This document shows, piece after piece, positions 1 through 64,000 of a stretch of DNA of 64,000 bases. The translations under genes were made by a program, and so were the position numbers. This DNA is from Dehalococcoidia bacterium (lineage in GTDB: Bacteria > Chloroflexota > Dehalococcoidia > Lucifugimonadales > Australimonadaceae). The notes under the pieces were generated by a model. The model saw nothing but the letters and a program-made list of their open reading frames with translations. It did no database searches and had not been told where the DNA came from. The stretch is from the NCBI GenBank assembly GCA_965206315.1, contig OZ242210.1, positions 2,641,619-2,705,618 of the forward strand, given 5' to 3'. Within the stretch, counting starts at the first letter, position 1, and the number at the start of each line of letters is the position of its first letter.

Positions 1-660
1 TTCGTGATGGGCGTCGGCAACGGCTGGCACCAGCCCGAGCACGACGCCTACGGCATCCCCTTCCCGGAGCCTGCCGAGCGGGCGGCGCGGCTGGGCGAGG
101 CTATCCGGCTGATGAAGGCGATGTGGGGGCCGGGGCCGGTTTCGTTCGACGGCAGGTACTACCAGCTGCAAGACATCGACGTGCTGCCGAAGCCCGCGCC
201 GGGCCGTCCGTACCTGCTCGTCGGCGGCAACGGACCGAAGCGCACGCTGCGCTATGCCGCTCAGTACGCCGACGAGTGGAACACGGTCAACGCGCCACCG
301 GAGACCCTTGCCGAGCGCATCGCCATCCTCGACGCGCACTGTGAGGCCATCGGCCGCGACCCGGCGTCGATCAGGAAGACGATGATGACGTTCGCATTCG
401 TCGGCCCGGACGATGCGACCATCGAGCGGAACATGGACCGCTTCCCCAGGATGGCGGGAGTGGGTGCTCTCGAGGCACGGAAGGCCGCTGTACGTGAGCG
501 CGGTCAGCCGGCGGGTGGAGCGGAGGAGGTCATCGACCACCTCGGCAGGCTCGCGGAGCTCGGCATCAGCGAGGTGCAGTTCCAGCACCTCGACTTCCAC
601 GACGATACCGTTCCAGGGTTCCTCGCCTCCGACGTTGCGCCGAAGGTGAAGAGCCTGTAG
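1..660 (+). CDS. LLM-class (luciferase-like) F420/flavin-dependent oxidoreductase, C-terminal part; the 5' end lies outside the window
   Basis: The reading frame is open from base 1 to the stop at 658-660. The translation (GNGWHQPEHDAYGIPFPEPAERAARLGEAIRLMKAMW ... LLVGGNGPKRTLRYAAQYADEWN) matches the core and C-terminal half of luciferase-like monooxygenase family proteins. Confidence 0.85.
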   Translation, partial: FVMGVGNGWHQPEHDAYGIPFPEPAERAARLGEAIRLMKAMWGPGPVSFDGRYYQLQDIDVLPKPAPGRPYLLVGGNGPKRTLRYAAQYADEWNTVNAPPETLAERIAILDAHCEAIGRDPASIRKTMMTFAFVGPDDATIERNMDRFPRMAGVGALEARKAAVRERGQPAGGAEEVIDHLGRLAELGISEVQFQHLDFHDDTVPGFLASDVAPKVKSL

Positions 661-683
661 GAGGACGTGATAAAGTCCCCCGC

Positions 684-989
684 ATGCACGCGAGAGTCAT
701 CACCTTCGAGGTCCACGCCCGCCCTGCGCTCGACGACGCCCAGAACGCTTTCGAGCGTCTCGTGGTGCCGGAGATGCGCAGGCTCCCCGGCTACGATGGC
801 GCGTACCTGATGCGCGAGGGCAACACGCGCGGAATGATCGTCATGCTGTGGGAGACCGAGGACACGCTGCAGTCCGGCGAGGCGACACCCGGCCTCAGCG
901 AGCAGATGACGCGCCTCCGGCCTCTCCTCGGGCAGCACCCCGCCTACACTACCTGCGAGGTCGGTTACGCGGACCACCCGCTCAACTGA
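684..989 (+). CDS. small ABM/Dabb-like (antibiotic-biosynthesis-monooxygenase fold) protein
   Basis: 101-aa ORF 24 nt after the LLM stop. The pattern RVITFEV...PGYDGAYLMREG...IVMLWETED is typical of ferredoxin-like ABM domain proteins. Confidence 0.55.
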   Translation: MHARVITFEVHARPALDDAQNAFERLVVPEMRRLPGYDGAYLMREGNTRGMIVMLWETEDTLQSGEATPGLSEQMTRLRPLLGQHPAYTTCEVGYADHPLN

Positions 990-993
990 TCTC

Positions 994-1082
994 GTCATTC
1001 CAGCACCGGCTGGAATCGAAGTGACCGCAGGTCACACGTGCGCAAGCAGCGCACGTCGCGCCGCGAAGCGGACGCGCAACCC
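994..1082. repeat. family-A long unit (hairpin cattccagc-accg-gctggaatg plus gtgacc-gcag-gtcac and further hairpins); direct-repeat partner at 2432-2519
   Basis: The sequence gtcattccagcaccggctggaatcgaagtgaccgcaggtcacacgtgcgcaagcagcgcacgtcgcgccgcgaagcggacgcgcaaccc is nearly identical by eye to 2432-2519. It is followed at 1098-1200 by A', C and B-type units. Confidence 0.9.
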
Positions 1083-1210
1083 CGTTCCGGCCTCCCCGTC
1101 ATTCCCGCGAAGGCAGGAACCTCTCTTGGTGTAGGGGCATCCCTCGTGGGTGCCCATACCGGCTCCCCTCGCCCTCTGGGAGAGGGGCTGGGGGTGAGGG
1201 TTGCTGACGC

Positions 1211-1576
1211 CTACTCCTCGGTCTGCGTCGTCTGGCCGCCCTTGCGCGTCACGGTGATGTGCGCGAACGACGTGTCCGGCAGCGAGCCGTGCCAGTGCTT
1301 CTCGCCCGCAGGCGCGAACACTACGTCGCCCGTTTCGACCTCCGCCCGGTCGCCGCTCTCCGTCACGACCACGCCGCGGCCCTCCGTCACGATGAGGAGC
1401 TGGTCGCTCTCGTGGTAGTGGAACTTGTTCCGCACACCGACCCCGAAACTCACCACGCTCACGTTGAAGTCGTTGCTGTCCGGCGCGAGCGGCTGTCGCG
1501 CTACGTCGTCGCTCGTGAACAACGGCCCTGCCGCCGGCTCCTTCTCGACCTCGCTGATCTTCCGCACCTGCATCAT
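1211..1576 (-). CDS. cupin domain protein
   Basis: 121-aa ORF with a cupin metal-binding pattern (FHYHESDQLLIVTEGRG ... GDVVFAPAGEKHWHG). Confidence 0.8.
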   Translation of the reverse strand: MMQVRKISEVEKEPAAGPLFTSDDVARQPLAPDSNDFNVSVVSFGVGVRNKFHYHESDQLLIVTEGRGVVVTESGDRAEVETGDVVFAPAGEKHWHGSLPDTSFAHITVTRKGGQTTQTEE

Positions 1577-1674
1577 TCACTCCTTCCGATTTGATCCCCT
1601 CTCCTGAGGGAGAGGGCAACGCGCTTCAGCGCGTGGGTGAGGGCCTCCGCTGGGGGATAGGACGTAGAAGCGCC

Positions 1675-2361
1675 CTACGCGTACGCGTCGTATATGCCCT
1701 CGAACTTGCCCAGTTTCAGCCGCACCTGCGTCTCCGCCATGTGCCGCACCATCTCGATATCGCGGTCGTCGCGTATCATCCGCACGACCGCCTCCGCTGC
1801 TTCCGCCGCGTGGTCCACGTCCACGATGCCGTGGATGCGGAAGAACTCCAGGTGCTCCGCCGGGATGTTGTACGGCGCCTCCTGCAGGTAGTTGAACAGC
1901 TCCGTCGAGTACCGCTGCACCATGGTCTCGTTCGTCAGTCCCGACGCCCTGCCCGCCGCCGGGCACGTGTTGATGAGCGACGACGCCACGATGACGCTCG
2001 TGTGCAGCAGCACCTCGTGCACCGGCACCATCTCCTCGAAATCGCGGTCCGTCAGCCCGATGTTGATGCCGAACTCCTGGCAGAGGTCCGGGTGGTCGTG
2101 CTCGGCGACGATGCCCGCGATCATGTCCTTGAAGGCACGCGGGTTGTCGGCCGCCTTGATCATGCGTATCGCCCCGCTCTTGAGCAGCGCGCGGTTGAAC
2201 CACGTGTGCTGCAGCGCGTACCCCTGCAGCCGTCGTATCGTCAGCGTGCCAGCGCGCAGGTCGCGGAAGTACCGCGTCTCCATCAACGCATCCGCCGCAG
2301 GCTCCACCACGTCGGCCACCAACTCGTCAACGAAGCTCTTCACGTCCACTGTTGTAGTCAT
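1675..2361 (-). CDS. heme-oxygenase-like / TenA-PqqC-like iron-containing redox enzyme family protein
   Basis: An all-helical ORF. The start is placed at ATG 2361 (MTTTVDVK) because GGAAGGAGG lies 6 nt upstream; the track ORF extends to 2388. The family call rests on overall sequence character (HTWFNRALL, AEHDHPDL, IHGIVDVDHA). Confidence 0.6.
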   Translation of the reverse strand: MTTTVDVKSFVDELVADVVEPAADALMETRYFRDLRAGTLTIRRLQGYALQHTWFNRALLKSGAIRMIKAADNPRAFKDMIAGIVAEHDHPDLCQEFGINIGLTDRDFEEMVPVHEVLLHTSVIVASSLINTCPAAGRASGLTNETMVQRYSTELFNYLQEAPYNIPAEHLEFFRIHGIVDVDHAAEAAEAVVRMIRDDRDIEMVRHMAETQVRLKLGKFEGIYDAYA

Positions 2362-2431
2362 GCCGCGCCTCCTTCCCTTGTGCGCCATACTCTACGCCCT
2401 GCACGGCGAGGGTCAACCGTGGCAAGCCGCC

Positions 2432-2519
2432 GTCATTCCAGCACCGGCTGGAATCCAAGTGACCGCAGGTCACACGTGCGCAGCAGCGCACGACGCGCCG
2501 CGAAGCGGACGCGCAAGCC
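2432..2519. repeat. family-A long unit, direct-repeat partner of 994-1082
   Basis: gtcattccagcaccggctggaatccaagtgaccgcaggtcacacgtgcgcagcagcgcacgacgcgccgcgaagcggacgcgcaagcc. Confidence 0.9.
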
Positions 2520-2542
2520 TTCTGCCCATGTAACATACCTCC

Positions 2543-3241
2543 ATGTTCTCCCCCGACGACGACCGCAGCGCCCCGCTCTACGAGCGCTACTCCGTCGAGT
2601 TGCTCGGCGCGGACGACGCTCCCGCCCCCGGCGGCCAGCCCGGCGACGGCGTGACGCTCCACACGACGTGCGGCGACGTGGCGTGCATCCTGCACCGCCC
2701 CGGCGAGGAGCGCGGCGTGGGCGTCGTCTGGGCCGCGGGCGCGCGAGGCGGGTTCGACGGCCCGGCGAGCGGCCTCTACCGCGACCTCGCCGTCCGCCTC
2801 GCAGGGCGCGGTATCGCCTCGCTGCGCGTCAACTACCGCCACCCGGCGAACCTCGACGAGTCGACGCTCGACGTGCTCTGCGCGGTCTGGCACATGGCCG
2901 CGCTCGGCTACACGCGTGTCGCGCTCGTCGGGCACTCGTTCGGCGGGGGCGTCGTCATATCGGCGTCGCGCTACACGACGCACGCCCGGGGCGTGGTCGC
3001 GCTCGCGAGCCAGACGATGGGCGCGGAGGACGCCGCGCTTCTCGGCGGCAGGCCGCTGCTCGTCGTCCACGGCGAGGCCGACGCCGTCCTTCCGCTCGTG
3101 AACGCCGAGACCATCATCGACTGGGCGCCCGGCCCCAAGCAGCTCGTCACCTACCCCGGTGCGGGCCACGGCCTCCGCGAATGCGCCGGCGAGCTCCGCA
3201 CCCTCCTCGAAGACTGGCTCACGGACCTGCTGCTGGCGTAG
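2543..3241 (+). CDS. alpha/beta hydrolase (dienelactone-hydrolase-like)
   Basis: 232-aa ORF with the nucleophile elbow GHSFGG and the C-terminal HGEADAV...GAGHG pattern of the alpha/beta fold. Confidence 0.8.
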   Translation: MFSPDDDRSAPLYERYSVELLGADDAPAPGGQPGDGVTLHTTCGDVACILHRPGEERGVGVVWAAGARGGFDGPASGLYRDLAVRLAGRGIASLRVNYRHPANLDESTLDVLCAVWHMAALGYTRVALVGHSFGGGVVISASRYTTHARGVVALASQTMGAEDAALLGGRPLLVVHGEADAVLPLVNAETIIDWAPGPKQLVTYPGAGHGLRECAGELRTLLEDWLTDLLLA

Positions 3242-3246
3242 CGCAA

Positions 3247-3530
3247 TCGTCATTCCCGCCCCCCACCCGTCATTCCCGCACCGGCGGGAATCCAGGTGCG
3301 CGGGCAGCGCACGCGGCGGGGCCGTGGGTGGTGGTGTCTGACGTAGGGGCGTCCCTCGTGGGCGCCCTGCCTGGCCCCCCCTCTCCTGAGGGAGAGGGCA
3401 ACGCGCTTCAGCGCGTGGGTGAGGGCCCTCGGGGCGAGGCCGGGTGGGGGCCTTGTCGTTCCGAGCGGAGCGCAGCGGAGTCGAGGAATCTCTCAGGAAA
3501 AGGGGCAGCCGTGTGGCTGCCCCTACATCA
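3247..3530. repeat. intergenic cluster of interspersed repeats (A, C, B, D, C families)
   Basis: A: gtcattcccgcaccggcgggaatccagg at 3269-3296. C: gtaggggcgtccctcgtgggcgccc at 3343-3368. B: cctctcctgagggagagggcaacgcgcttcagcgcgtgggtgagggcc at 3380-3427. D: ttgtcgttccgagcggagcgcagcggagtcgaggaatctctcagg at 3453-3497. C: ggggcagccgtgtggctgcccctaca at 3502-3527. Confidence 0.9.
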
Positions 3531-3550
3531 CGCTATGCTCCGAACAATCC

Positions 3551-4705
3551 CTACGTGTCGCGCTCATTCGTGGGGCCGACCACGCCATTGCTGTACGGGA
3601 TGAACGCCTTCATCCGGGAGATGACGCCGTGCTTCGCAAGCTCGGCTTCGAAGATGCGGTTGATCTCCGGGTCTTGGTCCTCGTACTCGATCTGCATCCC
3701 GCCTTCCTTGATGCTGACGTTGGACTCGCCCCACTGGCTCGGTTGGCCGTCGCCGCTGCGGAGCGCGAGGTAGCGCGCGGGCTCAGGCCCCGTGTTGAAG
3801 TGCTGATGGTAAGTGGCATCGGAGGGGACGATGATCATGCCGCCCTTCTTCCAGGGCGCGATCTCGTACTCGGGGTTATCGTTATCCCACCAGAGCGCCG
3901 AGAACCCGACTCCGCCCAGGATGACCAGGTGCGCGCCCGGCCCGTGCCGGTGGCCCTTCTTGTACGTGCCCACCGGGAACTCGGAGATGTGCGCTCCGGT
4001 CACGTTCCCCGCGAGGTCGAAGTGCGTGTTGATGCCGCCCGCGCCGCGGTCGCGGTACTTCCACAGTTTCATGATGTCGGCGTTCGGCACGAAGTTCGTC
4101 TTCCACATCGTCCCGAACTTCGTCCCCTTCCGCTGGTAGAGCGTCCCCTGCCCGTTGAAGAAGTCCTCGTCCTCGCCGGAGAAGCGGTCCTTGAACCGGA
4201 ACGGGTTGTTGAAGACGAACTCGTTGCTGCGGAACATGCGCATCACGGGCGGCGCGTTCGTCATGGAGACGTACCGCGCGGGCTCCGTGCCGCTGCCGTT
4301 GAAGTGCTGGTACGACGCGTTCAGCGGGATGACCAGCAGGCTCCCCGCCGCCCACTCGAACGTCGCCTTCTGGCCCTCGCTCAGCCACACGCTCGTCGCG
4401 CCGCGGCCGGAGACGACGTACATCACCTCTTCGTACATGTGGCTCTCGGGCTCCGACTTGCCGCCAGGCTTGATCTCCACCAGGTGCGCGTCGTTCGGCA
4501 GCATCGGGTTCGGGATGTTGATCACCGCGCCCTTGCCGCCCTTCCGCTCCCAGTCGCCGAGCTCGACCTCGTTCAGGTCCTCAAACTTGTAATCGACGAT
4601 GCGCTTGACGCCCTCGCGCTCGATCCAGTCGAAGTACGGATCGCCCGCCTCCCACATATCCATCTTGTCGGGGACTTCTGCCTCTCGCAGGTCAACGACT
4701 GCCAT
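3551..4705 (-). CDS. bicupin protein (gentisate-dioxygenase-like fold); paralogue of 34396-35556
   Basis: 384-aa ORF with two cupin modules (HMYEEVMYVVSGRG ... and GHRHGPGAHLVILGG ...HQHFN). GGGAGGAG lies upstream of the ATG. It aligns along its full length with the 386-aa ORF at 34396-35556. Confidence 0.8.
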   Translation of the reverse strand: MAVVDLREAEVPDKMDMWEAGDPYFDWIEREGVKRIVDYKFEDLNEVELGDWERKGGKGAVINIPNPMLPNDAHLVEIKPGGKSEPESHMYEEVMYVVSGRGATSVWLSEGQKATFEWAAGSLLVIPLNASYQHFNGSGTEPARYVSMTNAPPVMRMFRSNEFVFNNPFRFKDRFSGEDEDFFNGQGTLYQRKGTKFGTMWKTNFVPNADIMKLWKYRDRGAGGINTHFDLAGNVTGAHISEFPVGTYKKGHRHGPGAHLVILGGVGFSALWWDNDNPEYEIAPWKKGGMIIVPSDATYHQHFNTGPEPARYLALRSGDGQPSQWGESNVSIKEGGMQIEYEDQDPEINRIFEAELAKHGVISRMKAFIPYSNGVVGPTNERDT

Positions 4706-4791
4706 GTCTCGCTCCTCCCGTCGGTCTCAGTAGTACGTGCGCCCCACTTTACCACGAGTGCAGGTTGTCTCGTCATTCCCGCCTCTTCCCG

Positions 4792-5802
4792 TCATTCCCG
4801 CGAAGGCGGGAAGGTGGATTCACATTCGAAGTGCAACACCTGCTCTCGTAGCACCTCGGCCGGGGTCTGCCACTCGAGGCACTTGCGCGGCGTATTGTTA
4901 TACACCCTCAACAGCGCCGTGAACTCTCCCTCCGACAGTGAGGCCAGGTTCGTCTTGCGGGGTAAGAACCAGCGCATCCGTCCGATAGCGTTCTCCACGC
5001 CTCCCTTCTGCCACGGAGAATAGGTGTCGCAGAAGAACGTCTCGATGCCCCAGGCGTGGAGTTCGTAGTGGTGGGCGAACTCCGTGCCGTTGTCGAACGT
5101 GACCGTCTGGCGGAACTCCGGTGGCAGCGGTCCCAGGACGGCGGCGATGGCTTTGGCGACCGGTGCTGCTGCCCTCGAAGGTCGCCGCACCGCGATCAGC
5201 AGCCTTGAACGGCGCTCGTGCAGCATCAGCACCGTCTGCCCGGTCCTGCCGAACTGCATCCCATCCGCCTCCCAGTGCCCGAATGTCTGCCGGTCGGCAA
5301 CTGCTGCAGGGCGTTCCGAGAGCGGCCGGCGGTGCAGAATGGTGCGGGCCGAACTGCTCCCTCCGCGCTGGTGCCGACCGCGCCGCCACTTCCCCCGTCG
5401 CAAGAGCTTGCGCCACGAATAGTCCTTCGTCCGCGCTATCTGCGCGTAGATGAACCGGTAGATGCTCTCATGGGAGGTGACGCTCTTGCCGCGCTCCTTC
5501 TTCAACCGCCCCGCCACTGCCTCCGGCGACCAGCCCAGTTGCAACCCGCTCAGCACATCCCTGCGGAGCTCGTCGTCTCGGTCCAGCCGTGCGCCACTCC
5601 AGCGCCGTGCACGGGCCTGCTCGTGGGCATAGGTCGCCCGGTAGCCGCCGTCCTTCGTGCCGTTGCGCTTCAACTCCCGAGCAATCGTCGGTGGCGGGCG
5701 ATCCAGAGTTGCTGCGATTTCCCGGAGCGAGCGCCCCTCAGCACGTAGGCGGGCAATCGCACAGCGTTCCTCAATCCCAAGCTGCGTATAGCGGTTCCCC
5801 AT
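4792..5802 (-). CDS. IS30 family transposase
   Basis: 336-aa ORF with an N-terminal HTH (RSLREIAATLDRPPPTIARELKRN) and a DDE core (HWEAD ... TFDNGTEF ... PWQKGGVEN). The reading frame runs through the left IR and stops at the TGA of the flanking hairpin. Confidence 0.9.
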   Translation of the reverse strand: MGNRYTQLGIEERCAIARLRAEGRSLREIAATLDRPPPTIARELKRNGTKDGGYRATYAHEQARARRWSGARLDRDDELRRDVLSGLQLGWSPEAVAGRLKKERGKSVTSHESIYRFIYAQIARTKDYSWRKLLRRGKWRRGRHQRGGSSSARTILHRRPLSERPAAVADRQTFGHWEADGMQFGRTGQTVLMLHERRSRLLIAVRRPSRAAAPVAKAIAAVLGPLPPEFRQTVTFDNGTEFAHHYELHAWGIETFFCDTYSPWQKGGVENAIGRMRWFLPRKTNLASLSEGEFTALLRVYNNTPRKCLEWQTPAEVLREQVLHFECESTFPPSRE

Positions 5803-5844
5803 GGCAACACCTTAGTCTGGTGTTGCACTTCGTTTGTGAACTTA
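4813..5844 (-). mobile_element. IS30-family insertion sequence, copy 1 (about 1.03 kb), inserted in a family-A hairpin
   Basis: Imperfect terminal inverted repeats ttcacattcgaagtgcaacacc (4819-4840) and ggtgttgcacttcgtttgtgaa (5819-5840). The flanks gcgggaa | IS | gggaacccaggtgg rebuild a family-A unit. GGGAA is present on both sides. Confidence 0.85.
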
Positions 5845-6077
5845 GGGAACCCAGGTGGCCGCCAGGCTACGCGGCGCTGTGCGAACAAGAGGCACGCCTG
5901 GATGTCTTCCGGCTCGAGGAAGGTGTACTCCCGCAGGATGTCCTCTGCTGTATCTCCGGCCGCAAGCATCCCGAGAACGTGCTCCACCGCGATACGCATG
6001 TCGCGGATGATCGGTTTGCCGCCGAAGACATCCGCCCGCACCGTGATGCGTTCGAGTATCTCTTGTTCAGTAGGCAT
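5670..6077 (-). CDS. DUF433 domain protein whose 3' end is altered by the IS30 insertion
   Basis: ATG at 6077, 3 nt after the MFS stop. The product MPTEQEILERITVRADVFGGKPIIRDMRIAVEHVLGMLAAGDTAEDILREYTFLEPEDIQACLLFA is a typical DUF433. The frame then reads into the IS right IR (PKFTNEVQHQTK...) and stops only at 5670. Without the IS it would end ...PPGFPPSRE at the hairpin TGA. Confidence 0.6.
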   Translation of the reverse strand: MPTEQEILERITVRADVFGGKPIIRDMRIAVEHVLGMLAAGDTAEDILREYTFLEPEDIQACLLFAQRRVAWRPPGFPKFTNEVQHQTKVLPWGTAIRSLGLRNAVRLPAYVLRGARSGKSQQLWIARHRRLLGS

Positions 6078-6079
6078 GT

Positions 6080-7348
6080 CTACCCGTCCTCTCTCGTCTG
6101 CGACCCTGCACGAAGGTCCTGCAGACGGTGCACCTGGCCGCTCCGGAAGAGATAGCCAAGCGTGTACGCCAGCACTGCGACCCCACCCACGATCGCCGCG
6201 ACCGGCGCCGAAGCCAGCGCAGCAACGGCGGCGAACTGCAGCTCCCCCAGCGGACGGACGCTCGTGTGCACCATGCTCCATATCCCCATGACGCGTCCGC
6301 GGAACTCGTTCGCCACCAGCATCTGCAGGTTCGTCTGGACAGCCACGTTCACCATCGACGCTCCCGTGCCGTACGCGAACAGCAGCCCCAGCGATGCCCA
6401 GTACCACTCCGACAGCGCGAACGCTATCGAGAACACACCCATCGTCACCGCCCCGCTCGTGAACAGCGCACGCTGCTGGTTCGGCGCGGTCATGCTCGAC
6501 GCGATGAACACGCCGGTCACGCTCCCGATGCCCGTCGCCCCCCACATGTAGCCGAGCCCGTCCGGCCCGACGCCAAGCACGTCCTTCGCAAAGATGGGGT
6601 AGAGCACCGACAGCGCAACGCCGAACGCCATGTTCCAGTACGCCGTCCCGATGAGGAACAGGAATATCTTCTCGCGCCGGATGTAACCCAGCGCTGCCGC
6701 CATGTCTGCCAGCACGTTCCGCCCCTGCGACCGCACCACGGGTGGCAGGTGCACCCGCCACAGCAGCGCTGCGTACACCGCCACCGCCACCACCGTGATC
6801 GCGAAGACCACGCCGCCCGCCACGCTCGCGGACTCCGACGCGCTGAACACGAACTCGCTGACCAGCCCGCCCACGACCGGCGAGCCTACCCGTGTCGCCG
6901 GGTGGATCATCGCGTTCAGCCCCACGGCGCTCGGCATCGCCTCGCGCTGCACGAGGTGCGGGAACATCGCCTGTCGCGCAGGCCCCTCGAACGCGCCGAT
7001 GGCCGACAACGCGAAGCCTCCTGCTATCACGTGCCACGCGGTCAGCCCGCCCGCAAGTCCGATCACGGACAGCGCCCCCAGCACCACGATGAACAGCAGC
7101 TGCATGGCGATGAGCAGCTTCCGCTGGTCGAACTTGTCCGCGAGCGCCCCGCCAAACAGCGTGAGCGCAACGGAGGGGATCATCTGGGCGATGCCGTTCA
7201 CGCCCAGCAGCACCGCCGACCCGGAAAGCTGGTAGATCAGCCAGCCCTCGATCATCCACTGCATCTGCTGGCCGGATACGGCGATGACGAATCCCACCCA
7301 GTAGAGGCGGAAATCACGATGCCGCAGCGCGCTGAACCTCCCTGCCAT
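6080..7348 (-). CDS. MFS transporter
   Basis: 422-aa hydrophobic ORF with about 12 predicted TM segments and an MFS-like N terminus (FRLYWVGFVIAVSGQQMQWM). Confidence 0.85.
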   Translation of the reverse strand: MAGRFSALRHRDFRLYWVGFVIAVSGQQMQWMIEGWLIYQLSGSAVLLGVNGIAQMIPSVALTLFGGALADKFDQRKLLIAMQLLFIVVLGALSVIGLAGGLTAWHVIAGGFALSAIGAFEGPARQAMFPHLVQREAMPSAVGLNAMIHPATRVGSPVVGGLVSEFVFSASESASVAGGVVFAITVVAVAVYAALLWRVHLPPVVRSQGRNVLADMAAALGYIRREKIFLFLIGTAYWNMAFGVALSVLYPIFAKDVLGVGPDGLGYMWGATGIGSVTGVFIASSMTAPNQQRALFTSGAVTMGVFSIAFALSEWYWASLGLLFAYGTGASMVNVAVQTNLQMLVANEFRGRVMGIWSMVHTSVRPLGELQFAAVAALASAPVAAIVGGVAVLAYTLGYLFRSGQVHRLQDLRAGSQTREDG

Positions 7349-7389
7349 GCGGAGAGTCTACCCTGTCACAAACTCCGCCCGTCCTTCAT

Positions 7390-7468
7390 CGTCATTCCAG
7401 CGGAGGCTGGAATCCAGTGGAGCGGAGTAGCGCGCCATTCCGCTCATGGTGAGCCTGTCGAACCACCC
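7390..7468. repeat. interspersed repeats (A and F families)
   Basis: cgtcattccagcggaggctggaatccag at 7390-7417 and cgctcatggtgagcctgtcgaaccaccc at 7441-7468. The F family recurs at about 12387-12412. Confidence 0.85.
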
Positions 7469-7527
7469 ATCTCGTCCATCCTGTCCATCCCTGTTGATTC
7501 CTTCCCCGCGTGGGGTAACATCACCTT

Positions 7528-8556
7528 ATGCAGACACCTTTCGGCATCGTCGACGGCGACGGACACGTAACCGAGTCTGAGGACCAGATACGCCCCTACA
7601 TGGACGAGCCTTACCGCTCGCGGGGCGGCCAGATACGCGCGGGCCACAACTACTGGGACATCAACCTCGGCGGTCGGCTCGGCTCCGTCGCGAAGGACGC
7701 CCGGACCTGGCTCGACGCCATGGATGAAGGCGGCATGGAGACCGCCATCCTCTACCCCACCTCCATCGGCTTCACCGCCGCGCTCATCTGGGAGCCTGAC
7801 GTCGCGGTCGCCGTCTGCCGCGCCTACAACGACTTCCTCTACGAGGAGTTCACGACCGTCAGCCCGCGGCTCAAGAGCGTAGCGCTGCTCCCATTGCAGG
7901 ACGTCGACGAGGCCGTCAAGGAGCTGCGGCGCGCCGTCACCGAGCGCGGACACTCCGGCGCGATGCTCTCGGCCATCGGCGCGCACCCGCCCCTCGGGCG
8001 CGCACAGTACTTCCCGCTCTACGAGGAGGCGCAGCGCCTCGGCGTTATGCTCGCCGTCCACTCCTCCACCCAGGGCATCCACCACCTCGCCGCCGACGAC
8101 TACCAGCGCTTCATCGAGGTCAACACCTTCTGCTTCCCGGTCGGCCTCTTCCGCCACATGGTCAGCATGATGTTCGCCGGCATCCCTGAGCTCTTCCCCG
8201 ACCTGCGCGTCGGCTGGATGGAGGCCGGCTGCGGCTGGGTGCCCTACTGGCTGGAGCGCATGGACGAGAAGTGGAAGATACGCGGCGCCGACGAGGCCCC
8301 CATGCTCCGCAAATCACCCACCGAGTACGTGCAGCAGGGCAACTGGTACTTCCACTCCGAGGCCGACGAGAAGATGCTCCCCTACACCGCCTCCGTCATC
8401 GGCAAGGACAAGCTCTTCTTCGCATCGGACTTCCCCCACTGGGACTCCGAGTACCCCCACAATGTGCAGGAGATGCTCGCCCGCGAGGACATCGACGAGA
8501 GGCTCCGCCGCAACGTCCTCCGCGAGAACGCCCTCCGCCTCTACGGGATGGCGTAG
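7528..8556 (+). CDS. amidohydrolase-2 family (ACMSD-like TIM-barrel metal hydrolase/decarboxylase)
   Basis: 342-aa ORF with an N-terminal IVDGDGHV metal motif and C-terminal FASDFPHWD. It is one of four paralogues in the window. Confidence 0.85.
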   Translation: MQTPFGIVDGDGHVTESEDQIRPYMDEPYRSRGGQIRAGHNYWDINLGGRLGSVAKDARTWLDAMDEGGMETAILYPTSIGFTAALIWEPDVAVAVCRAYNDFLYEEFTTVSPRLKSVALLPLQDVDEAVKELRRAVTERGHSGAMLSAIGAHPPLGRAQYFPLYEEAQRLGVMLAVHSSTQGIHHLAADDYQRFIEVNTFCFPVGLFRHMVSMMFAGIPELFPDLRVGWMEAGCGWVPYWLERMDEKWKIRGADEAPMLRKSPTEYVQQGNWYFHSEADEKMLPYTASVIGKDKLFFASDFPHWDSEYPHNVQEMLAREDIDERLRRNVLRENALRLYGMA

Positions 8557-8575
8557 CTTCCGGGAGCCTTGTCTT

Positions 8576-8598
8576 CGTCATTCCCGCGAAAGCGGGAA
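8576..8598. repeat. left half of a family-A hairpin (left inverted repeat of GIY-YIG unit 1), interrupted by IS30 copy 2
   Basis: cgtcattcccgcgaaagcgggaa is followed directly by the IS end ggtgaattcaca. The rest of the unit (tctcg) resumes at 9633. Confidence 0.8.
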
Positions 8599-9627
8599 GG
8601 TGAATTCACATTCGAAGTGCAACACCTAGTCTAGGACCTCGGCCGGGGTCCGGTAGCCGAGGCACTTGCGCGGCGTATTGTTGTAGGCCTGCACGAGCTC
8701 TGCAAACTGCTCGTCCGTCACAGTGACGAGGTCAGTCTTCCGTGGCAGCATCCGGCGCATCCTACCGATCGCATTCTCTACACCTCCCTTCTGCCACGGG
8801 GCGTGGGTGTCACAGAAGAAGGTCTCCATCCCAAGCGCGTGCAACTCGTGATGCCGCGCGAACTCCGTCCCGTTGTCGAACGTCACCGTTCGGCGCAGTT
8901 GCGGCGGGAACCTTCCCAATGCCCCCGACATCACACGGGCAATCGGCCCCGAGGCCTTTCCCGGAGGACGCACCGCAATCAGCAGCCGCGAATGCCGCTC
9001 ATGCAGCGTCAACACAGCCTGGCCGTAGGTACTGAACAGCATCAGGTCCGCCTCCCAGTGCCCAGGCTCTCGCCGGTCTGCTGCCGATGCAGGCCGCTCC
9101 GAGAGCGGTCGACGCAGACGGATGAACGAGGCCGGACTGCCTCCCCCGCGCCCGCGCCGGCCCCGCTTCGACTTCCCTCGCGGCAGGTAGTGGCGCCACG
9201 TGTAGTCCTTCGTCCGTCTGATCTGCCCGTAGATGAACCGGTAGATGCTCTCGTGGGAGATGATGCGTCTGCCTTTCACCAGGGCGAGTCGGTTCACGAC
9301 TTCCTCCGGCGACCACCCTCTCCCAAGGGCGGCAAGCACCTCTGCGCGCAGAGGACCATCACGCTCCAGCCGTGCTCCGCTCCAACGACGGGCTCGCGCC
9401 TGCTGTTCTGCATACCGTGGCTGATAGCCATCCCTCCTCGATCTGTTGCGCTTCAGTTCCCGAGCAACCGTCGATGGCGCGCGATCCAGAGCTGCAGCGA
9501 TTTGCCGGACCGAGTGTCCCTCGGCTTGTAAGCGGGCAATCGCACACCGCTCTTCAATGGAGACCTGCTGATAGTGCTTTCCCATGGCAACACCCTAATG
9601 AGGTGTTGCACTTCGTTTGTGAACTTA
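8599..9627 (-). mobile_element. IS30-family insertion sequence, copy 2 (about 1.03 kb), inserted in a family-A hairpin
   Basis: IRs ttcacattcgaagtgcaacacc (8605-8626) and ggtgttgcacttcgtttgtgaa (9602-9623) are the same as in copy 1. GGGAA is on both flanks (8594-8598 and 9628-9632). Confidence 0.85.
8626..9585 (-). CDS. IS30 family transposase (diverged paralogue of 4792-5802)
   Basis: 319-aa ORF collinear with copy 1. It is clearly related but diverged (roughly two-thirds identical by eye) and carries the same HTH and DDE motifs. Confidence 0.9.
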   Translation of the reverse strand: MGKHYQQVSIEERCAIARLQAEGHSVRQIAAALDRAPSTVARELKRNRSRRDGYQPRYAEQQARARRWSGARLERDGPLRAEVLAALGRGWSPEEVVNRLALVKGRRIISHESIYRFIYGQIRRTKDYTWRHYLPRGKSKRGRRGRGGGSPASFIRLRRPLSERPASAADRREPGHWEADLMLFSTYGQAVLTLHERHSRLLIAVRPPGKASGPIARVMSGALGRFPPQLRRTVTFDNGTEFARHHELHALGMETFFCDTHAPWQKGGVENAIGRMRRMLPRKTDLVTVTDEQFAELVQAYNNTPRKCLGYRTPAEVLD

Positions 9628-9662
9628 GGGAATCTCGTATCCCTTACCCCTATACTCAACGC

Positions 9663-9974
9663 ATGACCTCTACACCCCGCCAAATCCGCCAGCCCTGCGT
9701 CTACCCCATCACCAGCAGACCCGGCGGTCCACTCTACGTGGGCGTCACGTCCAACCTCATTCAGCGCGTCTGGCAGCACAAGTCCCACTTTGCGCAAGGG
9801 TTCACAGACCGCTATAACATTGCCAGGCTCGTGTGGTTCGAGCAGCACGAAACTATGGAGAGTGCCATCACGCGGGAGAAGGCGATCAAGAAGTGGAATC
9901 GCGCTTGGAAAGAAGAACTGATCGAGGGGCAGAACCCTTCCTGGCATGACCTCTGTGACGACATCTGCCGATAG
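9663..9974 (+). CDS. GIY-YIG nuclease family protein (small stand-alone URI-domain type)
   Basis: MTSTPRQIRQPCVYPITSRPGGPLYVGVTSNLIQRVWQHK...REKAIKKWNRAWK shows the GIY-YIG motifs, the conserved Arg and the Glu. Confidence 0.85.
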   Translation: MTSTPRQIRQPCVYPITSRPGGPLYVGVTSNLIQRVWQHKSHFAQGFTDRYNIARLVWFEQHETMESAITREKAIKKWNRAWKEELIEGQNPSWHDLCDDICR

Positions 9975-9978
9975 GCTG

Positions 9979-10006
9979 CGAGATTCCCGCTTTCGCGGAA
10001 TGACGG
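9979..10006. repeat. family-A hairpin in inverted orientation (right inverted repeat of GIY-YIG unit 1)
   Basis: cgagattcccgctttcgcggaatgacgg. Its reverse complement, ccgtcattccgcgaaagcgggaatctcg, matches the reconstructed left unit (8576-8598 plus 9633-9637) except for one base. Confidence 0.85.
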
Positions 10007-10082
10007 ATAACCTCGGCGCCAATAGCAAGCCGCGGTCGCGGAGATACCTGGCCCACAGCCAGCATCGCATAGGAGCGAGAAC

Positions 10083-10814
10083 ATGGAACCACTCCTCTGG
10101 CGCAAGCGCATAGGCCTCATCACCACCAGCGGACAGGTCGTCACCGAGCCGCGCTACTACCAGCTTGCTCCGGCCGGCGTCACCTTCCACACCTCCCGCA
10201 TGCTCCACACCGGCGGCGAGGACGGCCTCATCCGCATGGAACAGAACGCTCCCCGCGCCATCGAGGAGTTGGCCACTGCGGACGTCGACGCCATCGCCTA
10301 CTGCTGCACCGTCAGCGGCGCGATGCGAGGCATCGACGAGGATCGCAATTTCTGCGACGACATCTGGGCGAACACCGGTATCCCCGCGACCTCCACGATG
10401 CTCGCCTGCGCCGAAGCGCTCCAGCACCTCGGCGCGAAGCGCATCGTCCTCACGAGCCCCTACGTCGACAGCCACAACGAGCACGAGGCGGCCTACCTCC
10501 GCGAGGCGGGCATCGAACCCGTCCTCATGCGCGGCATGGGCCTCACGTCCGGGAAGGAGTACTGCCGGGTGACGCCGGACGAGATACGCAGCTTCTGCCT
10601 CGACGCCTGGCAGGAGGCTTACGCGCTCTGGCCGGACGCCCTCTTCGTGAGCTGCATGAACTACGACGCCATCGCCGTCGCCGAGAACCTAGAGCAGATC
10701 ATCGGCAAGCCGGTCGTCACCTCGCACACCGCCACCCTCTGGCGCGCCCTCGCCCTCGCCGGCATCCACGACCCCATCGAAGGCGCCGGCTCCCTCCTCG
10801 CCGACACCCGCTAG
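10083..10814 (+). CDS. maleate cis-trans isomerase / arylmalonate-decarboxylase-like protein (Asp/Glu/hydantoin racemase superfamily)
   Basis: 243-aa ORF with AGGAG upstream. Two candidate catalytic Cys lie in the contexts AYCCTVSG and FVSCMNYD, as in maleate isomerases. Confidence 0.75.
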   Translation: MEPLLWRKRIGLITTSGQVVTEPRYYQLAPAGVTFHTSRMLHTGGEDGLIRMEQNAPRAIEELATADVDAIAYCCTVSGAMRGIDEDRNFCDDIWANTGIPATSTMLACAEALQHLGAKRIVLTSPYVDSHNEHEAAYLREAGIEPVLMRGMGLTSGKEYCRVTPDEIRSFCLDAWQEAYALWPDALFVSCMNYDAIAVAENLEQIIGKPVVTSHTATLWRALALAGIHDPIEGAGSLLADTR

Positions 10815-10817
10815 CCC

Positions 10818-11042
10818 TCGTCATTCCCGCCCGGGCGGGAATCCCGCCTGATCCCTTCCCCCTTGATGGGGGAAGGTTAGGATGGGGGTGAGCCCGGCTC
10901 GGTGGGCGTGGGGGTTCGTCGTGGGGGCGCGGCGCCCTTGTCATTTCGAGCGGAGCGCAGCGAAGTCGAGAAATCTCTCGGCCCGCCTCTTCTCCTCTCC
11001 CTCAGGAGAGGCCAACGCACTTTAGCGTGTGGGTGAGGGCCC
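10818..11042. repeat. intergenic repeat cluster (A, E, D, B families)
   Basis: The cluster contains cgtcattcccgcccgggcgggaatcc, cccttcccccttgatgggggaagg, ttgtcatttcgagcggagcgcagcgaagtcgagaaatctctcgg and cctctccctcaggagaggccaacgcactttagcgtgtgggtgagggcc. Confidence 0.9.
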
Positions 11043-11114
11043 CCACGGCAGCGAGAGCCGTGGCGCGGGCTGTGCTATCGTGGCCGGGCGATTCCATTGA
11101 TGGGAGAGTGCTCG

Positions 11115-12230
11115 ATGCCGTACTTGCTATCCAACGAAGATGTCGAACAAGTGCTGGATATGGAGACATCCGTGCGGGCACTGGAAAGTGCAGTGCGGGA
11201 ATGGGCGCACGGAAACGCTGCGGCCGTTCCAAGGCACAACTTCTTCGCTCCGGGGGGCCGCGAGGGGGAAGTATTCCAGTTCGGCGTCATGTCTGGCGGC
11301 AGCAAGGACGACCAGCTTTACTGCCTGCGCATCCTGGACGACGTCCTCTACTACCAGCGCGAGGGGGACCTGCTGACCAGGGAGAAGTACTGCATCGAGC
11401 CGGGCACCTACTGCGGGCTGCTCCTCCTCTTCTCCACGGCCAATGGTGAGCTCCTTGGGATCATGCCCGATGGCATCATTCAGCATATGCGAGTGGCCGG
11501 CGAGACGGCCGTAGGGGTGGACATCCTCGCCAACAGCGATGCTTCCACCATCGGGATGCTGGGCTCCGGAGGCATGGCTCGCAGTTTCGCCGAAGCCATC
11601 TCCGTGGTCCGCGACATCCGCAGCATCAAGGTGTACAGCCCTACCCGGGAGCACCGGGAGGAATATGCACGCGAAATGGCGGAGAGGCTGAACATCGAGG
11701 TGCAGGCCGTGAACGGGCCGCAAGAGGCGATCCGGGGGACCGAGATCGTGTGCCTCTGTACGGACTCGTTGCGCCCCGTCATGTCCGCTGAGTGGATGGA
11801 GCCTGGTCAACTCGTTATCTCCGTGGGTGGCGGCGGTGGCTTGCTGGACGTCGGTGGAGACATGTCCCTCTTTCAGGGGTTCTTCGCCATCTCCACGGAC
11901 GACCTCGCGTCTGCGGAGGACCGAGGGGGCGGTTACATGATCGGGTATTCCTACTTTGCAGGGCAGCCCCAGGACTTCGGAGCGATCCCGCAGGAGGCTT
12001 GGTGGCCCACTCCGGAAGAGCACAACAGGGGGGTGACCCGGCTACTGGACGTTATGAGCGGGGCAGCGACAGGCCGTTCCAGCAGGGAAGACATCCTCCA
12101 TCTATGGGGAGGGGGTTATACGACCGTGGGGTTCTCCGCCTTGGCGGGCATCGTCTATCGGGCGGCAAAGGAGAAGGGGTTGGGACAGCAGATACCCCTG
12201 GATTGGTTCGTCCAGAAGGTGCGTGACTAG
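11115..12230 (+). CDS. ornithine cyclodeaminase / mu-crystallin family protein
   Basis: Rossmann motif GMLGSGGMARS and the overall OCD-like layout. The start is placed at ATG 11115 (a GGAGAG-like RBS lies 6 nt upstream); the track ORF starts at TTG 11097. Confidence 0.8.
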   Translation: MPYLLSNEDVEQVLDMETSVRALESAVREWAHGNAAAVPRHNFFAPGGREGEVFQFGVMSGGSKDDQLYCLRILDDVLYYQREGDLLTREKYCIEPGTYCGLLLLFSTANGELLGIMPDGIIQHMRVAGETAVGVDILANSDASTIGMLGSGGMARSFAEAISVVRDIRSIKVYSPTREHREEYAREMAERLNIEVQAVNGPQEAIRGTEIVCLCTDSLRPVMSAEWMEPGQLVISVGGGGGLLDVGGDMSLFQGFFAISTDDLASAEDRGGGYMIGYSYFAGQPQDFGAIPQEAWWPTPEEHNRGVTRLLDVMSGAATGRSSREDILHLWGGGYTTVGFSALAGIVYRAAKEKGLGQQIPLDWFVQKVRD

Positions 12231-12246
12231 AAGCCCGGCTCTGCCT

Positions 12247-12294
12247 CACGACCCCATCGAAGACGCAGGCACCCTCCTCGCCGATACCCGCTAG
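12247..12294. repeat. 48-bp relic copy of the 3' end of the maleate-isomerase-like gene (compare 10767-10814)
   Basis: 44 of 48 positions are identical, including the stop codon. It encodes HDPIEDAGTLLADTR* versus HDPIEGAGSLLADTR*. Confidence 0.85.
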
Positions 12295-12437
12295 CGCGCG
12301 GGTGAGGGCCCTGAGTGCGGTGCGGAGGTGGGTTGTCATTTCGAGCGGAGCGCAGCGGAGTCGAGAAATCTCTCAGGAATCGCCCGCTCATGGTGAGCCT
12401 GACGAACCACCCGTCGTTCCTGCGCAGGCAGGAACCT
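12295..12437. repeat. intergenic repeat cluster (B tail, D, F, A' families)
   Basis: The cluster contains gcgcgcgggtgagggccc, ttgtcatttcgagcggagcgcagcggagtcgagaaatctctcagg, cgctcatggtgagcctgacgaaccaccc and gtcgttcctgcgcaggcaggaacc. Confidence 0.9.
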
Positions 12438-12450
12438 CACAGCCATCCTC

Positions 12451-13359
12451 TCACACCTTCCGCGAGTACGCCGTGATGCCGTCCGACCAGTCGAACCGCC
12501 GCGCGACCTTGTGCATCGCGCGCAGGAACGGCGCAGCCGGGCCGATCAGCCGCATCTTGTGCAGCAGGCGCACCGGCGCGTAGAGCCCCTCGTTGGTCTC
12601 GTCCGCGTCCACGACCCCGGCCAGCGTCGCGGTCTCGGTCGCGCGGAACGTTTCGAATCCTACGTCAGCCAGCATCCGCGTCAACGTGCGCCGCGAGAAG
12701 TAGTAGACGTGCTCCGGCATGCTGTAGTGCCGCCAGCGAGCCCCCACGATGCGCGGCCACAGCCCTTCGATGTCGTGCGTCCCGACGATGAGCACGCCAC
12801 CCGGTTTCAGCAGCCGGTGCACCTGGCGCAGCACGCTTTTCGGGTCGGGCAGATGCTCGATCGTCAGCAGCATCGTCGCGAGATCGACGCTGTCCGGCGG
12901 CAGGTCCACGTCGTCCAGCGTGCCGGTGAAGACGTCGAGCCCGAACTCGCGGCGAGCGTACTCCGTCGCGTACGCCGACACGTCCACGCCGTAGGGCGTC
13001 CAGCCCCGTTGACGTAGCTGGTCGAGCACGACGCCCATGCTGCAGCCGACGTCCAGCGCCACGCCCGGTGTGACGTCCTTCAGCGGACGCAGCAGCTCGC
13101 CGACCAGGAAGCGCAGGTGGTTCGTCAGCGCCATGTAGTTCGAGTACCCGACGTGAAGGTCGTCGTAGTCGCTGCCGCCGCCGTAGTAGGAATCGTCATA
13201 GATCGTCGCGAGCTCGGACGCTACAGGGCGCGGGTTGATGAACACCAGTCCGCACTCGTTGCACCGCACGACCGTGTACCCCTTGATCACGTGCAGCGGT
13301 GAATGCTCCTCCGACCCGCACAGGTTGCACGCCACCGTCTCGAATCGCTCCTCTGTCAT
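12451..13359 (-). CDS. class I SAM-dependent methyltransferase with an N-terminal zinc-ribbon
   Basis: CNLCGS...CNECG ribbon and the SAM motif LDVGCSMG. The start is placed at the second ATG (13359), 7 nt after GGAGG. Confidence 0.85.
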   Translation of the reverse strand: MTEERFETVACNLCGSEEHSPLHVIKGYTVVRCNECGLVFINPRPVASELATIYDDSYYGGGSDYDDLHVGYSNYMALTNHLRFLVGELLRPLKDVTPGVALDVGCSMGVVLDQLRQRGWTPYGVDVSAYATEYARREFGLDVFTGTLDDVDLPPDSVDLATMLLTIEHLPDPKSVLRQVHRLLKPGGVLIVGTHDIEGLWPRIVGARWRHYSMPEHVYYFSRRTLTRMLADVGFETFRATETATLAGVVDADETNEGLYAPVRLLHKMRLIGPAAPFLRAMHKVARRFDWSDGITAYSRKV

Positions 13360-13419
13360 CGGCATACCTCCGTGTTCGGTCTGGTGAGTGGGCTGTGGCG
13401 ATGGAGGGCTGGCCTAATT

Positions 13420-13824
13420 TCATGGGATTGTTGGCACACCCTCCGCCTCGGCTGCACGCTTGAGCGCAGTATCGAGGGTCCCCAGCGTTGCTTGGCGCCG
13501 CCGCGCCAGTTCCAGGTAGAGCGCATCGTAGAACGTCAACCCGTGCGCCCTGCACAAGGCAAGGGTAGCGTCGAAGTCAGGCGACTCGTCGACGTTCAGC
13601 GGCAACTGTGTAAGCAAGGCGAACCACAGATCGACTCGCCCGCTCGGTATCCGCCCTCGCCGTTCGTTCGTAACGAGGGCATTCCGCACCTCTGCATCCC
13701 ACCAGCGGGGGATGATGGTCTCATCGCTGCGCAGGAGCGATGAGACCACAGCGATTTCTGGTTCCGGCCTCTCGCCGGGGACTAGTCCTATGGTCAGCGA
13801 TGCGTCGAGGACGTACCCGCTCAC
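13420..13824 (-). CDS. vapC: PIN-domain toxin (VapC-like)
   Basis: YVLDASL... ...FYDALYLELA pattern of a PIN domain. The GTG start at 13824 overlaps the antitoxin stop (GTGA); the track ORF extends to 13857. Confidence 0.8.
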   Translation of the reverse strand: MSGYVLDASLTIGLVPGERPEPEIAVVSSLLRSDETIIPRWWDAEVRNALVTNERRGRIPSGRVDLWFALLTQLPLNVDESPDFDATLALCRAHGLTFYDALYLELARRRQATLGTLDTALKRAAEAEGVPTIP

Positions 13825-14099
13825 GCGTCGCGCCCCTCCCGTATCAGAGCAACCCATTCCTCGACCGACGGGCCGGACAGGTTAGCCTCATCCCTGGCCT
13901 TTTCGAAGTCTGCCCACGCCTTTTCGCGAGCCGCGCGGGTCTCCGGGTCGGTGGCGGCGATGCGGGCCAGGAGAGCGCCATCCCGCGTGATGACGAGTTC
14001 GCCCCCACGCGCGTCGAGCTCGGCTATGACTTCCGCGTAACGCTCGATGAACTCTTTCTCCGATATCGTGTACTCTGCAGTTTTCTTCTTGGTGGCCAT
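13821..14099 (-). CDS. type II antitoxin (Phd/YefM-like), partner of the PIN toxin
   Basis: 92-aa ORF directly upstream of and overlapping the PIN gene. The segment GGELVITRDGALLARI is typical of Phd/YefM-type antitoxins. GGGAGA lies upstream. Confidence 0.7.
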   Translation of the reverse strand: MATKKKTAEYTISEKEFIERYAEVIAELDARGGELVITRDGALLARIAATDPETRAAREKAWADFEKARDEANLSGPSVEEWVALIREGRDA

Positions 14100-14178
14100 G
14101 ACCTGTCTCCCACCAGTGTCGGTCTAAGCCATTATCCCACAGCCTGTCCCTGCCCTCCCCAGCAGTGGGTGTCCTGCC

Positions 14179-15888
14179 TCACCCTGCTTCGTTGCCATAC
14201 GGCGGACGCATCGTGTGCCAGGGCGTCGCCTGCTCGTAGGCGTGCGCGATTCGGAAGATCGACGTCTCGTCGAAGCGCTTCGCCATTACGTGCAGCCCTA
14301 TCGGCAGACCGTCGTCGGAGAAGCCCATCGGCACCGACATCGCCGGCGCGCCGGAGTAGTTCGCGGGCGTGTGGAAGCCGTACTTCCGCATCTGCTCCAC
14401 CGCCGCCTCCTTCGTCGGAGGCTCGCTCTTCGTGTCAGCGATGCGCGGCGGGAACTGCGCGTACGCCGGGGCCACCGTCACGTCAAAGCGCTCCAGTATC
14501 CCGAGCGCCTGCGCCCGCAACCGGCCCCGCAGCTGCAGCGCCCGCTGGTATGTCGCCGCAGGGACGAGCGCCGAGATGAGCGTGTTCCGCCGCACCCCCG
14601 CGTCGTACAGCTCCGGCGTCGCGTTCAGATGCGTCCACTGCAGCGCCACGCGCGGCGAGTGCAGCGCGTTGTTGATGAGCGCCGTCATCGTCATCAGCGA
14701 CATTGACACCTCCTCGACCTCCGCGCCGAGCGACCGCAGCACGCCCACGGCGTCGAGCGTCAGCTGGCGGATGCGCGGGTCCAGGTGCGGCGCATCTATC
14801 GCCTCCTTGATGACCGCGACCCGCATCCCGCGGATATCGCCGTCGAGCCATGAGGAATATTGGGGCACCGGCAGCCGCGCCGACATCAGGTCGTTCGCGT
14901 CGAACCCGGCGACCGCCTCCAGCAGCAGCGCACAGTCCGCGACCGACCGCGCGATGGGCCCCGCCGTGTCCTGGTTCCAGCTGCTCGCGATCATCCCGTG
15001 CGTGCTCACCCGCCCGAGCGTCGGGCGTATCCCCACGGCCCCGTTGCACGACGCCGGACGCCGTATCGACCCGCCCGTATCCTCGGCCAGCGACCCCGCG
15101 CAGAGGCCCGCCGCGACCGCGATACCGGAGCCGGTGCTCGACCCGCCCGCGTCGTGCTCCAGGTTCCACGGGTTGCGCGGCTGGCCGTACGGGAACACCC
15201 ATGTCACCGGCGCAGCGAACTCCGTCATGTTCAGCTTGCCCAGCATCACCGCGCCCGCTTCGTGGAACCGCGCGATGGGCGTCGCGTCGAAGTCCGGCAC
15301 GAACTCCGAGAGGATGCTCGAGCCGCACGTCGTCAGGATGTCCTTCGTGTAGAACTCGTCCTTATGCGCGAGCGGGATGCCCGCCAGCGGTCCCACAGCC
15401 TCACCCCGTGCCAGCGCCTCGTCCGCTTTCGCCGCCTGCTCCAGCGCGAGCTCCGCCGTCACCGTCACGTATGAGCGCAATTCGCCGTCGAACCGCTCGA
15501 CGCGGTCGAGGTACATCCGCGTCAGCTCCACCGACGACACCTGTCGCGTCCGCAGCAGGTGCGCCAGTTCCGTGATCGGCTTGTACGCCATCGGGTGATC
15601 GGAGCTTTCCGTCAGCTTAGGTCCCGTCCGCCCTGAACCTGCTCTCTCCACCTCGCCCTCTGGGAGAGGTCGCCGCGCAGCGGCGGGTGAGGGTGACTCC
15701 GGCGCCTCTGCCGGGTACTGCAACGCAGGCAGCGGTTCGACCCCGTACAGGTCGTGCTCGTCGAGCACTTCCAACCCTTCGCGCAACGCGTTGAACTGCA
15801 CCGTCAGCGGCTCGACGTCCTCGTCCAGCAGCCGCAGCCCCGCTACCTTCGCCAGCTCTCGAAACTCATCCGGCGTGATGTCTGCCAT
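14179..15888 (-). CDS. amidase-signature enzyme fused in frame to an N-terminal GatC-like module
   Basis: One uninterrupted 569-codon ORF. A strong RBS (AAGGAG) lies 7 nt before ATG 15888. Residues 1 to about 58 (ITPDEFRELAKVAGLRLLDEDVEPLTVQFNALREGLEVLDEHDLYGVEP) look like GatC/AtzG. The amidase core starts near MAYKPITEL (ATG 15591) with GGSSTGSG and the Ser-cisSer-Lys context. The linker includes a 45-bp family-B repeat (15651-15695). Confidence 0.85.
   Translation of the reverse strand: MADITPDEFRELAKVAGLRLLDEDVEPLTVQFNALREGLEVLDEHDLYGVEPLPALQYPAEAPESPSPAAARRPLPEGEVERAGSGRTGPKLTESSDHPMAYKPITELAHLLRTRQVSSVELTRMYLDRVERFDGELRSYVTVTAELALEQAAKADEALARGEAVGPLAGIPLAHKDEFYTKDILTTCGSSILSEFVPDFDATPIARFHEAGAVMLGKLNMTEFAAPVTWVFPYGQPRNPWNLEHDAGGSSTGSGIAVAAGLCAGSLAEDTGGSIRRPASCNGAVGIRPTLGRVSTHGMIASSWNQDTAGPIARSVADCALLLEAVAGFDANDLMSARLPVPQYSSWLDGDIRGMRVAVIKEAIDAPHLDPRIRQLTLDAVGVLRSLGAEVEEVSMSLMTMTALINNALHSPRVALQWTHLNATPELYDAGVRRNTLISALVPAATYQRALQLRGRLRAQALGILERFDVTVAPAYAQFPPRIADTKSEPPTKEAAVEQMRKYGFHTPANYSGAPAMSVPMGFSDDGLPIGLHVMAKRFDETSIFRIAHAYEQATPWHTMRPPYGNEAG
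15651..15695. repeat. family-B-like repeat embedded in frame in the GatC-like/amidase ORF
   Basis: cctcgccctctgggagaggtcgccgcgcagcggcgggtgagggtg is 45 bp (15 codons). It matches intergenic B-type units such as 24881-24910 and 44601-44640. Confidence 0.8.
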
Positions 15889-15909
15889 CGGTCAACTCCT
15901 TCGTTATCC

Positions 15910-16100
15910 ATCGTTCCTGCAAAGGCAGGAACCTCGCTTGGTTCCCTCGCCCTCTGGGAGAGGGAAACGCGCTTCAGCGCGAGGGTGAGGGTGAACCAGA
16001 CGCGGGGCGCAGCCCCCGTCGTTCCTGCGGAGGCAGGAACCCCGCCTTCTCCCCTCTCCTGAGGGAGAGGGCAGCGCGCTTCAGCGCGCGGGTGAGGGCC
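15910..16100. repeat. intergenic repeat cluster (A', B, A', B)
   Basis: The cluster contains atcgttcctgcaaaggcaggaacc, cctcgccctctgggagagggaaacgcgcttcagcgcgagggtgagggtg, gtcgttcctgcggaggcaggaacc and cctctcctgagggagagggcagcgcgcttcagcgcgcgggtgagggcc. Confidence 0.9.
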
Positions 16101-16110
16101 CTGTTGCCCC

Positions 16111-16872
16111 TCACCAGGTCTCCCTGCCCCCATTCACCAGGATCATCTGCCCGGAGATGAACCGCGCGTCGTCCGTGAATAGGAACGTCATCACCCCCGC
16201 GAGGTCGTCCGGCACCCCGCGGCGCAGCATCGACGACTCCGGCTCCGGGTACGCCTCTTCTGCCGACAGCGGCTCCTCGGTGTCCGAGGTCGTGTTGCCC
16301 GGCGCAACGGTCACGACGTTGATGTTGTACTGCCCCAGTTCCCGCGCGACGGCCCGCGTGATGCCCGTGATCGCCGACTTCGACCCCACGTACTGGACGT
16401 TCGTCGCGTTCGCCGACCTGGCGATGCGGAGCGTGCTGCCGGAGCTCACGTTGACGATGGTGCCGGAGCCCTGCTCCCGCATGTACGGGTACACCGCCCG
16501 GATGCCGAGGAACGTGCCCCGCGTGTTCACCGCGAATACCCGGTCCCACATGGTCATGTCGACGTCCATCAGCGACGCGTACTCCAGCCCGTGCCGCGTC
16601 GTGATGCCCGCGTTGTTCAGCAGGCCGTCGATGCGCCCGAAGCGCTCGTGCGTCTGCCGCGCCATCTCGAGCGTGTCCTCCTCCGATGATACGTCGACGC
16701 GCAGCGGCAGCACCTCGGCGCCCCGCGCCTCGCAGAGCGATGCCGTCTTCGAGAGGTCGGCGATGTCCGCAAGCGTCAGCTTCGCCCCCTCCTCCGCCAG
16801 CCGCGTCGCGTACCTCCGTCCCAACCCGGACGCCGCCCCCGTCACGATGATCACCCGGTCCTGCAACAGCAT
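16111..16872 (-). CDS. SDR family oxidoreductase
   Basis: TGAASGLG cofactor motif, NNAG, and the Ser/Tyr-x3-Lys context (YVGSKSA). GAGGAGG RBS. Confidence 0.9.
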   Translation of the reverse strand: MLLQDRVIIVTGAASGLGRRYATRLAEEGAKLTLADIADLSKTASLCEARGAEVLPLRVDVSSEEDTLEMARQTHERFGRIDGLLNNAGITTRHGLEYASLMDVDMTMWDRVFAVNTRGTFLGIRAVYPYMREQGSGTIVNVSSGSTLRIARSANATNVQYVGSKSAITGITRAVARELGQYNINVVTVAPGNTTSDTEEPLSAEEAYPEPESSMLRRGVPDDLAGVMTFLFTDDARFISGQMILVNGGRETW

Positions 16873-16994
16873 CGCACCCTCCTCAACGTGCCTTCGGCAC
16901 GCGTCATCCTACACCGTTGCCGAACTCACTATTCCAGCCAGCGACGTCGGTCCACAACTACGTCATTCCCGCCACCGGCGTCGGCCCACAATTA

Positions 16995-17023
16995 CGTCAT
17001 TCCAGCGAAAGCTGGAATCCAGG
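16995..17023. repeat. family-A hairpin, left inverted repeat of GIY-YIG unit 2
   Basis: cgtcattccagcgaaagctggaatccagg. The exact reverse complement recurs at 17444-17472. Confidence 0.9.
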
Positions 17024-17090
17024 CGCGTTAGCGCACGCAGCGGCTCAGCGAGCCGCTCGCAACATCCCGCCGTCGGCTACACTCCCCTCC

Positions 17091-17405
17091 ATGACCTCCG
17101 CTCCCCGCCGCAGAGAACCGCGCCGTCCTTGTGTCTACATCCTCGCCAGCCGGCGCAACGGCACGCTCTACACCGGTGTCACCTCCAACCTGCCTCAGCG
17201 CATCTGGCAACACAAGCAAGGCCTCGGTGATGGCTTCACAAGGAGATACGGCATCCACTTGCTCGTGTGGTACGAGCAGCACGAGACGATGATGAGCGCC
17301 GTCGGTCGCGAGAAGGCGATCAAGGCCTGGAAGCGAGGCTGGAAGATTGAACTCATCGAGACATCCAATCCGAAGTGGCGCGACCTCTACGAAGAAATAG
17401 GTTGA
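17091..17405 (+). CDS. GIY-YIG nuclease family protein (paralogue of 9663-9974)
   Basis: MTSAPRREPRRPCVYILASRRNGTLYTGVTSNLPQRIWQHK...REKAIKAWKRGWK. It is collinear with the first copy, and the few bases around the ATG are also shared. Confidence 0.85.
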   Translation: MTSAPRRREPRRPCVYILASRRNGTLYTGVTSNLPQRIWQHKQGLGDGFTRRYGIHLLVWYEQHETMMSAVGREKAIKAWKRGWKIELIETSNPKWRDLYEEIG

Positions 17406-17443
17406 CGCCTCCTCGCCCCTCCCGCCGTGTGACCTGACGGTCA

Positions 17444-17472
17444 CCTGGATTCCAGCTTTCGCTGGAATGACG
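17444..17472. repeat. family-A hairpin, right inverted repeat of GIY-YIG unit 2
   Basis: cctggattccagctttcgctggaatgacg is the reverse complement of 16995-17023 (29 of 29). Confidence 0.9.
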
Positions 17473-17564
17473 AAGCCCCGTGCCACCTGTTGATTCCTTG
17501 CCTCGTGTGCTAACGTGCACCCGTCAAGCGGCTGAACGGCAACGAAGCACAAGGAGGCCTTGTC

Positions 17565-18677
17565 ATGGCAGTCATCGATGCTGATGCCCACGTCGTCGAA
17601 ACGGAACGCACCTGGGACTTCATCCCGCCCTCCGACCAGAACTTGCGGCCCGTCATGATCACGAAGCCGGACGGCTCCGGCAAGGACGTCCGCTACTGGG
17701 AGATCGACGGGGTGATACGCGGCACGGTCCGCCAGCCCATCGGCAAGCGCGAGGAGTGGGACCCCACGAAGGTCTCGGCGGACATGGCTGCGTCGCAGGA
17801 ACGGTCCGGGCGCATGATGGCGACGCCGGACGCCTCCAAGCACATGGAGGACGTCGGCGCGAGACTGCGCCACATGGACGAACTCGGCATCGACTACCAG
17901 ATGCTCTACCCCACTATCTTCCTCCGGAAGCTCGCCGACCGTGACGAGACCCGCGTCGCTCTCGCGAAGGGCTACAACCGATGGCTCGCCGACATCTGGA
18001 CGCAGTCGGAGGCGCGCCTGCGCTGGGCCGCCGTGCTCCCGCTCTCCGTCATGGACGAATCGATCAAGGAGTTGCACTGGGCCGCCGAGCACGGCGCGAA
18101 CGGCGTCTTCATGCGCGGCGTCGAGGAGGAGGGCGTCCTGCAGGACGAGTACTTCTTCCCGCTCTACGAGGAGATGGCCAAACTGGACATGGCCGTCACC
18201 GTCCACATCGGCAACGGCAACCCGCTCATGGAGAGCCTGCTCAACCACGGCGCGGGCGGCTCGCCGTTCTCCTCCATGCGCATCTTCTCCGTCGCCGCCT
18301 GCCACTCGTGGATACTCGCGGGCATCCCGCAGCAGTTCCCCGGACTGCGCATCGCGTTCGTGGAGGCCGCCGCGCAGTGGGCGCCCTACGTCGTCAACGA
18401 CCTGCGCCGGCGCTTCCCCGGACGGCACGGCAGGCCCGCGCCCGACGACATCTTCGCCGAGAACCGCATCTGGGTGACGTGCCAGACCGACGACGACATC
18501 GGCTACCTGGTCGAGTACGCCGGCGAGGACAACCTGCTCATCGGCACCGACTACGGCCACACCGACCAGTCGTCCGAGATCGAGGCGATGCGCATCTTCC
18601 AGGAGCAGGGCACCGTCGCGCCGGACATCGTCAGCAAGATACTGGACGCCAACCCCCGCGCCGTCTACGGCTTCTAG
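17565..18677 (+). CDS. amidohydrolase-2 family protein
   Basis: 370-aa ORF with an AAGGAGG RBS, N-terminal VIDADAHV and C-terminal IGTDYGHTD motifs. Confidence 0.85.
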   Translation: MAVIDADAHVVETERTWDFIPPSDQNLRPVMITKPDGSGKDVRYWEIDGVIRGTVRQPIGKREEWDPTKVSADMAASQERSGRMMATPDASKHMEDVGARLRHMDELGIDYQMLYPTIFLRKLADRDETRVALAKGYNRWLADIWTQSEARLRWAAVLPLSVMDESIKELHWAAEHGANGVFMRGVEEEGVLQDEYFFPLYEEMAKLDMAVTVHIGNGNPLMESLLNHGAGGSPFSSMRIFSVAACHSWILAGIPQQFPGLRIAFVEAAAQWAPYVVNDLRRRFPGRHGRPAPDDIFAENRIWVTCQTDDDIGYLVEYAGEDNLLIGTDYGHTDQSSEIEAMRIFQEQGTVAPDIVSKILDANPRAVYGF

Positions 18678-18683
18678 CCTTGG

Positions 18684-18816
18684 TCCCCTCTCCCTCGAGG
18701 GGAGAGGGTTTAGGGTGAGGGTGAGCACTGTCCCCGTCGTTCCTGCGCAGGCAGGGACCTCGCAGTTCCCCTCGCCCTCTGGGAGAGGGCAACGCGCTTC
18801 AGCGCGTGGGTGAGGG
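18684..18816. repeat. intergenic repeat cluster (B-like, A', B)
   Basis: The cluster contains cccctctccctcgaggggagagggtttagggtgagggtgag, gtcgttcctgcgcaggcagggacc and cctcgccctctgggagagggcaacgcgcttcagcgcgtgggtgagggc. Confidence 0.9.
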
Positions 18817-19794
18817 CTAGCCCCCCGGCTCCAGGATCACCTTGCCGGTGACCGCGTTCGCGGCGACGAGCCGGAACGCGTCTGCGGCCTGCGACAGCGG
18901 CATGATGCGGTCGATCAGGACGCGGTAGCGGCCCTCGGCGGCGCCACGCATCGCCTCGTCGACGAAGACGTCGCCCCGCGAGCCCGCGCCCAGCCCGCCG
19001 ATGATGCGCAGCCGGTTCCGGTAGAGGCGGCGCACGTCCAGCGGCAGGATGCCGTCCCCGGCGTGCGTCCCCACCGTCAGGAGACGCCCGCCGACCGCCA
19101 TGCTCTCGATCGCCTTCGGCCAGAGGAGTAGGTCGCCGAGGTTCTCGAACACGACGTCGACGCCCCGCCCGTCCGTGGCTGCGAGCACCCCTTCCACGAG
19201 GTCGCTCTGCCGGTAGTCGATGCCGTGGTCGGCGCCCATGCCCATCGCCGCCGCGACGCGCCCGGCGCTCCCGGCCCCCGCGACGACCGTGGCGCCCGCC
19301 TCCTTCGCCAGTTGGATGATGCACGTCGACAGCGCGCCCGCGGCCCCCATCACCAGGACGCTCTCGCCCGCCTGCAGCCCCGACTCGGCGACCATCGAGT
19401 AGGCCATGCCGAAGTGCCGCCGCACGACGGTCGCCGTCGGGAAGTCGACCGCGTCCGGCACGAGCGCCACCCGCGACTCACGGACGACGGCCAGCTCCGC
19501 ATAGCCGCCCAGCGTCGAGAGCTCGGTGATGGCCGCGACACGGTCGCCGGGCTTCACCGACGTGACGCCCTCACCCACGGCCTCGACGACCCCGGACGGG
19601 TCGACGCCCGGCGTGAAGGGCAGCGCCGGCGCCATGCCAGCTTCGCCCGCAACGAGGTGCACGTCGAGCGTCGTGTTGACCGATACGGCGTGCACGCGCA
19701 CCAGCACCTCGCCCTGACCTGGAACTGGGTCGGAGAGCTCCTCCAGCCGCAATTGCTCCGGCCCGCCGAACGCCCTGACGACGATCGCCTTCAT
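18817..19794 (-). CDS. zinc-type alcohol dehydrogenase / NADPH:quinone oxidoreductase family (MDR) protein
   Basis: MKAIVVRAFGGPEQLRLEE..., GVDPSGVVEAVGEGV, and the Rossmann motif VMGAAGALS. Confidence 0.85.
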   Translation of the reverse strand: MKAIVVRAFGGPEQLRLEELSDPVPGQGEVLVRVHAVSVNTTLDVHLVAGEAGMAPALPFTPGVDPSGVVEAVGEGVTSVKPGDRVAAITELSTLGGYAELAVVRESRVALVPDAVDFPTATVVRRHFGMAYSMVAESGLQAGESVLVMGAAGALSTCIIQLAKEAGATVVAGAGSAGRVAAAMGMGADHGIDYRQSDLVEGVLAATDGRGVDVVFENLGDLLLWPKAIESMAVGGRLLTVGTHAGDGILPLDVRRLYRNRLRIIGGLGAGSRGDVFVDEAMRGAAEGRYRVLIDRIMPLSQAADAFRLVAANAVTGKVILEPGG

Positions 19795-20109
19795 CTATCT
19801 CTCGTCGCCCCGGCCCGGCGACCCGTCGTCATCCGCGTCATGCCCGGCGTCCTCGTCGTCCAGGCGGTACGCATAGTTTCCGCCTCCGCCGCTGCTGGTC
19901 GGACGAAGGATGGACTCCCGGTTCCAACCCCAGGCCACCACGATGAGCGCGGGGACGACCACCAGCATGGCAGTCAGCGTGGAGCCGGTAATCGATTCCA
20001 TAGCCAGGTGTGCGATTCCGGCCATCACGGAGAGCGCCACCGCGTACGGGCACTTCCAGTAGAAGATCCTCCAGAGGACCCAGGCGGTAATGACGTGCAT
20101 CAGGAACAT
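19795..20109 (-). CDS. small hypothetical membrane protein
   Basis: 104-aa ORF packed between the amidohydrolase stop (20113) and the MDR gene start (19794). It has about three hydrophobic segments, an acidic tail and GC-rich third codon positions. Confidence 0.5.
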   Translation of the reverse strand: MFLMHVITAWVLWRIFYWKCPYAVALSVMAGIAHLAMESITGSTLTAMLVVVPALIVVAWGWNRESILRPTSSGGGGNYAYRLDDEDAGHDADDDGSPGRGDER

Positions 20110-20112
20110 GAG

Positions 20113-21216
20113 TTAGAACCCGTAGAAGCGGCTGGCGTTGCCTGCCAGCACGGCGCGCTTCTGGTCGTCGGTGAGCGCGGCGCTCTCTACGGTCTCGCGT
20201 ATCTCGTGCTGTGCGCCGGGCAGGTCGACCTCGTGCGGGTAGTCGGACGAGTAGGCGAACGGCTCGATGCCGACCCGCGAGGCGAGGTACGGCAGGCTCA
20301 CGTCGTTCCCCTCGCAGCCGATGAGGACGTTCCCGCTCGTGACGTACTCGTCAAAGGGACGCTTCGCCACCCTGCCGAAGAACTCGTCGTCGCGCACCGC
20401 GCGGTCGAGCACCGGCACGAGCCAGCCTGCCCCGCCTTCCAGGAACGCGAGCTTGAGGCCGGGGAACCGGTCGAGCACGCCGTGGTAGACCAGCCCCACG
20501 AGCGCGTACATGAGCGGGACGGGGTGATGCAGGATGTGCGAGCCGACGAAGTCGGTGAACGAGTCCAGCCCCAGGCCGTGATGCGACGCCCCGTGCAGCG
20601 CGAGCACGCAGCCGAGGTCCGCCGCCTCCTCGTAGACCGGCCACCAGAACTCGTGGGCGAGGTGCAGCGGCAGACCGGCAGCGGGGAGCATCGCGCCCGG
20701 CATCCCGAGGTCGCGCACGACGCGGCGCAGCTCCTCGACGGCGAGCGCCGGGCTGACCATCGGGATGAGCCCCATGGGGTGGATGCGCTCGTCCGCTCCA
20801 CGGTAGCGGTCGTGGACGTAGTCGTTGTAGACGCGGCAGAGGCGGTCGGCGTACTCGGGCGTGCGGATCATGCCGACGGCGAGCCCGCGCGTGGGGAAGA
20901 TGACCGTCCGCTCGATGCCGGTCTTGTCGAGCAGGGCCGACCAGTCCCCGGCGGAGCCGGTGCGCTCCTCGCTGGCCATCGTGCGCGGCCAGCTGAACCG
21001 CCCTCCCCAGCCCCTGGCGTAGTTGTGGATGCCGTCCAGCGAGGGGAACGGCCCGTCCTGTGTGATCATCCGCCCGGCGGTCGCCACCTTGACCATCTTG
21101 CTCGTGAGCGGCGCCCGGAGGGAGTCGTCGGCGTACTCGCCGAGCTCCTCGTTCGACTCCATGAGGTGGCCGTCGCAGTCGATCACTCGATAGGGCTGGT
21201 CGTTCATGGGGCACAT
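20113..21216 (-). CDS. amidohydrolase-2 family protein
   Basis: 367-aa ORF with VIDCDGHL and YSSDYPHE motifs. Confidence 0.85.
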   Translation of the reverse strand: MCPMNDQPYRVIDCDGHLMESNEELGEYADDSLRAPLTSKMVKVATAGRMITQDGPFPSLDGIHNYARGWGGRFSWPRTMASEERTGSAGDWSALLDKTGIERTVIFPTRGLAVGMIRTPEYADRLCRVYNDYVHDRYRGADERIHPMGLIPMVSPALAVEELRRVVRDLGMPGAMLPAAGLPLHLAHEFWWPVYEEAADLGCVLALHGASHHGLGLDSFTDFVGSHILHHPVPLMYALVGLVYHGVLDRFPGLKLAFLEGGAGWLVPVLDRAVRDDEFFGRVAKRPFDEYVTSGNVLIGCEGNDVSLPYLASRVGIEPFAYSSDYPHEVDLPGAQHEIRETVESAALTDDQKRAVLAGNASRFYGF

Positions 21217-21329
21217 GATAACCCCTCACCCCCGGCCCCTCTCCCAGAGGGCGAGGGGAGATAGGAATGGTGGTAGTTGTAGCCCCCGCCCGCATCCTGA
21301 TATACGCTGATGCGAACGGAGGACGCCCG

Positions 21330-21632
21330 ATGACGACGACCAACGCGCTGGACGACCGCTTCGACGAGGCCGAGCGGGGCCTGGAATGGCTGGAGAAGCT
21401 GGAGGCGCTGCAGGCGCGCTCCGCATCCGACCGCGCCGCCTACGAGGTCGCGGAGTACGTGATGCAGCTCCGCGCAGCCGTGACCGCCCTTGCCGGAGAG
21501 CGCACCGCTTCCGAACTCGCCGGGGCAGTCGGGCCGGAGACGGCGGAACTCGTCGAGGAGCTGCGCCAGGCCGGCGGCAAGGACTACTGGAACACGCGCG
21601 TCCTCCCCGCCCTGCTGAAGTCGGACCGCTGA
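21330..21632 (+). CDS. hypothetical helical protein
   Basis: ATG 21330 is preceded by GGAGGA at 6 nt; the track ORF starts earlier, inside a repeat. I recognise no family. Confidence 0.4.
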   Translation: MTTTNALDDRFDEAERGLEWLEKLEALQARSASDRAAYEVAEYVMQLRAAVTALAGERTASELAGAVGPETAELVEELRQAGGKDYWNTRVLPALLKSDR

Positions 21633-21639
21633 GGGGACA

Positions 21640-21790
21640 ACCCTCACCCCCAGCCCCTCTCCCAGGGGGCGAGGGGAGTTTGTCATTTCGAGCGCAGCCG
21701 AGGAATCTCTCAGGTGACGTCTCGCCCTCACTCACGTTCTCCCGAGAGGATGTTGCGCGCTGAAGCGCGGGACTCCGCCTGCGGCTCCGC
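21640..21790. repeat. intergenic repeat cluster (B-like, D, B-like)
   Basis: The cluster contains ccctcacccccagcccctctcccagggggcgaggggag, tttgtcatttcgagcgcagccgaggaatctctcagg and gttgcgcgctgaagcgcgggac. Confidence 0.85.
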
Positions 21791-21805
21791 TCAACATGAC
21801 AATCA

Positions 21806-23578
21806 TCACCACACCCCCAGCCGGTTCCGCGACGCGCTGTCGTCCTCGTCATCATCCTGGTCCAGAGGCGGCGGCTCCGCGTACGGCGGCGGGAGGTCAT
21901 AGCCGTAGGCCTCGATGTGCGGCCTCGGCGGGGGGTCGCGCAGGAAGGGCTCGGCGCCCGTCCAGATGCCGAACGACGGCGGAACGAGGAACGCGAGCGC
22001 GAGTGCGTCGGCCTTGTCCGGCGAGGGCATGCCGCGTTTGCGCATCTCCGGCTTGCCTTCCAGCCGGATCTGCCCCGAACTCGAGATGTCGTAGCGCAGC
22101 CCGAGCAGTTGACCGGCCAGCTCCTCGTCGCGCGGGATGGCGATCAGCCGGCGCTCCAGCAGCCTGCGCAACTCCCAGAAGATCTCCGATCGGCGGTTGA
22201 AGAAGCGCATCGGACGCTTGGCCGCGCCGCCGAAGTGGACGCCGTAGACCGGCGATCCAAGCTCACGAAGGCGGTCGACGACGCCCCCGCCGACGCCGCC
22301 CTCGTCGACGAAGATCGCCTCCGCGTTCCACTCCCGCACCGCGCGACGCACTTCGAACACGAGGCGCATCGTGTCCATGCGCTCGAACGAGCGCACCGAC
22401 AGCACACGCTGTCCCTGCCGCACGCAGATGGCCGACTTGTCGAAGCCGTACCGCGCCACGTCGACGCCGATGTAGACGGGCTCGTTGGGGTCGAAGAAGC
22501 CCTCACCCGCACTTCCAGTGCACCCTCTCCCGGGGGAGAGGTGACTATCGTCATTCCCGCCCTCACCGTCATTCCCGCGCAGGCGGGAATCTCGCAGCCC
22601 AGGGGAGGTAGGGGGCGAGGTTCCTGCCTCCGCAGGAACGACGGGTCCATCCCCACTCCCCGCCGGTACACCCTCACCCGCCGCACTGTCGTGCGCCGAC
22701 CTCTCCCCGAGGGAGAGGTGTGTTTGACTCCCCTCGCCCGCGGATGGTTGGCCTGTTTGGCCCCCCTCGCCTTGGACGGTGGACGTCTCCCACCGCTCCA
22801 TGGCGGACTCCACCGCCTCGCGGCCTACGAGCGAGTCGTCGAGTGCGTCGGGGAACCGGGCGAGGACGGACGCGGCGTAGAGCGGGTGGTCCTCGCCGTA
22901 GTCGAGCGCGTACTCCTCGGCGTACTCGGGCGTGATCATGCCGCGCCTGCCGCCGCCCTCGCCGGTGAAGTTGGGCGTGTCGAACGCGGAGATGGCGATG
23001 CGGTGGTAGAAGTTCCGCTTCGCGTGGTGCGAGGCGTAGAACTCGCCGTCGCGCGAGAGCGCGTTGCCGACCAGCAGGAGGCGCTCCGGCTGCAGCCGCT
23101 TGATGGCGTCGACGTGCGCCTGCGGCATGGCGTGCGCCTCGGTGACGACAACGAGCAGCTCCGCCGCGTGGAAGCCCTGGATGTTGAGCGCGTTGTTGGT
23201 CGAGAAGCCGAGCGCGAACCGCTGCTCGTCGATGCGGTACGCGTTCGTGAGCATCCGCCCGCTGAGCACGTCCGCGGCAGCCGCGTACGCCTCGCGCATC
23301 TCCCGCCACACGATCTCCTCGACCTGCCGCTGCGTCGGGCCGAGGGTGAGGGCCTTGCTCTCCGGGCGCGTCTCCAGCCACCAGAGCACGGCGCGGCCGG
23401 CAACCCAGTCCTTGCCGGAGCCGTTCGCCCCGACGACGCTGACGCGCCGGTTGTCGACGAGCGCTTCGAGCATCTCGGCCTGCTTCGAGTACGGCGTTCC
23501 GGTGCCGCCGAGCACGTCGGTCACGAACCCGACGGGGTCGTTCGCGTAGTGTGTAAAGTCCTCTGCCACGGCTACCAC
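21806..23578 (-). CDS. phage terminase large subunit (TerL)-like protein carrying an in-frame repeat-derived insert between the ATPase and nuclease domains
   Basis: Walker A-like VVGANGSGKDW and Walker B-like LLVVVTEAH. The RNaseH-like nuclease half shows YIGVDVARYGFDKSA, IFVDEGGVGGGVVDRL and SPDKADALALAF. GTG starts are possible at 23578 or 23569. About 95 codons (about 22500-22775) are built from A/B-type repeats. Confidence 0.8.
   Translation of the reverse strand: MVAVAEDFTHYANDPVGFVTDVLGGTGTPYSKQAEMLEALVDNRRVSVVGANGSGKDWVAGRAVLWWLETRPESKALTLGPTQRQVEEIVWREMREAYAAAADVLSGRMLTNAYRIDEQRFALGFSTNNALNIQGFHAAELLVVVTEAHAMPQAHVDAIKRLQPERLLLVGNALSRDGEFYASHHAKRNFYHRIAISAFDTPNFTGEGGGRRGMITPEYAEEYALDYGEDHPLYAASVLARFPDALDDSLVGREAVESAMERWETSTVQGEGGQTGQPSAGEGSQTHLSLGERSAHDSAAGEGVPAGSGDGPVVPAEAGTSPPTSPGLRDSRLRGNDGEGGNDDSHLSPGRGCTGSAGEGFFDPNEPVYIGVDVARYGFDKSAICVRQGQRVLSVRSFERMDTMRLVFEVRRAVREWNAEAIFVDEGGVGGGVVDRLRELGSPVYGVHFGGAAKRPMRFFNRRSEIFWELRRLLERRLIAIPRDEELAGQLLGLRYDISSSGQIRLEGKPEMRKRGMPSPDKADALALAFLVPPSFGIWTGAEPFLRDPPPRPHIEAYGYDLPPPYAEPPPLDQDDDEDDSASRNRLGVW
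22500..22775. repeat. block of at least four interspersed repeat units lying inside the TerL ORF
   Basis: The block contains cctcacccgcacttccagtgcaccctctcccgggggagaggtg, cgtcattcccgccctcaccgtcattcccgcgcaggcgggaatctcgc, gcgaggttcctgcctccgcaggaacgacggg and caccctcacccgccgcactgtcgtgcgccgacctctccccgagggagaggtg. The boundaries are approximate. Confidence 0.8.
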
Positions 23579-23675
23579 ACCTCTCTCACCCGATTAACGC
23601 CCCGTTCCCGCCCCTACCCGTCATTCCCGCGAAGGCGGGAATCCAGAGGGGGTGTGGTGGGGGGGGGGTTAACAT

Positions 23676-23708
23676 GAAAAGCCCCCTCGTGCTCTTCGCT
23701 GAGGGGGC
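23676..23708 (-). terminator. candidate intrinsic terminator between the PIN module and TerL
   Basis: Stem gccccctc/gagggggc (23681-23688 and 23701-23708) with a 12-nt loop, followed on the minus strand by TTTTC. Confidence 0.45.
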
Positions 23709-23938
23709 AGCGTTCTTCCTGCGGCTCGTCCGCAAGGGTCGATGTGCGCGTTCTCTATCGCGCCCTACCATCGTGCGGCAGGAGCGTCATACCGCGCAAG
23801 TGGCGCGTGTCACAGTGGCATCAACATCGATGGGCAGGATGGGGTGTTGTGTAGGGGCGTCCCTCGTGGGCACCCTTGTCCTGGGCAGCCATAAAGGATG
23901 CCCCTACATCAGGCAGCGCCCAAGCGTAGGCGCCAACC

Positions 23939-24361
23939 CTACTCTCTCACCAACTCGATGCGGTCTGCATAGCGGCGGAAGTCGGTGGTGTTGAACGTCA
24001 GCAGCCGACGCTCGCCGTGCGCCAGCATGGTCGCTACGATGTTGGCGTCGTGGACCTGCCGCCCTCCCATGGGGAATGCTCGGCAGAGTTCGAGCAGCGA
24101 CGCGGTCACCAGTGGGCCGTCTTCGAGCACATCGAAATCGGCTATCAACCGCTCGACATCGTCGACCGCTTCCTCTCGCGTGATGGCGCCAGGCCACGCC
24201 TGGGGCCGGGTGACCACAGAGAGATACTCACGCAGCACCTGACGGCTGATCCGCAGGGGTTCGGCGTTCTCCAAGGCACGCTCCAGCCGGCTCCTAGCGG
24301 CGTCGCAGTGTGGCGATTCGGAGAAGCGGGCGTAAACGAACACGTTGGTGTCTACGAACAT
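23939..24361 (-). CDS. vapC: PIN-domain toxin (VapC-like)
   Basis: MFVDTNVFVY... ...VHDANIVATMLAHG...LLTFNTTDF carries the PIN acidic residues. Confidence 0.85.
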   Translation of the reverse strand: MFVDTNVFVYARFSESPHCDAARSRLERALENAEPLRISRQVLREYLSVVTRPQAWPGAITREEAVDDVERLIADFDVLEDGPLVTASLLELCRAFPMGGRQVHDANIVATMLAHGERRLLTFNTTDFRRYADRIELVRE

Positions 24362-24368
24362 CGGGGGG

Positions 24369-24776
24369 TTAGACCCTGTCCTCGTACATGTCCTCCCGCC
24401 GGAGACTCAGGCCTTCAGGCCACCGCGCTGTGGGATGGACCGGCCATATCTCGTCAAGGCTGAGTCTGCGACCCGGCTCCGATCGCTCACGCTTCCTGAG
24501 CAGCAGGGTCTCGGCGTCCATGTTGACGTTCGCGGTTTCCCAGCCCGCCAGGGTCCACGCGAGCGATTGACTGTGGCCGTTGCCGTTGCTCTGGTTGCCC
24601 CACCAGGGGCGGTGCAGGCGTGCCGAGGCAGGCAGATCAAATCCCAACACCGACTCGATCTCACCGAAGGAAGTATTCCACTCCTGGGCAGAAAGGCTGC
24701 AGAGGTGCGCATACAGCTTTCGGTATTTGCCGCGTGCGGCCATCTCCCTGTATCGCTGTTCGCGAGCTATCGTCAT
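24369..24776 (-). CDS. candidate antitoxin: unrecognised N-terminal domain fused to a VapB-like C-terminal tail
   Basis: 135-aa ORF with a GGAGGGAGG RBS, ending 7 nt before the PIN start. The C-terminal LSLDEIWPVHPTARWPEGLSLRREDMYEDRV resembles PIN-binding antitoxin tails. The N-terminal half (KYRKLYAHLCSL...FGEIESVLGFDLPASARLHRPWWGN) is a separate module. Confidence 0.6.
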   Translation of the reverse strand: MTIAREQRYREMAARGKYRKLYAHLCSLSAQEWNTSFGEIESVLGFDLPASARLHRPWWGNQSNGNGHSQSLAWTLAGWETANVNMDAETLLLRKRERSEPGRRLSLDEIWPVHPTARWPEGLSLRREDMYEDRV

Positions 24777-24855
24777 CCGGACCTCCCTCCTCGCTCCAAT
24801 GCTACCCGTTTACCATATTAGTTAGTTAGTGTATCCGGCGCAAGGGCAATGCGGT

Positions 24856-25020
24856 TCACCCTCACCCGCTGCGCTACCGCGCCCCGACCTCTCCCAGAGG
24901 GCGAGGTGATCAGGTGGGCACCCACAAGGGGTGCCCCTACACCAGGCACCCCTCACCTATCTCGCCCCACCCCCGTGCCCTACGGGTACTCTGGATTCCC
25001 GCCTTCGCGAGAATGACGGA
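24856..25020. repeat. repeat cluster (B, C, A families); the composite recurs at 28061-28250
   Basis: The cluster contains caccctcacccgctgcgctaccgcgccccgacctctcccagagggcgaggtg, gggcacccacaaggggtgcccctaca and ctctggattcccgccttcgcgagaatgacgg. Confidence 0.9.
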
Positions 25021-25369
25021 GAGGGGGTTGGAAGAGGGGGCGGCGGGCGGGGCAGCGGCAGGTCTTGCCGAGGTTCAGGAGGTCGCCCTCGGCCCAGGCG
25101 TGGACAATGGCCAGGACGATGCGGGCAGGATCGGGGGTACGTCCGGTCTTCGCGCACTGGCGGAGGTAGGCGTCGACGGGGACGGGACTGAGGACGGGGA
25201 CGCTCACGGCTCCCGCGGCCTCAAAGAGGTCCGCGAGGTCGGGCGGGTACTCGCCGCGCTCGACGGCTTCGGCCCAGCGGTCGACGTAGTCGTCGGCGAT
25301 GGGTCTGAGCCTGGCCTGCGCCGCGAGGCAGCCGAGGTAGCGTTCCATGGCCCTGACGCTGCTTCTCAT
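24980..25369 (-). CDS. hypothetical protein, translationally coupled to the upstream HTH gene
   Basis: ATG 25369 overlaps the stop of the upstream gene (ATGA). The C terminus reads into the repeat cluster. I recognise no family. Confidence 0.4.
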   Translation of the reverse strand: MRSSVRAMERYLGCLAAQARLRPIADDYVDRWAEAVERGEYPPDLADLFEAAGAVSVPVLSPVPVDAYLRQCAKTGRTPDPARIVLAIVHAWAEGDLLNLGKTCRCPARRPLFQPPLRHSREGGNPEYP

Positions 25370-25767
25370 CGCTGCTGCCTTATGAGGGTGATGGCGTTCT
25401 CCAGCGTGTCCATCCGGCGTCGCGTTTCTCGCTGGTCGCGGACGCTCATCGACATGGAAAGGGCGGTCTTCGACGCGCGATGGGCCACGTTGGGGTTGTC
25501 GCTGTCCATCAATTGCTCGATGCGGACGGCTCCCTTGAGGGCGAGTCCCTCCAACTGGGAGAAGGCGAAGTCCGCGATGTTGTTGCGGATACGCTCCAGC
25601 TCGTCACGGAAGGCGGGCTCGTTCATCCAGCGCGTGAGGGTGCGCCTCGTGATCTGTGCGGCCTGCGCTCCACGCGTGATGGTGGGCTCGGACGCGACGT
25701 ACGGAAGGGCGGCAGCCTGCCGCGGCGAAAGGGCAATCGTTCTCTCAGGTGAGACATTGTGAGACAT
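25366..25767 (-). CDS. HTH protein, possible terminase small subunit
   Basis: The 133-aa product starts MSHNVSPERT, with GGAGGAGG 11 nt upstream. An N-terminal HTH-like segment (ITRGAQAAQITRRTLTRWMNEPAFRDEL) is followed by a helical tail. It lies upstream of TerL on the same strand. The track ORF (to 26010) is over-extended. Confidence 0.45.
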   Translation of the reverse strand: MSHNVSPERTIALSPRQAAALPYVASEPTITRGAQAAQITRRTLTRWMNEPAFRDELERIRNNIADFAFSQLEGLALKGAVRIEQLMDSDNPNVAHRASKTALSMSMSVRDQRETRRRMDTLENAITLIRQQR

Positions 25768-25903
25768 CTCGGGACATACCTCCTCCAGGATTCGGCCCCG
25801 CGTCCGGCGGTGCGCCGGGCGACGGTGGGCCGTCGAGGACAGGGTAGGCAGAGCAGGGTCGTTCGGGCAATGGGCGGATGTCACAAAGGTGACGCAACTT
25901 CGA

Positions 25904-26503
25904 CTATACGCCCATCCTACTTCCAACATCACTCTCGTATACCCATGAGAAGTCCGGCGGAGGGTCGGTCGGTTCCGCATCTCCGATAAAGACCCAAAAG
26001 GCCGACGCACACCTTATTGAGAGGCCATCATTCGGGCGAATCTCACTCCATAACCCGGTTTCTCCACCGTGAAACGTGAAAGCGCACCACCATCGCAGCC
26101 CAATGAGATACTCGTCCAGCGTAAGCAGGTCTCCTGTGTAGTCCCCTGCTCGCTGGAGATGCCAATCCACACATCCAACGAGGTTCCACCCTTCGCACAA
26201 CGGAGGTTGGTATTCCTTCAGCGGGTCCAACATGGCGTCAATGGGACAAGCATCCATCGAGTGAACCCAGTAGCCATACCCTGCCTCAACCTGCTCCAGC
26301 ATCCCTCTCCACGCGCCACCTTCCTCTCGAATCGCAGCCACCCACTCCCCGTCTCGATAACCCAAGACGACCGACACCGAAGGCGGGAACACGTCACTCA
26401 ATCTCCCCTGGGCAAGTGTTCCGGGGAATGACATCATGTTCCATCCTCTCTGAAGAGGTATCTTGTAGGGGATTGCCATTGTGTTCCTTCCCCACCGGTC
26501 CAT
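25904..26503 (-). CDS. hypothetical protein with two GWN...(Y/F)WV repeat modules
   Basis: 199-aa ORF in a lower-GC stretch. An internal duplication is visible (PLQRGWNMMSFPG...GYGYWV and PLCEGWNLVGCVD...ASAFWV). Confidence 0.5.
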   Translation of the reverse strand: MDRWGRNTMAIPYKIPLQRGWNMMSFPGTLAQGRLSDVFPPSVSVVLGYRDGEWVAAIREEGGAWRGMLEQVEAGYGYWVHSMDACPIDAMLDPLKEYQPPLCEGWNLVGCVDWHLQRAGDYTGDLLTLDEYLIGLRWWCAFTFHGGETGLWSEIRPNDGLSIRCASAFWVFIGDAEPTDPPPDFSWVYESDVGSRMGV

Positions 26504-27116
26504 GCGGTGAACCCACTCGCCGAAAAGCGCGAGGATTGACGATCACTCTGGATTCCTGCTTCCGCGGGAATAAGGGCAGCCGACTAGCAAGGGATGGAGC
26601 TGTTTGAGTGCCCGCGCGCCACAGGACAACCCGACCCAGTCTTCGTGTTGTTTAGACACCAAAGAACTCAGGAGGGATGAGGTGGAGGGTGCCCCAGTCC
26701 GGGATGCTCTGGGGCGTTCTCCCAATCAGGTTAGCGTCGCCGGATGGTGACGCGGGTGCTGACGCGCACAGTTCGAGTGGCTCTCACCCGAACTTGCGCA
26801 GGCACCTTCACCCTTATAGGCTTTAGGCGCTTTGCCATGCCCGCCCCCTTTCGGTGGGCTCGTCAGCGCAAGGTGAGGCCATGCGCTGGCGGCGAAGTTT
26901 AGGCCGTCGAGTCCCGGCTCGACGGCCTTCCACTATACCATATCTCGCTGGTTGTAAACCGCTGTGCCACTAGGATTTGTGGTATCTCGGCCCGCCTAGA
27001 TTTCCCCTTGAAGGGCCGCCTGATACGATGATGTAACCTTTGCGGCCGGAGCATAGAGATGGTTGGAAAAAGTGAGGATCAAACTGCGGTCAGGTGGCTG
27101 GCTGGGGATCGCTGAG

Positions 27117-27983
27117 ATGAGACTAGCACTGCTGTTGGGCGTCCTCTGGCTCGCTACCATCGGTTGCAGTGCTTCAGAGGAGCGACCGACCGCAACGCCG
27201 GTGCCGGAGCCCACTCCCACGCCAACACAATCTCCTGCGGACATCCAAGCGGCGTGGGAAGAGAGGGCGCCGGGTATCCCTATACCGAGCAGAGAGAGCA
27301 TCGAGTGTATGATGGAGCGCGCCAGTTTGCCTGACGCCGCTCCTTTGGATGTGCTCGACTTGCCCTCGCGGGACGCCATGCGGCAGAGGTCCGCAGCCCT
27401 CTACTATGGCTGCCTGACCGACGAGGAAGCCAGCGAGTTCTACGATCACCTGAATCCCAACCTCCAGCCCTTCTACCCACCGTCCTTCCAGAGATGTGCG
27501 GAGGACAAGATCGGCTTCGAAGAATTCTTCGAGGTAATGTCCGAGGGTCAACCGGAAGGTGAGGTTTTCCCCCAGTGGTTCGCTGCCTGCGTCCCACGAG
27601 GCGAGGGGGCTCCGCCACTTCCTGGGCCACCACCGGAACTCAGAGTGATGAGCGAAGAGACCATTGCGTGCTTGGAGGAGCGCGTGAGCTTGTTGGGCGC
27701 CGATCCCCTAGACGTCATGGAACTACCCTGGGGGCATCCTATGCGCCAGAGGCTCGCGGCCCTGCTGTATCCCTGCTATACAGACGACTATGCCAGCGAG
27801 CTCTACAGTCACCTAGACTCCAGCGTCCAACCGGGCTACCCCCCGTCCTTCCAGAGATGTGCAGAGGAGCAGGTTGGCTTTGAAGAATTCTTCCGGTACA
27901 TGACAATGAGTGAGGAGGAAGCGGCCAAACTACAAGACTACCCTGATTGGGTCTATGGCTGCGCCCACCTCATCCCCCCTTAG
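27117..27983 (+). CDS. lipoprotein with a Thr/Pro linker and a tandemly duplicated Cys-containing domain
   Basis: Signal peptide MRLALLLGVLWLATIGC (lipobox). TP-rich linker TATPVPEPTPTPTQSP. Two collinear repeats of about 115 aa (ESIECMMERASLPDAAPLDVLDLP...PPSFQRCAEDKIGFEEFF and ETIACLEERVSLLGADPLDVMELP...PPSFQRCAEEQVGFEEFF). Confidence 0.7.
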   Translation: MRLALLLGVLWLATIGCSASEERPTATPVPEPTPTPTQSPADIQAAWEERAPGIPIPSRESIECMMERASLPDAAPLDVLDLPSRDAMRQRSAALYYGCLTDEEASEFYDHLNPNLQPFYPPSFQRCAEDKIGFEEFFEVMSEGQPEGEVFPQWFAACVPRGEGAPPLPGPPPELRVMSEETIACLEERVSLLGADPLDVMELPWGHPMRQRLAALLYPCYTDDYASELYSHLDSSVQPGYPPSFQRCAEEQVGFEEFFRYMTMSEEEAAKLQDYPDWVYGCAHLIPP

Positions 27984-28020
27984 CCCTTGAACCTTCACGC
28001 TCCACCGCCGCAGCTCCTTC

Positions 28021-28262
28021 ACCCTAGCCCTCTTCCCTCAAGGGAGAGGGAGCAGACACCCTCACCCATCTCACCCCACCCGCGTGCCTACGGGCACTCT
28101 GGATTCCCGCCTTCGCGGGAATGACGGTTGTGGGCGCCCACAAGGGACGCCCCTACACCAGGCCACCCTCACCTACCTCACCCCGCCGCGTGCCTGTGTG
28201 CGCTACGCGCACTTCTGGATTCCCACCTTCGCGGGAATGACGAAGAGGCGCAGGAACGACGG
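28021..28262. repeat. intergenic repeat cluster (B, A, C, A, A')
   Basis: The cluster contains ccctcttccctcaagggagaggg, ctctggattcccgccttcgcgggaatgacgg, gggcgcccacaagggacgcccctaca, cttctggattcccaccttcgcgggaatgacg and ggcgcaggaacgacgg. Confidence 0.9.
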
Positions 28263-28279
28263 CTGTGCCCTACGCTGCC

Positions 28280-28939
28280 CTATCCTCCCGTCACGGCGGC
28301 GCGGCAGCACTGCTCGTCCTGCTCGGGGGTGCCGCCCGCGACGCCGATCGCGCCGACGACGTACGGCCTGCCGATGGGGATGGCGCCGGCCTCCGCGACG
28401 AGCCGCGTGCGGTCGAGCGACTCAGGGGCGCGTTCGAGGGAGCGCTCGTTGACCTGCGACGTGGAGAGGGTGAAGCCCACGGCGGTGTACGCTCGCTTCG
28501 CGGCGGTCTGCGCCTTGGTTGGCTCGTCCGAGGACGCCGGGGACGCGGCCACGGGCTCGCCGAGTTGGTCCACGACGACGACGCTCACGTCGAGGCCCAA
28601 CTCGCCCGCGCGGGCGAGGGCCGACCGGATGAGGCGCTCAGCCCACTCGACGGAGACAGCAGGCGTGTCCTGCTTCGCCTCGAGGAAGAAGACGCGGTTG
28701 CGCTCGATCGAGGCCTTCCACTCATCGGGCACCTCGTGCTCGAGGTAGATGGCGTCGACGGGGCAGACGAGCACGCACTGCTCGCAGGCGATGCAGAGGG
28801 CCGGGTCGATGAAGAACTGGGGCTCATCGTCGGAGGATGCGATGCAGTCGACGGGGCAGACCTCGACGCACGTGCCGTCCTTCACGCCGATGCAGGGGTC
28901 GGTGATGACGTAGCTGGAGAACGGGGAGTCCGTGGTCAT
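28280..28939 (-). CDS. fusion protein: FdxA-type 7Fe ferredoxin N-terminal domain plus GlcG/DUF336 (HbpS-like) C-terminal domain
   Basis: ATG 28939, with GGAGGG 8 nt upstream. The N terminus is SYVITDPCIGVKDGTCVEVCPVDCI ... CIACEQCVLVCPVDAIY ... EVPDEW (C-x7-C-x3-CP plus CxxCxxCxxxCP). The C-terminal half (LDVSVVVVDQLG...KAQTAAKRAYTAVGF...GAIPIG...VGAIGVAGGTPEQDEQC) matches the GlcG/DUF336 pattern. Confidence 0.8.
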   Translation of the reverse strand: MTTDSPFSSYVITDPCIGVKDGTCVEVCPVDCIASSDDEPQFFIDPALCIACEQCVLVCPVDAIYLEHEVPDEWKASIERNRVFFLEAKQDTPAVSVEWAERLIRSALARAGELGLDVSVVVVDQLGEPVAASPASSDEPTKAQTAAKRAYTAVGFTLSTSQVNERSLERAPESLDRTRLVAEAGAIPIGRPYVVGAIGVAGGTPEQDEQCCRAAVTGG

Positions 28940-28954
28940 GCGCAAGTCCCTCCG

Positions 28955-29512
28955 CTACGACCCCGGGAGGCCGGTGGGCAGTGGGATGTCGGTCAGCACG
29001 GCGTCGCCGACGTACTCGTGGCGCCCCGGCGCGAGGCCGGCGGCTCTGGCGGCTGCCGCGGAGTCCACGGGGCGGACGGTCCCGCGGTAGCCCAGCTCCC
29101 GGATGTAGGCGGCGAGGCTGAAGTTGACGGACGCCGACTCGTGCAGGACGTGCTGCGCCGCCATGCCCTTCACCCTGTCGGGGTGATGCTCGGCGTGTAC
29201 CGCAATCACGACGGTCAAGGGGTGGTCCTCGACCAGCCCGGCGGGGTCGGCGTCGTCGCCGGGTCGGAGGAACGCGGTGTCGGTCCTCGCCACGCCGATG
29301 GCACTGCCGCCCAGGAAGCGGACGAGCTGATCGAGGTCCTGCAGCAGGCGGTCGGGCTCGGGCAGCTCGCTGCGGACAGGGAAGATGCGTCCCTCCGGTG
29401 CGCCGCGGATGGCCTCGGTGATGGCGTTCGCCGGGTCGGCGAGCGGCCGGTTCACGAAGGCGTCCCAGTAGGGGTCGCGCGAGCGGCGCAGCGGCCAGGG
29501 GAGGAGTCCCAT
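28955..29512 (-). CDS. truncated RdhA-core-like protein (paralogue of the N-terminal/core part of 29516-30796, lacking the Fe-S module)
   Basis: 185-aa ORF collinear with the neighbouring RdhA-like protein (LVRFLGGSAIGVARTD vs VARHLGASDVGIMRVH; AAYIRELGYRG vs AGYIRELGYGV; VLTDIPLPTG vs ILTDLPLVPD). It ends at the point where the neighbour's ferredoxin module begins. Confidence 0.6.
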   Translation of the reverse strand: MGLLPWPLRRSRDPYWDAFVNRPLADPANAITEAIRGAPEGRIFPVRSELPEPDRLLQDLDQLVRFLGGSAIGVARTDTAFLRPGDDADPAGLVEDHPLTVVIAVHAEHHPDRVKGMAAQHVLHESASVNFSLAAYIRELGYRGTVRPVDSAAAARAAGLAPGRHEYVGDAVLTDIPLPTGLPGS

Positions 29513-29515
29513 CGC

Positions 29516-30796
29516 CTACGCCTTGCTCTTCAGCTTCTCTTTCAGGATGTCGAAGCGGCGCGTGTTCTCCTTGAGCGGATAGTAGTAGCCGCGCTCCGGC
29601 TCCTCCGGCATGACCGTGCCGTCCGGCAGCTTCAGTCGCCCGGAGTCGTGGCTCATCCACTGCACGCGCTTGCGGCCGAGCTTGCCCCAGAAGCGGTCGT
29701 CTATCCACTTCAGCGGACGGGTCACGAGCCCGCGCAGGGGGATGGGCGTCCATTTGATCGACCTCACGGCGACCGTGCGCCACCAGACGTCCGGCTTCGT
29801 GTAGGGGCAGACCGCCACACAGGTCATGCAGATGTCCCAGTACTCCATGACGTGGGGCCGGAGCCGGTAGCAGGTCTCCCAGTTGATCTTGTACTTCTCG
29901 ACGCCGTTGACGATGCCCTTGCCCTCGGTGGAGATGCTGTTGGTGGGGCAGGTGTTGGCGCACTTGCGGCAGACCTTGCAGAAGTCCTCGACGCCGATGT
30001 CGATGGGCTCGTCGGGGACGAGCGGCAGGTCGGTCAGGATGGGGTCGCCGAGGTGGACGCGCGCGCCGAACTTCTCGGTGATGAGCATGCCGTGCCTGCC
30101 GATCTCGCCGAGCCCCGCGCCGAGCGCCACGGGCATGGGCGTCGCCACGCGCGTCGCCACGCCGTAGCCCAACTCCCGGATGTAGCCCGCGAGGTTGGCG
30201 TAGGTCGAGCGGAGCGACTCCGCACCGAAGTGGTAGGCGGCGTCGCCGATGCGGTGCCGGTGCGCGCGGCCCATGTCGTAGTCCCACGCGTAGACGCAGG
30301 CGATAGCGTACGGGAAGCGCCGCGCGGTCTCCTCGGCGCTCACCATTCCGCTGGGACCGCCGACGCCCGAGCCGTCGTCGGGGTAGCGTCCCTCCTTGTA
30401 GAGGAACGACGGGTGGACGCGCATGATGCCGACGTCCGACGCGCCCAGGTGCCTGGCGACGCGCTTGATGTGCTCGGTCATGACCTTCGGGTCGACGACC
30501 TCGGTGCGCTCCGGGTTGATCTTGCCGCGCGGGGCCCCGGCGATGTGCGACTCGATGGCGTTGCGCCGGTCAGCCGACGCGTTGGCGGTGGCGATGCGCC
30601 CGAGCGGGTCGCGGGACGTCCGGTTGAAGTACCAGTTGTGCAGGGGCTTGCCGAGCTCGCCCCGCTTGTTCTTCTCGTGGGGGGTCTGCGCGGCATCGAC
30701 CGAGACCCAGTCGCCCACGACGCGGACGCTTCGTCCCAGGTACGGGATCGGCTCCCACACCGCTTCTTCGTTCGGCGCTTCGTCCTTGATGACCAT
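29516..30796 (-). CDS. reductive-dehalogenase-family (RdhA/QueG superfamily) corrinoid/Fe-S protein homologue with no TAT signal
   Basis: 426-aa ORF with a GGGAGGA RBS. It has CKVCRKCANTCP (CxxCxxCxxxCP) and a second CMTCVAVCP (CxxCxxxCP) motif. No twin-arginine leader is visible and no RdhB-like anchor gene is adjacent. Confidence 0.75.
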   Translation of the reverse strand: MVIKDEAPNEEAVWEPIPYLGRSVRVVGDWVSVDAAQTPHEKNKRGELGKPLHNWYFNRTSRDPLGRIATANASADRRNAIESHIAGAPRGKINPERTEVVDPKVMTEHIKRVARHLGASDVGIMRVHPSFLYKEGRYPDDGSGVGGPSGMVSAEETARRFPYAIACVYAWDYDMGRAHRHRIGDAAYHFGAESLRSTYANLAGYIRELGYGVATRVATPMPVALGAGLGEIGRHGMLITEKFGARVHLGDPILTDLPLVPDEPIDIGVEDFCKVCRKCANTCPTNSISTEGKGIVNGVEKYKINWETCYRLRPHVMEYWDICMTCVAVCPYTKPDVWWRTVAVRSIKWTPIPLRGLVTRPLKWIDDRFWGKLGRKRVQWMSHDSGRLKLPDGTVMPEEPERGYYYPLKENTRRFDILKEKLKSKA

Positions 30797-30832
30797 GGGC
30801 GTCCTCCCGTCACGTCCGGGTTACGGGGGATA

Positions 30833-33307
30833 CTATACGCCTTCCTCTTCCTGTTCGTGGCGGTGGTATATCTCCTCGATCGCCACGTCGAGCTCGGCCC
30901 ACTGGCGCTCGGTTGCCGAGCGGAGTCGCATGTTCTGGAACGCGCCCCAGACCGTCATGGCGGGCGGGACCAGCAGGACGGAGAATATGAGCGAGTAGGC
31001 GATGGTGATGGCCGCCGTGATGCCGAACTGCTGCATCGCAACGAGCGGCGAGAACGCCATCACGCCGATGCCGAGCGCCGTCGTCAATGCAGAGCCCAGC
31101 AGCGCCGAGCCGGTGGTCGCGAGCGTTCGGACCGCCGCCCGCTCCGGGTTGCGCAGGCGCGTGAACTCCTCGCGGTAGCGATGGATCATGTGGATGGTGT
31201 AGTCCACCCCGATGCCGATGGAGAGCGCCGTGATGATGGACGTGGTGATGGTGTACGGGATGCCCAGCAGCGCCATCGTGCCGAGCACCGAGACGAGGAC
31301 GAGCACCGTCGGCACGACCGCGATGACCGCCAGCGCCGGCTGGCGCACCGTCAGCCAGAAGAAGAGCGCGAGGACCAGGAGGGCCGCCGCGATGGTCGTG
31401 CCGATCGACTCCGTCTGCCGGTCCCTGATCTCGTCCGTCACCACGAACGAGATGATGGTGTCCGAGGTCGCTGTGAGGGCGGTGTCGTCACCGCCCCAGA
31501 CCGCCTCGACTTCCTCCTGCAACCGCTTCGATGCGCCCGGGTCGCCGGTGGAGGCCGGGAACTGGAGCAGTATCGTGTCGACGCCGGCATGGTCGTTGAC
31601 CAGGCTGTGCCGCAGGGCGGGGTCTCTCGCTTCGATCTCGTCGAGGAGCTCCTGCATCAGCGCCCCGTCGAGCCGTACTCCCGCAGTGGCCTGCCGGAAG
31701 AGCGTTTCGAGCTCCGGGTCGTACTTGTCGCCGGGCTGGCCGCTGTCGGTCGTCCAGTCCTCGACGAGCAGTTCGTACGAAATCTGGAGCGGTCCCGCTG
31801 CAGCCGCCGGGCGGCGCTGCTCGTCCAGGAAGGCGTCCCTGAACTCGTGCAGGTTGAGGAGCGTGCGGGTCTCCGTGGCCTCCGCTCTCAGGAGCACGCT
31901 GGCGTTCTCCGTCGAGCCGCCAACGGCGGTGTCGAGCGTTGCGATGTCCTCCAGCACGGTGCCGTCGCCGGGCAGCAGGTCCCGGATGCTGAACTCCGAA
32001 TGGAGACCCCTGGCCGCGAACCCGAGCACGAGCGTCACTGCAAGCACCGCGATGATGTAGGGCGCGGGCCTGCGGGTGATCTGCCTTCCCAGGAACCCGG
32101 CCGTCCGGTCGATGCCGGGCAGCGCGGTCGAGATGGGGCGGGCCGGCCGCAGCCTGCCCCGCGCCTCGCGCCGCCGGTCGATGATCGTCCTGCCCGCAGG
32201 GATCAGCGTCAGCATCACGATGAGGCTCATCCCCACGCCCAGCCCGCCGACGATGCCGAAGTCGCCGACGATCTCGACCGGCGAGAAGAGGCCCACCATC
32301 AGACTGACGATCGTCGTCACCGCCGCCAGCAGCAGCGGAACAGTGACGTTCCGCAGTCCCACGCGCGCGGCGTTCGCAACCGCCTCGCCTGCGGCCCGCT
32401 GCTCCCGGTAGTGCGAGACCGCCTGGATCGCGTAGTCCACTGTCAGGCCGATCACGACGATCGGTACCATCGCCGTGAGGATACTGGGAGGCCCGACAAG
32501 GCCCAGTCCTCTCGGTCCGAGCCAGCCCTCTATCCCCACGATCCACATGATGGAGATGAAGAGCCCCAGCAGGGTGAGCAGCAGGTCCGAGATCGTGCGC
32601 ATGAAGAGCACGATCAGCGCGGCGATGAGCAGCAGCGCCAGCCCGATCAGCGGCCCCATCCCCTCCGTGCCCCTTCTGACCTCGTCCTCGATGACGACGA
32701 ACGAGATGCTGCTGACGCGCAGCGGGCCATCGCTTCCGGTAGCCAGCTCGTTGATCCTCCGCTCGGCGTCTCCCACGCGCTCGTCGGCAGTGTCGTGCAG
32801 GCGGATGCTGCCGATCGCGACCGGAGTGCCGTCCGCGTCGGTCCCGGTTATCGCGGCGAGCGTCTCTCCGATCCCCGGGATGTTCCCGGCAGCGTCGATC
32901 TGTTCCTGTGTGACACCTTCCAGGTTTGCCGCCTGGAGCCCGGCCTGGACGAGCGACGAGGGTGCAAATACCGGAACGCCCGGCGCAAGTATCCCCGCCA
33001 CTGCCGGGTCGCCGGCGATGTCGGTCAAGAGGGCGTCCATCTGGGAGAGCCCGCCGGGCGTGAGCGCCTCGCCACGGAAGAGGAGCGTCACCACCCTGAC
33101 CTCGCCGGAGTCGCCGAAGAGCTCGTCGATCTCGGCCATCGCCCTGGCGACGTCGCTGTCGCGGGGAAGCGTTCCCTCGGTGTCGAGCGGGGGCTCGCGC
33201 AGGTTCGACCCCATCATCATGAGAACGGTTACGACGAGGAGAACGAGCAGCGTGAGCCACGGGCGGACCGTGACCAGCCAGCTCAACCATCCGAGTATGT
33301 TATGCAT
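30833..33307 (-). CDS. MMPL/RND-superfamily transporter
   Basis: 824-aa ORF with two blocks of about 6 TM helices, each preceded by a large soluble loop. The sequence style is MMPL. Confidence 0.85.
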   Translation of the reverse strand: MHNILGWLSWLVTVRPWLTLLVLLVVTVLMMMGSNLREPPLDTEGTLPRDSDVARAMAEIDELFGDSGEVRVVTLLFRGEALTPGGLSQMDALLTDIAGDPAVAGILAPGVPVFAPSSLVQAGLQAANLEGVTQEQIDAAGNIPGIGETLAAITGTDADGTPVAIGSIRLHDTADERVGDAERRINELATGSDGPLRVSSISFVVIEDEVRRGTEGMGPLIGLALLLIAALIVLFMRTISDLLLTLLGLFISIMWIVGIEGWLGPRGLGLVGPPSILTAMVPIVVIGLTVDYAIQAVSHYREQRAAGEAVANAARVGLRNVTVPLLLAAVTTIVSLMVGLFSPVEIVGDFGIVGGLGVGMSLIVMLTLIPAGRTIIDRRREARGRLRPARPISTALPGIDRTAGFLGRQITRRPAPYIIAVLAVTLVLGFAARGLHSEFSIRDLLPGDGTVLEDIATLDTAVGGSTENASVLLRAEATETRTLLNLHEFRDAFLDEQRRPAAAAGPLQISYELLVEDWTTDSGQPGDKYDPELETLFRQATAGVRLDGALMQELLDEIEARDPALRHSLVNDHAGVDTILLQFPASTGDPGASKRLQEEVEAVWGGDDTALTATSDTIISFVVTDEIRDRQTESIGTTIAAALLVLALFFWLTVRQPALAVIAVVPTVLVLVSVLGTMALLGIPYTITTSIITALSIGIGVDYTIHMIHRYREEFTRLRNPERAAVRTLATTGSALLGSALTTALGIGVMAFSPLVAMQQFGITAAITIAYSLIFSVLLVPPAMTVWGAFQNMRLRSATERQWAELDVAIEEIYHRHEQEEEGV

Positions 33308-33388
33308 GGCGACGCCGCATCTTCAGAGCCTCGCACCTGTGCACTGTCGGAAGGCGCGCAGGCGCGAGGAGGATTCTACACGGGGAAT

Positions 33389-34186
33389 CTAGCGGCGGGC
33401 GCCGCCGTTGGCGTCGATGACCTCGCCGGTGATGTAGCCCGCGTAGTCGGAGGCGAGCCAGACGACGGTGCCGGCGTGCTCTTCCGGCTTGCCGAGGCGC
33501 CCCATCGCCGAGACGCCGCCGGGGAGGTACGCCGCGGAGGAGTCCTCGCGCCAGCGCGGGCGGTGCGGCGTTTCGATGCCGCCGACGGCGATGGCGTTCA
33601 CGCGCACCTCCGGCCCCCACGCCTGCGCCATGGAGAGCGTCATGTTGATGACGCCCGCCTTCGCCGCGCCGTAGGCCGGGGAGTCGGGGCTGGGGGAGCG
33701 TCCGGCGACCGAGGCGATGTTGACGATGGAGCCCTTGCCCTGTTGCTTCATCGCAGGCACCGCCGCGACGCTGCACTGGAACATCGTCACGACGTTGACG
33801 CGGTACGCCTCGACGAGGTCGTGCTCGGTCAATTCCATGAGCGGCCCGGCCTTGAACGTCTCGCCCCAACTGCCGCCGACGACGTTCACGAGGACGTCGA
33901 TGCGTCCGCACTCGGCGAGCACGCGCTCGACCATGGCGTCGACCTGCGCCTTGTCGCGCACGTCGGCGGTGATGCCGAGTGCGCGGCGTCCAAGCGCCTC
34001 GACCGCTGCGACGCCGTCGCTCACCGGGGCGTGGGGCCGGGCACGCCCGCCGGACACGTCCTCAGGCTCGCGGGCGACGACGACGATGTCGGCGCCGTGC
34101 TTCGCAAGCTCGGTGCAGCAGGCGAAGCCGAGTCCCTGCGCTCCGCCGGTAACGATGGCCACTCTGCCGGTGAGGTCGAAGTCCAT
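33389..34186 (-). CDS. SDR family oxidoreductase
   Basis: The start is placed at ATG 34186 (MDFDLTGRVAIVTGGAQGLG). It has NVVG and YGAAKAG motifs. The upstream part of the 509-aa track ORF is repeat and antisense read-through. Confidence 0.85.
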   Translation of the reverse strand: MDFDLTGRVAIVTGGAQGLGFACCTELAKHGADIVVVAREPEDVSGGRARPHAPVSDGVAAVEALGRRALGITADVRDKAQVDAMVERVLAECGRIDVLVNVVGGSWGETFKAGPLMELTEHDLVEAYRVNVVTMFQCSVAAVPAMKQQGKGSIVNIASVAGRSPSPDSPAYGAAKAGVINMTLSMAQAWGPEVRVNAIAVGGIETPHRPRWREDSSAAYLPGGVSAMGRLGKPEEHAGTVVWLASDYAGYITGEVIDANGGARR

Positions 34187-34216
34187 GATGCGTGCTCCTT
34201 GTTCGTTGTCGGGGGT

Positions 34217-34386
34217 AACCCTCACCCCCAGCCCCTCTCCCAGTGGGAGAGGGGAGTAAAGGCACCCTTCATGGGTGCCCGAGGCAAGGGCGCCCACAAG
34301 GGACGCCCCTACACCTGACCCCATTCCCCACACCACCGCGTGACCTGCCCGGTCACCCTGGATTCCCGCCGGTGCGGGAATGACGA
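34217..34386. repeat. intergenic repeat cluster (B, C, C, A-long inverted)
   Basis: The cluster contains accctcacccccagcccctctcccagtgggagaggggag, ggcacccttcatgggtgccc, gggcgcccacaagggacgcccctaca and gcgtgacctgcccggtcaccctggattcccgccggtgcgggaatgacg. Confidence 0.9.
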
Positions 34387-34395
34387 GGTTTGCTC

Positions 34396-35556
34396 CTACG
34401 TGTCGCGGGCGGAGGTGGGGCCGACCTCGCCCTTGCAGTAGGAGATGAACGCCTTCATGCGGCAGGTCACCTCGTTCCGGTCCAGCTCCGCCTCGTAGAT
34501 ATCGTGGATCTTCGGGTCCTCGTCCTCGTATTCGATCTGGTAGCCGCCTTCCTTGAAGCTCTGGTCGGCGCCCTGCCCGCGCGGGATGGCGGCGCGGAGG
34601 CCGTGCGTGCCCGGCGTCAGTGCCATGTAGCGCGCCCGCCGCGTGCCGGAGTTGAAGTGCTGGTGGTACGTCCCGTCGCTCGGCACGATGACGAGCGAGC
34701 CGACCTTCCAGTCGGCCTTGCGGATGTCGGACATGTCGTCCTTCGTCCACAGGAGGGAGAAGCCGGCGTCGCCGCTGAGGAGGACGAGGTTCGCGCCCGG
34801 TCCGTGCCGGTGCGCCTTCTTGTAGGTGCCGACGGGGAACTCGGAGATGTGGGCCTTGGAGAGGTTGCCGGCCATCTCGAACATGGAGTTGATGCCGCCG
34901 GCGCCGCGCTCGTTCCATGCGTAGAGGGCCATGTCCGGGGCGTTCGGCATGAAATTGGACGCCCAGACGCGCCGGTTATAGAGCTTGCCGTTGCCGCTGA
35001 AGAAGTCGTCTTCGCCGCTGTACCGGCTGCTGAACGGGTAGTCGCACTGGAAGATGAAGTCGTTGTCGCTGAAGAGCCGCATGTTCGCCGGGGCGGTCGT
35101 CACCGCGAGGTATCGCGCGGGCTCGGTGCCGCTGCCGTTGAAGTGCTGGTACCAGCAGTTCAGTGGGATGGAGAAGAGGCTGCCCTTCTTCCACTCGAAC
35201 GTCTTCTTCTCCTCGCTGCCCTGCGGCCAGATGCTGGTCGCGCCGCGCCCGGAGACGATGTAGACGTACTCCTCGTAGACGTGGTGCTCGGGCTCCGAAC
35301 TGCCGCCGGGGTCGATCTCGACGATATGGGTGTCGTTGGTGAGGACATGGTAGGGGATGTTGATGACGGCGCCCTTCCCTCCCTTGCGCTCCCACGGGCC
35401 GAGCTCGACGTTCGCGATGTCGTCGAAGGCGTAGTCGACGATGACCTTCACGCCCTCGGCCTTCAGCCAGTCGGCGTAGGGGTCGGGTATCGCGAAGTCC
35501 TCCAGCCCTTCGGGTGTCGGCGCGTACTTGATGGCCGCATCGGCGTCGGTGGTCAT
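34396..35556 (-). CDS. bicupin protein, paralogue of 3551-4705
   Basis: 386-aa ORF collinear with 3551-4705 (HHVYEEYVYIVSGRG, AHRHGPGANLVLLSG, YHQHFNSG). Confidence 0.8.
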   Translation of the reverse strand: MTTDADAAIKYAPTPEGLEDFAIPDPYADWLKAEGVKVIVDYAFDDIANVELGPWERKGGKGAVINIPYHVLTNDTHIVEIDPGGSSEPEHHVYEEYVYIVSGRGATSIWPQGSEEKKTFEWKKGSLFSIPLNCWYQHFNGSGTEPARYLAVTTAPANMRLFSDNDFIFQCDYPFSSRYSGEDDFFSGNGKLYNRRVWASNFMPNAPDMALYAWNERGAGGINSMFEMAGNLSKAHISEFPVGTYKKAHRHGPGANLVLLSGDAGFSLLWTKDDMSDIRKADWKVGSLVIVPSDGTYHQHFNSGTRRARYMALTPGTHGLRAAIPRGQGADQSFKEGGYQIEYEDEDPKIHDIYEAELDRNEVTCRMKAFISYCKGEVGPTSARDT

Positions 35557-35565
35557 GGCTCCCTC

Positions 35566-35811
35566 CTATGGTTTCCTTGTCGAACGGGACTTGGCAGCGA
35601 GGTCGGCGATAATCTCACGCGCGCCGCCCAGTATCTCTATGCCTATGGCCTTGCCGTCCGCATAGTCGACGACCACGCCGGGCCGGACTTCATCCCCGTA
35701 GTCGGCGGGGCCATCCTTCCAGAAGAGAACGAGGCTATTCGTCTCAGCGACGAACTCGATCTCCAAGCCTGTTATTCCGGTTTTCGTTGCCATGGCCACC
35801 TTACCTTTCAC
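35566..35811 (-). CDS. DUF2283-like small protein (putative antitoxin partner)
   Basis: The pattern GLEIEF...VVDYADGKAIGIEILG is typical of DUF2283. The GTG start overlaps the upstream stop (GTGA); an alternative ATG lies at 35793. Confidence 0.65.
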   Translation of the reverse strand: MKGKVAMATKTGITGLEIEFVAETNSLVLFWKDGPADYGDEVRPGVVVDYADGKAIGIEILGGAREIIADLAAKSRSTRKP

Positions 35812-36056
35812 TCACGCTGAGAGTCATAGTTTGGGACAAAGAACGCAGTGTGTACAGTTTCTCCATCCTCTTCGACGATCACTCTCATCCATTCACCCGC
35901 TTCCACAATAAAGCCGGTCAGCGCAATCCGCCCTTCTGGTTGGTCTCTATCCTCCTGGCTAACGGGAGCGGCGAGAACACTCTCCACCCAGTCCTCCCTG
36001 TTCGCTTCAGGATGCTTACTCCTGGCCCAACGTTCAAAGTAGGGGGTTGTCTTCAT
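35808..36056 (-). CDS. DUF4258-like small protein (putative toxin partner)
   Basis: 82-aa ORF in a lower-GC stretch, directly upstream of and overlapping the DUF2283-like gene. The family call is by overall resemblance only. Confidence 0.55.
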   Translation of the reverse strand: MKTTPYFERWARSKHPEANREDWVESVLAAPVSQEDRDQPEGRIALTGFIVEAGEWMRVIVEEDGETVHTAFFVPNYDSQRE

Positions 36057-36139
36057 CCAAGGTCACTTTCGTCAGCAAACCATACGCCTGTCCTTCGGTG
36101 TGTGCACGCAGCGGGGGAGCAGGCACGGGCGCTCCACCA

Positions 36140-36298
36140 ACCCTCACCCACGCGCTAAAGCGCGTTGCCCTCTCCCAGAGGGAGAGGGGGAAGGCCCTTG
36201 GGCACCCACAAGGGATGCCCCTACACCGGGCACCGAACACCACCCCCACGCAAGGGCCCTGGCAGGCACCCTGGATTCCCGCCTTCGCGGGAATGACG
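36140..36298. repeat. intergenic repeat cluster (B inverted, C, A inverted)
   Basis: The cluster contains accctcacccacgcgctaaagcgcgttgccctctcccagagggagagggg, gggcacccacaagggatgcccctaca and ccctggattcccgccttcgcgggaatgacg. Confidence 0.9.
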
Positions 36299-36377
36299 AG
36301 GTTTGGGTGCGCTTGACTACGCCTTGCGGCGGGCGCACACTGCCAGCAGCAGCCGATCGCATAAAGGAGGCGTGGCC

Positions 36378-36998
36378 ATGGTCGTTGAGACGAGGACCCA
36401 GAACGCGCTGGACCGGTTCATCAGCAAGGCCCGTGAGCTGTTCGCAAGCGAGCCCGACCTGCCGAAGCGCTGGGAGGCGCTCACCCCCATCCTGGCCGAG
36501 TTGCTCGCCGACCCGACGGTGCTCGAGGCGTCGAAGAGTTGGCCGGACTGCGAGGCAAGGGAAGGCCGCGGCGAGAACCTCATCTTCTACGAGGACCCGG
36601 ACTTCGGCTTCGCTATCAACGGCCTCACGAAGGGCCAGTCGCGGCAGGGCCGCCTCTCGCGCGTCCACGATCACGGGTACATCTACACGCTGTACGGCGT
36701 GCTCGACGGCCACGAGAATATCGAGCGGTACGACCGGCTCGACGACGGCTCACGCCCGGACTACGCCGAGATCACGCTGGCGTCGAACAAGTATTGCGGT
36801 CCCGGTGAGATCGACCTCGTGGGGCCGTACGAGATACACCGGGAGAACACGGTGGGCGAGCGAACGGTCGCGGTGATCATCCGCAGCAACAAGGCGGGGA
36901 ACCACCTGCAGGGTCGCTACGACGCCGAGACAGGGGTGTACTTCCAGGGCTACGGTCCGCGCCAGACGCCCATCGAGATGTTCGGCAGCGCGGGGTAG
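36378..36998 (+). CDS. cysteine-dioxygenase-like cupin (double-stranded beta-helix metalloprotein)
   Basis: ATG 36378 is 7 nt after AAGGAGG. It has the LSRVHDHGYIYTLYGVLDG...GPYEIHRE metal-ligand pattern. The track ORF start (36303) lies in a repeat. Confidence 0.65.
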   Translation: MVVETRTQNALDRFISKARELFASEPDLPKRWEALTPILAELLADPTVLEASKSWPDCEAREGRGENLIFYEDPDFGFAINGLTKGQSRQGRLSRVHDHGYIYTLYGVLDGHENIERYDRLDDGSRPDYAEITLASNKYCGPGEIDLVGPYEIHRENTVGERTVAVIIRSNKAGNHLQGRYDAETGVYFQGYGPRQTPIEMFGSAG

Positions 36999-37007
36999 AC
37001 TTAACGC

Positions 37008-37199
37008 ATGGCGAACACGCGCAAGAAGGTCAAGCTGACGCCGGAAGGCGAGGCGTTGCGCCGCGAGGCGTTGAGCAGGGCTGACGACATCCGAGCGCAG
37101 TACGAAGAGTCCCAGCGGCGAAAGGCAGCCGGGGAGAAGGGGCTCTACATCCGCCACGGAAGTTCTGAGGAGATTCGACGGCAACTCCGTGGAGGCTGA
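37008..37199 (+). CDS. small antitoxin-like protein, paralogue A1
   Basis: 63 aa. It shares the motif P(E/L)GEAL(R/V)R...AQ..E.QRR.AAGE with 37202-37405 and 41568-41744. Confidence 0.5.
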   Translation: MANTRKKVKLTPEGEALRREALSRADDIRAQYEESQRRKAAGEKGLYIRHGSSEEIRRQLRGG

Positions 37200-37201
37200 T
37201 C

Positions 37202-37405
37202 ATGGCAACGCAACCCGAACAGAGCGAACCGGAACCCCTTGAGGGCGAGGCGCTCGTGCGCGCCATCATGGCCGACAAGAAGCTCGTCGCCGAGGCGCTG
37301 GAAGCACAGCGGCGGGCAGATGCCGGTGAATCTTCCGGCGTTCTCGTTCGGGCCAGCGACATCAGAGACTGGGTGAATGGCAAACGGCGAAAGCGTCCCG
37401 TTTGA
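37202..37405 (+). CDS. small antitoxin-like protein, paralogue A2, upstream of a ParE/RelE-like pseudogene
   Basis: 67 aa (PLEGEALVRAIMADKKLVAEALEAQRRADAGESSG). It overlaps the start of the toxin remnant. Confidence 0.55.
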   Translation: MATQPEQSEPEPLEGEALVRAIMADKKLVAEALEAQRRADAGESSGVLVRASDIRDWVNGKRRKRPV

Positions 37406-37663
37406 CGTATTCTTCGAAGACCGGGCCCAGGAATTCATAGGTGGACTATCTGCCTCCGGCTTGACCGGCTGATGGTCGCGATAGGCCTACTGGTCATTGA
37501 CCCGTACCCCGATGAGCGTACCAAGGTACGTCTACCCTTCCCTTTCCGTTACGGCACGATCGGCTATACAGCGAGCAACTTCTTCATCGTTTACGAGTTC
37601 GAAAACGCCACCACGCTGCGCGTTTCTACAATCTCGTGGGCAGGCACTCCGTACTGGGGCTAA
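37377..37663 (+). pseudogene. ParE/RelE-like toxin gene with a frameshift
   Basis: The N-terminal part MANGESVPFDVFFEDRAQEFIGGLSASGLTG* (37377-37472) and the C-terminal part ...AIGLLVIDPYPDERTKVRLPFPFRYGTIGYTASNFFIVYEFENATTLRVSTISWAGTPYWG* (to 37663) are in different frames. Together they are collinear with the gene at 41308-41578. Confidence 0.55.
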
Positions 37664-39905
37664 CCAGTCGCCTGCCCGGCCTCGTGGAGGGCACGCCAGA
37701 CGCGCTCGGGGGTGAGGGGGAGCGTGGAGATGCGGACGCCGGTGGCGTTGAAGACGGCGTTCGCCACGGCGGGGGCCACGCAGACGATGCCGCCCTCGCC
37801 GACGCCCTTCGCACCGTAGGGGCCGGGACCGTTGCCGCTCTCGATCAGCACGGTCTCGAACTCGTGCGGGAGGTCGGTGAAGACGGGCACGCGGTAGTCG
37901 ACGAGGTTCGGGTTCAGGAGCTGGCCGTCCTCGTAGAGCATCTCCTCGAAGAGCGTGTGGCCGATGGCCTGCATCGCGGCGCCCTCGTCCTGGCCCTCGA
38001 CCTGCTTCGGATTGATCGCCTTGCCGGGGTCGGAGATGGAGTAGTAGCGGAGCAGGCGCACCTCGCCGGTGGCCGTGTCGACCTCGACCTCCGCCGCGCC
38101 GATGCTCACCTCCCAGAAGACGGGGTCCTGGCGGAGTTTGCCGCTGGCGTGCTTCGGGGTGACGTAACCCCGGCCCATGAGCTCGCCGCCGGAGCCGCCG
38201 AACATGTTGCGCACGAGCGCGGCGAACGCGACGGACTCGCCCTTGAACGACGCCCGTCCGTCCTCGGCTTCAATCTCCTCCGGGAACGCCTCGAAGTGCT
38301 CCGCGGCGAGGTCGAGCACCTGCTGGCGGACGTCGATGGCGGCGTCGTGCACGGCGAGGCCCATGAGCGTCGTCGAGCGGCTGGAGCCGGTCGAGCGGTC
38401 CCACGGCACCGCGGAGGTATCCGACGCGACGACGCGCACCTTCTCGTAGGGTATGCGCAACTCCTCCGCTGCGATCTGCGCCATCACCGAGCGGGAGCCC
38501 TGCCCCATCTCCGCGCTGCCGATGTAGACGGTGGCGCTGCCGTCGGAGTGGAAGCGCACGAGCGACGTCGACGTGGGGCTCGCGCCGGAGTTCGTGACGC
38601 CGCAGGCGAAGCCGATGCCACGTTTCACGCCGGGCGGCGTCGGCCCCGGAGTCCACGAGTCCCAGCCGAAGTCGTCTGCGACCCTGCGCAGCGCGTACTC
38701 GAGGTCGCCCTCGATGGGACGCCTGCCGCGCCGCACCTCCTCGCCTTCCTTGACGAGGTTCTTCACGCGGAACTCGAACGGGTCCATGCCCAGCGCGTGG
38801 GCGATCACGTCTATCTGGGACTCGCACACCCAGATGGCCTGCGGCCCGCCGATGGAGCGGTAGGAGCCCGCGGGGGTCGAGTTCGTGAAGAGGCCGTAGG
38901 TCTTCACCCGGACGTTCGCCAGCGCGTACGGCCCCGGCATGCGGTCGCCGAAGCGCTCGGTCACCCGAACGCCGTTGTCAGTGTAGCCGCCGGTGTCGAC
39001 GTAGCCGGTGCACTCGCGGGCGACGATGGTGCCGTCGTTCATCACGCCGGTGCGGATCGTCCCGCGGGCGGCGTGGCGGCGGACCGTCCGCATGGCCTCG
39101 TCGACGCTCAGCGCAAGCCCGACCGGCCTGCCCGCCTCGCGGCTGAGCGCGGTCACGAGCGGCTCTATCTTTGTGTACGATTTGCTCCCGTAGCCCCCGC
39201 CAACGAAGGGGACGACGACCTGCACCTGGTCCAGTTGCCGCCCGAAGAGGCGCGCTATCTCCGCCTGTACGAGGAACGGGTGCTGCGCCGACGTCCAGAG
39301 GCGGATGCGGTCCGGTTCGTAGCTGGCGATGCAGGTGTGCGGTTCCATTGCGTAGTGGTAGACCATCGGGAACTCGAACGTATCCTCGAAGACGCGGTCG
39401 CACTCGCGGAATGCCGCATCCACGTCGCCCCATTCGTAGCCGTACTCGTGGCAGAAGTTGGACTCGTGGACGGGCTCACTGGACGGGTCGAGCGCTTCGT
39501 CGATGCCGGTGACCGTCGGCAACTCTTCGTACTCGACGTCAACCAGTTCGACGGCTGCCTCGGCAGTCGCGAGGTCGACAGCGGCGACAGCGGCAACGGG
39601 CTCGCCCTGGAAGCGCACCTTGTCGATGGCGATGACGGGGCGGTCCTTCTTGTCGGAGCCGTAGTGCGTCTCCATGTTGACGAGCTCAGCCGAGGTGAGC
39701 ACGGCGTAGACGCCGGGGAAAGCGCGCGCCCTGCTCGCGTCGATGCTGATGATGCGCGCGTGCGGCAAGGGGCTCGTCACGAGTCTGCAGAACGCCATGC
39801 CGGAGACTTCGAGGTCGCCGGTGAACTGCGCGCGGCCCGACAGCTTGTCATCCGCGTCGACCCGTCGCACCGCCGTACCGACCGTTTTGAACTCGCGCGT
39901 CGTCA
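37660..39905 (-). CDS. xanthine dehydrogenase family molybdopterin-binding large subunit
   Basis: The start is placed at ATG 39905 (MTTREFKTVGTAVRRVDADDKLSGRAQFTGD), overlapping the small-subunit stop. It has the GSYRSIGGPQ motif and the C-terminal GAKGVGEGG. The track ORF is over-extended to 40251. Confidence 0.9.
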
Positions 39906-40388
39906 TCGGCCTGCCTCCGCCGCTTCGTGGACAGCTTCCACGATCTTCTTGTAGCCGGTGCAGCGACAGACGTTGCCGCGCATGTAGTCCTTGATCACCT
40001 CCTCGGAAGGAGCGGGGTCGGCATCGAGCAGCGACTTCGCGGCGAGCAGCATGCCCGGCGTGCAGAAGCCGCACTGGAACGCGGCGTTGTTGACGAACGC
40101 CTCGATGAGCGGGGACGCGCTCTCGTCCGCCGCGAAGCCTTCGACGGTGAGCACCACCCTGCCCCGCGCCTCGAACGCCGGAACGGTGCAGGAGCTGACG
40201 GGAGCGCCGTCCAGCAGCACGGTGCACGCGCCGCAGACCTGCACGTCGCACGAGCGTTTCGTGCCCGTGAGGCCGAACCGCTCGCGCAGCAGATCGATGA
40301 GCGGCGTCTGCGGCTCGACCGCGGCCTCGACCGGCGCACCGTTCAATTCGAATGCGACCGCCAGGGTGTCCTGCGGCTCAGGCATCAC
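39903..40388 (-). CDS. (2Fe-2S)-binding small subunit of the molybdenum hydroxylase
   Basis: CDVQVCGACTV and QCGFCTPGM...CRCTGY cysteine motifs. Confidence 0.9.
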   Translation of the reverse strand: MMPEPQDTLAVAFELNGAPVEAAVEPQTPLIDLLRERFGLTGTKRSCDVQVCGACTVLLDGAPVSSCTVPAFEARGRVVLTVEGFAADESASPLIEAFVNNAAFQCGFCTPGMLLAAKSLLDADPAPSEEVIKDYMRGNVCRCTGYKKIVEAVHEAAEAGR

Positions 40389-41256
40389 CGCCTCCGTTCC
40401 GCGCCAGCGCGCGCAGCACCGTCCGCTCCATGAAGACGCGCACGAGGTGCTCCTTGTAGTCGACGCCGCCGTGCATGTCCTCGACCGCGTCGGCGTCCTC
40501 CGCCGCCAGGCGGGACGATTCGCGGATAGCAGACGCGCCCTCGGTCAACGCATCGACGCGCTCTCCGCGCAGCACGTCCTCGGAGCGGGAGAGCCGCCGC
40601 GCGACGGGTGAGACGCAGCCGAGGGCGAGACGCGCATCCGCGACGACGCCGTCCTGCACCGCGAGCGCGGCGGCGATACCGAGCGTCGGGCGGTGGTGGT
40701 AGCCGAACTTCGAGTAGGCGGCGCGCATGCCTGCGGGGAACGCGGGGACGCGCACGGCGGTCAGGAGTTCGTCCGGCGCGAGCGAGGTCTCGTATGAGCC
40801 GGTCTGCAGGTCGCCGACGGCGATGCGCCGCGAGCCGGACGGCCCCGCTATGTCCAACTCGGCCTCGTAGACGAGGAGCAGCGTCGCGGGGTCTGAGTGG
40901 GGCTCGGCGAAGCAGAGGTTGCCCGCGAGCGTGCCGACGTTCCGCACGCGCAGGTTCGCCACGCTGTGCTCGACCTCCGACAACAGCGGCAGCCGGTCGC
41001 GCACGAGCGGGTCGTGCTCGACAGCGCTGTGTGTCGCGCTCGCGCCGATGACGATGCTGTTACCGTCGGCGGCGATGGCGTCGAGGCCGGGGATGCTCTT
41101 CACGTTGACGAGGGTGTCGTAGGCGAGCAGGCCGGACTTCATGGCGAGCAGCAGTTCGGTGCCGCCGGCGTAGAGCGCGGCGCCGCCGTCCGCGTCGGCG
41201 AGGGCAGACGCGGCCTCCCGGACGGTCGTGGGTTCATGCAAGCGGAACGGCTTCAC
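40378..41256 (-). CDS. FAD-binding (CoxM-like) medium subunit of the molybdenum hydroxylase
   Basis: GTG start. ALYAGGTELLLAMK and NVGTLAGNL motifs of the FAD-binding PCMH-type domain. Confidence 0.9.
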   Translation of the reverse strand: MKPFRLHEPTTVREAASALADADGGAALYAGGTELLLAMKSGLLAYDTLVNVKSIPGLDAIAADGNSIVIGASATHSAVEHDPLVRDRLPLLSEVEHSVANLRVRNVGTLAGNLCFAEPHSDPATLLLVYEAELDIAGPSGSRRIAVGDLQTGSYETSLAPDELLTAVRVPAFPAGMRAAYSKFGYHHRPTLGIAAALAVQDGVVADARLALGCVSPVARRLSRSEDVLRGERVDALTEGASAIRESSRLAAEDADAVEDMHGGVDYKEHLVRVFMERTVLRALARNGGGDA

Positions 41257-41307
41257 AACGCGGGGATGCTATCCGCACGAGCGTCGCGGCGGCAAGCATG
41301 GGGGACG

Positions 41308-41578
41308 TCAGCCCCAGTAGTCGGGACTCACGCGGGAGATTGAGAGAACACGTACCGTTGCCGGATTCTCGAACTCGTAGGTGAAGAAGAACCTTCCGGC
41401 GGTGTAGCCGATAGCGCCGAATCGATACGGCAGTGGTAATCGGACCCTGGGAGGTGCCATCCGGTTCAGGGTCACTCATCAGATGGTCAATTGCCGCCTG
41501 TACTTCCAAGCGCTCTGCCTCGGAGAGCGCCTCGACGAATCTACGGGCGGCAGTGTCCAGGAGTAGGTCAACGGGCAT
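41308..41578 (-). pseudogene. ParE/RelE-like toxin gene with a frameshift (paralogue of 37377-37663)
   Basis: Frame 0 gives MPVDLLLDTAARRFVEALSEAERLEVQAAIDHLMSDPEPDG. After a 1-nt shift near 41455-41465 the frame gives ...RVRLPLPYRFGAIGYTAGRFFFTYEFENPATVRVLSISRVSPDYWG*, ending at 41308. The track ORF (to 41234) follows the wrong frame. Confidence 0.55.
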
Positions 41579-41744
41579 CGAGTTCCCGTTTTACCTCTTC
41601 CCATGGTATTCCCGGTTCCCCTGCCCTGGCGCGATCGTAGGCCTCGTTCGTCTCTTTGACGAGCTTCTCGTCTGCCACCATTGCGCGCACGAGGGCCTCG
41701 CCGGTGAGGGGCTTCGGTGCGTTCTTCCTGCGCCTGGATGCCAT
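41568..41744 (-). CDS. small antitoxin-like protein, paralogue A3 (58 codons, absent from the ORF track)
   Basis: MASRRRKNAPKPLTGEALVRAMVADEKLVKETNEAYDRARAGEPGIPWEEVKRELDAR. It overlaps the toxin ATG by 11 nt and is collinear with 37202-37405. Confidence 0.5.
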   Translation of the reverse strand: MASRRRKNAPKPLTGEALVRAMVADEKLVKETNEAYDRARAGEPGIPWEEVKRELDAR

Positions 41745-41795
41745 GATATTCGCTTCGTGCGGCTCCTGCTGCTCAGTATAACAAGCGTGCGTCGC

Positions 41796-42857
41796 CTAGT
41801 TCTCGCCGATGAGCAGCTCGGCGGTCTCCCTGCTCATGCCGTTCTCGAGGAGCGGGTTGCCGTAGAGCGTGTAGACCTGCACGTCCCTCGGGTACAGGCG
41901 GAGCGGCCAGAACCAGGGCTGGGAAGTGTGCGATCCCACAGCGCCGCAGGTGCGGGTCGCCCGCCTCGTTGGCCCGTCGTTGGCGCACATGAGGCCGCTG
42001 TGCGTGTGCTCGGCGGCATAGAGCGCGTGCATCGCCTCGTGCAACCCTATCTCGTACATCACCGGCCCGGGGATGCTCACCTGCTCGCCTCCGGGTCCGG
42101 AGGCGTACCGCCGCAGACCGATGATGTCTTCTCCCAGCACCGCGCATCCGGCCCAGTCGTCCGTGTCGCCACACCACCGACCGAAATACTCATTCCCTTC
42201 GTACCACTGCAACGCCCCTGCCTGCTCATCGGACTCCGTCCATTCACGGTGCGTCCAGGTTTCGAGCTCGGGCATGACCTGCGTGCGTATCACCTCCTGC
42301 GTCCGCGCGGGAAGCCTCGCGTCCACCCAGTACCTGCCGGTGCTCATCGCCTCGGACTTCACGACGGCTCCCGAGACGAACAGCCCGCTGCACGCGGGGT
42401 CGAAGAGGCAGTCCCTTACGCGAGCATCGGCGAACAGCACCGGCTCCGGGACGGGCGTCGGGGTCGGCACCGGCGTCGGAGTCGCGGTCGGAGCAGGCGT
42501 GGGGGTGGCGGTCGGCGTGGCAGTGGGCCGGGGTGTGGGGGTCGCGGTTGCCATCGGTGTCGGGGTGGGCGTAGCGGTCGGCGCCGGGGTAGGCGTCGCG
42601 ATGGGGGTTGCAGTCGCAGTAGCCGTGGGGGTTGCAGTCGCAGTAGCCGTAGGCGTGGGCGTTGGCGTTGGTGTATGCGTGGGAGTGGGTGTGAGCGTGG
42701 GCGTCGGAGTGGCGGTCGGCGCCGGGGTCGGAGTGGGCGCAGCACAGCCCGCGATGACGGTTACGAGCAGTAAGGTCAAGGCAAACGCCAAGGAGCAATG
42801 TTTCGAGAACACCAGCGTCTCCTGGAGGTGAGCCTTTGCGTAGTCCATCCACTCCAC
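41796..42857 (-). CDS. lipoprotein with a long Thr/Pro/Ala linker and an HExxH metallopeptidase-like motif
   Basis: Lipobox [10 protein letters not shown]. The linker of about 100 aa is [12 protein letters not shown].... The globular domain has [14 protein letters not shown]. Confidence 0.7.
42444..42743. repeat. low-complexity coding repeat (Thr/Pro/Ala linker)
   Basis: Degenerate short-period ggcgtcgg/ggtgtggg-type repeats on the plus strand encode the TP linker of 41796-42857. Confidence 0.85.
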
Positions 42858-42870
42858 CCCGCCAGTTCAC

Positions 42871-42984
42871 CCCCATCCCAGCTTCCCCCGTCGAGGGGGA
42901 AGGGGCCAGGCAGGGCGCTCGCACCACGCCCTGCCGCGTGACCTGCCCGGTCACTCTGGATTCCCGCCGGTGCGGGAATGACGG
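42871..42984. repeat. intergenic repeat cluster (E, A-long inverted)
   Basis: The cluster contains cccagcttcccccgtcgagggggaaggggcc and cgcgtgacctgcccggtcactctggattcccgccggtgcgggaatgacgg. Confidence 0.9.
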
Positions 42985-43092
42985 ATGCGGTCGGGCCCAC
43001 GCTCCCGCAAGTCAGGCAAAGGTCTCGAGAGTGCGGAGCCAAGCGCCTATCAGCTACAAGATGCTAACAGACGAGAAACCGGCCGCAGGGCA

Positions 43093-43123
43093 TTGACACC
43101 GCACGCATGGCATCGGTTAAGGT
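43093..43123 (+). promoter_or_regulatory. candidate sigma70-type promoter for the sulfite-oxidase-like gene
   Basis: A perfect TTGACA lies at 43093-43098, and a weak -10-like TAAGGT follows about 19 nt later. The only support is that this hexamer is rare in a high-GC context. Confidence 0.25.
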
Positions 43124-43251
43124 TCCGCCAGAATCTCCAGTCCTCAACGGTCAGAGGTGTCCAGGTGACGTCCGCTTGCGTCTGTAGCAGCTGTTGCGCC
43201 CACGAAGCCGGGGTGTGCTGTTGTATGCACCTCACCGGCCCGGACACCCCT

Positions 43252-43285
43252 GCCCCGCATCACATCCCAGGCTGCGGGGCTTTTT
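43252..43285 (+). terminator. intrinsic terminator-like hairpin in the 5' leader of the sulfite-oxidase-like gene
   Basis: Stem gccccgca/tgcggggc (43252-43259 and 43273-43280) with a 13-nt loop, then TTTTT (43281-43285). It is 32 nt upstream of ATG 43318. No plus-strand gene lies upstream. Confidence 0.5.
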
Positions 43286-43317
43286 CATGCCCCCGCCACG
43301 GATAACCAGGAGGCCGT

Positions 43318-44400
43318 ATGACATCCAAGCCCACCCCCGAAGGCACGCACGTCAAGCCGACGCCGGACGACCTGTTCTTCCACCACGACGTGTGCGTGGA
43401 GACACGCTGGGAGAACCTGTACGGACGCGGGTACCTGACGCCCGCATCGCTGTTCTACATCCGGAACCACGGGCCGACACCCATCATCGACCAAAAGACG
43501 TGGCGGCTGAGCGTGGAAGGGCCGGGCGTGGAGAACCCGCTGAGCATCAGCTACGACGAGCTGCTGCGGATGCCGTCGGTGACGGTGACGCGCTTCATCG
43601 AGTGCGCGGGCAACGGGCGCATCTTCTTCAAGGAGTACCAGGGAGAGATGCCGAAGGGACGCCCGTGGCGCTACGGCTCCTACGCTGTCGCCGAGTGGAC
43701 CGGCGTGCCGCTGCGCGAGATCCTGGAGCGCGCGCGCATCAAGCCGACAGCCGTCGACGTGATGCCGACGGGACTGGACGAGGCCGCCGTGGAACGCCCC
43801 ATGCCGGTGTCCAAGGCTATGGAGCCGGACACCATCGTCGCGTACGCGATGAACGGCGACCTCATACCGCCCGACCACGGCTTCCCTGCACGGGTTGTCG
43901 TTCCCGGATGGGTCGGCGTCAACAGCATCAAATGGGTGGGGAAGATCGTCGTATGCGAAGAGCCCATCTACGTCATGCGGAACACGGAAGAGTACGTGCT
44001 GGAAGGGCCGGACTTTCCGCCCGAACCCCCGGCGTGGGGGCCCATCCTCACCACGACGCCGGTCCGCTCCGGGATCGCCATGGCGTGGCCGGGGACGCTG
44101 CAGGCCGGCACGCAGGCGATCCGGGGCTTCGCGTGGTCCGGCCACGGTAGCATCAGCCGGGTCGAGTACAGCCTTGACGACGGGAAGACGTGGGCCGACG
44201 CCTGCATCCAGGAGCCGAACATCCCGAAGGGCGGCTGCCGCTGGGAGTTCATCTGGGACGCGACGCCGGGCGAGCACACTATCACGATGCGGGCGACCGA
44301 CAGCGCCGGGAACACGCAGCCGGAGCCCGACGCGATGAAATGGAACGAGCGAGGCTACGACTTCTGGGCGGCGGTGCCGCATCCGGTGACGGTGGTGTGA
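43318..44400 (+). CDS. sulfite-oxidase-family molybdopterin oxidoreductase (no signal peptide)
   Basis: AGGAGG RBS. The Moco-binding Cys context is TRFIECAGNGR. It also has GFPARVVVPGWVGVNSIKWV and a C-terminal Ig-like dimerisation domain pattern. Confidence 0.85.
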   Translation: MTSKPTPEGTHVKPTPDDLFFHHDVCVETRWENLYGRGYLTPASLFYIRNHGPTPIIDQKTWRLSVEGPGVENPLSISYDELLRMPSVTVTRFIECAGNGRIFFKEYQGEMPKGRPWRYGSYAVAEWTGVPLREILERARIKPTAVDVMPTGLDEAAVERPMPVSKAMEPDTIVAYAMNGDLIPPDHGFPARVVVPGWVGVNSIKWVGKIVVCEEPIYVMRNTEEYVLEGPDFPPEPPAWGPILTTTPVRSGIAMAWPGTLQAGTQAIRGFAWSGHGSISRVEYSLDDGKTWADACIQEPNIPKGGCRWEFIWDATPGEHTITMRATDSAGNTQPEPDAMKWNERGYDFWAAVPHPVTVV

Positions 44401-44419
44401 GGGGCTCTGCGCCCCTACG

Positions 44420-44786
44420 CCGGACGCCCTCACCCGCCCAAGCGCGTCGATCTCTCCCCGAGGGCGAGATGGGGAGCATACAGGGCACCCACGAGCGACG
44501 CCCCTACACCAGACGGGGTTCCTGCCTTCGCAGGAACGACGGAGTTGTGCTCCGTCCGGAATGACACGCCGCGCCGCCGCCCTGCCGCAGGGCCCTCACC
44601 CGCCGCGCAAGCGCGTCGACCTCTCCCCGAGGGAGAGGTGAGGAGACACGGCCCCGAGAGATTCCTCGACTGCACCACCGGCTAGGTCGACGGCTCCGCC
44701 CGGAATGACAATCCGCCCCACCTCTCACTGACCCCGCCGCGTGACCTGCCCGGTCACTCTGGATTCCCGCCAGTGCGGGAATGACG
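44420..44786. repeat. large intergenic repeat cluster (B, C, A', B, D-like, A-long inverted)
   Basis: The cluster contains ccctcacccgcccaagcgcgtcgatctctccccgagggcgagatgggg, gggcacccacgagcgacgcccctaca, ggttcctgccttcgcaggaacgacgg, ccctcacccgccgcgcaagcgcgtcgacctctccccgagggagaggtgagg and gcgtgacctgcccggtcactctggattcccgccagtgcgggaatgacgg. Confidence 0.9.
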
Positions 44787-44805
44787 GAGCTGCGCTCCGC
44801 TCGGT

Positions 44806-46185
44806 TCAGGAGCGATCGCGGAGCTCCTGCAGGCCGACAGCGGCCTCGCGGCGCAGCCTGTCGGCGGTCACGCGCTCCTGGTCCACGGTCTTGAAGGCGT
44901 CGACGGTGAAGGGACGCCATGAGTTGCGCAGGGCGCGTACGGCCCCCTCTTCCCTCTCGACCGCCTCGACCAGCAGGTTGTACATGGGCAGCAGGTAGCC
45001 GGACCGGGGGAGACTCCGCACCTCGCGACCGAGGTCGCCCATGCGCAGGTTGAAGCCGTCCAGGGACCGGAGCACCCCGGCGCGGTCGCACCCGCCGTCG
45101 GTCCTGCGCCAGTCGCCGTAGCGCTCGTGGAAGGCGTCCCACTTCACGATGAGGGCCGCGTAGTGGGCCTCGAAGTTCTCGACCTCCGCGAGCTTCTCCT
45201 CCGGGTCGTCGTCGACCAGCAGCCTGACCGTCCGTCCGGCCCGCTCGAGGGTTGCTTCGCTCTCTTCGAAGACGGCGTCCATCTCATCCAGGGGAGAGCG
45301 CGGTGGCGGGGCCTGGCCCTCGAGGAGAGCGGCAAGGTTCTCCTGCATCTTCGCATGCACCGCGAGCAGGGCCTCGCGCTCGGCCTCCGCCGTCGCCCGA
45401 AGCGTCGCGGCGACGCCTTCGGTGGCGCCCTCCGCGGAGAGTCCGGACACCGCCTCGACTATCGCGTCGAACCGGGCGACAAGCAGTTCGAGTTCAGCGA
45501 CGACCGCGAAGGGGTCCATCTGGGCCGCCGCCTCCTGTAGTCCGGCGTAGTCGTCGTGGAACTCGTTCCAGTCGTCGCCGACGGCATCGAGGGCGCCGGA
45601 GAACCTCATTAACGCCGCCCGCTCTCCGGGCCCGGCGGCTGCCTCCAACTGCTCGCGCAGCTCCAAGGCCATGTCTTCGACGCGCCTCTGGGCCCGAGCG
45701 GAACCGTCGCGGCGCTGTTCAACCTGCTCGAACAGGGAGACGTCGTCAGGCTGCCAGCGGTCACGCAGGTGACGGAACGCCGCCTCTTCATCCTCGGCGG
45801 CCGCGATCACTATGTCGGCGATCTCCCTGGTGGCAGCGGCCCGGGGAAGGTCTCCGGCCTGCGCCGTCACCTCCGCGAAGCCGGCGGCAAAGCCCTGCAG
45901 GGCCTCGTGGACCGAGCTCCTGTGGCAGGAGGTCAGGCCCGCGCGCCAGCGGTCGAAGTCCACGTGGAGCTGGTCCCACTCCTCATCGATGGCCTGCCGT
46001 TGCTCCGCGAACGCATCCATGGCCATGCGGTCGGCGGCCGACAGCGGTCCGACAGTCGAGGCGGGCGGCGCCTCCGGGGGCGCCGTCGGCGGTTGCGTAT
46101 CGGCGGTCTCGCTGCAAGCGACCACCATGGCCAGCAAGAGCGATACCAGGAGCAGCGGAACAAGGGAGCCGAGTCTTACTTTCAT
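44806..46185 (-). CDS. helical lipoprotein with three internal repeats
   Basis: Lipobox LLLAMVVACS. Three modules of about 130 aa share F...(E/K)W(D/N).(L/F)H..(F/Y)..W... C ... LP ... LR..W.P. The second module is degenerate. Confidence 0.7.
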   Translation of the reverse strand: MKVRLGSLVPLLLVSLLLAMVVACSETADTQPPTAPPEAPPASTVGPLSAADRMAMDAFAEQRQAIDEEWDQLHVDFDRWRAGLTSCHRSSVHEALQGFAAGFAEVTAQAGDLPRAAATREIADIVIAAAEDEEAAFRHLRDRWQPDDVSLFEQVEQRRDGSARAQRRVEDMALELREQLEAAAGPGERAALMRFSGALDAVGDDWNEFHDDYAGLQEAAAQMDPFAVVAELELLVARFDAIVEAVSGLSAEGATEGVAATLRATAEAEREALLAVHAKMQENLAALLEGQAPPPRSPLDEMDAVFEESEATLERAGRTVRLLVDDDPEEKLAEVENFEAHYAALIVKWDAFHERYGDWRRTDGGCDRAGVLRSLDGFNLRMGDLGREVRSLPRSGYLLPMYNLLVEAVEREEGAVRALRNSWRPFTVDAFKTVDQERVTADRLRREAAVGLQELRDRS

Positions 46186-46188
46186 GAA

Positions 46189-47496
46189 CTACCTGCCTAC
46201 CCCCACGTAATCAGTCACCAGGTCACCTCTGAACTCGCCGTCCAACAAGCGGTAGACCGCACCAGCCAACGTTGCCGGGCTGTCCGCGAGCACCACCAGG
46301 ACGTGCCGGTCCTGGTTCCGGTCGAGCACGGTAACGAACGTCCCCTCCGGGTCCAGGTCCGGCGTGAAGGGAGTGCCCAGGGTACCGCCGATACGCACCC
46401 CGGCGGCCTGGAGGTACCGGCTCATCGGGAGAGCGTCCTCGTAGAGCCCGAGGAACACGGTGTCCCGGCTCAGGTCCTCGACCCCGCGGACCTCGGACGA
46501 GATGCCGAACTCGGAGAGGCCGTTCTTCATGTCGATGCCTACGTCCCAGAGGGACGGCTGCCCCAGCAGGATGTCCGCGCCCGCTTCCGGGCCGGTCTCG
46601 TAGAAGTGCGGGAAGTCCGCCAGTTCGTACGTGCGTTCGGTCGAGGTGAGGTAGTCGGCGATGTTGGATATGAGCCTGCCGTTGTCCAGCAGTGAGTCCT
46701 GCGGAGGGACCATGAAGGTCAGGTCGGCTATCGCCAGCACGTTGCGGGCGCCGCCCCCTGCGATGGGGTAGAGCCGCTCCAGGTCTTCCACCAGCGACGA
46801 CCTCGTACCGTCGCCGGCGAACGCCAGCCCGGGGCCGGAGGAGCGGATCGAACCGGCGGTGTAGAGGGTTATCGAATCCAGGCCTGCGGTGAGCTCGCCG
46901 GGCTGGAACTCGCTCACGATGATGTTCTGGAAGATCAGGTCGTACTCCGTCATGTCGTAGAGGTAGTCCGGCCGGAACTCCAGTCCGAACCTTCCTGCCA
47001 GCGTGTTGATCCGCTGGGGGCGGGTCGGGTCGGACACCAGCAGGAGTTTGCCGCCCTTGCTCACGAACCGTTCCACGAGGGCGGCCTCGGCTTCGGAGTA
47101 CTCCAATTGCGGAAGGGCGACGACGAGGCTGTCCGCGCGCCGCAGGTCCTCCTCCAGGAGCCGGAGGCGGACACTCTCGTCGTAGGGAGTGAACCCGCCG
47201 AGGAACTCCACGTCATACCCCCGGTTGGCAACCCGTGAAGTGAGGGTGAAGAGCTCGCTCTCCGTGAACGCGTTGCCATGCATGGCGTCCACCACCATGA
47301 GGCCCCGCTTCACCCGGGTCACGGGCGAGTCCACGGATGCATCCGCCGGGAGACGGGGCGCGGCTATCTGTTCATAGGGGATCTCCACCTGGGGCGGCGG
47401 GTCGTACCCCCCTCGGTAGAAGAGGAGGAAGGCCACCCCGAAAGCGACGACGGCGAACGCGGGCAAGAGGGCGAGGAGTGCGAGTTTACGAGCCAT
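46189..47496 (-). CDS. membrane-anchored hypothetical protein (possibly DUF4350/GldG-like)
   Basis: 435-aa ORF with an N-terminal TM anchor. It overlaps the SppA stop by 11 nt. The family suggestion is tentative. Confidence 0.65.
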   Translation of the reverse strand: MARKLALLALLPAFAVVAFGVAFLLFYRGGYDPPPQVEIPYEQIAAPRLPADASVDSPVTRVKRGLMVVDAMHGNAFTESELFTLTSRVANRGYDVEFLGGFTPYDESVRLRLLEEDLRRADSLVVALPQLEYSEAEAALVERFVSKGGKLLLVSDPTRPQRINTLAGRFGLEFRPDYLYDMTEYDLIFQNIIVSEFQPGELTAGLDSITLYTAGSIRSSGPGLAFAGDGTRSSLVEDLERLYPIAGGGARNVLAIADLTFMVPPQDSLLDNGRLISNIADYLTSTERTYELADFPHFYETGPEAGADILLGQPSLWDVGIDMKNGLSEFGISSEVRGVEDLSRDTVFLGLYEDALPMSRYLQAAGVRIGGTLGTPFTPDLDPEGTFVTVLDRNQDRHVLVVLADSPATLAGAVYRLLDGEFRGDLVTDYVGVGR

Positions 47497-48533
47497 TTCC
47501 CACGTACAGGTAGTAGAAGTTCGGTTGGCCTATGCCGAGCGGGAAGTCCGGCAGAGGGTCTGCCTGGTCCGTGCTCAGCTGGCGCTCGAGCATGAGTCCC
47601 CGCAGGGCTTGCAGTCCCGAGACGCCGTTGCCGTTCTCTTCCAGGAAGGCTTCCAGGACAGGGTCGCCCTCATCGAGGTCCGGCAGGAGGAGGTCGAGGG
47701 CGTCGACCAGGTTGGCCCCATCCCCGCTGTCCAGGGGTTCGAGGATCCGCTGCAACTCACGGATGATCTCTATCTGCACCTCGAGGTTGACGTCCACGAG
47801 CCCGTAGTTGGAGATGCCCGCCAGCTCCGCCGCCTTCTCGATAGCGTCGCTGTCGCTGCCGATCTCATCGGCAAGGCCCAGTTTCACGGCGTCCAGGCCG
47901 GAGTAGATCCGTGCCTCGATCAACTCGTCCCAGGAGATGCGCAGCCTGTCCCCCCGTTCGCTGACCACGGTCTGCGCGAAGGCTGACTTCAGCTCGTCCA
48001 CCATCCCGATCCAGTCCCTCCTCGAAGCGCCATCCAGCTTATGCCGACCGCTGAACACCACGTCCTCGCCGGGCACCGGAGGGACCAACGGGTCGGCTCC
48101 GGAGACCACGCCCACGTTCCCCACGAGGGAGGATGGCTTGGCGAAGAGATGGCTGGCGCCCATCGACATCATGTACCCGCCACTGGCAACCAGCCCGTTC
48201 ATGACCACGACGACAGGTTTCTCCGCGCGAAGCGTGCGGGTCTCGAGGTAGAGGTGTTCGCTGGCCGCGGCGCCTCCTCCGGGGGAGGTCAGCTTGATGA
48301 CCACGGCCTGGATGGAGTCGTCCTCACGGGCGTAATCGAGGAGCCTGTCCACCACATAGGCCGAGTCCTCGGTGATCACCGTGAAGGGTATGTCGATGAC
48401 GCCGATCTTCGGCTGTCCGGGAGTAGCATTGGCGAACGTCCACACGCCGATCGCGATGCCCAGAGCAGCCAGCAGCGGCGAGACGACGTACCAGCCGGTC
48501 AGTACTTTCCTCAAACGGGAGAAGAAGCCCACA
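47486..48533 (-). CDS. sppA: signal peptide peptidase SppA (S49, 36K type)
   Basis: GTG start at 48533 (VGFFSRLRKVLTGWYVV..., TM anchor). It has IKLTSPGGG and the catalytic Ser context LVASGGYMM. The upstream half of the 699-aa track ORF is antisense to the hydrolase gene. Confidence 0.85.
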
Positions 48534-48733
48534 CCGCTATTCTCGCCTCTGGACGCCGCCGGTAGCAAGATGGGGGGAGGCCGCCGCGCGACCGTGTACG
48601 CTTGTGCGCACATGCGCGTCTGCGACGCGTTTCTGGATTCCCGCCTTCGCGAGAATGACGGGGGATGCGGTTGACGGGGCGCCCCACGCCTCCCTACCCT
48701 CACGCCCGCCAACCCATGCAACGGAGCGCGACC

Positions 48734-49546
48734 ATGACCACGTCCCCGACCGAACACACCGTGCAAGCCCACGGGCTCGATCTGCACTACCTTGACTGGG
48801 GGAACCCCGACGCGCCGCCCGTGCTGCTGCTGCACGGCCTGCAGGACTCCGCCGCGCTCTGGGGGACGTTCGCAGAGTCGATGCGCAGCGACTTCCACGT
48901 AGTGGCGCTCGACCATCGCGGTCACGGCGACAGCCCGCGCGCGGAGACGTACGCGCTCGCCGACTACATCGCGGAGACGCGGGACGTGGTACGCAACCTG
49001 GGACTCGACGCGCCCGTGCTCATCGGGCACTCGGCGGGCAGCAAGAACGCGTGGATGTGCATCGCGGACAACCCCGGCCTCGCCTCGAAACTGGTCATCA
49101 CCGATATGGACCCGGACTCGTACAACCCGGGCTCCGTCGCGATGATCTCGCGCTACAAGGACGAGACGGACTTCTACGAGAACCGCGCGGCGGTCGTGGA
49201 GCGGCTGCGCTCGCGGCAGCCCAACGCGTCGGACGAGGAGCTGGAGCGGGACGTGGACGCGCTCGCGGTGCAGATCGAGGGAAGGCGCTACACGTGGAAG
49301 CGCAGCCGCGACGTGGTGACGAAGTACGACAGGCCGGACGTGTGGGAGCGTCTGCCGGAGGTCGGCGCGCCGACGCTTATCGTGCGCGGGGCGGACAGCA
49401 CGCTGCTGCGTCACGACGTCGCCGTGCGGATGGAGGCCGCGATACCGGACTGCCGCCTCGTCGAGCTGCCGGGCGGCGGTCACTGGGTGCACCTGGAGCA
49501 GCCGGACGCCTACGCGGCGACCGTGCGGTCGTTCCTGCTGGGGTGA
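48734..49546 (+). CDS. alpha/beta hydrolase
   Basis: ATG 48734, 6 nt after GGAG. It has an HG oxyanion motif (LLLHGLQD), the nucleophile elbow GHSAGS and a C-terminal GGGHW. Confidence 0.85.
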   Translation: MTTSPTEHTVQAHGLDLHYLDWGNPDAPPVLLLHGLQDSAALWGTFAESMRSDFHVVALDHRGHGDSPRAETYALADYIAETRDVVRNLGLDAPVLIGHSAGSKNAWMCIADNPGLASKLVITDMDPDSYNPGSVAMISRYKDETDFYENRAAVVERLRSRQPNASDEELERDVDALAVQIEGRRYTWKRSRDVVTKYDRPDVWERLPEVGAPTLIVRGADSTLLRHDVAVRMEAAIPDCRLVELPGGGHWVHLEQPDAYAATVRSFLLG

Positions 49547-49583
49547 GGGAGTGGTGCCCAGTGATAAGATATGCCGCAGAGGC

Positions 49584-49973
49584 ATGGAAATGCAGCCGGA
49601 CTATCTCGACATACTGACGCTCGAATCGGGCAAGGAGTGGGAAGACATCCACATCCGCGGGCTTGACGTGTCCGTGCGCGACATCCTCACCTTCATGGCC
49701 TCCGGCATGTCCGAGGACCAGATTCTTGCCAAAGTCCCCGAGTTGAAGCGTGAGGACATTCGCGCCTGCCTCGCGTTTGCCGCCGACCGTGAGCGCCGCG
49801 CCACGTCGCTGCCGTCGCACCTGTACTACGACAAGAAGACGAAGCGCATCAAGGCGAAGCCACCCCAGGAGGAGCTGCTCGACCGCATCCGCCAGCGCGT
49901 GAACGCGTCAGGCAGAGGCGTCTCCACAGAGACCATCCTGGCAGCGCTCGACAAGGAATATGATCGTCGTTGA
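49584..49973 (+). CDS. DUF433-containing antitoxin candidate with a C-terminal extension
   Basis: IHIRGLDVSVRDILTFMASGMSEDQILAKVPELKREDIRACLAFAA is a DUF433 core. The tail overlaps the PIN start by 14 nt. Confidence 0.7.
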   Translation: MEMQPDYLDILTLESGKEWEDIHIRGLDVSVRDILTFMASGMSEDQILAKVPELKREDIRACLAFAADRERRATSLPSHLYYDKKTKRIKAKPPQEELLDRIRQRVNASGRGVSTETILAALDKEYDRR

Positions 49974-50358
49974 CGCCTCGGCACTGATCTCGGTTGTAAC
50001 GGGCCAACAACCCGGTGGTGATTGGGTACGCGAGCAACTTCGAGAGCAGCGGCTGTTCAGCCCCCACGTGATGCCCGCTGAAGTCCATAGCGCTCTCAGA
50101 AGCATGGAACTCAGGGGGGAACTCTCGCCAGAAGACGCCACCAGAGCAAGGGATGAGTTCTTCGGGTTCGACTTTGAACTCTATCCTTTCCGCCCATACG
50201 CAGACCGGGTCTGGGCGCTGCGATGGAACCTGAGTTGCTACGACGCGTGGTACGTGGCACTGGCGGAGACGCTCGACTGTCCGCTCGTGACGATCGACCA
50301 CCGACTCAGCCGAGCGGTCGGGCCGGAGTGCGCGTTCGTGACGCCGCCGGACGCGTGA
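49960..50358 (+). CDS. vapC: PIN-domain toxin (VapC-like)
   Basis: MIVVDASALISV..., CYDAWYVALAETLDCPLVTIDHRL. Confidence 0.85.
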   Translation: MIVVDASALISVVTGQQPGGDWVREQLREQRLFSPHVMPAEVHSALRSMELRGELSPEDATRARDEFFGFDFELYPFRPYADRVWALRWNLSCYDAWYVALAETLDCPLVTIDHRLSRAVGPECAFVTPPDA

Positions 50359-50389
50359 CGGGGCACTCCACACCCGCCAGCCCCGCAAG

Positions 50390-50475
50390 GGCCCTCACCC
50401 GCGCATCAAAGATGCGCACCCTCTCCCTCAGGAGAGGGGATTGGCTGCGAGGTTCCTGCCTCCGCAGGAACGACG
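50390..50475. repeat. intergenic repeats (B inverted, A')
   Basis: The repeats are gccctcacccgcgcatcaaagatgcgcaccctctccctcaggagagggg and gcgaggttcctgcctccgcaggaacgacg. Confidence 0.9.
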
Positions 50476-50545
50476 CCCGCCGACTCCCCATGCGGGCGTG
50501 CGGTCTGATAGGCTCTCTCGCAATCTCAGTCCGGCGGAACGTTCC

Positions 50546-51541
50546 ATGGAATTCGGCCTGTACCTGCGCTCCTTCCTCACCGATCGCACGCGCCCGCTCT
50601 ACGAGCAGATAGACGAGCTCGTCGAGATCTGCCACGTGGCTCGCGACAGCGGCTTCTCAGCCGTCACGATGCCGCAGCACTGGGTGTCGCACCCCACGAT
50701 CTGGCCGCAGCCGTTCCAGGTGCTGGCGCGCCTCGCGCCGGAGACCGGCGACATGCGGCTGCTCACCGGCATCGTGCTGCTACCGCTGCACAACCCCGTG
50801 CAGGTGGCGGAGGACGTGGCGACGCTCGACCACATCTGCCGGGGACGGCTCACGTTCGGGGTCGGCATCGGCTACCGCGAGACGGAGCTGGGCGCCGTGG
50901 GCGCCACGCGGCGGGACCGCGTGCCGCGCCTCACCGAGTCGATCGAGATCATGAAGCTGCTGTGGAGCGGGGACGAGGTGAACTACGAGGGACGCTACTG
51001 GACGGTGAGCGAGGCGAAGATGGGCTTCGTGCCCGTGCAGCAGCCGCACCCGCCGATATGGATAGCGTGCCAGAGCGACGGCGCGGTACGGCGCTCTGCC
51101 CGCATCGCGGACGCATGCTACATCGCGCCGCAGGTCGGGCTCTCGGACCTGGGGTCCGTCACGGCTGCCTATCGCGAGGAGCGTGCCGCATCCGGCAACG
51201 GGCCGGGACGGCTCACGCTGACGCGCGGCGTCGCATACGGGAAGGACAAGGCGACCGCGGCAGCCGAGGCGCAGGAGGCCGCAGCGTCGTCGTACAGGAT
51301 GTACAGCACGTGGAACATGCAGGAAGACACGATGCTGAAGATCAACATCGACTCCGACTCGAAGGTCGAGGACTGGGCGATCACCGGCAACGGCGACGAC
51401 TGCCTGGAGCAGTTCGCGGCCATCGCGGAGCACGGCATCGACTACGTGGGCATGACGTTCTACAACCTGCCGAAGACGCTGGAAGCGCGCAAGGAGTACC
51501 TGCAGAGCTTCGCGGAGAACGTGATCCGGCGCTCGCCGTAG
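50546..51541 (+). CDS. LLM-class flavin/F420-dependent oxidoreductase
   Basis: MEFGLYLRSF...FSAVTMPQHW...LTFGVGIGYRETE. The start is placed at ATG 50546; the track ORF starts inside a repeat. Confidence 0.85.
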   Translation: MEFGLYLRSFLTDRTRPLYEQIDELVEICHVARDSGFSAVTMPQHWVSHPTIWPQPFQVLARLAPETGDMRLLTGIVLLPLHNPVQVAEDVATLDHICRGRLTFGVGIGYRETELGAVGATRRDRVPRLTESIEIMKLLWSGDEVNYEGRYWTVSEAKMGFVPVQQPHPPIWIACQSDGAVRRSARIADACYIAPQVGLSDLGSVTAAYREERAASGNGPGRLTLTRGVAYGKDKATAAAEAQEAAASSYRMYSTWNMQEDTMLKINIDSDSKVEDWAITGNGDDCLEQFAAIAEHGIDYVGMTFYNLPKTLEARKEYLQSFAENVIRRSP

Positions 51542-51543
51542 CC

Positions 51544-52407
51544 ATGCGCCCGTTCGAGTACATACGGCCTGCGAGCGTCGCGGAGGCGGTCAACGTCCTC
51601 TCCGAGCGCGGCGAGGACGCGTTCGTGCTCGGAGGCGGCAGCGCGGCGGTCGTCATGCTGCGGCTGGGAGTCGTGCGCCCGGATGTGGTGGTCGACCTCG
51701 GCGGTATCGAGGAGATGCGCGGGCTGCGGCGTAACGGCGGCCTGCACATCGGCGCGCTCGCCAGCATCCGCAGCCTCGAACTGGACGACGGCGTCCGCGC
51801 GGCGTACCCGCTGCTCGCGGAGGCCGCGTCGCAGGTGGCAAACGTGCGCGTGCGGAACGTCGCCACGGTCGGCGGGGCGGTCGCCTACGGCGAGCCGCAG
51901 ACCGACACACCGACGGCGCTCACGGCGTCCGGGGCGGTCGTGCACATCGCGGGCGTCTCCGGCGAGCGCAGCGTACCGATCGACGAGTTCTATGCCGGGC
52001 CGTACGAGACTGTCCTCGAGCAGGGCGAGATCGTGTCGGGGATAGACGTGCCGGAGCCGCCGCCGCACACGGGCGGCGCGCATATCAAGTTCACGGTGGG
52101 GTCGCCAGAGAACAAGCCGGTAGCGAACGCGTCCGCGCTGGTTACGGTCGAGCCGTCGTCCGGAGCGTGCGTGTCGGCGCGCGTCGTGATGGGCGCCGCG
52201 GGGCCTGTGCCGGTCGTCGCGAATGCGGCAGGCGCGCTGGTGGGCGTCGAGGCGTCGCCGGAGCGCATCAAGGAGATCGCCGCAGCGGCGGCGGAAGAGG
52301 CAGACCCGATGGAAGACCTGCGCGGGCCCGAGTGGTACAAGCGCCGGATACTCAGGATAGTGGTGGAGCGAGCGTTGACATGTGCGCTGCAACGGGCCCG
52401 AACGTAA
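51544..52407 (+). CDS. FAD-binding (CoxM-like) medium subunit of a second molybdenum hydroxylase
   Basis: MRPFEYIRPASVAEAV...LGGGSAAVVMLR...NVATVGGAVAYG. It begins 3 nt after the LLM stop. Confidence 0.9.
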   Translation: MRPFEYIRPASVAEAVNVLSERGEDAFVLGGGSAAVVMLRLGVVRPDVVVDLGGIEEMRGLRRNGGLHIGALASIRSLELDDGVRAAYPLLAEAASQVANVRVRNVATVGGAVAYGEPQTDTPTALTASGAVVHIAGVSGERSVPIDEFYAGPYETVLEQGEIVSGIDVPEPPPHTGGAHIKFTVGSPENKPVANASALVTVEPSSGACVSARVVMGAAGPVPVVANAAGALVGVEASPERIKEIAAAAAEEADPMEDLRGPEWYKRRILRIVVERALTCALQRART

Positions 52408-54689
52408 CCCGCCTCGTCGGGCAGTCGATGCCGTCGCTCGAAGCGCCCGACAAGGCGGCGGGGCGCATCGAGTACATGGCCGACCTGACCGTGCCGAACA
52501 TGGCGCACGCGAAGGTCGTGCGCAGCCCCCTGCCCCACGCGCGCATCGTCTCGGTCGACGCATCGGAGGCGCGGGCGATGCCGGGCGTCGTCTGCGTGCT
52601 GACGCGCGACGAGGTGCGGGCCGACCCGGACATGGAGGAGGTGTACGGCTTCGTCTACCGCGACGCTCCGCTCGTTGCGATGGACAAGGTGCGCCACCAG
52701 GGCGATATCGTCGCGGTGGTGGTCGCCGACGACGCCGACACCGCCGAGGCCGCCGCCGAGTTCGTGGACGTGGAGTACGAGGAGCTGCCCGCGGTGATGA
52801 ACGTGCCGCAGGCGCTGGCGGAGGGCGCCGTGCAGGTGCACGAGGAGTTCTTCCCCATCGCGCCGGAGCTGCGCCCCATCGAGGGCACGAACGTCTGCCA
52901 CCACGCGACGATCGGCTGCGGCGACGTGGAGCAGGGCTTCGCGGAGTCCGACTTCGTCTACGAGGACGAGTTCCTCGCGCCGCCGGTGCAGCACTGCGCG
53001 CTGGACCTGCACGCCGTCATCTCGCAGATAGAGGACGGGCAGATCACGGTGTGGACGAACTGCCAGTCGCCCTTCCCGCTCGGGCGGGAACTGGAGCGCA
53101 TCTTCAAGATGCCCGCGCGCGTCATCATCCCGTACGTGGGCGGCGGGTTCGGGAGCAAGAGCCGCGACCGCATCGAGTGCGTCATCACCGCCGCCGCGAA
53201 GCTGGCAGGGCGTCCGGTGCGCTACGTGATGACCCAGGAAGAGACGTTCATGACGTTCATCCGCCCGGCATACCGGAACCGGATGCGGACGGGCGTGAAG
53301 AAGGACGGCACCATCGTCGCGCGGCACAACGAGTTCTGGGTGGACGTGGGCGGCTACGCCATCAGCGGCGCGCGGAGCGCCAACAACACGCTCAAGGTGG
53401 CGACGGGCCCGTACCGCATCCCGAACGCCCGCGTGGACTGCTACGCCGTCTACACGAACAAGCCGCCTTCCTCGCCGTACCGCGGGCTGCCGACGACGCA
53501 GCATACGATGTCGTACGAGGCGCAGTTCGACCGCATCGCGCGCGACCTCGGCATCGACCGGCTGGAGATACGCCGCAGGAACCTGGTGCGCGACGGCGAC
53601 ATCCACATCACCGGCGACTACCTGCGCTCCGCGCACTCGCACGAGTGCCTGGAGCAGGCGACCGAGGCCATCGGCTGGGACGAGCCGCTGCCGGTCGACC
53701 CGGACGGGAAGAAGCTGCGCGGCAGAGGCGTCTCCTGCACCATCAAGTACACACTCACCCCGGCGCGATTGATGTCCGAGAACAGCGCGGAGGTCGCGCT
53801 CGTCGAGGACGGCGTGTTCGAGGTGCGCATCGGCACGGTGAACATCGGCCAGGGATCGGACACGGTGATGGCGCAGATCGCGGGCGACGCGCTCGGCGTC
53901 GGGCTGGACGCGATTCGCATCGTGCACAGCGACACGTACCGCGTGCCGGTGGACAGCTCGACTACGGCGAGCCGCTCCACGTACCACATGGGCCGCGCGG
54001 TGGTCGAGGCGACGGACAACCTGAAGCCGCAGATGCTCGAAGCAGCCTCGCAACTCCTGGAGCGTGAGGCGGCCAGCCTCGTATTCACACCGGCTGGCAT
54101 CGCCCAGCCGGACGGCGGCGCGGGCGTCACGTACGGCGAACTCGTGGAGCGCGTCGGCGCGCCGCTCGCCGCGACCGGCGACTGCGTGGTCGGCGGCATG
54201 TACGCGGGGCCGGACGGCAAGTCGTACCCCATCGCCTCGACGTTCTGGACGTTCGCGTCGTGCGCCGCCGAGGTGGAGGTCGACACGGAGACGGGCACGG
54301 TGCGCGTCGTGAAGGCGGCGGCATCGGCGACGACCGGCACGGCGGTCAATCCGCACTCCATCGAGACGCAACTGGAGGGCGGCATCGGGCAGGAGATCGG
54401 CCCCACGCTCTTCGAGCAACTGGTCTGGGACGACGGCGGTCAGCTCATCAACGCGGCCCTGCTCGACTACCCGCTGCCAACGATGGAGACGATGCCGGAC
54501 TACGCGCCACGCTACGTCGACCACCCGTTCGAGGGCGGACCGTTCGGCGCGAAGGGCATGGGCGAGATCGGCTCGGTGGTCGTGCCGGGCGCGGTGGTCA
54601 ACGCGGTCTACGACGCGACGGGCGTGCTCTTCCACGAGATACCGTTGGCGCCGCACAAGATCGTGGAAGGGTTGGAGGGGCAACGATGA
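52380..54689 (+). CDS. xanthine dehydrogenase family molybdopterin-binding large subunit
   Basis: LVGQSMPSLEAPDKAAGRIEYMADL, SPYRGLPTTQ and the C-terminal GAKGMGEIG. The start is uncertain (ATG 52380 or nearby) and overlaps the FAD-subunit end. Confidence 0.9.
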   Translation: MCAATGPNVTRLVGQSMPSLEAPDKAAGRIEYMADLTVPNMAHAKVVRSPLPHARIVSVDASEARAMPGVVCVLTRDEVRADPDMEEVYGFVYRDAPLVAMDKVRHQGDIVAVVVADDADTAEAAAEFVDVEYEELPAVMNVPQALAEGAVQVHEEFFPIAPELRPIEGTNVCHHATIGCGDVEQGFAESDFVYEDEFLAPPVQHCALDLHAVISQIEDGQITVWTNCQSPFPLGRELERIFKMPARVIIPYVGGGFGSKSRDRIECVITAAAKLAGRPVRYVMTQEETFMTFIRPAYRNRMRTGVKKDGTIVARHNEFWVDVGGYAISGARSANNTLKVATGPYRIPNARVDCYAVYTNKPPSSPYRGLPTTQHTMSYEAQFDRIARDLGIDRLEIRRRNLVRDGDIHITGDYLRSAHSHECLEQATEAIGWDEPLPVDPDGKKLRGRGVSCTIKYTLTPARLMSENSAEVALVEDGVFEVRIGTVNIGQGSDTVMAQIAGDALGVGLDAIRIVHSDTYRVPVDSSTTASRSTYHMGRAVVEATDNLKPQMLEAASQLLEREAASLVFTPAGIAQPDGGAGVTYGELVERVGAPLAATGDCVVGGMYAGPDGKSYPIASTFWTFASCAAEVEVDTETGTVRVVKAAASATTGTAVNPHSIETQLEGGIGQEIGPTLFEQLVWDDGGQLINAALLDYPLPTMETMPDYAPRYVDHPFEGGPFGAKGMGEIGSVVVPGAVVNAVYDATGVLFHEIPLAPHKIVEGLEGQR

Positions 54690-55156
54690 ACGTGAACCTC
54701 ACCGTGAACGGCGAGACGCTCTCGCTCGACGTGCCGCCGTCCACGACGCTGCTCGACCTGCTGCGCGACCGGCTCGGCCTGCACGGCACGAAGGAGTACT
54801 GCCACAGCGGCGTCTGCGGCGCGTGCACCGTGCTCGCGGACGGCAAGGCGGTCAGTTCGTGCAGCATGCTCGCCGGACAGGTGGACGGCGCGGACGTGCT
54901 CACCATCGAGGGGCTGACACCCGACGAGGGGCTGCACCCGATCCAGCAGGCGTTCGTGGACAACTTCGGGCTCCAGTGCGGCTACTGCACCCCAGGCATG
55001 ATCCTGCTCGCGAAGGCGCTGCTCGACGAGAACCCGGCCCCGACGCGCGAGGAGATCATCCGCTACATGGGCGGCAACATCTGCCGTTGCACCGGCTACG
55101 CGGGCATCCTGCGGTCGGTCGAAGCCGCAGTCAAGGAGCGCGGCTCGTGGAGCTGA
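54686..55156 (+). CDS. (2Fe-2S)-binding small subunit
   Basis: ATGA overlap with the large subunit. CHSGVCGACTV and QCGYCTPGM...CRCTGY motifs. Confidence 0.9.
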   Translation: MNVNLTVNGETLSLDVPPSTTLLDLLRDRLGLHGTKEYCHSGVCGACTVLADGKAVSSCSMLAGQVDGADVLTIEGLTPDEGLHPIQQAFVDNFGLQCGYCTPGMILLAKALLDENPAPTREEIIRYMGGNICRCTGYAGILRSVEAAVKERGSWS

Positions 55157-55593
55157 CCGACCGCTTCGACGTCGGCGCATCGCCCGCCGAGGCGTGGGCG
55201 TTCTTCTGGGACCTGCCCCGCGTCGCGAAGTGCCTGCCGGGCTGCGAGAGCATCGAGGACGCGGGCGGCGGGGCGTACCACGCGCGGATGACGCAGCGCG
55301 TGGGGCCGTTCAAGGTGACGCTGGACATGGAGATGCGCATCGACGAGGCGGAGGAGGGGCAGCGGGTGGTCGTGAGCGGCAACGGGAAGGACCGCATGGG
55401 AAACCGGCTCCACGTCAACCGGCTCGCGCTCGAGCTGAGTGAGCCGTCGCCGGGCCGGACCGAGGTGAACTATGCGATGGACTTCAACCTGTACGGGCGT
55501 CTCGCGACGCTCGGCAACACGGCGGTGAAGCGCAAATCCGAAGAGATCCGCGCTGAGTTCAGCCGCCGTATCGCGGAGGAGCTGGGAGGCTGA
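55147..55593 (+). CDS. CoxG-like SRPBCC family protein
   Basis: The GTG start overlaps the small-subunit end. FDVGASPAEAWAFFWDLPRVAKCLPGCESIE is typical of carbon monoxide dehydrogenase subunit G-like proteins. Confidence 0.8.
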   Translation: MELTDRFDVGASPAEAWAFFWDLPRVAKCLPGCESIEDAGGGAYHARMTQRVGPFKVTLDMEMRIDEAEEGQRVVVSGNGKDRMGNRLHVNRLALELSEPSPGRTEVNYAMDFNLYGRLATLGNTAVKRKSEEIRAEFSRRIAEELGG

Positions 55594-55603
55594 GGGGGAC
55601 GGC

Positions 55604-56725
55604 ATGAGCCAGGCTGAACTAGACCGCCGCATCCACCAGGTGCTCTCCGAGTTCGAACTGGTGGGGCCGTTCTTCGCAGGCTACCCGGTCAACCAGGACT
55701 TCGACTACTCCGCGCTCTATCCCCTGCTGCGCTTCGCCGCGAACAACGTAGGCGACCCGTTCGGCTACTCGCGCTACCAGGCGAACACGCACGAGACGGA
55801 GCGCGAGGTGGTGCGAACGGTCGCGGAGCTGATGCGGCTGCCGCCGGATGAGGCCTGGGGGTACGTCACCGCAGGCGGGACCGAGGGCAACATGTACGGC
55901 ATCTACGTGGGGCGAGAGATGCTGCGCAGCCCGATCGCCTATTTCTCGCAGGACACGCACTACTCGGTGCTCAAGATCCTGCACATCCTGAACATACGCA
56001 ACATCATGATCCGCAGCCAGGAGAACGGCGAGATCGACTACGACGACCTACGCGAGTCGATCCGCATCAACCGCGACGCGCCGGCGCTGATCGTGGCGAA
56101 CATCGGCACCACGATGAAGGGCGCCGTGGACGACCTCGAACGCATCGGGGGCATCGTCGAGGAACTGGCGCTGACGCGCTACTACATCCACGCCGACGCA
56201 GCGCTGAGCGGGATGATCCTGCCGTTCGTGGACGACCCCCAGCCGTTCGGCTTCGACAACGGGATACACAGCATCGCGGTATCCGGTCACAAGATGATCG
56301 GTTCGCCGTTGCCGTGCGGCGTCGTCATAACGAGGCGGGAGTACACCGCGCAGATCGGCCGCGCCATCGAATACGTGGGCGCCCTGGACACCACGCTGCT
56401 CGGTTCGCGCAACGCGGTCACTCCGATGATCATCTGGTATTCGCTGACCAAGCACGGGCGGGAGGGATTCCGGCAGATCGTGGCGGAGATGCTCGACACG
56501 GCCGAATATGCGGTGCAGCAGTTCAACGCGAACGGCATACCCGCCTGGCGTACGAGGAACAGCCCCATCGTCGTCATCCCCCGCCCCTCTCCGCAGGTGC
56601 TCTTCCAGTGGCAACTCGCGCCCTTGGGCGACATCGCTCACCTGATCACCATGCCCCACGTCACCCGCGAGATGATCGACAAGGTCATCGCCGATTGCCT
56701 GACACAGCAGCCAACCGACACATGA
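55604..56725 (+). CDS. hdc: PLP-dependent group II decarboxylase, histidine-decarboxylase type
   Basis: 373-aa ORF. TAGGTEGNMYG, and the lysine motif AVSGHKMIGSPLPCGVV closely resembles bacterial PLP-type histidine decarboxylases. Confidence 0.8.
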   Translation: MSQAELDRRIHQVLSEFELVGPFFAGYPVNQDFDYSALYPLLRFAANNVGDPFGYSRYQANTHETEREVVRTVAELMRLPPDEAWGYVTAGGTEGNMYGIYVGREMLRSPIAYFSQDTHYSVLKILHILNIRNIMIRSQENGEIDYDDLRESIRINRDAPALIVANIGTTMKGAVDDLERIGGIVEELALTRYYIHADAALSGMILPFVDDPQPFGFDNGIHSIAVSGHKMIGSPLPCGVVITRREYTAQIGRAIEYVGALDTTLLGSRNAVTPMIIWYSLTKHGREGFRQIVAEMLDTAEYAVQQFNANGIPAWRTRNSPIVVIPRPSPQVLFQWQLAPLGDIAHLITMPHVTREMIDKVIADCLTQQPTDT

Positions 56726-57147
56726 GCCAGCAGCCCACAGACCAACCGGCGCCCAGCCGCCGCATCATCGTCATCGTGCCCGACAGGCCGGGGCAACTGG
56801 CGCGCGTCACCGTGGCGCTCGCCGAAGAGGAGATCAACATCGAGGCGATCGACGGGCGGCGCGCGGGCGAACTGGGCGTCATCACGCTGACCACCAGCGA
56901 CGACGACGCGGCGCTGCTTGCCCTGCTGAAGGCCAACCTGCGCGCGGTCACGTCGGACGCGGTCGTTTTTCACCTGCCCGACCGGCCCGGCGCACTCGCC
57001 GGCGTCGCGCAACTCTTCGAGCAGCACGATCTGAACGTGCGCACCATCCACATCATGCACCGCCTGGCAGGACAGGCCATCGTCGCAGTCACAACCAGCG
57101 ACGACGACCTGGCGCGAACGCTACTCGACAGCGAGTCGCTGCTGTAG
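56722..57147 (+). CDS. tandem ACT-domain protein
   Basis: ATGA overlap with the decarboxylase. Two units match the ACT pattern (IIVIVPDRPGQLARVTVALAEEEINIEAI and VVFHLPDRPGALAGVAQLFEQHDLNVRTI). Confidence 0.75.
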   Translation: MSQQPTDQPAPSRRIIVIVPDRPGQLARVTVALAEEEINIEAIDGRRAGELGVITLTTSDDDAALLALLKANLRAVTSDAVVFHLPDRPGALAGVAQLFEQHDLNVRTIHIMHRLAGQAIVAVTTSDDDLARTLLDSESLL

Positions 57148-57268
57148 CCCGGCGCAGGCCGATGCTATGCGCTCTGTTAATTTCATCAAACCGTAATCGA
57201 TAAAGGCATATATGTAACGGTTTCGTCACAGCAAATACCTGTAGGATGGTCTGTGGGCCGGTACAGCC

Positions 57269-58927
57269 ATGCAGCCCACAGCACCCGATATGGAAACGCA
57301 TCCCCTCTCCACTCCCGCTCATCTCGCCGTATCCCTGCTGGCGCTCGCGGCCCTGTCTCTGGCGGCCTGTGCCCCTGCAGAGGCAGACTTGGAGGCCACT
57401 GTCGAGGCCCAAACCCGCGAACGGGTGCAGGCGACCATCGATGCGATGCCTACGTCGACTCCGACTCCTGCACCTACGGCGACTCCGACCCCAACGGCTA
57501 CCCCGACACCGACGCCTGCGGCTACCGCGACTCCGGCGCCCACCGCCACTCCGACCCCCACGGCTACTCCGGCCCCCACATCCACACCCACGCCGCGCCC
57601 GACCCCAACGCGCGCGCCGCCATACGCCCCTCGTCCGAACCAGGCCGTAAGCGACCCCTGGGAAGAGGCGCAGCAGGGGCTGCGGGAGCTCAAGCGTCCG
57701 GACCGGGATCCTGCCGCAGCCGCCGCCATCGAGTCCCTGGGCTGGGTTGCCGACGGGATACGTGAATCGCGACGCGAACAGTCCGCCGTCGTCGACCTCC
57801 TGTCCCTCGCCAGGCATGGGTCGGGCGACTTTCTGCAGGCGCTGACCACAACGCCGTGGCTCCAGGACGATCTGACGCTCAACGAGCTGTTTGTGCTGAG
57901 GCAGCTGATCAGCGTTGCATACGACAATGGACCGGCGGCAGTGCGGCTCCTGGGGATGCCGTTCCTGGAACGGATAGAACGCCTGGACTCCGTAGCCCTC
58001 TCGCCGTTCTACGAGTTGCAGCAGGACAACGTACTGGACACCGCGCTGGAGCACCCTGCACTGCGTGACGGCATCACGGAAGCCCAGAGGGGCATCGTCG
58101 CCGCGCTGAAGCCCTGGGTCGTACGGGACCCCGCAATGATGACGAGGCTATTCGACACCGAGCGGACCGTCGTGGCGGAGAAGGTGGTCTCGTTCCCCCT
58201 GAGCGGCGAGGTAGCCCTGTCGGTCACCTGGCCCGCCGAGGGAGCATCCGCGGAGAAGGCTTCCCGCACGCTGGCTCTGTTGGAGGACATCGTCTCCACG
58301 TTCGAGGGGTTCATGGACGCGCCCTACCCGCACGAGCACGTTACAGCGCTGGTCGTCGGCCGCACGTGGGGGCTCTTCTTCGGCAGCGGAGGGGAGCACT
58401 TCATCCTGATCCCCGAATACCACGACCATCCCGGGTTCCTGGCCCGCACGATCGCGGGCGAGTACTGGGCCGGTTACGCGCCGCCCTGGGTGGGCGGCGG
58501 AGCCCGGAGCTTCATGGCCGGGATGTACCCCGCGCTTCGCGGCGATGCGGCGGTCCCGTCGCCGCGGTTGTGCGAGCATGCCGCCAACATCCGCGAGATG
58601 CTGCACCACCCTGACCATCGGTCCTGGGACTACCTCTGCGGGCCCCTCCTGGGAGAGGGCGTGTTCATCGACCTCTACCTGGCGATGGGAGACGAGGCGT
58701 TCAGGAAGGCGTTCAAGCAATTGCAGGTGTGGTGGAACGACCAGGCGCTCTATGTCCGGTGCTTCAGCGCCCCGGACAGCGGCCTGTGCTACGTCGATAC
58801 GGCATTCCTGGACGGCCTCACGCCGGGACTCACGGAGGAGGACGTCCGCCTCGCCCGACCGGTCATCAACCGGCACTACTACGGGAGCGAAACACGTCCC
58901 ACGCCTACGCCCGCACCTTCCGGATGA
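57269..58927 (+). CDS. lipoprotein with a Thr/Pro linker; degenerate (HExxH-less) paralogue of the next gene
   Basis: Lipobox LSLAACAP with a TP linker. It shares repeat modules (LGWVADGI, MPFLE, HPALRDGIT). The site aligned to HEAAH reads AGEYW. Confidence 0.75.
   Translation: MQPTAPDMETHPLSTPAHLAVSLLALAALSLAACAPAEADLEATVEAQTRERVQATIDAMPTSTPTPAPTATPTPTATPTPTPAATATPAPTATPTPTATPAPTSTPTPRPTPTRAPPYAPRPNQAVSDPWEEAQQGLRELKRPDRDPAAAAAIESLGWVADGIRESRREQSAVVDLLSLARHGSGDFLQALTTTPWLQDDLTLNELFVLRQLISVAYDNGPAAVRLLGMPFLERIERLDSVALSPFYELQQDNVLDTALEHPALRDGITEAQRGIVAALKPWVVRDPAMMTRLFDTERTVVAEKVVSFPLSGEVALSVTWPAEGASAEKASRTLALLEDIVSTFEGFMDAPYPHEHVTALVVGRTWGLFFGSGGEHFILIPEYHDHPGFLARTIAGEYWAGYAPPWVGGGARSFMAGMYPALRGDAAVPSPRLCEHAANIREMLHHPDHRSWDYLCGPLLGEGVFIDLYLAMGDEAFRKAFKQLQVWWNDQALYVRCFSAPDSGLCYVDTAFLDGLTPGLTEEDVRLARPVINRHYYGSETRPTPTPAPSG
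57449..57617. repeat. low-complexity coding repeat (Thr/Pro linker)
   Basis: Short-period acgccgac/ccgactcc-type repeats encode [54 protein letters not shown]. Confidence 0.85.
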
Positions 58928-61365
58928 GGAACCCTATGCGTCTCATGGCATCGCTCACCGTTCTGCTGCTCCTGGCGTGCTCGCCCGAGCCGCCCGACCT
59001 GGAGCCAACGGTGGAGGCCGTCGTCAGGGCGACCATCGACGCCGCGTACCCGGCCACGCCAACGAGTACCCCGGCGCCGGCCGCCACGTCGACGCCCACC
59101 GCCACACCGACGCCCAGCGCCACGCCGACGCCAACGGACACTCCGACTCCAGCGGCCACGCCCACGCCCACAAGCGGACCGACGCCAACTGCCACACCGG
59201 CATCCACGTCCACGCCGACTCCGGCGCCCTCGCCAACGCCCAGACCGGACCCCACCTGCATACCCAACCTCGGACAACTGTCGCCCGAGCAGGCGCAGCG
59301 GATCGCGGGCCTGACGTGGCCGCGCTTCTCGGTCGAGGCATTGGAGCGCCTTGCGGTGCGTTCTCCGGCGGCGTTCCAGGTCTGGCTGGAGCGTTTCGGA
59401 GACGACCCCCCGCACGTAGCCGTGACCGAGGCCTTCACACTCCTGGCGGTGTGCGACGAGGCGGCCGCCGTGCAGATCGCCGGGATGCCATTCCTGGACG
59501 ACGCCGGCCTGGGCCACGAGTTCGCGTTCAACGATCAGATGATCCTGGAGGCGCTGGTAGGACTGGCACGGGCCGACCTTGACAGTCTTACCAGGGTGCT
59601 CTCTCACCCCGAACTGCAGGGCGGGATCACCGATGCGTCAACCGCTCCCGTCCTGTTGCTAGCCCTCGGACAGGAAGACCCGGCAGCGGCAGCGGCGATA
59701 CGGGCACTGCCGTGGGTCGCGGACGGCATCACGAACCCGAAAGACGCGGTGACGTATGGCATGAGAGATGTCAACTACTACCAGGAGTGGCCGTATAAGG
59801 CCATGGAAGACGAGACCAGGCACGTGGTCAGGCTGGTGTGGATGGTGGAGCGCGCCCCCGGATCGTTCCGGGCATTCATGGACATACCGTGGGTACGGGA
59901 CGGGTATGGATGGACCGAGTACTACATTATCGAAGGACTCAGCCGCCTGGCATACCGGGACGACGAGTCGACAGCGCGCATCCTTCGGATGCCGTTCCTG
60001 GAAACTCCCGGAGGGGACGACGGAGAGATCCTCTCGCTGCTGTCGAATAGCGAGCATGAAGGCGCTCTTGCCGGAGTCCTGTCCAGTCCCCGGCTCGAGG
60101 GGGGCATCAAGGACGATCACCTGGCCGAGGTGACGTTGGCATATGTCGAGACTCAGGACCGGGATGCAGCCGCTGCCCTGGACGGCCTCGCCTGGGTCCG
60201 GGACGGTGTCCATCCATCGGAACAGGAGGCGGTTCTGGCGCTCGCGGGTGCTGCAGTGGAATCCCCGCCGCTCCTCCGCGCCCTGCTCGCCGCGGACTGG
60301 GTATGGGACGGCCTCACGCAAGCCGAATCACGGGCTGTCAGATCCCTCACGCTCATGGCGAGGCCGCGCCTGAGCGAGCCGATGGAGTCGACGGCGTTGC
60401 GCGTCCTCGACATGCCGTTCCTCAGGGGGGAGATAACGTCACTGGATGCGTTGGCCGTAACCGCCCTCTATCTGCTCGGCCACGCGGTCGTGGAAGGCAC
60501 CCTGCAGAAAGTGCTGTCACACCCGGAACTGCGCAGCGGCATCACCGACGAGTGGACGGACCGTGTGGCGGTCCTGTATCTGACGAACATCGACCACACG
60601 CTGCCCGACACCGTGCTGGATCCTGAGCAGACCTCAGCCGAGAAGCGGGTGGTCACGCTCCCACACACGGGCGAGGTGACGTTGCACGTGATCGAGCCCA
60701 GGGGGCCTGGAGCGTCATCCGGCGGGCCGATGGACCTGCTGGAGCACGCGGTGCGTACGCACGAGGAGTTCATGGGCCTGCCGTTCCCTGAGCGTGACCC
60801 CATCCTGTTCATCACCGGTATCACCCGCGCCCGCGGAGCGCATTTCGGCAACGGTCTCTTCACATCCGCTTCAAGGAACAGCGCATCCACTATCGCCCAC
60901 GAGGCGGCGCATACCTGGCGCCTCGCGCCCGGTTGGTTGAACAGGCCGGTCAGATGGATGGTGGAAGGAGGAGCACAGTTCCTGACCTATATCTCAGAGA
61001 AAGCCCGCACCGGTGCGCCGCTGCCCGAAGCGGCGAGCTCATGCAGCCTCGCCAACAACATCTCCGAGCTGGTCGAACTCGAACTGGACCCGGACGTGAT
61101 CTATCAATCGGCCTGCAACTACAGGCTGGGGGAGGGGCTGTTCCTAGAGCTCTACGATAGGCTGGGGGATACCGCATTCCGGCAAGGGTTCCGCAATCTG
61201 CACCTGGTCGGCACGGGACAGGAGGGGGTAGAGGACGCTCAGGACGAGTGCACCGGAGACGATGCAGCGGTGTGCTACTTCAAGGCGGTCTTCCTCTCAG
61301 GAATGGCCCCAGAGCAGTCGGCCGTCGCCGAGGAGATCATCGACCGCAGGTATTACGGCCGCTAG
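58924..61365 (+). CDS. lipoprotein with a Thr/Pro linker, repeated helical modules and an HExxH (gluzincin-like) motif
   Basis: The ATG overlaps the previous stop (ATGA). Lipobox LLLLACSP. It has repeated LPWVADGI / MPFL / HPEL.GGITD modules, then TIAHEAAHTW...WMVEGGAQF. Confidence 0.75.
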   Translation: MRNPMRLMASLTVLLLLACSPEPPDLEPTVEAVVRATIDAAYPATPTSTPAPAATSTPTATPTPSATPTPTDTPTPAATPTPTSGPTPTATPASTSTPTPAPSPTPRPDPTCIPNLGQLSPEQAQRIAGLTWPRFSVEALERLAVRSPAAFQVWLERFGDDPPHVAVTEAFTLLAVCDEAAAVQIAGMPFLDDAGLGHEFAFNDQMILEALVGLARADLDSLTRVLSHPELQGGITDASTAPVLLLALGQEDPAAAAAIRALPWVADGITNPKDAVTYGMRDVNYYQEWPYKAMEDETRHVVRLVWMVERAPGSFRAFMDIPWVRDGYGWTEYYIIEGLSRLAYRDDESTARILRMPFLETPGGDDGEILSLLSNSEHEGALAGVLSSPRLEGGIKDDHLAEVTLAYVETQDRDAAAALDGLAWVRDGVHPSEQEAVLALAGAAVESPPLLRALLAADWVWDGLTQAESRAVRSLTLMARPRLSEPMESTALRVLDMPFLRGEITSLDALAVTALYLLGHAVVEGTLQKVLSHPELRSGITDEWTDRVAVLYLTNIDHTLPDTVLDPEQTSAEKRVVTLPHTGEVTLHVIEPRGPGASSGGPMDLLEHAVRTHEEFMGLPFPERDPILFITGITRARGAHFGNGLFTSASRNSASTIAHEAAHTWRLAPGWLNRPVRWMVEGGAQFLTYISEKARTGAPLPEAASSCSLANNISELVELELDPDVIYQSACNYRLGEGLFLELYDRLGDTAFRQGFRNLHLVGTGQEGVEDAQDECTGDDAAVCYFKAVFLSGMAPEQSAVAEEIIDRRYYGR
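59050..59251. repeat. low-complexity coding repeat (Thr/Pro linker)
   Basis: It encodes [69 protein letters not shown]. Confidence 0.85.
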
Positions 61366-61420
61366 CGCCGGGTTCAGCCGCCGCATCGCGGAGGAGCCAG
61401 GCTAGGGTTCGAGGTACGCG

Positions 61421-62185
61421 CTAAGTGTTGAGATAGACGCGGCGCGATACCTCCGTGAAGCCGAGCTTCTTGGCCACGCGCAGTGACGCCGCGTTGCCCT
61501 CGCCCGCGCTCCATACGGGAGTCCGTCCCTGCTCCTGGAGCCGTCGCGTCACAATGCTCGCGGATGCGGAGGCGAAGCCCCGCCCACGCCACTCCTCGTC
61601 GGTGGCCACGCCGATATCACCGTACCGCGCCGTCACGGCATTCGTGTATGCGATGGCCACCAGCCAGCCCCCCACCACTGCACCAGCTGCCAGCCCGCTC
61701 GTCAGCAGGTCATTGAGTGTTGCAGAGCCCATTCCCGAAAGGCTGTATCGGTATGCGGATAGCAAACCCATGTCGCCGAAGTCCAGCAGCCGCACCTCGG
61801 GGACAGTGAACTCGCTCACCGGTCCCTCCAGCGTGTGGTAGACGTCGCCGTAGTGTCGGACACTGACGCCCACCTCGCGCTCCATGAGTCCTGCCAACGG
61901 AAGTGCGAGGTCCGCCGGCACGTTGGGCGACATCGGCTCCCGGCCCCACTCGTTGAGCGGGCGTAGCAGTTCCCACACGGCGGACGGGTCGCTGCTGAAG
62001 CACCACGGTTCGTGCGGCAATGAGTGCGACCTGACGACCACACCGTCGAACAGCGGCGCGGCACCTGCGACGTACGCATCAGCAAGACCGCGCTGCAACA
62101 GGTAGGCCGGGATGGCAGTCTCCGGCGTATCGCCGAGCGCATCAGCCAGGAGGTCGCGCTCTGCCTGTGTCTGGAGGAGAGTCAC
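61421..62185 (-). CDS. GNAT family N-acetyltransferase (C-terminal GNAT domain)
   Basis: GTG start. IGVATDEEWRGRGFASASASIV...NAASLRVAKKLGF is the acetyl-CoA-binding motif. Confidence 0.75.
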   Translation of the reverse strand: MTLLQTQAERDLLADALGDTPETAIPAYLLQRGLADAYVAGAAPLFDGVVVRSHSLPHEPWCFSSDPSAVWELLRPLNEWGREPMSPNVPADLALPLAGLMEREVGVSVRHYGDVYHTLEGPVSEFTVPEVRLLDFGDMGLLSAYRYSLSGMGSATLNDLLTSGLAAGAVVGGWLVAIAYTNAVTARYGDIGVATDEEWRGRGFASASASIVTRRLQEQGRTPVWSAGEGNAASLRVAKKLGFTEVSRRVYLNT

Positions 62186-62210
62186 GGAATCATTCTACGC
62201 ACTGCGCACT

Positions 62211-62326
62211 GCGTGACCTGCAGTCACCGTGGATTCCCGCTTTCGCGGGAATGACGAAGCAGGGGCGGGCTGCGAGGTTCCTGCCTGCACGGGAACGACG
62301 TAAGGGCGCCCGCGAAGGGCGCCCCA
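62211..62326. repeat. intergenic repeat cluster (A-long inverted, A', C-like)
   Basis: The cluster contains gcgtgacctgcagtcaccgtggattcccgctttcgcgggaatgacg, gcgaggttcctgcctgcacgggaacgacg and gggcgcccgcgaagggcgcccc. Confidence 0.9.
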
Positions 62327-62353
62327 GCATCAGAGATAGGGTTCAGCGCGCGC

Positions 62354-63379
62354 CTAAGGCTCGCCGTACATGTTGCGGGCGTTCTCACGGAGGATGAGCA
62401 TCTGGTGTTCCTCCTTGATGTCCTCCCGCTCGAGGATCTCGTCGATCTCCTCCATGCAGTTCTCAATCGTGATCTCGTGCGGGAAGTCGGAGGCGAACAT
62501 GAACGGCTCCGGCCCGACGCGCTCGATGGCGTAGGAGAGCGCCTTCTCGTTGCCCTCGCAGCCGATGAACACCTGCCCGCGGCGGAAGTAGTCTTCCGGG
62601 TGGTGCGGCAGCTCGAGTCCGCCGTAGCCCATCTCGCGTTCGAGGCGGTCGATGAGCAGCGGGATCCACGCCGTGCCGCCCTCCATAAACCCGAAGTGCA
62701 GGTCCGGGAAGCGGTCGAGCACGCCGTCGACGATCATGCCGGTCATGCCGCTGAGCAGCGGGATGGGCATGCCGAGCGCACGCGACGCCGGGAAGTTCGA
62801 CATGGTGTCGAAGCCAAGGCGCTCGTAGTTGCCGCCGTGCACCGCGAGGACGCACCCGAGCTCTTCGGCGGCCTCATAGAGCGGCCAGTACTCCCGGGAG
62901 GCGATGTGCTTGATGAGGCCGTTGGACGGGATCATGCCACCGACCATGCCGAGGTCGCGGACGCACCTGCGGAGCTCGGCGACGGCTTCGTCGACGACCT
63001 GCATCGGGAGCAGGGCGATGCCCCGCAGCCGTGGGCTCTCCTTCACGAACTTGTCGTAGAGCCAGTTGTTGTACGCCCTGGCGTACGCGATGGCCCACTC
63101 CTCGAAGACGATGCGCCCGTAGAAGAGGCCGCGCGTGGGATAGAGGACGGCCCAGTCGGTGCCGGTGAGGTCCATGAACGACGTCCACTTCGTCGCGTCG
63201 GCGGGCTCGAACGCTCCCGGCGCCGGGTTGGCGCTCTGCACGCTCGGCGAGTGAAACTTGTCGCCGTCCGGCAAGATGTTGAGCGGCGTGCGCATCTTGT
63301 CGAACGGCGCTTCGAGATACTGGAAGATCTCGACGGCGTTCTCGATCACGTGACCATCTGCGTCGACGTAGCCGGACAT
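62354..63379 (-). CDS. amidohydrolase-2 family protein
   Basis: MSGYVDADGHV... ...FASDFPHE; 341 aa. Confidence 0.85.
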   Translation of the reverse strand: MSGYVDADGHVIENAVEIFQYLEAPFDKMRTPLNILPDGDKFHSPSVQSANPAPGAFEPADATKWTSFMDLTGTDWAVLYPTRGLFYGRIVFEEWAIAYARAYNNWLYDKFVKESPRLRGIALLPMQVVDEAVAELRRCVRDLGMVGGMIPSNGLIKHIASREYWPLYEAAEELGCVLAVHGGNYERLGFDTMSNFPASRALGMPIPLLSGMTGMIVDGVLDRFPDLHFGFMEGGTAWIPLLIDRLEREMGYGGLELPHHPEDYFRRGQVFIGCEGNEKALSYAIERVGPEPFMFASDFPHEITIENCMEEIDEILEREDIKEEHQMLILRENARNMYGEP

Positions 63380-63526
63380 GGCGCACCTCCCCTGTTGTGC
63401 TCACGCTCCTGTCGCTGGGCGCAGTATAAGCCTCGATGGGCGTTCGAGGAACAGGCAAGCCCGTACCTGCCCGCACCGCTTGGGCCGTGTACGTTTGCGG
63501 CGCATGCGTGCGTCTACGACGCTCGG

Positions 63527-63633
63527 CTGGATTCCCGCCTTCGCGGGAATGACGGAGGGGGCGGGAACGACGAGGAAGCGGGAATGAAGAGGAAGCACCG
63601 ACGAGGAAGGGCACCCACGAGAGGTGCCCCTAC
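63527..63633. repeat. intergenic repeat cluster (A inverted, degenerate A fragments, C)
   Basis: The cluster contains ctggattcccgccttcgcgggaatgacgg and gggcacccacgagaggtgcccctaca. Confidence 0.85.
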
Positions 63634-63739
63634 ATCTCGACAGGCAATCCGCGTGGGGCTTATGACAGGCCGAATTCGCCCCAGCGGGCAGCGACGCCCT
63701 ATTCCTCAATGCAATTGGATTCCGCTAATCGACCCTCAT

Positions 63740-64000
63740 TCACCACGATGTATATAGAGTGGAAACCACCAATATAAGACCGATGTACATAGGTACGAAC
63801 GGAATCACGTAGAGATAGTGCGGCAACAGTTGCCATAGGTTCTCGTTTCTTTTGTGTTTCTGGTTCCAATAGTAGATGACCAATACACACATTGACACCA
63901 GTATCATCACAATCATAGAAATCGGAATCGTATTCGAATTGTTATACTTGTCGAGGAGGAGGTTGAAATAAACAACTAACCCGATGGAAGTGAGGTAAGC
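63740..64000 (-). CDS. AT-rich hypothetical membrane protein, C-terminal part (the gene continues beyond the window)
   Basis: The minus-strand frame is open from base 64000 to the stop at 63740-63742. The product is AYLTSIGLVVYFNLLLDKYNNSNTIPISMIVMILVSMCVLVIYYWNQKHKRNENLWQLLPHYLYVIPFVPMYIGLILVVSTLYTSW*, which is hydrophobic. It is not in the ORF track because the start is outside the window. Confidence 0.5.
   Translation of the reverse strand, partial: AYLTSIGLVVYFNLLLDKYNNSNTIPISMIVMILVSMCVLVIYYWNQKHKRNENLWQLLPHYLYVIPFVPMYIGLILVVSTLYTSW

Follow-up and report, generated by a model that had tools for sequence, protein, structure and literature searches.

A clade of IS30-family insertion sequences that probably targets one arm of CGTC-type REP hairpins

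In the 64-kb stretch of DNA analysed here (the window), two diverged insertion sequences interrupt a small, abundant hairpin repeat, family-A, at the identical nucleotide and with the same orientation relative to the repeat. This arrangement raises the question of what these elements are, where exactly their ends lie, and whether the shared position reflects a target chosen by their transposases or has some other origin.

The elements are delimited by a 22-bp core of their terminal inverted repeats (IRs), TTCACA(TT/AA)CGAAGTGCAACACC, which has exactly four matches in the window (at 4819, 5819-5840, 8605 and 9602-9623), where no chance match is expected. These four matches form two inverted pairs, each of which encloses one ORF on the minus strand, encoding 336 amino acids in copy 1 and 319 in copy 2. 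The features of the two copies are the following:

4813-5846, minus strand: IS30-family element copy 1, 1034 bp, delimited by the IR cores and the cross-lineage analysis of the 3-bp target-site duplication (TSD)
4813-4840: IRR of copy 1, GGTGGATTCACATTCGAAGTGCAACACC
5819-5846: IRL of copy 1, reverse complement CCTAAGTTCACAAACGAAGTGCAACACC
4792-5802, minus strand: transposase ORF of copy 1, 336 amino acids, from its translation and its domain and NF033563 matches
5804-5826, minus strand: inverted repeat GCAACACC-N7-GGTGTTGC, from the sequence and a predicted 8-bp helix (z -1.5)
8599-9629, minus strand: IS30-family element copy 2, 1031 bp, delimited by the IR cores
8599-8626: IRR of copy 2, tip GGTGAA
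9602-9629: IRL of copy 2
8626-9585, minus strand: transposase ORF of copy 2, 319 amino acids, from its translation

Both copies are members of the IS30 family. Their transposases score 231.9 and 232.5 bits against the NCBIfam IS30 equivalog NF033563 (cutoff 80), hold an HTH_38 domain (E 2e-15 and 5e-16) and an rve match (E about 1e-5), and share the catalytic residues D180, D237 and E270, whose spacing D-57-D-33-E corresponds to the DD(33)E pattern of the family. The sizes of 1034 and 1031 bp and the 28-bp terminal IRs, which match at 21 of 28 positions in copy 1 and 22 of 28 in copy 2 around the near-perfect 22-bp core, also fit the range of the family (about 1.0-1.25 kb, with IRs of 20-30 bp). 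The two transposases are 64% identical over 318 amino acids, close to the two-thirds estimated by eye in the original prediction, and the conservation of the IR cores that it had noticed is borne out by the four exact matches; at the DNA level, the interiors have diverged throughout, in contrast to the ends, which hardly differ. Neither transposase had an identical record in exact-protein look-ups, and a tblastn search of the PLSDB plasmids recovered relatives at 47.5% identity at most and no ISfinder name. Two of these plasmid relatives (L187 and L188) were inspected and show related IRs, no REP flanks and no clear TSD. A scan of the whole window at the Rfam gathering thresholds gave no matches. 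The inverted repeat GCAACACC-N7-GGTGTTGC, present in copy 2 too, joins the inner part of IRL to the Shine-Dalgarno/ATG region of the transposase gene, and the predicted pairing may occlude the ribosome-binding site on read-through transcripts. Pairing between IRL and the Shine-Dalgarno sequence is a common arrangement that silences such transcripts.

The family-A unit into which both elements are inserted is a 28-bp hairpin of the form CGTC / ATTCCCGC / GAAG / GCGGGAAT / CCAG, found 26 times in the window at up to four mismatches, about 24 of these units being uninterrupted. The intact consensus unit is predicted to form an 8-bp helix of -13.7 kcal/mol. According to Di Nocera et al. (2013, PMC3733652), a REP of the CGTC-1 class has an unpaired CGTC tag and a CCA tail on either side of a hairpin whose 8-bp stem begins with AT and encloses a loop of 4 nt. 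All of these features are present in family-A, as are the high copy number and the head-to-head dimers of the class (26 units in 64 kb, with inverted pairs such as 22568/22642), and on its sequence family-A can be assigned to the CGTC-1 REPs. The interrupted units consist of the following parts:

4790-4812, plus strand: left part of the copy-1 REP, with the CGTC tag, the full 5' arm, the GAAG loop and seven of the eight nucleotides of the 3' arm
4810-4812: left TSD copy of copy 1, GAA
5847-5854, plus strand: right TSD copy of copy 1, GAA (5847-5849), and REP tail CCCAG
8576-8598, plus strand: left part of the copy-2 REP, loop GAAA, with the left TSD copy GAA at 8596-8598
9630-9636, plus strand: right TSD copy of copy 2, GAA (9630-9632), and REP tail variant TCTC(G)

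On the plus strand, both elements are preceded by CGTCATTCCCGCGAA(G/A)GCGGGAA and followed by GGGAA and the remainder of a family-A unit (CCCAGGTGG or TCTCG), exactly as had been read at the outset. The insertion had been placed directly after the right arm of the hairpin; the actual point is still within the 8-bp 3' arm, ahead of the final T. By our arithmetic, the chance that two independent insertions fall at the same position and orientation of 26 units is (26/128000)^2, about 4e-8.

A scan with the IR core, limited to one genome per species, returned 119 loci (loci of this and the other searches are labelled L001 onward), hosted by Chloroflexota, Dehalococcoidia/SAR202, Nitrospirota, many Alphaproteobacteria, Zixibacteria, Bdellovibrionota and Acidobacteriota. 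Among the scanned genome contigs, the nearest matches to the window are 85-89% identical. The two-ended elements number 37, and their boundaries were placed 6 bp outside the IR core. The non-redundant two-ended sites amount to 35 and come from Chloroflexota, Nitrospirota, Alphaproteobacteria, Zixibacteria and others; strict hairpins, with the TSD at one and the same arm position, make up 25 of them, and about five more are looser hairpins. The strict hairpins present 11 different 5'-arm sequences (TTCCCGC, TCCTGAC, TACCGGC, TGCCGGC and CCCGGAC, for example), each with its complementary 3' arm, so that the stems differ between hosts and the position of the insertion is constant. An independent and unbiased metagenome scan with the IRR core yielded 41 loci, 40 of them informative, and the tag-plus-hairpin directly adjoins the IRR tip in 36 of these 40 flanks. 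The type 1 REP association of Tobes & Pareja (2006) is therefore found at both window copies, at 25-30 of the 35 sites and at 36 of the 40 metagenomic IRR flanks, and the sharing of one target by two related lineages, proposed for the window alone, turns out to be a trait of the whole clade.

The specificity is strong, not absolute, since about five of the 35 sites are not hairpins. The clear cases are L108, the half-REP L072, and a sublineage formed by L046, L055 and L070, which has about 40% transposase identity and the same 22-bp IRL core and does not insert into REPs; L055 and L070 hold an internal stop in the IRR-defined frame. As an outgroup, this sublineage could help to map what determines REP targeting. 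The opposite orientation is suggested in only two of 113 non-redundant IRL flanks, counting those of the two-ended sites. In both (L056, JAPPHT010000049.1, about 1920-1951, and L001), the locus is one-ended and the hairpin adjoins IRL instead of IRR, which appears to represent a reversed insertion at seemingly the same position. In the nearest available relative of the window, the 8-kb locus L026 (OY764542.1), which is 85-88% identical to window 28267-29498, fragments of IS elements of the clade are found at 1565-1881, 4582-5195 and 7350-7666, suggesting clustered or nested insertions.

The dependence of the element on its target is also written in the transposase gene, which lacks a stop codon of its own inside the IS in 32 of 37 elements. 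In 23 of these 32, the frame closes exactly 21 nt beyond the IS, at a TGA complementary to the GTCA of the REP tag, after a read-through peptide across IRR of the form ..LHFKCEST. Copy 1 represents this typical form: its ORF crosses IRR (..VLHFECEST), continues through six REP-encoded codons (FPPSRE) and stops at the TGA at 4792-4794, in the REP GTCA. Copy 2 is atypical, with its own TAG nine codons before the IS end. At non-REP sites or at REPs with a GTCG tag, the frame continues for 66-1356 nt. In a protein database, which offers separate support for the borrowed stop, exactly 336 amino acids are found in 73 of the 120 best homologue clusters, and the hairpin-encoded tail of six amino acids in about 85 of these 120; the tails (FPPSRE, FLLSQE, YPPSRV, CPLSRA and SPLSRG) covary in their first and last residues (F..E, Y..V, C..A, S..G), as stem complementarity predicts. 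The borrowing of the hairpin TGA, noted originally for copy 1, is thus correct and general. The missing stop codon can be regarded as a compact record of long-term target fidelity and suggests a built-in penalty for off-target insertion. In practice, gene callers append REP-encoded tails to these transposases, and REPs occupied by the elements are points where assemblies break.

Copy 1 also affects a neighbouring gene:

5670-6077, minus strand: DUF433 gene (PF04255, E 2e-20, residues 11-66)

This ORF continues across the REP tail into the copy-1 IRL and acquires an IS-encoded C-terminal extension. It had been described as disrupted, which holds for the C-terminal tail, replaced by the IS, and does not hold for the domain, which is complete over the Pfam residues 11-66. 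Before the insertion, the ORF would have ended as ...PGFPPSRE* at the TGA of the copy-1 REP. Host genes, too, can have their 3' ends overlapped by REPs that supply the stop codon: this would hold for the DUF433 gene without the IS (window 4792-4794 and 5847-6077), and in L180 the downstream REP (794-817) contains the end of a GIY-YIG ORF.

Three alternative readings of these data have to be weighed, of which one concerns the ends, one the hairpin and one the cause of the targeting. The window copies alone are unable to fix the ends, because both targets are identical: GGGAA stands literally on both sides of both copies, and the original prediction had suggested a duplication of up to 5 bp, with the IS ending in ...CTTA and the elements extending over 4813-5844 and 8599-9627. 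The question is settled by lineages in which tip and target differ, since only 3 bp match there: L066, with the tip TCTAAA, has a TSD of GTA, and L067 one of GCA. In L082 (tip CCTAAG, TSD CCT), the 5-bp reading fails outright, giving CCTCC on one side and CCTGG on the other. A constant 6-bp tip with identical 3-bp flanks fits 34 of the 37 two-ended elements, both window copies among them, and a 3-bp TSD is also found at the non-hairpin sites L108 (ACC) and L046 (TTC). Duplications of 2-3 bp are usual in the IS30 family, and that of 3 bp found here agrees with them. The ends are therefore placed at 4813-5846 and 8599-9629 with a TSD of GAA, so that the left ends first proposed stand and the right ends shift outwards by 2 bp. 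By comparison of these lineages, the extra GG is the IRL tip (CC on the transposase strand), matching the target by coincidence. Of the GGGAA, then, the GAA is duplicated and the GG belongs to the IS. The original prediction had named, as one finding that would refute it, that the GGGAA forms part of the IS termini, and this has come true for half of the condition, namely for the GG. The 5-bp duplication is very improbable and is already largely refuted by these sequences.

The constant company of the hairpin, which follows IRR in nearly all copies across phyla and provides the TGA that the transposase ORF needs, could also mean that it is a terminal stem-loop of the element itself, the family-A units being IS-derived remnants or MITEs. 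Against this, the 3-bp TSD straddles the IS alone and not the IS plus hairpin, and the joined flanks rebuild an intact REP identical to the approximately 24 uninterrupted units of the window. The same IS lineage adjoins hairpins of different stem and loop, as seen in the MKWU01 contigs for a single lineage, and uninterrupted host-specific REPs occur within the same 8-kb loci (four of them in L004). Insertions without a hairpin exist as well (L108, L046 and L082), and CGTC REPs are an independent repeat class in at least five phyla (PMC3733652). An approximate empty site, near-orthologous, is offered by L132, a relative of the window: its IS, 92% identical to copy 1, lies in the context GTCGTTCCTGCGGAGGCAGGAA[IS]GAATCTCGCCCC downstream of a gene that is 89% identical to window 22798-23230, and the counterpart of this filled site in the window (22621-22642) is the uninterrupted unit GTCGTTCCTGCGGAGGCAGGAACCTCGCCCCC. 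No empty site of copy 2 turned up when metagenomes were scanned for it. That the hairpin travels with the element is thus extremely doubtful. It is likewise very unlikely that the targeting owes nothing to the transposase and results from random insertion followed by selection for the survivors in REPs, or from spread through gene conversion or homologous recombination. Points in favour of this view are that REPs lie between genes, where an insertion is probably neutral, and that the flanking REP halves give 7-23 bp of homology. However, selection cannot account for insertions that are precise to the nucleotide and almost fixed in orientation at more than 60 independent sites, recombination would have only a very short homology to work with, and the position is constant in spite of stems that differ between hosts and between copies. 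Moreover, the off-target copies have normal 3-bp TSDs, and therefore transposition is active, and the clade-wide loss of the stop implies a long-term, reliable landing at the REP site.

The preferred reading, to which we give a probability of about 85%, is that of a widespread IS30 clade whose transposase integrates site- and orientation-specifically into CGTC-type REP hairpins. In this reading, the target consists of CGTC / 8-bp stem / 4-nt loop / 8-bp stem / CCA, and a staggered strand transfer duplicates nucleotides 5-7 of the 3' arm (GAA in the window), leaving IRR next to a hairpin that keeps seven of its eight stem pairs, and IRL next to the last stem base (T) and the CCA(G) tail. The transposase gene, normally without its own stop, exits through IRR and six hairpin codons to the TGA opposite the REP GTCA tag, and in this way the choice of target also sets the C-terminus of the protein and gives its mRNA a stable 3'-terminal hairpin. 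Off-target copies would be expected to yield an aberrantly extended transposase. By analogy with IS30 (PMC9333248), transposition is likely to follow a copy-out-paste-in route through an IR-IR junction, with the target chosen by the transposase. Given variable stems between a conserved tag and tail, we favour a transposase that recognises the CGTC/CCA flanks or the geometry of the hairpin over one that reads the sequence of the stem. A component of sequence recognition is nevertheless possible, given that L072 and L108 keep only a GCGGG sequence resembling the 3' arm. The clade therefore offers a natural system for asking if a DDE transposase reads hairpin geometry and tags instead of sequence. 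More speculatively, the IRR tip TGGATTC resembles the bottom strand of the target, CTGGATTC, which recalls the targeting of IRs by IS30, with a different geometry, and a junction promoter might be formed across the IRR-IRL circle.

The closest model for these elements is IS30 from Escherichia coli, which prefers nearly palindromic hot spots and its own IRs and generates a 2-bp TSD (PMC9333248). They share with it a one-ORF DDE transposase with an N-terminal HTH, a size of about 1-1.2 kb, IRs of about 26-28 bp, a short TSD and a marked target specificity. In contrast to IS30, the TSD of the window elements is 3 bp instead of 2, and the ORF of typical members of the clade has no internal stop. 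The target is also used differently: IS30 inserts at the centre of a 24-bp palindrome, whereas the insertion in the window clade is asymmetric, at nucleotides 5-7 of the 3' arm of the REP hairpin, and in one orientation. Another member of the IS30 family, IS1630 from Mycoplasma fermentans, has reportedly been found to target inverted repeats or stem-loops, and is said to duplicate the whole inverted repeat, of variable sequence and about 19-26 bp. Compared with IS1630 as so described, the window clade duplicates only 3 bp, and the position is fixed within a single, defined family of repeats.

REP targeting has been documented for the families IS3, IS110, IS4, IS256 and IS5, the IS30 family not being among them, and the elements concerned are IS1397/ISKpn1, ISPsy8, ISPa11, ISPpu9/ISPpu10, ISRm19, ISRm22 and IS621 (PMC1525189). 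As in the window copies, the diverged relatives ISPpu9 and ISPpu10 have a common insertion point (PMC1525189). The published REP-targeting elements use species-specific REPs, while the window clade uses REPs of the CGTC type across several phyla and depends on them for its stop. The REPs of the published elements are presumably of the GTAG type. In the literature searched, ISfinder lying outside that search, no report of REP targeting by the IS30 family was found. This family would then join the list of REP-targeting insertion sequences, with a clade that follows one REP architecture in several phyla. For the CGTC REPs themselves, only "fortuitous" associations with transposase genes, and no dedicated transposase, have been described, and the dRS3 repeat of Neisseria belongs to the CGTC-1 class (Di Nocera et al. 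2013, PMC3733652). The Nf/MDA filamentous prophage is known to integrate into this repeat (PMC3898611); the element known to integrate in dRS3 is therefore a phage, whereas that of the window is an IS30-family element.

The REPs of the window are also found around two small genes encoding proteins of the GIY-YIG type:

9663-9974, plus strand: GIY-YIG gene; its upstream REP (8576-8598) carries IS copy 2, and a degenerate inverted REP lies at 9978-10005
About 17130-17399: GIY-YIG gene, with REPs at 16996-17017 and 17450-17471

Both genes are bracketed by inverted CGTC REPs, and the same bracketing was seen around the homologues in every context fetched, which came from Sphingomonadales, a Sterolibacterium-like betaproteobacterium, Bdellovibrionota and several Mb-scale MAG contigs; the layout is also present at L004, L006, L029 and L161-L186. 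These genes (about 95-103 amino acids, PF01541) have consistently a CGTC REP in the same orientation 12-35 nt upstream, and usually an inverted REP within a few nucleotides of the stop or overlapping it. In L164, the REP forms a perfect 28-bp terminal inverted repeat. The layout resembles that of a REPtron, in which REPs flank a RAYT gene of the Y1/HUH type, with the difference that the REP-flanked genes encode here GIY-YIG nucleases of about 95 amino acids. No report linking GIY-YIG proteins with REPs was found in the literature searched.

The association bears on the open question in the literature of what, if anything, mobilises the CGTC REPs, and may be relevant to their stated lack of a dedicated enzyme. 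A tentative proposal, which we consider possible and rather doubtful, is that CGTC REPs are the terminal inverted repeats or the offspring of GIY-YIG units, in analogy with REPtrons, and that the IS30 clade is an obligate hyperparasite of them that takes its stop codon from the REP tag. If this were true, off-target copies of the clade would make an extended and possibly inactive protein. Two other arrangements of repeats were observed in this context. Window 22568-22642 holds a MITE-like inverted REP pair, GTCATTCCCGCGCAGGCGGGAATCTCGCAGCC...GGGGGCGAGGTTCCTGCCTCCGCAGGAACGAC, with the shape expected of a REP-GIY-YIG-REP unit minus its gene, or of a REPIN-like dimer. In addition, a second hairpin family (CCCCTCTCCTGAGGGAGAGGG, for example) lies a few nucleotides downstream of a REP subtype, GTCGTTCCTGC..GCAGGAACC, which suggests composite, BIME-like repeat modules, at the following sites:

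Window about 16040-16075: second hairpin family
Window 50420-50452: second hairpin family
Window 1120-1165: second hairpin family
L132, 449-493: second hairpin family

Follow-up and report, generated by a model that had tools for sequence, protein, structure and literature searches.

A probable ssn locus in a Chloroflexota genome: a GIY-YIG gene between matched inverted hairpin repeats, one of them split by an IS30-family insertion

Organisation of the locus

The window (the whole 64-kb stretch of DNA analysed here) contains two small GIY-YIG genes, ssn-2 and ssn-1, which are diverged paralogues separated by 7 kb. A distinct variant of an inverted hairpin repeat (SRM) accompanies each gene, and two IS30-family elements are also present (Table 1). 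GIY-YIG (PF01541) is the sole Pfam domain in both proteins (E-values of 5e-13 and 2e-14 for the 103- and 104-aa proteins, respectively). Residues Y14/Y25/E72 of ssn-2 and Y16/Y27/E74 of ssn-1 are separated by 11 and 47 residues, spacings equal to those of Y6/Y17/E64, the residues mutated in SsnA (PMC11893778), and these Tyr/Tyr/Glu columns are invariant in a 13-sequence alignment. A further protein (P0121) is 100% identical to ssn-1. The profile search of NCBIfam found no model for the two GIY-YIG proteins, and the PDB sequence search gave a weak match to UPF0213 proteins (E ~0.2) as well as summed WD40 matches that we rejected as spurious. A GIY-YIG-like tblastn match at 22489-22325 (E 0.09), considered as a pseudogene, was also rejected because it falls within a terminase-like ORF.

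The features that characterise the Ssn family (cd10448 GIY-YIG, PMC11893778) include a single GIY-YIG domain in a protein of less than 150 aa, the catalytic Tyr/Tyr/Glu and at least one SRM within 500 bp on each side of the gene. Such repeats are found on both sides of ssn-1 and, after removal of the IS and one GGGAA copy, on both sides of ssn-2. Both proteins are assigned to the Ssn family by their architecture, by the identity of the motif and by the spacing of the residues, and the region is very probably an ssn locus, that is to say an Ssn-type nuclease gene bracketed by cognate inverted SRMs in a unit of about 400 bp.

Table 1. Positions of the ssn units, repeats and insertion sequences in the window
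Feature	Position	Strand	Details
SRM interrupted by IS copy 1 at the position also used by copy 2	4790..4812	+	Rest of the repeat (GGGAA + CCCAGG) at 5845-5855
IS30-family copy 1, 1032 bp	4813..5844	-	GGGAA duplication at 4808-4812 and 5845-5849
ssn-2 left SRM, 5' portion	8576..8598	+	CGTC head, 5' arm ATTCCCGC, loop GAAA, 3' arm to GGGAA; truncated by the IS
Target-site duplication GGGAA, left copy	8594..8598		IS + one GGGAA removed gives the L001 allele
IS30-family copy 2, 1029 bp	8599..9627	-	Transposase ORF 8626..9585 (-), 319 aa
Second GGGAA and tail of the split left SRM	9628..9637	+	GGGAA 9628-9632, TCTCG 9633-9637
ssn-2, single-domain GIY-YIG gene, 103 aa	9663..9974	+	Pfam match, Tyr-Tyr-Glu spacing
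ssn-2 right SRM, inverted, head outward	9979..10006	-	1-nt deletion in 5' arm (ATTCC-GC)
ssn-1 left SRM	16995..17023	+	CCAGC/GCTGG stem variant, GAAA loop
ssn-1, the other Ssn-type GIY-YIG gene, 104 aa	17091..17405	+	63% identical to ssn-2
ssn-1 right SRM	17444..17472	-	Same as left over 29 nt
Third SRM with TCTCG(CAGCC) tail	22567..22595	+	No ssn gene adjoining

The repeat family

Judged by their motif, the repeats of the window belong to the CGTC-type REPs and are the same elements as the NTS/SRM motifs described by Chenal et al. in 2025 (PMC11893778). About 30 copies are present in the 64 kb. The repeat family gave 17 matches versus 0 expected by chance, and scanning the window with the published SRM pattern gave 14 matches, 2 of which are probably chance, versus about 1 expected. 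The matches to the SRM pattern include the repeats on either side of ssn-1 and the right-hand repeat of ssn-2, as well as the left-hand repeat of ssn-2 after IS removal. The Neisseria meningitidis NTS definition (CGTCATTCCCGCGMAVGCGGGAATCYRG) is matched exactly at 4 window sites; the ssn-2 flanks fail this exact consensus and pass the broader SRM pattern, their TCTCG tail being one position off the Neisseria NTS consensus TCYRG (C at R). Besides the ssn-1 flanks, CCAGC stems also occur at 993, 2431 and 7390. A second repeat family, present at 7 sites, has the tail CCTCGCAGCC, which the TCTCG tail of ssn-2 resembles. The other SRM variants named are a common CCCGC/TCCAGR type and a CGTCGTTCCTGC...CCTCGCAGCC type.

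The 5' portion of the left repeat of ssn-2 (8576-8598) reads cgtcattcccgcgaaagcgggaa. Once reconstructed, this repeat has the CGTC head, an 8-bp stem, a 4-nt loop and a C directly after the palindrome, and the right repeat shows the same features save its 1-nt deletion. Indeed, the reverse complement of 9979-10006, ccgtcattccgcgaaagcgggaatctcg, differs from the reconstructed left repeat by one missing C only, in agreement with a preliminary description of this DNA. The folding energy of the intact hairpin is -10 kcal/mol (z -4.35); that of the right repeat is weakened by the deletion (-5 kcal/mol). Both cognate sites of ssn-2 are damaged here, the left one being split by the IS and the right one lacking a C. 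In three columns of the 13-sequence alignment with a conservation of 90% or more, the protein carries unusual residues (P15, F59 and C100), so that ssn-2 may be losing its function. Both genes are under purifying selection (dN/dS of 0.26 for ssn-2 versus its orthologue in L001, the relative described below, and of 0.14 for ssn-1 versus its relative in L122).

The preliminary description had regarded the two flanking repeats as private and matched, and the TCTCG tail as restricted to two sites of the window. The matched inverted arrangement is confirmed. The private character is refuted by the third SRM with this tail: GGGAATCTCG is also present at 22585-22594, and the 10-nt tail TCTCGCAGCC of that copy equals the tail of the ssn-2 right repeat. 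The TCTCG-tail variant is moreover common in related genomes. The similar copy at 62229-62256 has a CCACGG tail, as had been stated. The repeats flanking the ssn genes are members of subfamilies, which recur in the window and in relatives, and not private sequences.

Matching of the flanks and comparison with relatives

When the 30 repeats were compared by edit distance, only 5 of the 435 pairs were unique mutual nearest neighbours, and 2 of these 5 are the flank pairs of ssn-1 and ssn-2. Among 53 metagenomic ssn loci, hairpins are found on both sides in 35 and with heads outward on both sides in 29 (the published share of ssn loci flanked on both sides is 42%; PMC11893778). The two flanks carry an identical 8-nt arm in 18 of the 28 distinct heads-out loci (28 of the 29 being distinct), versus 11% between loci (p <= 1e-4). 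We attribute this match to two causes: every Ssn lineage retains a particular SRM variant, and the two inverted copies beside a gene undergo concerted evolution.

A syntenic IS-free allele exists in a relative (L001, a TARA marine metagenome scaffold), with the left junction ...cgtcattcccgcgaaagcgggaatctcgtatccctt.cccctatactcaacgcATG, exactly as reconstructed, within a unit of 400 bp. The flanks of IS copy 2 were therefore once contiguous, and the unit of about 400 bp with the expected left flank, which the preliminary description had proposed to look for in a relative, was recovered. Compared with ssn-2, this allele is identical in the left SRM (28/28), nearly so in the spacer between SRM and ATG (24/25) and 88% identical in the CDS; its right SRM is intact and the same neighbour genes lie on both sides. 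The DNA directly beyond both SRM heads is unalignable between this relative and the window. In this genome, the ssn-2 unit is passed on at a constant position of the chromosome.

The repeat variants follow the gene clades. The relatives of ssn-2 in three genomes (L001, L002 and L003) have the CCCGC stem and the TCTCG tail on both sides, and those of ssn-1 in L122/L123 and L117-L121 have CCAGC stems. The loops vary between genomes and agree across both flanks (GAAA/GAAA, GTAG/GTAG, GGAG/GGAG). In L117-L121 the repeats are oriented heads-in, not heads-out, and the bracket architecture is thus not universal. Long tandem repeat arrays were seen when L117 and L118 were compared for unit boundaries.

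IS30-family elements in SRM hairpins

The transposase of copy 2 matches NF033563 (232 bits versus a cutoff of 80), and the element has terminal inverted repeats of 23 nt (91%) at 8605-8627 and 9601-9623. With its transposase model, terminal inverted repeats and short target duplication, it belongs to the IS30 family, and sequence, model and repeats agree with the earlier proposal that such an insertion, with its GGGAA duplication, splits the left repeat. This 5-bp duplication was checked against the empty site in L001; in the IS30 family, the target duplication is more usually 2-3 bp. Copies 1 and 2 share about 74% identity inside (BLASTN), an identical 26-nt end and the GGGAA duplication, and both were inserted at the same SRM position. 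In a related MAG (L115), a different SRM contains a copy 96% identical to copy 2. Within the clade defined by the identical 26-nt end, the SRM 3' arm adjoins the element in 89 of 112 copies elsewhere, distributed over four phyla, and a perfect hairpin is restored in 23 of the 29 copies with both ends. This IS30-family clade inserts specifically into the 3' arm of the SRM hairpin, duplicating 5 bp. The presence of copy 2 in the left SRM of ssn-2 is not an accident, because its clade targets such hairpins. A tblastn search of plasmids with the transposase gave relatives of less than 48% identity only and no named IS, and we found no description of an SRM-specific IS30 clade in the searchable literature.

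Interpretation of the ssn units

In the proposed mechanism, an Ssn-type protein of about 100 aa, encoded between two inverted cognate SRMs with heads outward, would bind the hairpin in single-stranded DNA only, with cleavage a short distance (a few bases) 5' to the CGTC head, so that the predicted cut positions lie just beyond each end of the unit. For the proteins of the window, this activity is extrapolated from the literature. Beyond this, we tentatively suggest that several orthogonal Ssn/SRM pairs may coexist in one Chloroflexota genome, each paralogue keeping, and possibly spreading, its own hairpin variant with the flanking copies homogenised, and that the IS30 clade with the invariant 26-nt end may, in four phyla or more, have in the SRM a universal landing pad and so be a parasite of the repeat system; this combined reading is possible, but is as a whole more likely to be wrong than right. 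If Ssn also copies SRMs, the "missing transposase" of the CGTC REPs would be supplied.

Alternatively, the SRM-ssn-SRM unit could be a transposable element that is active today and represents the "dedicated transposase" unit that the CGTC REPs lack. It would then move as a block delimited by its two inverted repeats and seed its own repeat subfamily. Its architecture is indeed IS-like, with predicted cleavage sites just beyond both ends; the two ends evolve in concert, loops included, homology with L001 stops exactly at the two SRM heads, genes of the ssn-1 clade occur in differing neighbourhoods across genomes, and each variant has dispersed copies without a gene. However, a relative whose CDS is only 88% identical has ssn-2 at this site as well, with the same genes on either side, so that ssn-2 has been unmoved for a long time. 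The ssn units lack what characterises an autonomous transposon, namely a target duplication outside the element (no target-site duplication or direct repeat was found outside the SRM heads) and several near-identical copies (the 64 kb hold one gene copy per variant, and the two genes are only 63% identical). In addition, the predicted cuts fall on opposite strands with no obvious release of a mobile strand, and transposition activity of Ssn is unreported in the literature. Present-day mobility of the unit is in our opinion unlikely.

It is also improbable, in our estimation, that regulation or protection of the gene is the main role of the SRMs beside it (as a terminator, an autoregulatory operator or a hairpin insulator made of RNA or DNA), and that they are kept matched by selection for binding of the encoded protein rather than being relics of mobility. 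Conservation speaks for a role of this kind, since the orthologues keep the spacing (head 52-55 nt before the ATG, right SRM 4-5 nt past the stop) and the left SRM (100%) and its spacer to the ATG (96%) are conserved while the surrounding DNA is unalignable. Yet the spacing differs at ssn-1 (95 and 67 nt), the hairpins are without a T-run, a scan of the ssn flanks for promoter and terminator consensus sequences found none, SsnA binds neither double-stranded DNA nor RNA (PMC11893778), and ssn-2 is kept under purifying selection despite the damage to both flanks. As for mere chance, by which abundant intergenic repeats would happen to lie beside a small gene, the density of about 30 copies in 64 kb is in its favour, but it is refuted by the flank pairs, both of which belong to the only 5 pairs, out of 435, that are unique mutual nearest neighbours, by the conservation of variant and arrangement in orthologues and by the 35 of 53 unrelated ssn loci flanked on both sides; we give it practically no weight, and the earlier view that the matching is hard to explain by random placement holds. 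We thus retain the reading of the region as an ssn locus with lineage-specific SRM variants.

The ssn/SRM system was already published in 2025, so that our main finding is an independent rediscovery and is not new. What the window adds is the mutual-nearest pairing of the flanks, the clade-specific repeat variants, the loops that change in step and the SRM-targeting IS clade. It can also be seen as a natural experiment on Ssn specificity, with two paralogues in one genome, each associated with a conserved motif variant: a compensatory stem change from C-G to A-T in one, and a tail change from CCAG to CTCG in the other. These stem and tail variants indicate which positions of protein and DNA determine specificity, a matter of importance for the proposal to employ Ssn enzymes as programmable cutters of single-stranded DNA.

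Comparison with known systems

The closest system is Ssn/SRM as known from SsnA of N. meningitidis (Chenal et al., Nat Commun 2025, PMC11893778), with which the window has several features in common: the protein has about 100 aa and GIY-YIG as its single domain, the 28-nt hairpin motif is the same, the gene lies between inverted motifs (NTS-ssnA-NTS), dozens of copies are dispersed, and a polymorphic motif is proper to each homologue. It differs in its host, a member of the Chloroflexota (Dehalococcoidia/SAR202-like), in the presence of two paralogues with variants having either a CCAGC stem or a CCCGC stem and CTCG tail, and in the state of the cognate sites of one of them, one destroyed by an IS and the other with a 1-nt deletion. 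The CGTC-1 REPs (Di Nocera et al. 2013, PMC3733652), a family to which Neisseria dRS3 and Rickettsia RPE-6 belong, likewise have a CGTC head, an 8-bp stem starting with AT, a 4-nt loop and a short unpaired tail, and often form inverted pairs, sometimes inside genes; however, that work found no enzyme dedicated to them, whereas a GIY-YIG gene is bracketed here as in Chenal et al., and their usual tail is CCA, in contrast with the TCTCG and CCTCGCAGCC tails found here.

The RAYT/REP system (REPtron) works alike, with a single-copy nuclease gene flanked by an inverted dispersed hairpin repeat, inherited vertically, and its own repeat family for each enzyme lineage. Membership was nevertheless rejected, because the GIY-YIG protein and CGTC heads of the window exclude it, RAYT being an HUH/Y1 (IS200/IS605-like) transposase associated with GTAG heads.

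Finally, the IS30-family copies resemble the REP-targeting IS reviewed by Tobes and Pareja (2006, PMC1525189), namely IS1397 and ISPsy8 (IS3), ISPpu9, ISPpu10, ISPa11 and IS621 (IS110) and ISRm22 (IS4), in that the insertion point within a repeated hairpin is the same for every copy ("type 1" association). IS30 is not among the strict REP-targeters in that work, in which IS1655 shows an association of 15-33% only. Here the element belongs to the IS30 family and its target is an SRM/CGTC REP, not a GTAG REP; with the SRM-specific clade, one more IS family joins those that target hairpins for insertion.

Hairpin repeats and probable ssn genes of the window

The window holds about 30 hairpin repeats, each built of a CGTC head that stays unpaired, a stem of 8 bp closed by a loop of 4 nt, and a short tail; their variants are listed in the table. 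These are CGTC-1 REPs as defined by Di Nocera et al. 2013 (PMC3733652) and, equally, the NTS/SRM motifs of Chenal et al. 2025 (PMC11893778). Four copies match the exact N. meningitidis NTS definition CGTCATTCCCGCGMAVGCGGGAATCYRG, and the published degenerate SRM pattern has 14 matches, of which 2 are probably fortuitous, whereas randomised sequence gives 1.0 on average. Family B fails this pattern, which needs A or T after GTC, and within the window no ssn gene adjoins any of its repeats.

Two smaller structures accompany the repeats. A second small hairpin, e.g. GTGACCGCAGGTCAC or GTGCCCGACAGGGCAC, lies directly 3' of many SRM tails, so that the dispersed unit is often a two-hairpin composite. 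Half-copies made of the CGTC head and the 5' arm (e.g. CGTCATTCCCGCC) followed by about 7 nt occur 18-34 nt 5' of full SRMs, with up to four in tandem (period 19-20 nt) at the homologous loci L117-L121; they may be traces left by repair or slippage after a cut 5' of the head.

Only two GIY-YIG genes, both probable members of the Ssn family, were found in the window by tblastn. Their products are 63% identical, and each consists of one Pfam GIY-YIG domain with a Tyr-Tyr-Glu set (Y14/Y25/E72 in ssn-2, Y16/Y27/E74 in ssn-1) spaced exactly as Y6, Y17 and E64, the residues mutated in the N. meningitidis enzyme SsnA (PMC11893778). Metagenomes contain thousands of similar proteins of ~95 aa, whose names are no more precise than "GIY-YIG nuclease family protein". 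Comparison with orthologues gives dN/dS values of 0.26 (ssn-2) and 0.14 (ssn-1), so both genes are under purifying selection.

Features of the window, with corresponding loci elsewhere (L handles)
Feature	Position (strand)	Sequence or detail
ssn-2	9663-9974 (+)	103 aa
ssn-1	17091-17405 (+)	104 aa
Left repeat of ssn-2, part before the insert	8576-8598	cgtcattcccgcgaaagcgggaa
IS copy 2	8599-9627	1029 bp
Duplication at IS copy 2	8594-8598, 9628-9632	GGGAA; second copy followed by tctcg
Right repeat of ssn-2	9979-10006	ccgtcattccgcgaaagcgggaatctcg (reverse complement)
IS copy 1	4813-5844	
Transposase ORF of IS copy 1	4792-5802 (-)	336 aa
Common repeat variant		CGTCATTCCCGCGAAGGCGGGAATCCAGR
Compensatory stem variant	993, 2431, 7390, 16995, 17472	CCAGC...GCTGG
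TCTCG-tail variant		three sites in the window
Second repeat family (family B)	12412, 16017, 18735, 22643(-), 44541(-), 50475(-), 62300(-)	CGTCGTTCCTGCGSAGGCAGGAACCTCGCAGCC; 7 sites
SRM tail + second hairpin	993-1035, 2431-2470, 17405-17444, 34340-34357	also L010, L012, L017
Half-copies	3249, 4772, 16962, 22550, 28260(-), 63571(-)	also L001 230-310; L117-L121, upstream of the gene
Repeat cluster	22549-22650	half-copy, SRM (+), family-B SRM (-)
Terminase-like ORF	21806-23578 (-)	phrog_2, E 8e-35

The ssn-2 unit and its IS-free allele

The preliminary description read the left repeat of ssn-2 as split by an insertion and the right repeat as its inverted match; both readings hold. The insert is flanked by GGGAA on either side, and the reverse complement of the right repeat differs from the reconstructed left repeat only in lacking one C. 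This insert (IS copy 2) has terminal inverted repeats of 23 nt and encodes a product of 319 aa that scores 232 bits with the NCBIfam IS30 transposase model (cutoff 80).

The closest ssn-2 homologue (P0001, 83% identical) is encoded on L001, an 840-bp TARA scaffold that shares with the window an upstream amidohydrolase-like gene and a downstream gene (MEPL.WRKRIGLITT). Its left junction, ttcgtcattcccgcgaaagcgggaatctcgtatcccttgcccctatactcaacgcATG, is exactly the window sequence less the IS and one GGGAA, and its right repeat has the full CCC. This IS-free allele in a relative confirms the left flank, the 5-bp duplication and the ~400-bp unit that had been reconstructed from the window. Between the two genomes the left SRM is identical at 28/28 positions, the SRM-to-ATG spacer at 24/25 and the ssn-2 coding sequence at 88%; the neighbouring genes are conserved, and the DNA just outside each head is not alignable. 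From this segment-wise match, the ssn-2 unit has been at the same site since the two genomes diverged, inherited vertically at the locus.

Both cognate sites of ssn-2 are damaged in the window, the left one by the IS and the right one by a deletion, with which it folds at -5 kcal/mol (-10 without). The protein has unusual residues in three columns with at least 90% conservation among relatives: P15, beside the GIY tyrosine, stands in place of I/L, and both F59 and C100 replace Y. With the two flanking sites damaged, the constraint on the protein may have been relaxed.

Matching of the two flanks

Edit distances over the 28-nt core of 30 repeats (435 possible pairs) yielded only 5 pairs of unique mutual nearest neighbours, two of which flank ssn-1 (distance 0) and ssn-2 (distance 1). 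Random placement, earlier judged a poor explanation of matched flanks, is thereby rejected at a level of about 1e-4. The flanks are nevertheless not private, contrary to the earlier proposal: the next nearest copies are 2 changes off, at 22567 for ssn-2 and at 7390 for ssn-1. Nor is the tctcg tail limited to two sites in the window, since GGGAATCTCG is also present at 22585-22594, in a repeat that shares its 10-nt tail TCTCGCAGCC with the ssn-2 right repeat. TCTCG is the common tail type, in tandem arrays, around the ssn-2 homologue of the loci L002 and L003, with further sites in related MAGs. The flank variants of ssn-1 and ssn-2 are repeat subfamilies.

In L002, where the homologue is located in a 2.5-Mb contig, arrays at 4600-4870 and 5310-5540 repeat every ~38-40 nt and comprise ~7 copies on the upstream side and ~6 on the downstream side (L003 likewise); all share one direction except the proximal upstream copy, which forms the left flank of the homologue.

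Protein clade and repeat variant go together across genomes. The ssn-2 relatives in L001, L002 and L003 (72-83% identical) have a CCCGC stem and a TCTCG tail on both sides, heads outward, with the head 52-55 nt before the ATG; CCAGC stems accompany the ssn-1 relatives (~80% identical) of L122/L123 and L117-L121, which lie in differing gene neighbourhoods. Loops vary between genomes yet agree across the flanks of one gene (GAAA/GAAA in the window and L001, GTAG/GTAG in L002, GGAG/GGAG in L122; mismatched in L003 only), a pattern that suggests concerted evolution between the two flanks. Hairpins of this kind lie on either side of the gene in 35 of the 53 metagenomic ssn loci whose flanks are long enough, and in 29 loci both heads face outward; 18 of the 28 distinct loci among the latter carry an identical 8-nt arm on both flanks, against 11% for flanks taken from different loci (permutation p <= 1e-4).

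An IS30 clade targeting SRMs

IS copy 1 splits another SRM at the position used by copy 2, with the same GGGAA duplication. The two copies are ~74% identical (BLASTN; roughly two-thirds invariant alignment columns) and, despite this substantial internal divergence, have an identical 26-nt end, GGTGTTGCACTTCGTTTGTGAACTTA. The transposase ORF of copy 1 is without a stop inside the element and continues past its end into the disrupted SRM (ending ...STFPPSRE), whereas that of copy 2 stops within the IS.

The 26-mer has at least 113 exact matches in GTDB genomes (L004-L116); those listed come, judging by their record titles, from ~44 assemblies of Chloroflexota, Alphaproteobacteria, Zixibacteria and Bdellovibrionota (four phyla). 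In 89/112 of the matches listed, the sequence immediately beyond the IS end conforms to an 8-nt pattern for the SRM 3' arm and tail (chance probability ~5e-4), and most of the remaining flanks are local SRM variants. A perfect 8-bp hairpin is restored across the junction in 23 of the 29 listed copies with both ends, 22 of these 23 with a GTC head, and orientation is identical in all listed copies but one. Insertion is thus targeted: the clade enters one fixed position in the SRM 3' arm, duplicating ~5 bp, and the flank statistics identify it as an SRM-specific element. Family B, which fails the SRM pattern, is nonetheless struck by this clade in relatives (L046, L099).

Mechanism and mobility

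According to Chenal et al. (PMC11893778), the Ssn protein binds the SRM hairpin only as single-stranded DNA and depends on a C that follows the palindrome; its cut lies a few bases 5' of the head. By analogy, the window proteins would bind single-stranded SRMs with the same C requirement and cut 5' of the head. With heads outward, the predicted cuts would fall just outside each unit end, on opposite strands, which is where homology with L001 breaks down. The left site of ssn-2 should be inactivated because the IS parts the hairpin from the tail C.

The flanks may be remnants of an earlier IS-like state, may serve as sites of autoregulation or may still permit mobility. Recent movement of ssn-2 is opposed by the synteny, by the absence of any target duplication beyond the unit ends and by the single copy of each gene.

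Comparison with known systems

The repeat cluster at 22549-22650 lies in frame inside the terminase-large-subunit-like ORF and separates its N-terminal and C-terminal matched regions (translation ...PAEAGTSPPTSPGLRDSRLRGNDGEGGNDD...), a situation that resembles Rickettsia RPE insertions in coding genes; in the homologous region of SAR202 bin16 (L037), an IS copy lies in an SRM at that spot.

The IS30 clade fits the "type 1" association of Tobes and Pareja 2006 (PMC1525189), whose strict REP-targeters are IS3, IS110 and IS4 members and include no IS30 members. No description of an SRM-targeting IS30 clade was found in the literature searched, ISfinder and subscription journals excluded.

The SRM-ssn-SRM architecture, its likeness to IS elements and RAYTs and the pair-specific motifs were already published by Chenal et al. 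(PMC11893778). The window locus is a further case, in a Chloroflexota host, with its closest DNA matches in Dehalococcoidia and SAR202 MAGs, the Chloroflexota MAG RHO1_bin_8 and a TARA scaffold. To the published picture it adds, incrementally, two co-resident paralogue/variant pairs, concerted flank evolution and the SRM-targeting IS30 clade.

Follow-up and report, generated by a model that had tools for sequence, protein, structure and literature searches.

Organization of the ssn1 cassette and its hairpin family

The window, by which we mean the whole 64,000-nucleotide stretch of Dehalococcoidia DNA that was analyzed, contains a 478-bp unit in which a single gene encoding a GIY-YIG nuclease, ssn1, is enclosed by two inverted hairpins (Table 1). 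A repeat finder returned the hairpins as a perfect inverted repeat of 29 nt (100% complementary, spacing 420 nt), and the 104-codon ORF matched the Pfam GIY-YIG family PF01541 over residues 13-85 (E = 2e-14). Both results confirmed an earlier sequence-only reading of this DNA, which had described a perfect 29-bp inverted pair around a 104-codon GIY-YIG gene. The ATG of ssn1 was backed by alignment with six related genes, and none of the additional mechanical ORFs overlapping the 478-bp unit had family support. The terminal hairpins are called SRMs here after the published Ssn-related motif that they match. The left one folds as single-stranded DNA, with a z score of -2.9 for the 66-nt stretch containing it.

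Each SRM has a second hairpin immediately inside it. At the position of the right inner hairpin the related L003 cassette has GTGCC-TGTCC-GGCAC, which amounts to compensatory changes. The conserved TACACT element upstream of the gene is, judging from its sequence, possibly the -10 box of a leaderless transcript; neither a sigma-70-like promoter nor an intrinsic terminator was found in the ssn1 cassette by searches that included a consensus promoter scan. The window and L003 cassettes are built alike, both running from an SRM through the leader hairpin, the TACACT element, the gene and an inner hairpin to the other SRM, and their outer flanks are unrelated. A variable hairpin like the one inside the left SRM also comes after most copies of the hairpin family described below. 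The 34-nt half-hairpin repeat that abuts the left SRM is present in two copies in the window and in one copy in the orthologous L120 cassette.

Table 1. Positions of the ssn cassettes, their component features and associated repeats in the window
Feature	Position	Strand	Basis
ssn2 cassette: left SRM (8576-8598 and 9629-9637), IS (~8599-9628), CDS (9663-9974), right SRM (9979-10005)	8576-10005	+	Alignment, pattern
Segment replaced by 15 bp in L094 (insertion/deletion polymorphism)	16913-17505		Comparison with L094
Two tandem 34-nt repeats with the hairpin 5' half (ATTCC[A/C]GCC...ACGTC), abutting the left SRM	16931-16998	+	Repeat family D1
Left SRM hairpin, CGTCATTCCAGC-GAAA-GCTGGAATCCAGG read forward, 8-bp stem, 4-nt loop	16995-17023	+	Match to the published SRM pattern
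Small second hairpin GCGC-GTTA-GCGC, immediately inside the left SRM	17023-17034	+	Folding
Leader hairpin GCGGCTC-AGC-GAGCCGC, also in the related L003 cassette	17040-17056	+	Alignment
TACACT, 7 nt upstream of the ATG; core of a stretch that nearly all of the six aligned cassettes share	17078-17083	+	Alignment
ssn1, 104 codons, Ssn-family gene for a single-domain GIY-YIG nuclease	17091-17405	+	Pfam, SsnA alignment, dN/dS
Second hairpin GTGACC-TGAC-GGTCAC, immediately inside the right SRM	17429-17444	+	Alignment, folding
Right SRM hairpin, same sequence as the left SRM on the opposite strand	17444-17472	-	Repeat finder, SRM pattern, folding
Solo family-A SRM, polymorphic: ~64-bp module in the window and L095, absent from L094	23619-23646	+	Comparison

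The SRM hairpins belong to a repeat family, family A, that is scattered through the window, as the earlier reading had stated. The core palindrome ATTCCNGC-N4-GCNGGAAT was found 17 times in the window compared to 0 times in 100 shuffles, and a looser oriented pattern gave about 30 family-A copies. The published SRM pattern, HGTCWYN(0-2)YYVSBRHN(0-5)WNVSBRGN(0-2)RNCYNB, had 14 matches in the window (mean of 0.76 in 50 shuffles), and it matched both ends of the ssn1 unit (16995-17022 on the + strand and 17445-17472 on the - strand). Conserved non-palindromic flanks, CGTC and CCAG, orient each hairpin, and this orientation was independent of the direction of the neighboring gene. In the window, inverted family-A hairpins enclose the two ssn genes and no others. 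Within the window the arm/loop/tail combination CCAGC/GAAA/CCAGG occurs at the two ssn1-flanking sites and nowhere else, in agreement with the earlier claim that it is exclusive to them. Random pairs of family-A copies were identical over 28 nt in roughly 4% of cases, in a tally of the listed window sequences, and the left-right identity of the ssn1 hairpins is therefore unlikely to be due to chance. Rfam gave no match in the window.

Two ideas on hairpin orientation were set aside. A replication-strand bias as a general rule was provisionally dropped: it was not significant in 80 short loci (Spearman p = 0.16), and in the 400 kb sampled from an N. gonorrhoeae chromosome orientation was not linked to skew, with 17 forward and 20 reverse hairpins at positive skew and 3 and 5, respectively, at negative skew. 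A replication origin at the point where hairpin orientation switches found no support, as neither a dnaA gene nor a DnaA box was found.

The second GIY-YIG gene of the window, ssn2, encodes a protein 62% identical to that of ssn1. The claim that this gene shows the same architecture with a private hairpin variant was upheld for the layout and for the variant (loop GAAA, tail CTCG), with the correction that neither hairpin is intact: an IS30-family element (HTH_38 + rve) interrupts the left SRM, and the right SRM carries a 1-nt deletion. The IS30 copies of the window sit inside hairpins and are not bounded by them.

Assignment to the Ssn family and comparison with known systems

Ssn proteins are single-domain GIY-YIG nucleases of ~94 aa, exemplified by the 94-aa SsnA of N. 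meningitidis (NMV_0044/NMB0047; CDD cd10448) (Chenal et al., Nat Commun 2025 16:2388, PMC11893778). SsnA and three homologues bind the NTS hairpin CGTCATTCCCGCGMAVGCGGGAATCYRG solely as single-stranded DNA and solely on the forward strand, and the cut falls a few nucleotides 5' of the hairpin (PMC11893778). Mutation of Y6, Y17 or E64 abolishes cleavage by SsnA, the identity of the loop is dispensable for cleavage, and the characterized enzyme does not bind RNA (PMC11893778). The same paper defined the degenerate SRM, which extends the NTS to variants, and showed the association of gene and hairpin genome-wide; an SRM lies near the gene in 71% of Ssn homologues and on both sides of it in 42% (PMC11893778). 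The NTS-ssnA-NTS layout was described there and was likened, as a hypothesis, to IS elements and to REP/RAYT systems (PMC11893778). Whether this layout is mobile or domesticated was left open, and the main text contains no comparative test (PMC11893778). The role demonstrated in Neisseria is host-level control, i.e. a 5-fold effect on transformation of N. meningitidis with NTS-bearing DNA (PMC11893778).

Membership in the family was judged by the published criterion of homology to Neisseria SsnA at E < 1e-10 (PMC11893778). The comparison sequence was a 94-aa N. gonorrhoeae protein (L081:1498-1779, from gonococcal chromosomes filed as plasmids), which was taken as the counterpart of meningococcal SsnA on the basis of its equal length and the Y6/Y17/E64 numbering. 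The ssn1 protein was 60% identical to this homologue over 92 aa in an ungapped alignment (E = 6e-42 pairwise; E = 2e-30 by tblastn), and its residues Y16, Y27 and E74 aligned with Y6, Y17 and E64 of SsnA. For ssn2 the comparison yielded E = 1e-43, and the equivalents of the three residues were also kept. PF01541 was the sole family match of the ssn1 protein, which is thus single-domain and lacks an extra DNA-binding domain; no NCBIfam model matched it. The only PDB matches were weak and fell in UPF0213 (1zg2 and 1ywl; E = 1.5e-4 and 1.8e-3). The UPF0213/YhbQ proteins (BH0048/EF2693/YhbQ) likewise consist of a single GIY-YIG domain and are about 100 aa long, but their similarity to ssn1 is far weaker than that of SsnA, and they probably form a different subfamily. 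The YhbQ/COG2827-like label that had been given to the gene was imprecise.

The ssn1 arms match the strict Neisseria NTS, CGTCATTCCCGCGMAVGCGGGAATCYRG, at 26 of 28 positions and so depart from the strict consensus. The two mismatches, C10A and G19T, form a compensatory stem pair. Other family-A copies in the window, for example those at 23619 and 28099, agree with the strict consensus. From these comparisons we conclude that the 478-bp segment is very probably an SRM-ssn-SRM cassette of the Ssn system. The ssn1 product would then be expected to have the published Ssn activity, and the scattered family-A hairpins would offer additional cognate targets to enzymes of this class. A GIY-YIG homing endonuclease of the I-TevI type was considered as an alternative identity and rejected, since such enzymes join the nuclease to a DNA-binding domain and are encoded in introns or phage genomes. 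The ssn1 protein is a single domain, and carriage of the cassette by phages is rare: a scan of 2.9 million viral contigs gave only 16 relatives, and matches in curated phages were weak and partial.

Two suppositions of the sequence-only reading have thus been overtaken. A GIY-YIG partner for REP-like hairpins was thought to be undescribed, whereas Ssn and its NTS/SRM hairpins were published in 2025, and the suggestion of a new kind of element was preceded by publication of the layout together with its comparison to IS and REP/RAYT (PMC11893778). The ssn1 cassette is a rediscovery of a published system, so it is not reportable as new.

The likeness to the Ssn/NTS-SRM system includes the ~100-aa single-domain GIY-YIG protein with its catalytic residues kept, the hairpin frame CGTCATTCC...GGAATCCAG, the inverted motif copies that flank the gene, and the many solo hairpin copies in intergenic DNA. 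The window differs from that system in its high-GC host (Dehalococcoidia are unmentioned in the paper's main text; PMC11893778), in the compensatory change of C:G to A:T in the stem relative to the strict Neisseria NTS, and in the second, sequence-variable hairpin that accompanies most copies. Furthermore, nearly all of its solo copies stand singly and point the same way, whereas those of Neisseria form mixed arrays.

Several other systems share part of this organization. As in REP/REPIN-RAYT systems, inverted copies of a genome-scattered hairpin repeat lie on either side of a small nuclease gene, recognition of single-stranded DNA is expected, and relatives carry gene-less doublets and arrays; however, the window enzyme is GIY-YIG rather than HUH/Y1, and covalent tyrosine chemistry is not expected. 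Recognition of a hairpin in single-stranded DNA, cleavage at a distance from it and the lack of a target duplication are reminiscent of IS200/IS605, but the ends of those elements are not inverted repeats, both of their cuts are on one strand, and their transposase is of another class. The Neisseria dRS3/NIME repeats have the same core palindrome as the window hairpins (ATTCCC-N8-GGGAAT), set in both cases in mosaics of other short repeats and targeted by insertion elements, which in the window means the IS30-family element. The mosaic partners in the window are other repeat modules, however, and the two organisms are not related.

Hairpin matching and site occupancy in related genomes

A genome scan identified 80 loci with relatives that are 56-80% identical. 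These loci span Dehalococcoidia, several classes of Pseudomonadota, Terriglobia, Latescibacterota and others, and the nearest named relatives (L001-L003) are Dehalococcoidia MAGs, which by itself makes that class the probable source of the window. Many of the 80 loci have a forward hairpin upstream of the gene (distance ~10-140 nt) and a reverse hairpin downstream of it (~10-100 nt), and the stem variants CCGGC, CCAGC, CCCGC, CCTGC, ATCCCCGC and ACCCCGGC co-vary across loci. This cross-phylum association of gene and hairpin repeats the report of Chenal et al. (PMC11893778).

Within the lineage of the window the two ends of a cassette were identical or nearly so, yet they differed between cassettes; L091 was the sole exception. 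The left and right hairpins share the arm CCAGC with the loop GAAA at ssn1 and with the loop GGAG in L092, the arm CCCGT with the loop GAAA in L003, and the arm CCCGC with the loop GAAG in L095 or, at ssn2, with the loop GAAA and the tail CTCG. Both ends of the L094 cassette have a CGTCT variant. Across phyla, identical left/right pairs were observed in 12/33 cases compared to 22-28% for within-locus control hairpins, and left/right identity was therefore abandoned as a phylum-wide signature. Thus, the proposed matching of left and right variants is strong in this lineage and barely above background elsewhere. As the identity of the loop is dispensable for cleavage (PMC11893778), the mirrored loop changes suggest that one end was copied from the other, or that pairing between the ends is under selection.

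The closest relative of the window by flanking genes, L094 (GCA_965243745.1), is syntenic with positions 13-39 kb of the window at about 90% nucleotide identity and lacks the ssn1 cassette. The 593 bp of the window that take in the pair of half-hairpin repeats, the whole cassette and a further 33 bp correspond to 15 bp in L094. The slightly more distant L120-L123 carry an orthologous ssn cassette at this site. Other relatives have 106 bp of other repeats (L087), a 966-bp stretch with other repeats (L090) or a BrnA antitoxin gene (L095) in its place. The site itself is an SDR/amidohydrolase intergenic region. In L088, similarly, no cassette interrupts the ~100-bp intergenic DNA orthologous to the ssn2 site. 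The empty and occupied sites that the sequence-only reading had proposed to look for thus exist for both cassettes. For ssn1 the polymorphism could reflect loss, gain or recombination, as each fits the data, and because the occupied site is shared by several relatives, stable inheritance of the cassette is possible.

L094 has its own, different ssn cassette about 6 kb away, beside the orthologue of the window gene at 21806-23578. A solo hairpin module is all that the window carries at the corresponding position, and this module is itself absent from L094. When the ssn1 region was compared by blastn with the L094 and L092 cassettes, which lie in unrelated contexts, homology extended over exactly 16995-17472. 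This result substantiated the view that the gene and its inverted hairpins form a discrete unit; the view of the scattered family-A hairpins as its partner sites was also supported. In the comparison of the window with L120-L123 the two hairpins, including their loops, differed at 1/59 positions (98% conserved), whereas identity was 57% in the leader, 79% in the CDS and 64-67% in the trailer; the difference in conservation between the hairpins and the rest of the cassette was significant (Fisher p about 3e-9). Values of dN/dS for ssn1 were 0.10-0.15 against five related cassettes of other genomes and 0.29 against ssn2, and the ssn genes are under purifying selection (dN/dS of 0.10-0.28). Gene-less arrays of hairpin doublets were found in the relatives L082 and L091, and in L091 the doublets use, on the left and on the right, the hairpin types that flank its ssn gene.

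No target-site duplication was found at either window cassette, and no near-identical cassette copies in different contexts were found among the cassettes compared. These cassettes have protein identities of 62-90% and a dS of about 1, even between host genomes that are ~90% identical, and with no near-identical copies recent transposition is not demonstrated. L082 and L083, which had been considered as one protein in two contexts, proved to be syntenic and were dropped as evidence of mobility. Judged by the criteria for a classical IS, the cassette has inverted ends and lacks a target duplication, a known transposase class and near-identical copies.

Probable mobility of the cassette and alternative explanations

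From these data we conclude that the ssn1 unit is a discrete hairpin-bounded cassette that is gained and lost and that has non-coding derivatives. That it is both a member of the Ssn system and a discrete polymorphic cassette, a joint statement that leaves any catalytic role in mobility outside the claim, is highly likely. It is likely, with somewhat less assurance, that the cassette is mobile as a block, now or in the recent past. We consider it a real possibility, held with less than even confidence, that Ssn itself is the mobilizing enzyme. Were this the case, a GIY-YIG nickase would join the short list of prokaryotic transposase chemistries. The naturally occupied and empty sites, the differently placed cassettes of syntenic genomes, the polymorphic solo modules and the doublet arrays described above provide material for a direct test of mobility.

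By homology to the Neisseria and Wolbachia enzymes, Ssn1 would bind the forward strand of a family-A hairpin only when it is single-stranded, and would nick a few nucleotides 5' of it. Since the flanking hairpins are inverted, the predicted nicks lie on opposite strands, one immediately beyond either end of the cassette. Such nicking might move or copy the cassette and the solo hairpins, possibly via a single-stranded intermediate. Alternatively, and not exclusively, the nicks could serve a host function, for example limiting recombination with incoming single-stranded DNA as in Neisseria. Two 5' nicks on opposite strands are by themselves an incomplete transposition chemistry.

One explanation for the comparative results is that SRM-ssn-SRM transposes autonomously and represents an element class absent from IS catalogues. 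A ~100-aa GIY-YIG single-strand nickase, its sole encoded protein, would nick 5' of each terminal hairpin on opposite strands, and the cassette, together with gene-less modules in trans, would be copied or moved via single-stranded DNA. The left and right hairpins would stay identical down to their loops through pairing of the ends in a single-stranded intermediate. We put this explanation forward tentatively, as one less likely than not to hold. If it is true, the insertion polymorphisms and the hairpin-to-hairpin boundaries of homology would be the first comparative evidence for the IS-like reading.

A domesticated host system, in which Ssn and its hairpins form a device that restricts single-stranded DNA or controls recombination, the flanking hairpins regulate or mark the gene, and presence and absence reflect deletion and homologous recombination, is likewise possible but doubtful. 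It is compatible with the main reading, a polymorphic SRM-ssn-SRM cassette of the Ssn system. The 5-fold effect on transformation with NTS-bearing DNA, the sole demonstrated biology of the family (PMC11893778), argues for such a system, as do purifying selection on the ssn genes, the failure to find target-site duplications or identical copies, and the occupation of the same site in several relatives. However, domestication does not readily account for homology between cassettes in unrelated contexts that stops exactly at the outer ends of the hairpins, for cassettes at different sites in otherwise syntenic genomes, for solo hairpin modules that are insertion-polymorphic, or for relatives whose gene-less doublet arrays match their own ssn cassette in both the left and the right type.

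The hairpins could also be moved by an enzyme encoded elsewhere in the genome, be it an HUH transposase of the RAYT type or the transposase of an IS, with the GIY-YIG gene as a passenger or simply located where hairpins build up. REP hairpins are mobilized by RAYTs, which provides a precedent. The window is a 64-kb view of a genome of at least 2.87 Mb, and IS30-family elements physically interact with the hairpins. Nevertheless, we consider this explanation very unlikely. The search for a RAYT/TnpA_REP gene as an alternative mobilizer, which the sequence-only reading had proposed, revealed no Y1_Tnp or RAYT match among the ~50 ORFs scanned in the 64-kb window. In addition, the IS30 copies are inserted into hairpins rather than bounded by them, and inverted family-A hairpins bracket only the two ssn genes there. 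The association of gene and hairpin holds over many phyla with co-varying stems, and was established genome-wide by Chenal et al. (PMC11893778). Finally, these intergenic, GC-rich stem-loops are most improbable as RNA-level terminators or mRNA stabilizers that insulate a small gene, with the inverted pair a by-product of bidirectional termination, as they lack T-runs, terminator-like matches and an Rfam family, the characterized Ssn enzyme does not bind RNA (PMC11893778), and the orientation set by CGTC and CCAG is independent of the direction of neighboring genes.

Hairpin orientation and GC skew

The orientation of the family-A hairpins, the commonest hairpin repeat of the window, was compared for all copies over positions 1-64000 and found to flip near 24000-25000. 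Upstream of about 24 kb, 15 copies were forward and 2 reverse, the two exceptions being the right end of the ssn1 cassette and one member of a doublet. Beyond about 25 kb, none of the copies was forward and 13 were reverse. This pattern was unrelated to the strand of the adjacent genes. Where the orientation flips, GC skew rises from roughly -0.1 to a value near 0 or a little above it. As the two changes coincide, the cleavable strand is the C-rich strand on both sides. Neither a dnaA gene nor a DnaA box was found near the switch in the window, and the orientation and skew pattern did not recur in a set of 80 short loci or across 400 kb of Neisseria gonorrhoeae.

A stretch of lower GC (0.62) sits at the orientation switch. 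Besides genes for a PIN-domain protein and a DUF7662 protein, it contains several ORFs that lack a family match, and it varies among the window, the ~90% identical syntenic genome GCA_965243745.1 (L094) and locus L095 of a relative.

Structures accompanying the hairpins

A second hairpin lies beside about 17 of the 24 family-A copies, as read from the listing of window copies, at a distance of 3-25 nt on the CCAG side. Its sequence is variable while its pairing is conserved (GTGACC/GGTCAC, GTGCGC/GCGCAC, GTGCC/GGCAC and GCGTC/GACGC). This structure goes unmentioned in the main text of the Ssn paper (Chenal et al. 2025, PMC11893778).

Many full hairpins have the 5' half of the family-A hairpin (CGTCATTCCNGCC) repeated some 20-34 nt upstream of them. 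Before ssn1 it forms two 34-nt tandem repeats, with one copy in L120, a relative with an orthologous cassette at this site; in locus L082 of another relative it forms 19-nt tandem repeats. A candidate reading is that these repeats could be the footprint of repeated cutting and repair directly 5' of the hairpin.

Gene-less doublets of 90-175 bp, each consisting of a forward Ssn-related motif (SRM), a spacer and a reverse SRM, occur in tandem arrays around the ssn gene of relatives, and the arrays of L082 and L091 resemble REPIN/BIME clusters. Doublets are nearly absent from the window itself.

Positions of hairpin-associated features
Feature	Sequence	Positions	Site
Lower-GC stretch	window	23939-26500	
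Second hairpin (examples)	window	1021-1035; 17429-17444; 34336-34352	
Hairpin 5'-half repeats	window	16931-16998; 3247-3268; 4773-4790; 22549-22566	
Hairpin 5'-half repeats	L082	3930-4000	
Doublet array	L082	3790-5660	
Doublet array	L091	9678-10910	
IS30-family element	window	4813-5845	inside SRM 3' arm
IS30-family element	window	8599-9628	inside SRM 3' arm
IS30-family element	L095	about 8907-9960	inside SRM 3' arm
Mosaic element	window	34192-34392; about 36120-36310	
Separate hairpin family	window	12413; 15910; 16018; 18736; 22621; 44519; 50453; 62278	

Insertions and a separate hairpin family

An IS30-family element (HTH_38 plus rve, ends GGTGAATTCACATTCGAAGTGCAAC) was inserted at the identical point of the 3' arm of an SRM hairpin, after GCGGGAA, in all three cases, two of which adjoin an ssn gene. 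Because insertion at the same position happened three times, these data suggest that the element targets the SRM hairpin.

A mosaic element of about 200 bp, inserted relative to L094, is built from a PLSP-type palindrome, small hairpins, the second hairpin described above and, at its end, an SRM that finishes in ...GGAATGACGAGGTTTG. The CTCCT found on both sides of the copy at 34192 is possibly a 5-bp target duplication.

The window also holds a hairpin family distinct from family A, CGTCGTTCCTGC-N4-GCAGGAACC, after which CTCGC...CCCTCGCCCTCTGGGAGAGGG modules usually come. It flips orientation like family A. Its G after GTC, where the published SRM pattern has A or T, places it outside that pattern.

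The ssn loci

Compared with L120-L123, relatives carrying the orthologous cassette, the coding region of the ssn1 cassette is more diverged (79% nucleotide identity) than the flanking host genes of the same genome pair (88-91%). Either the cassette evolves faster or a paralogue has taken its place at the same site.

The Neisseria ssnA locus was taken from PLSDB records NZ_CP119140.1 and NZ_CP119142.1 (L081 and L112-L119), two 2.17-Mb N. gonorrhoeae chromosomes filed as plasmids. In these records, copies of the Neisseria hairpin NTS lie on both sides of ssnA in mixed orientations.
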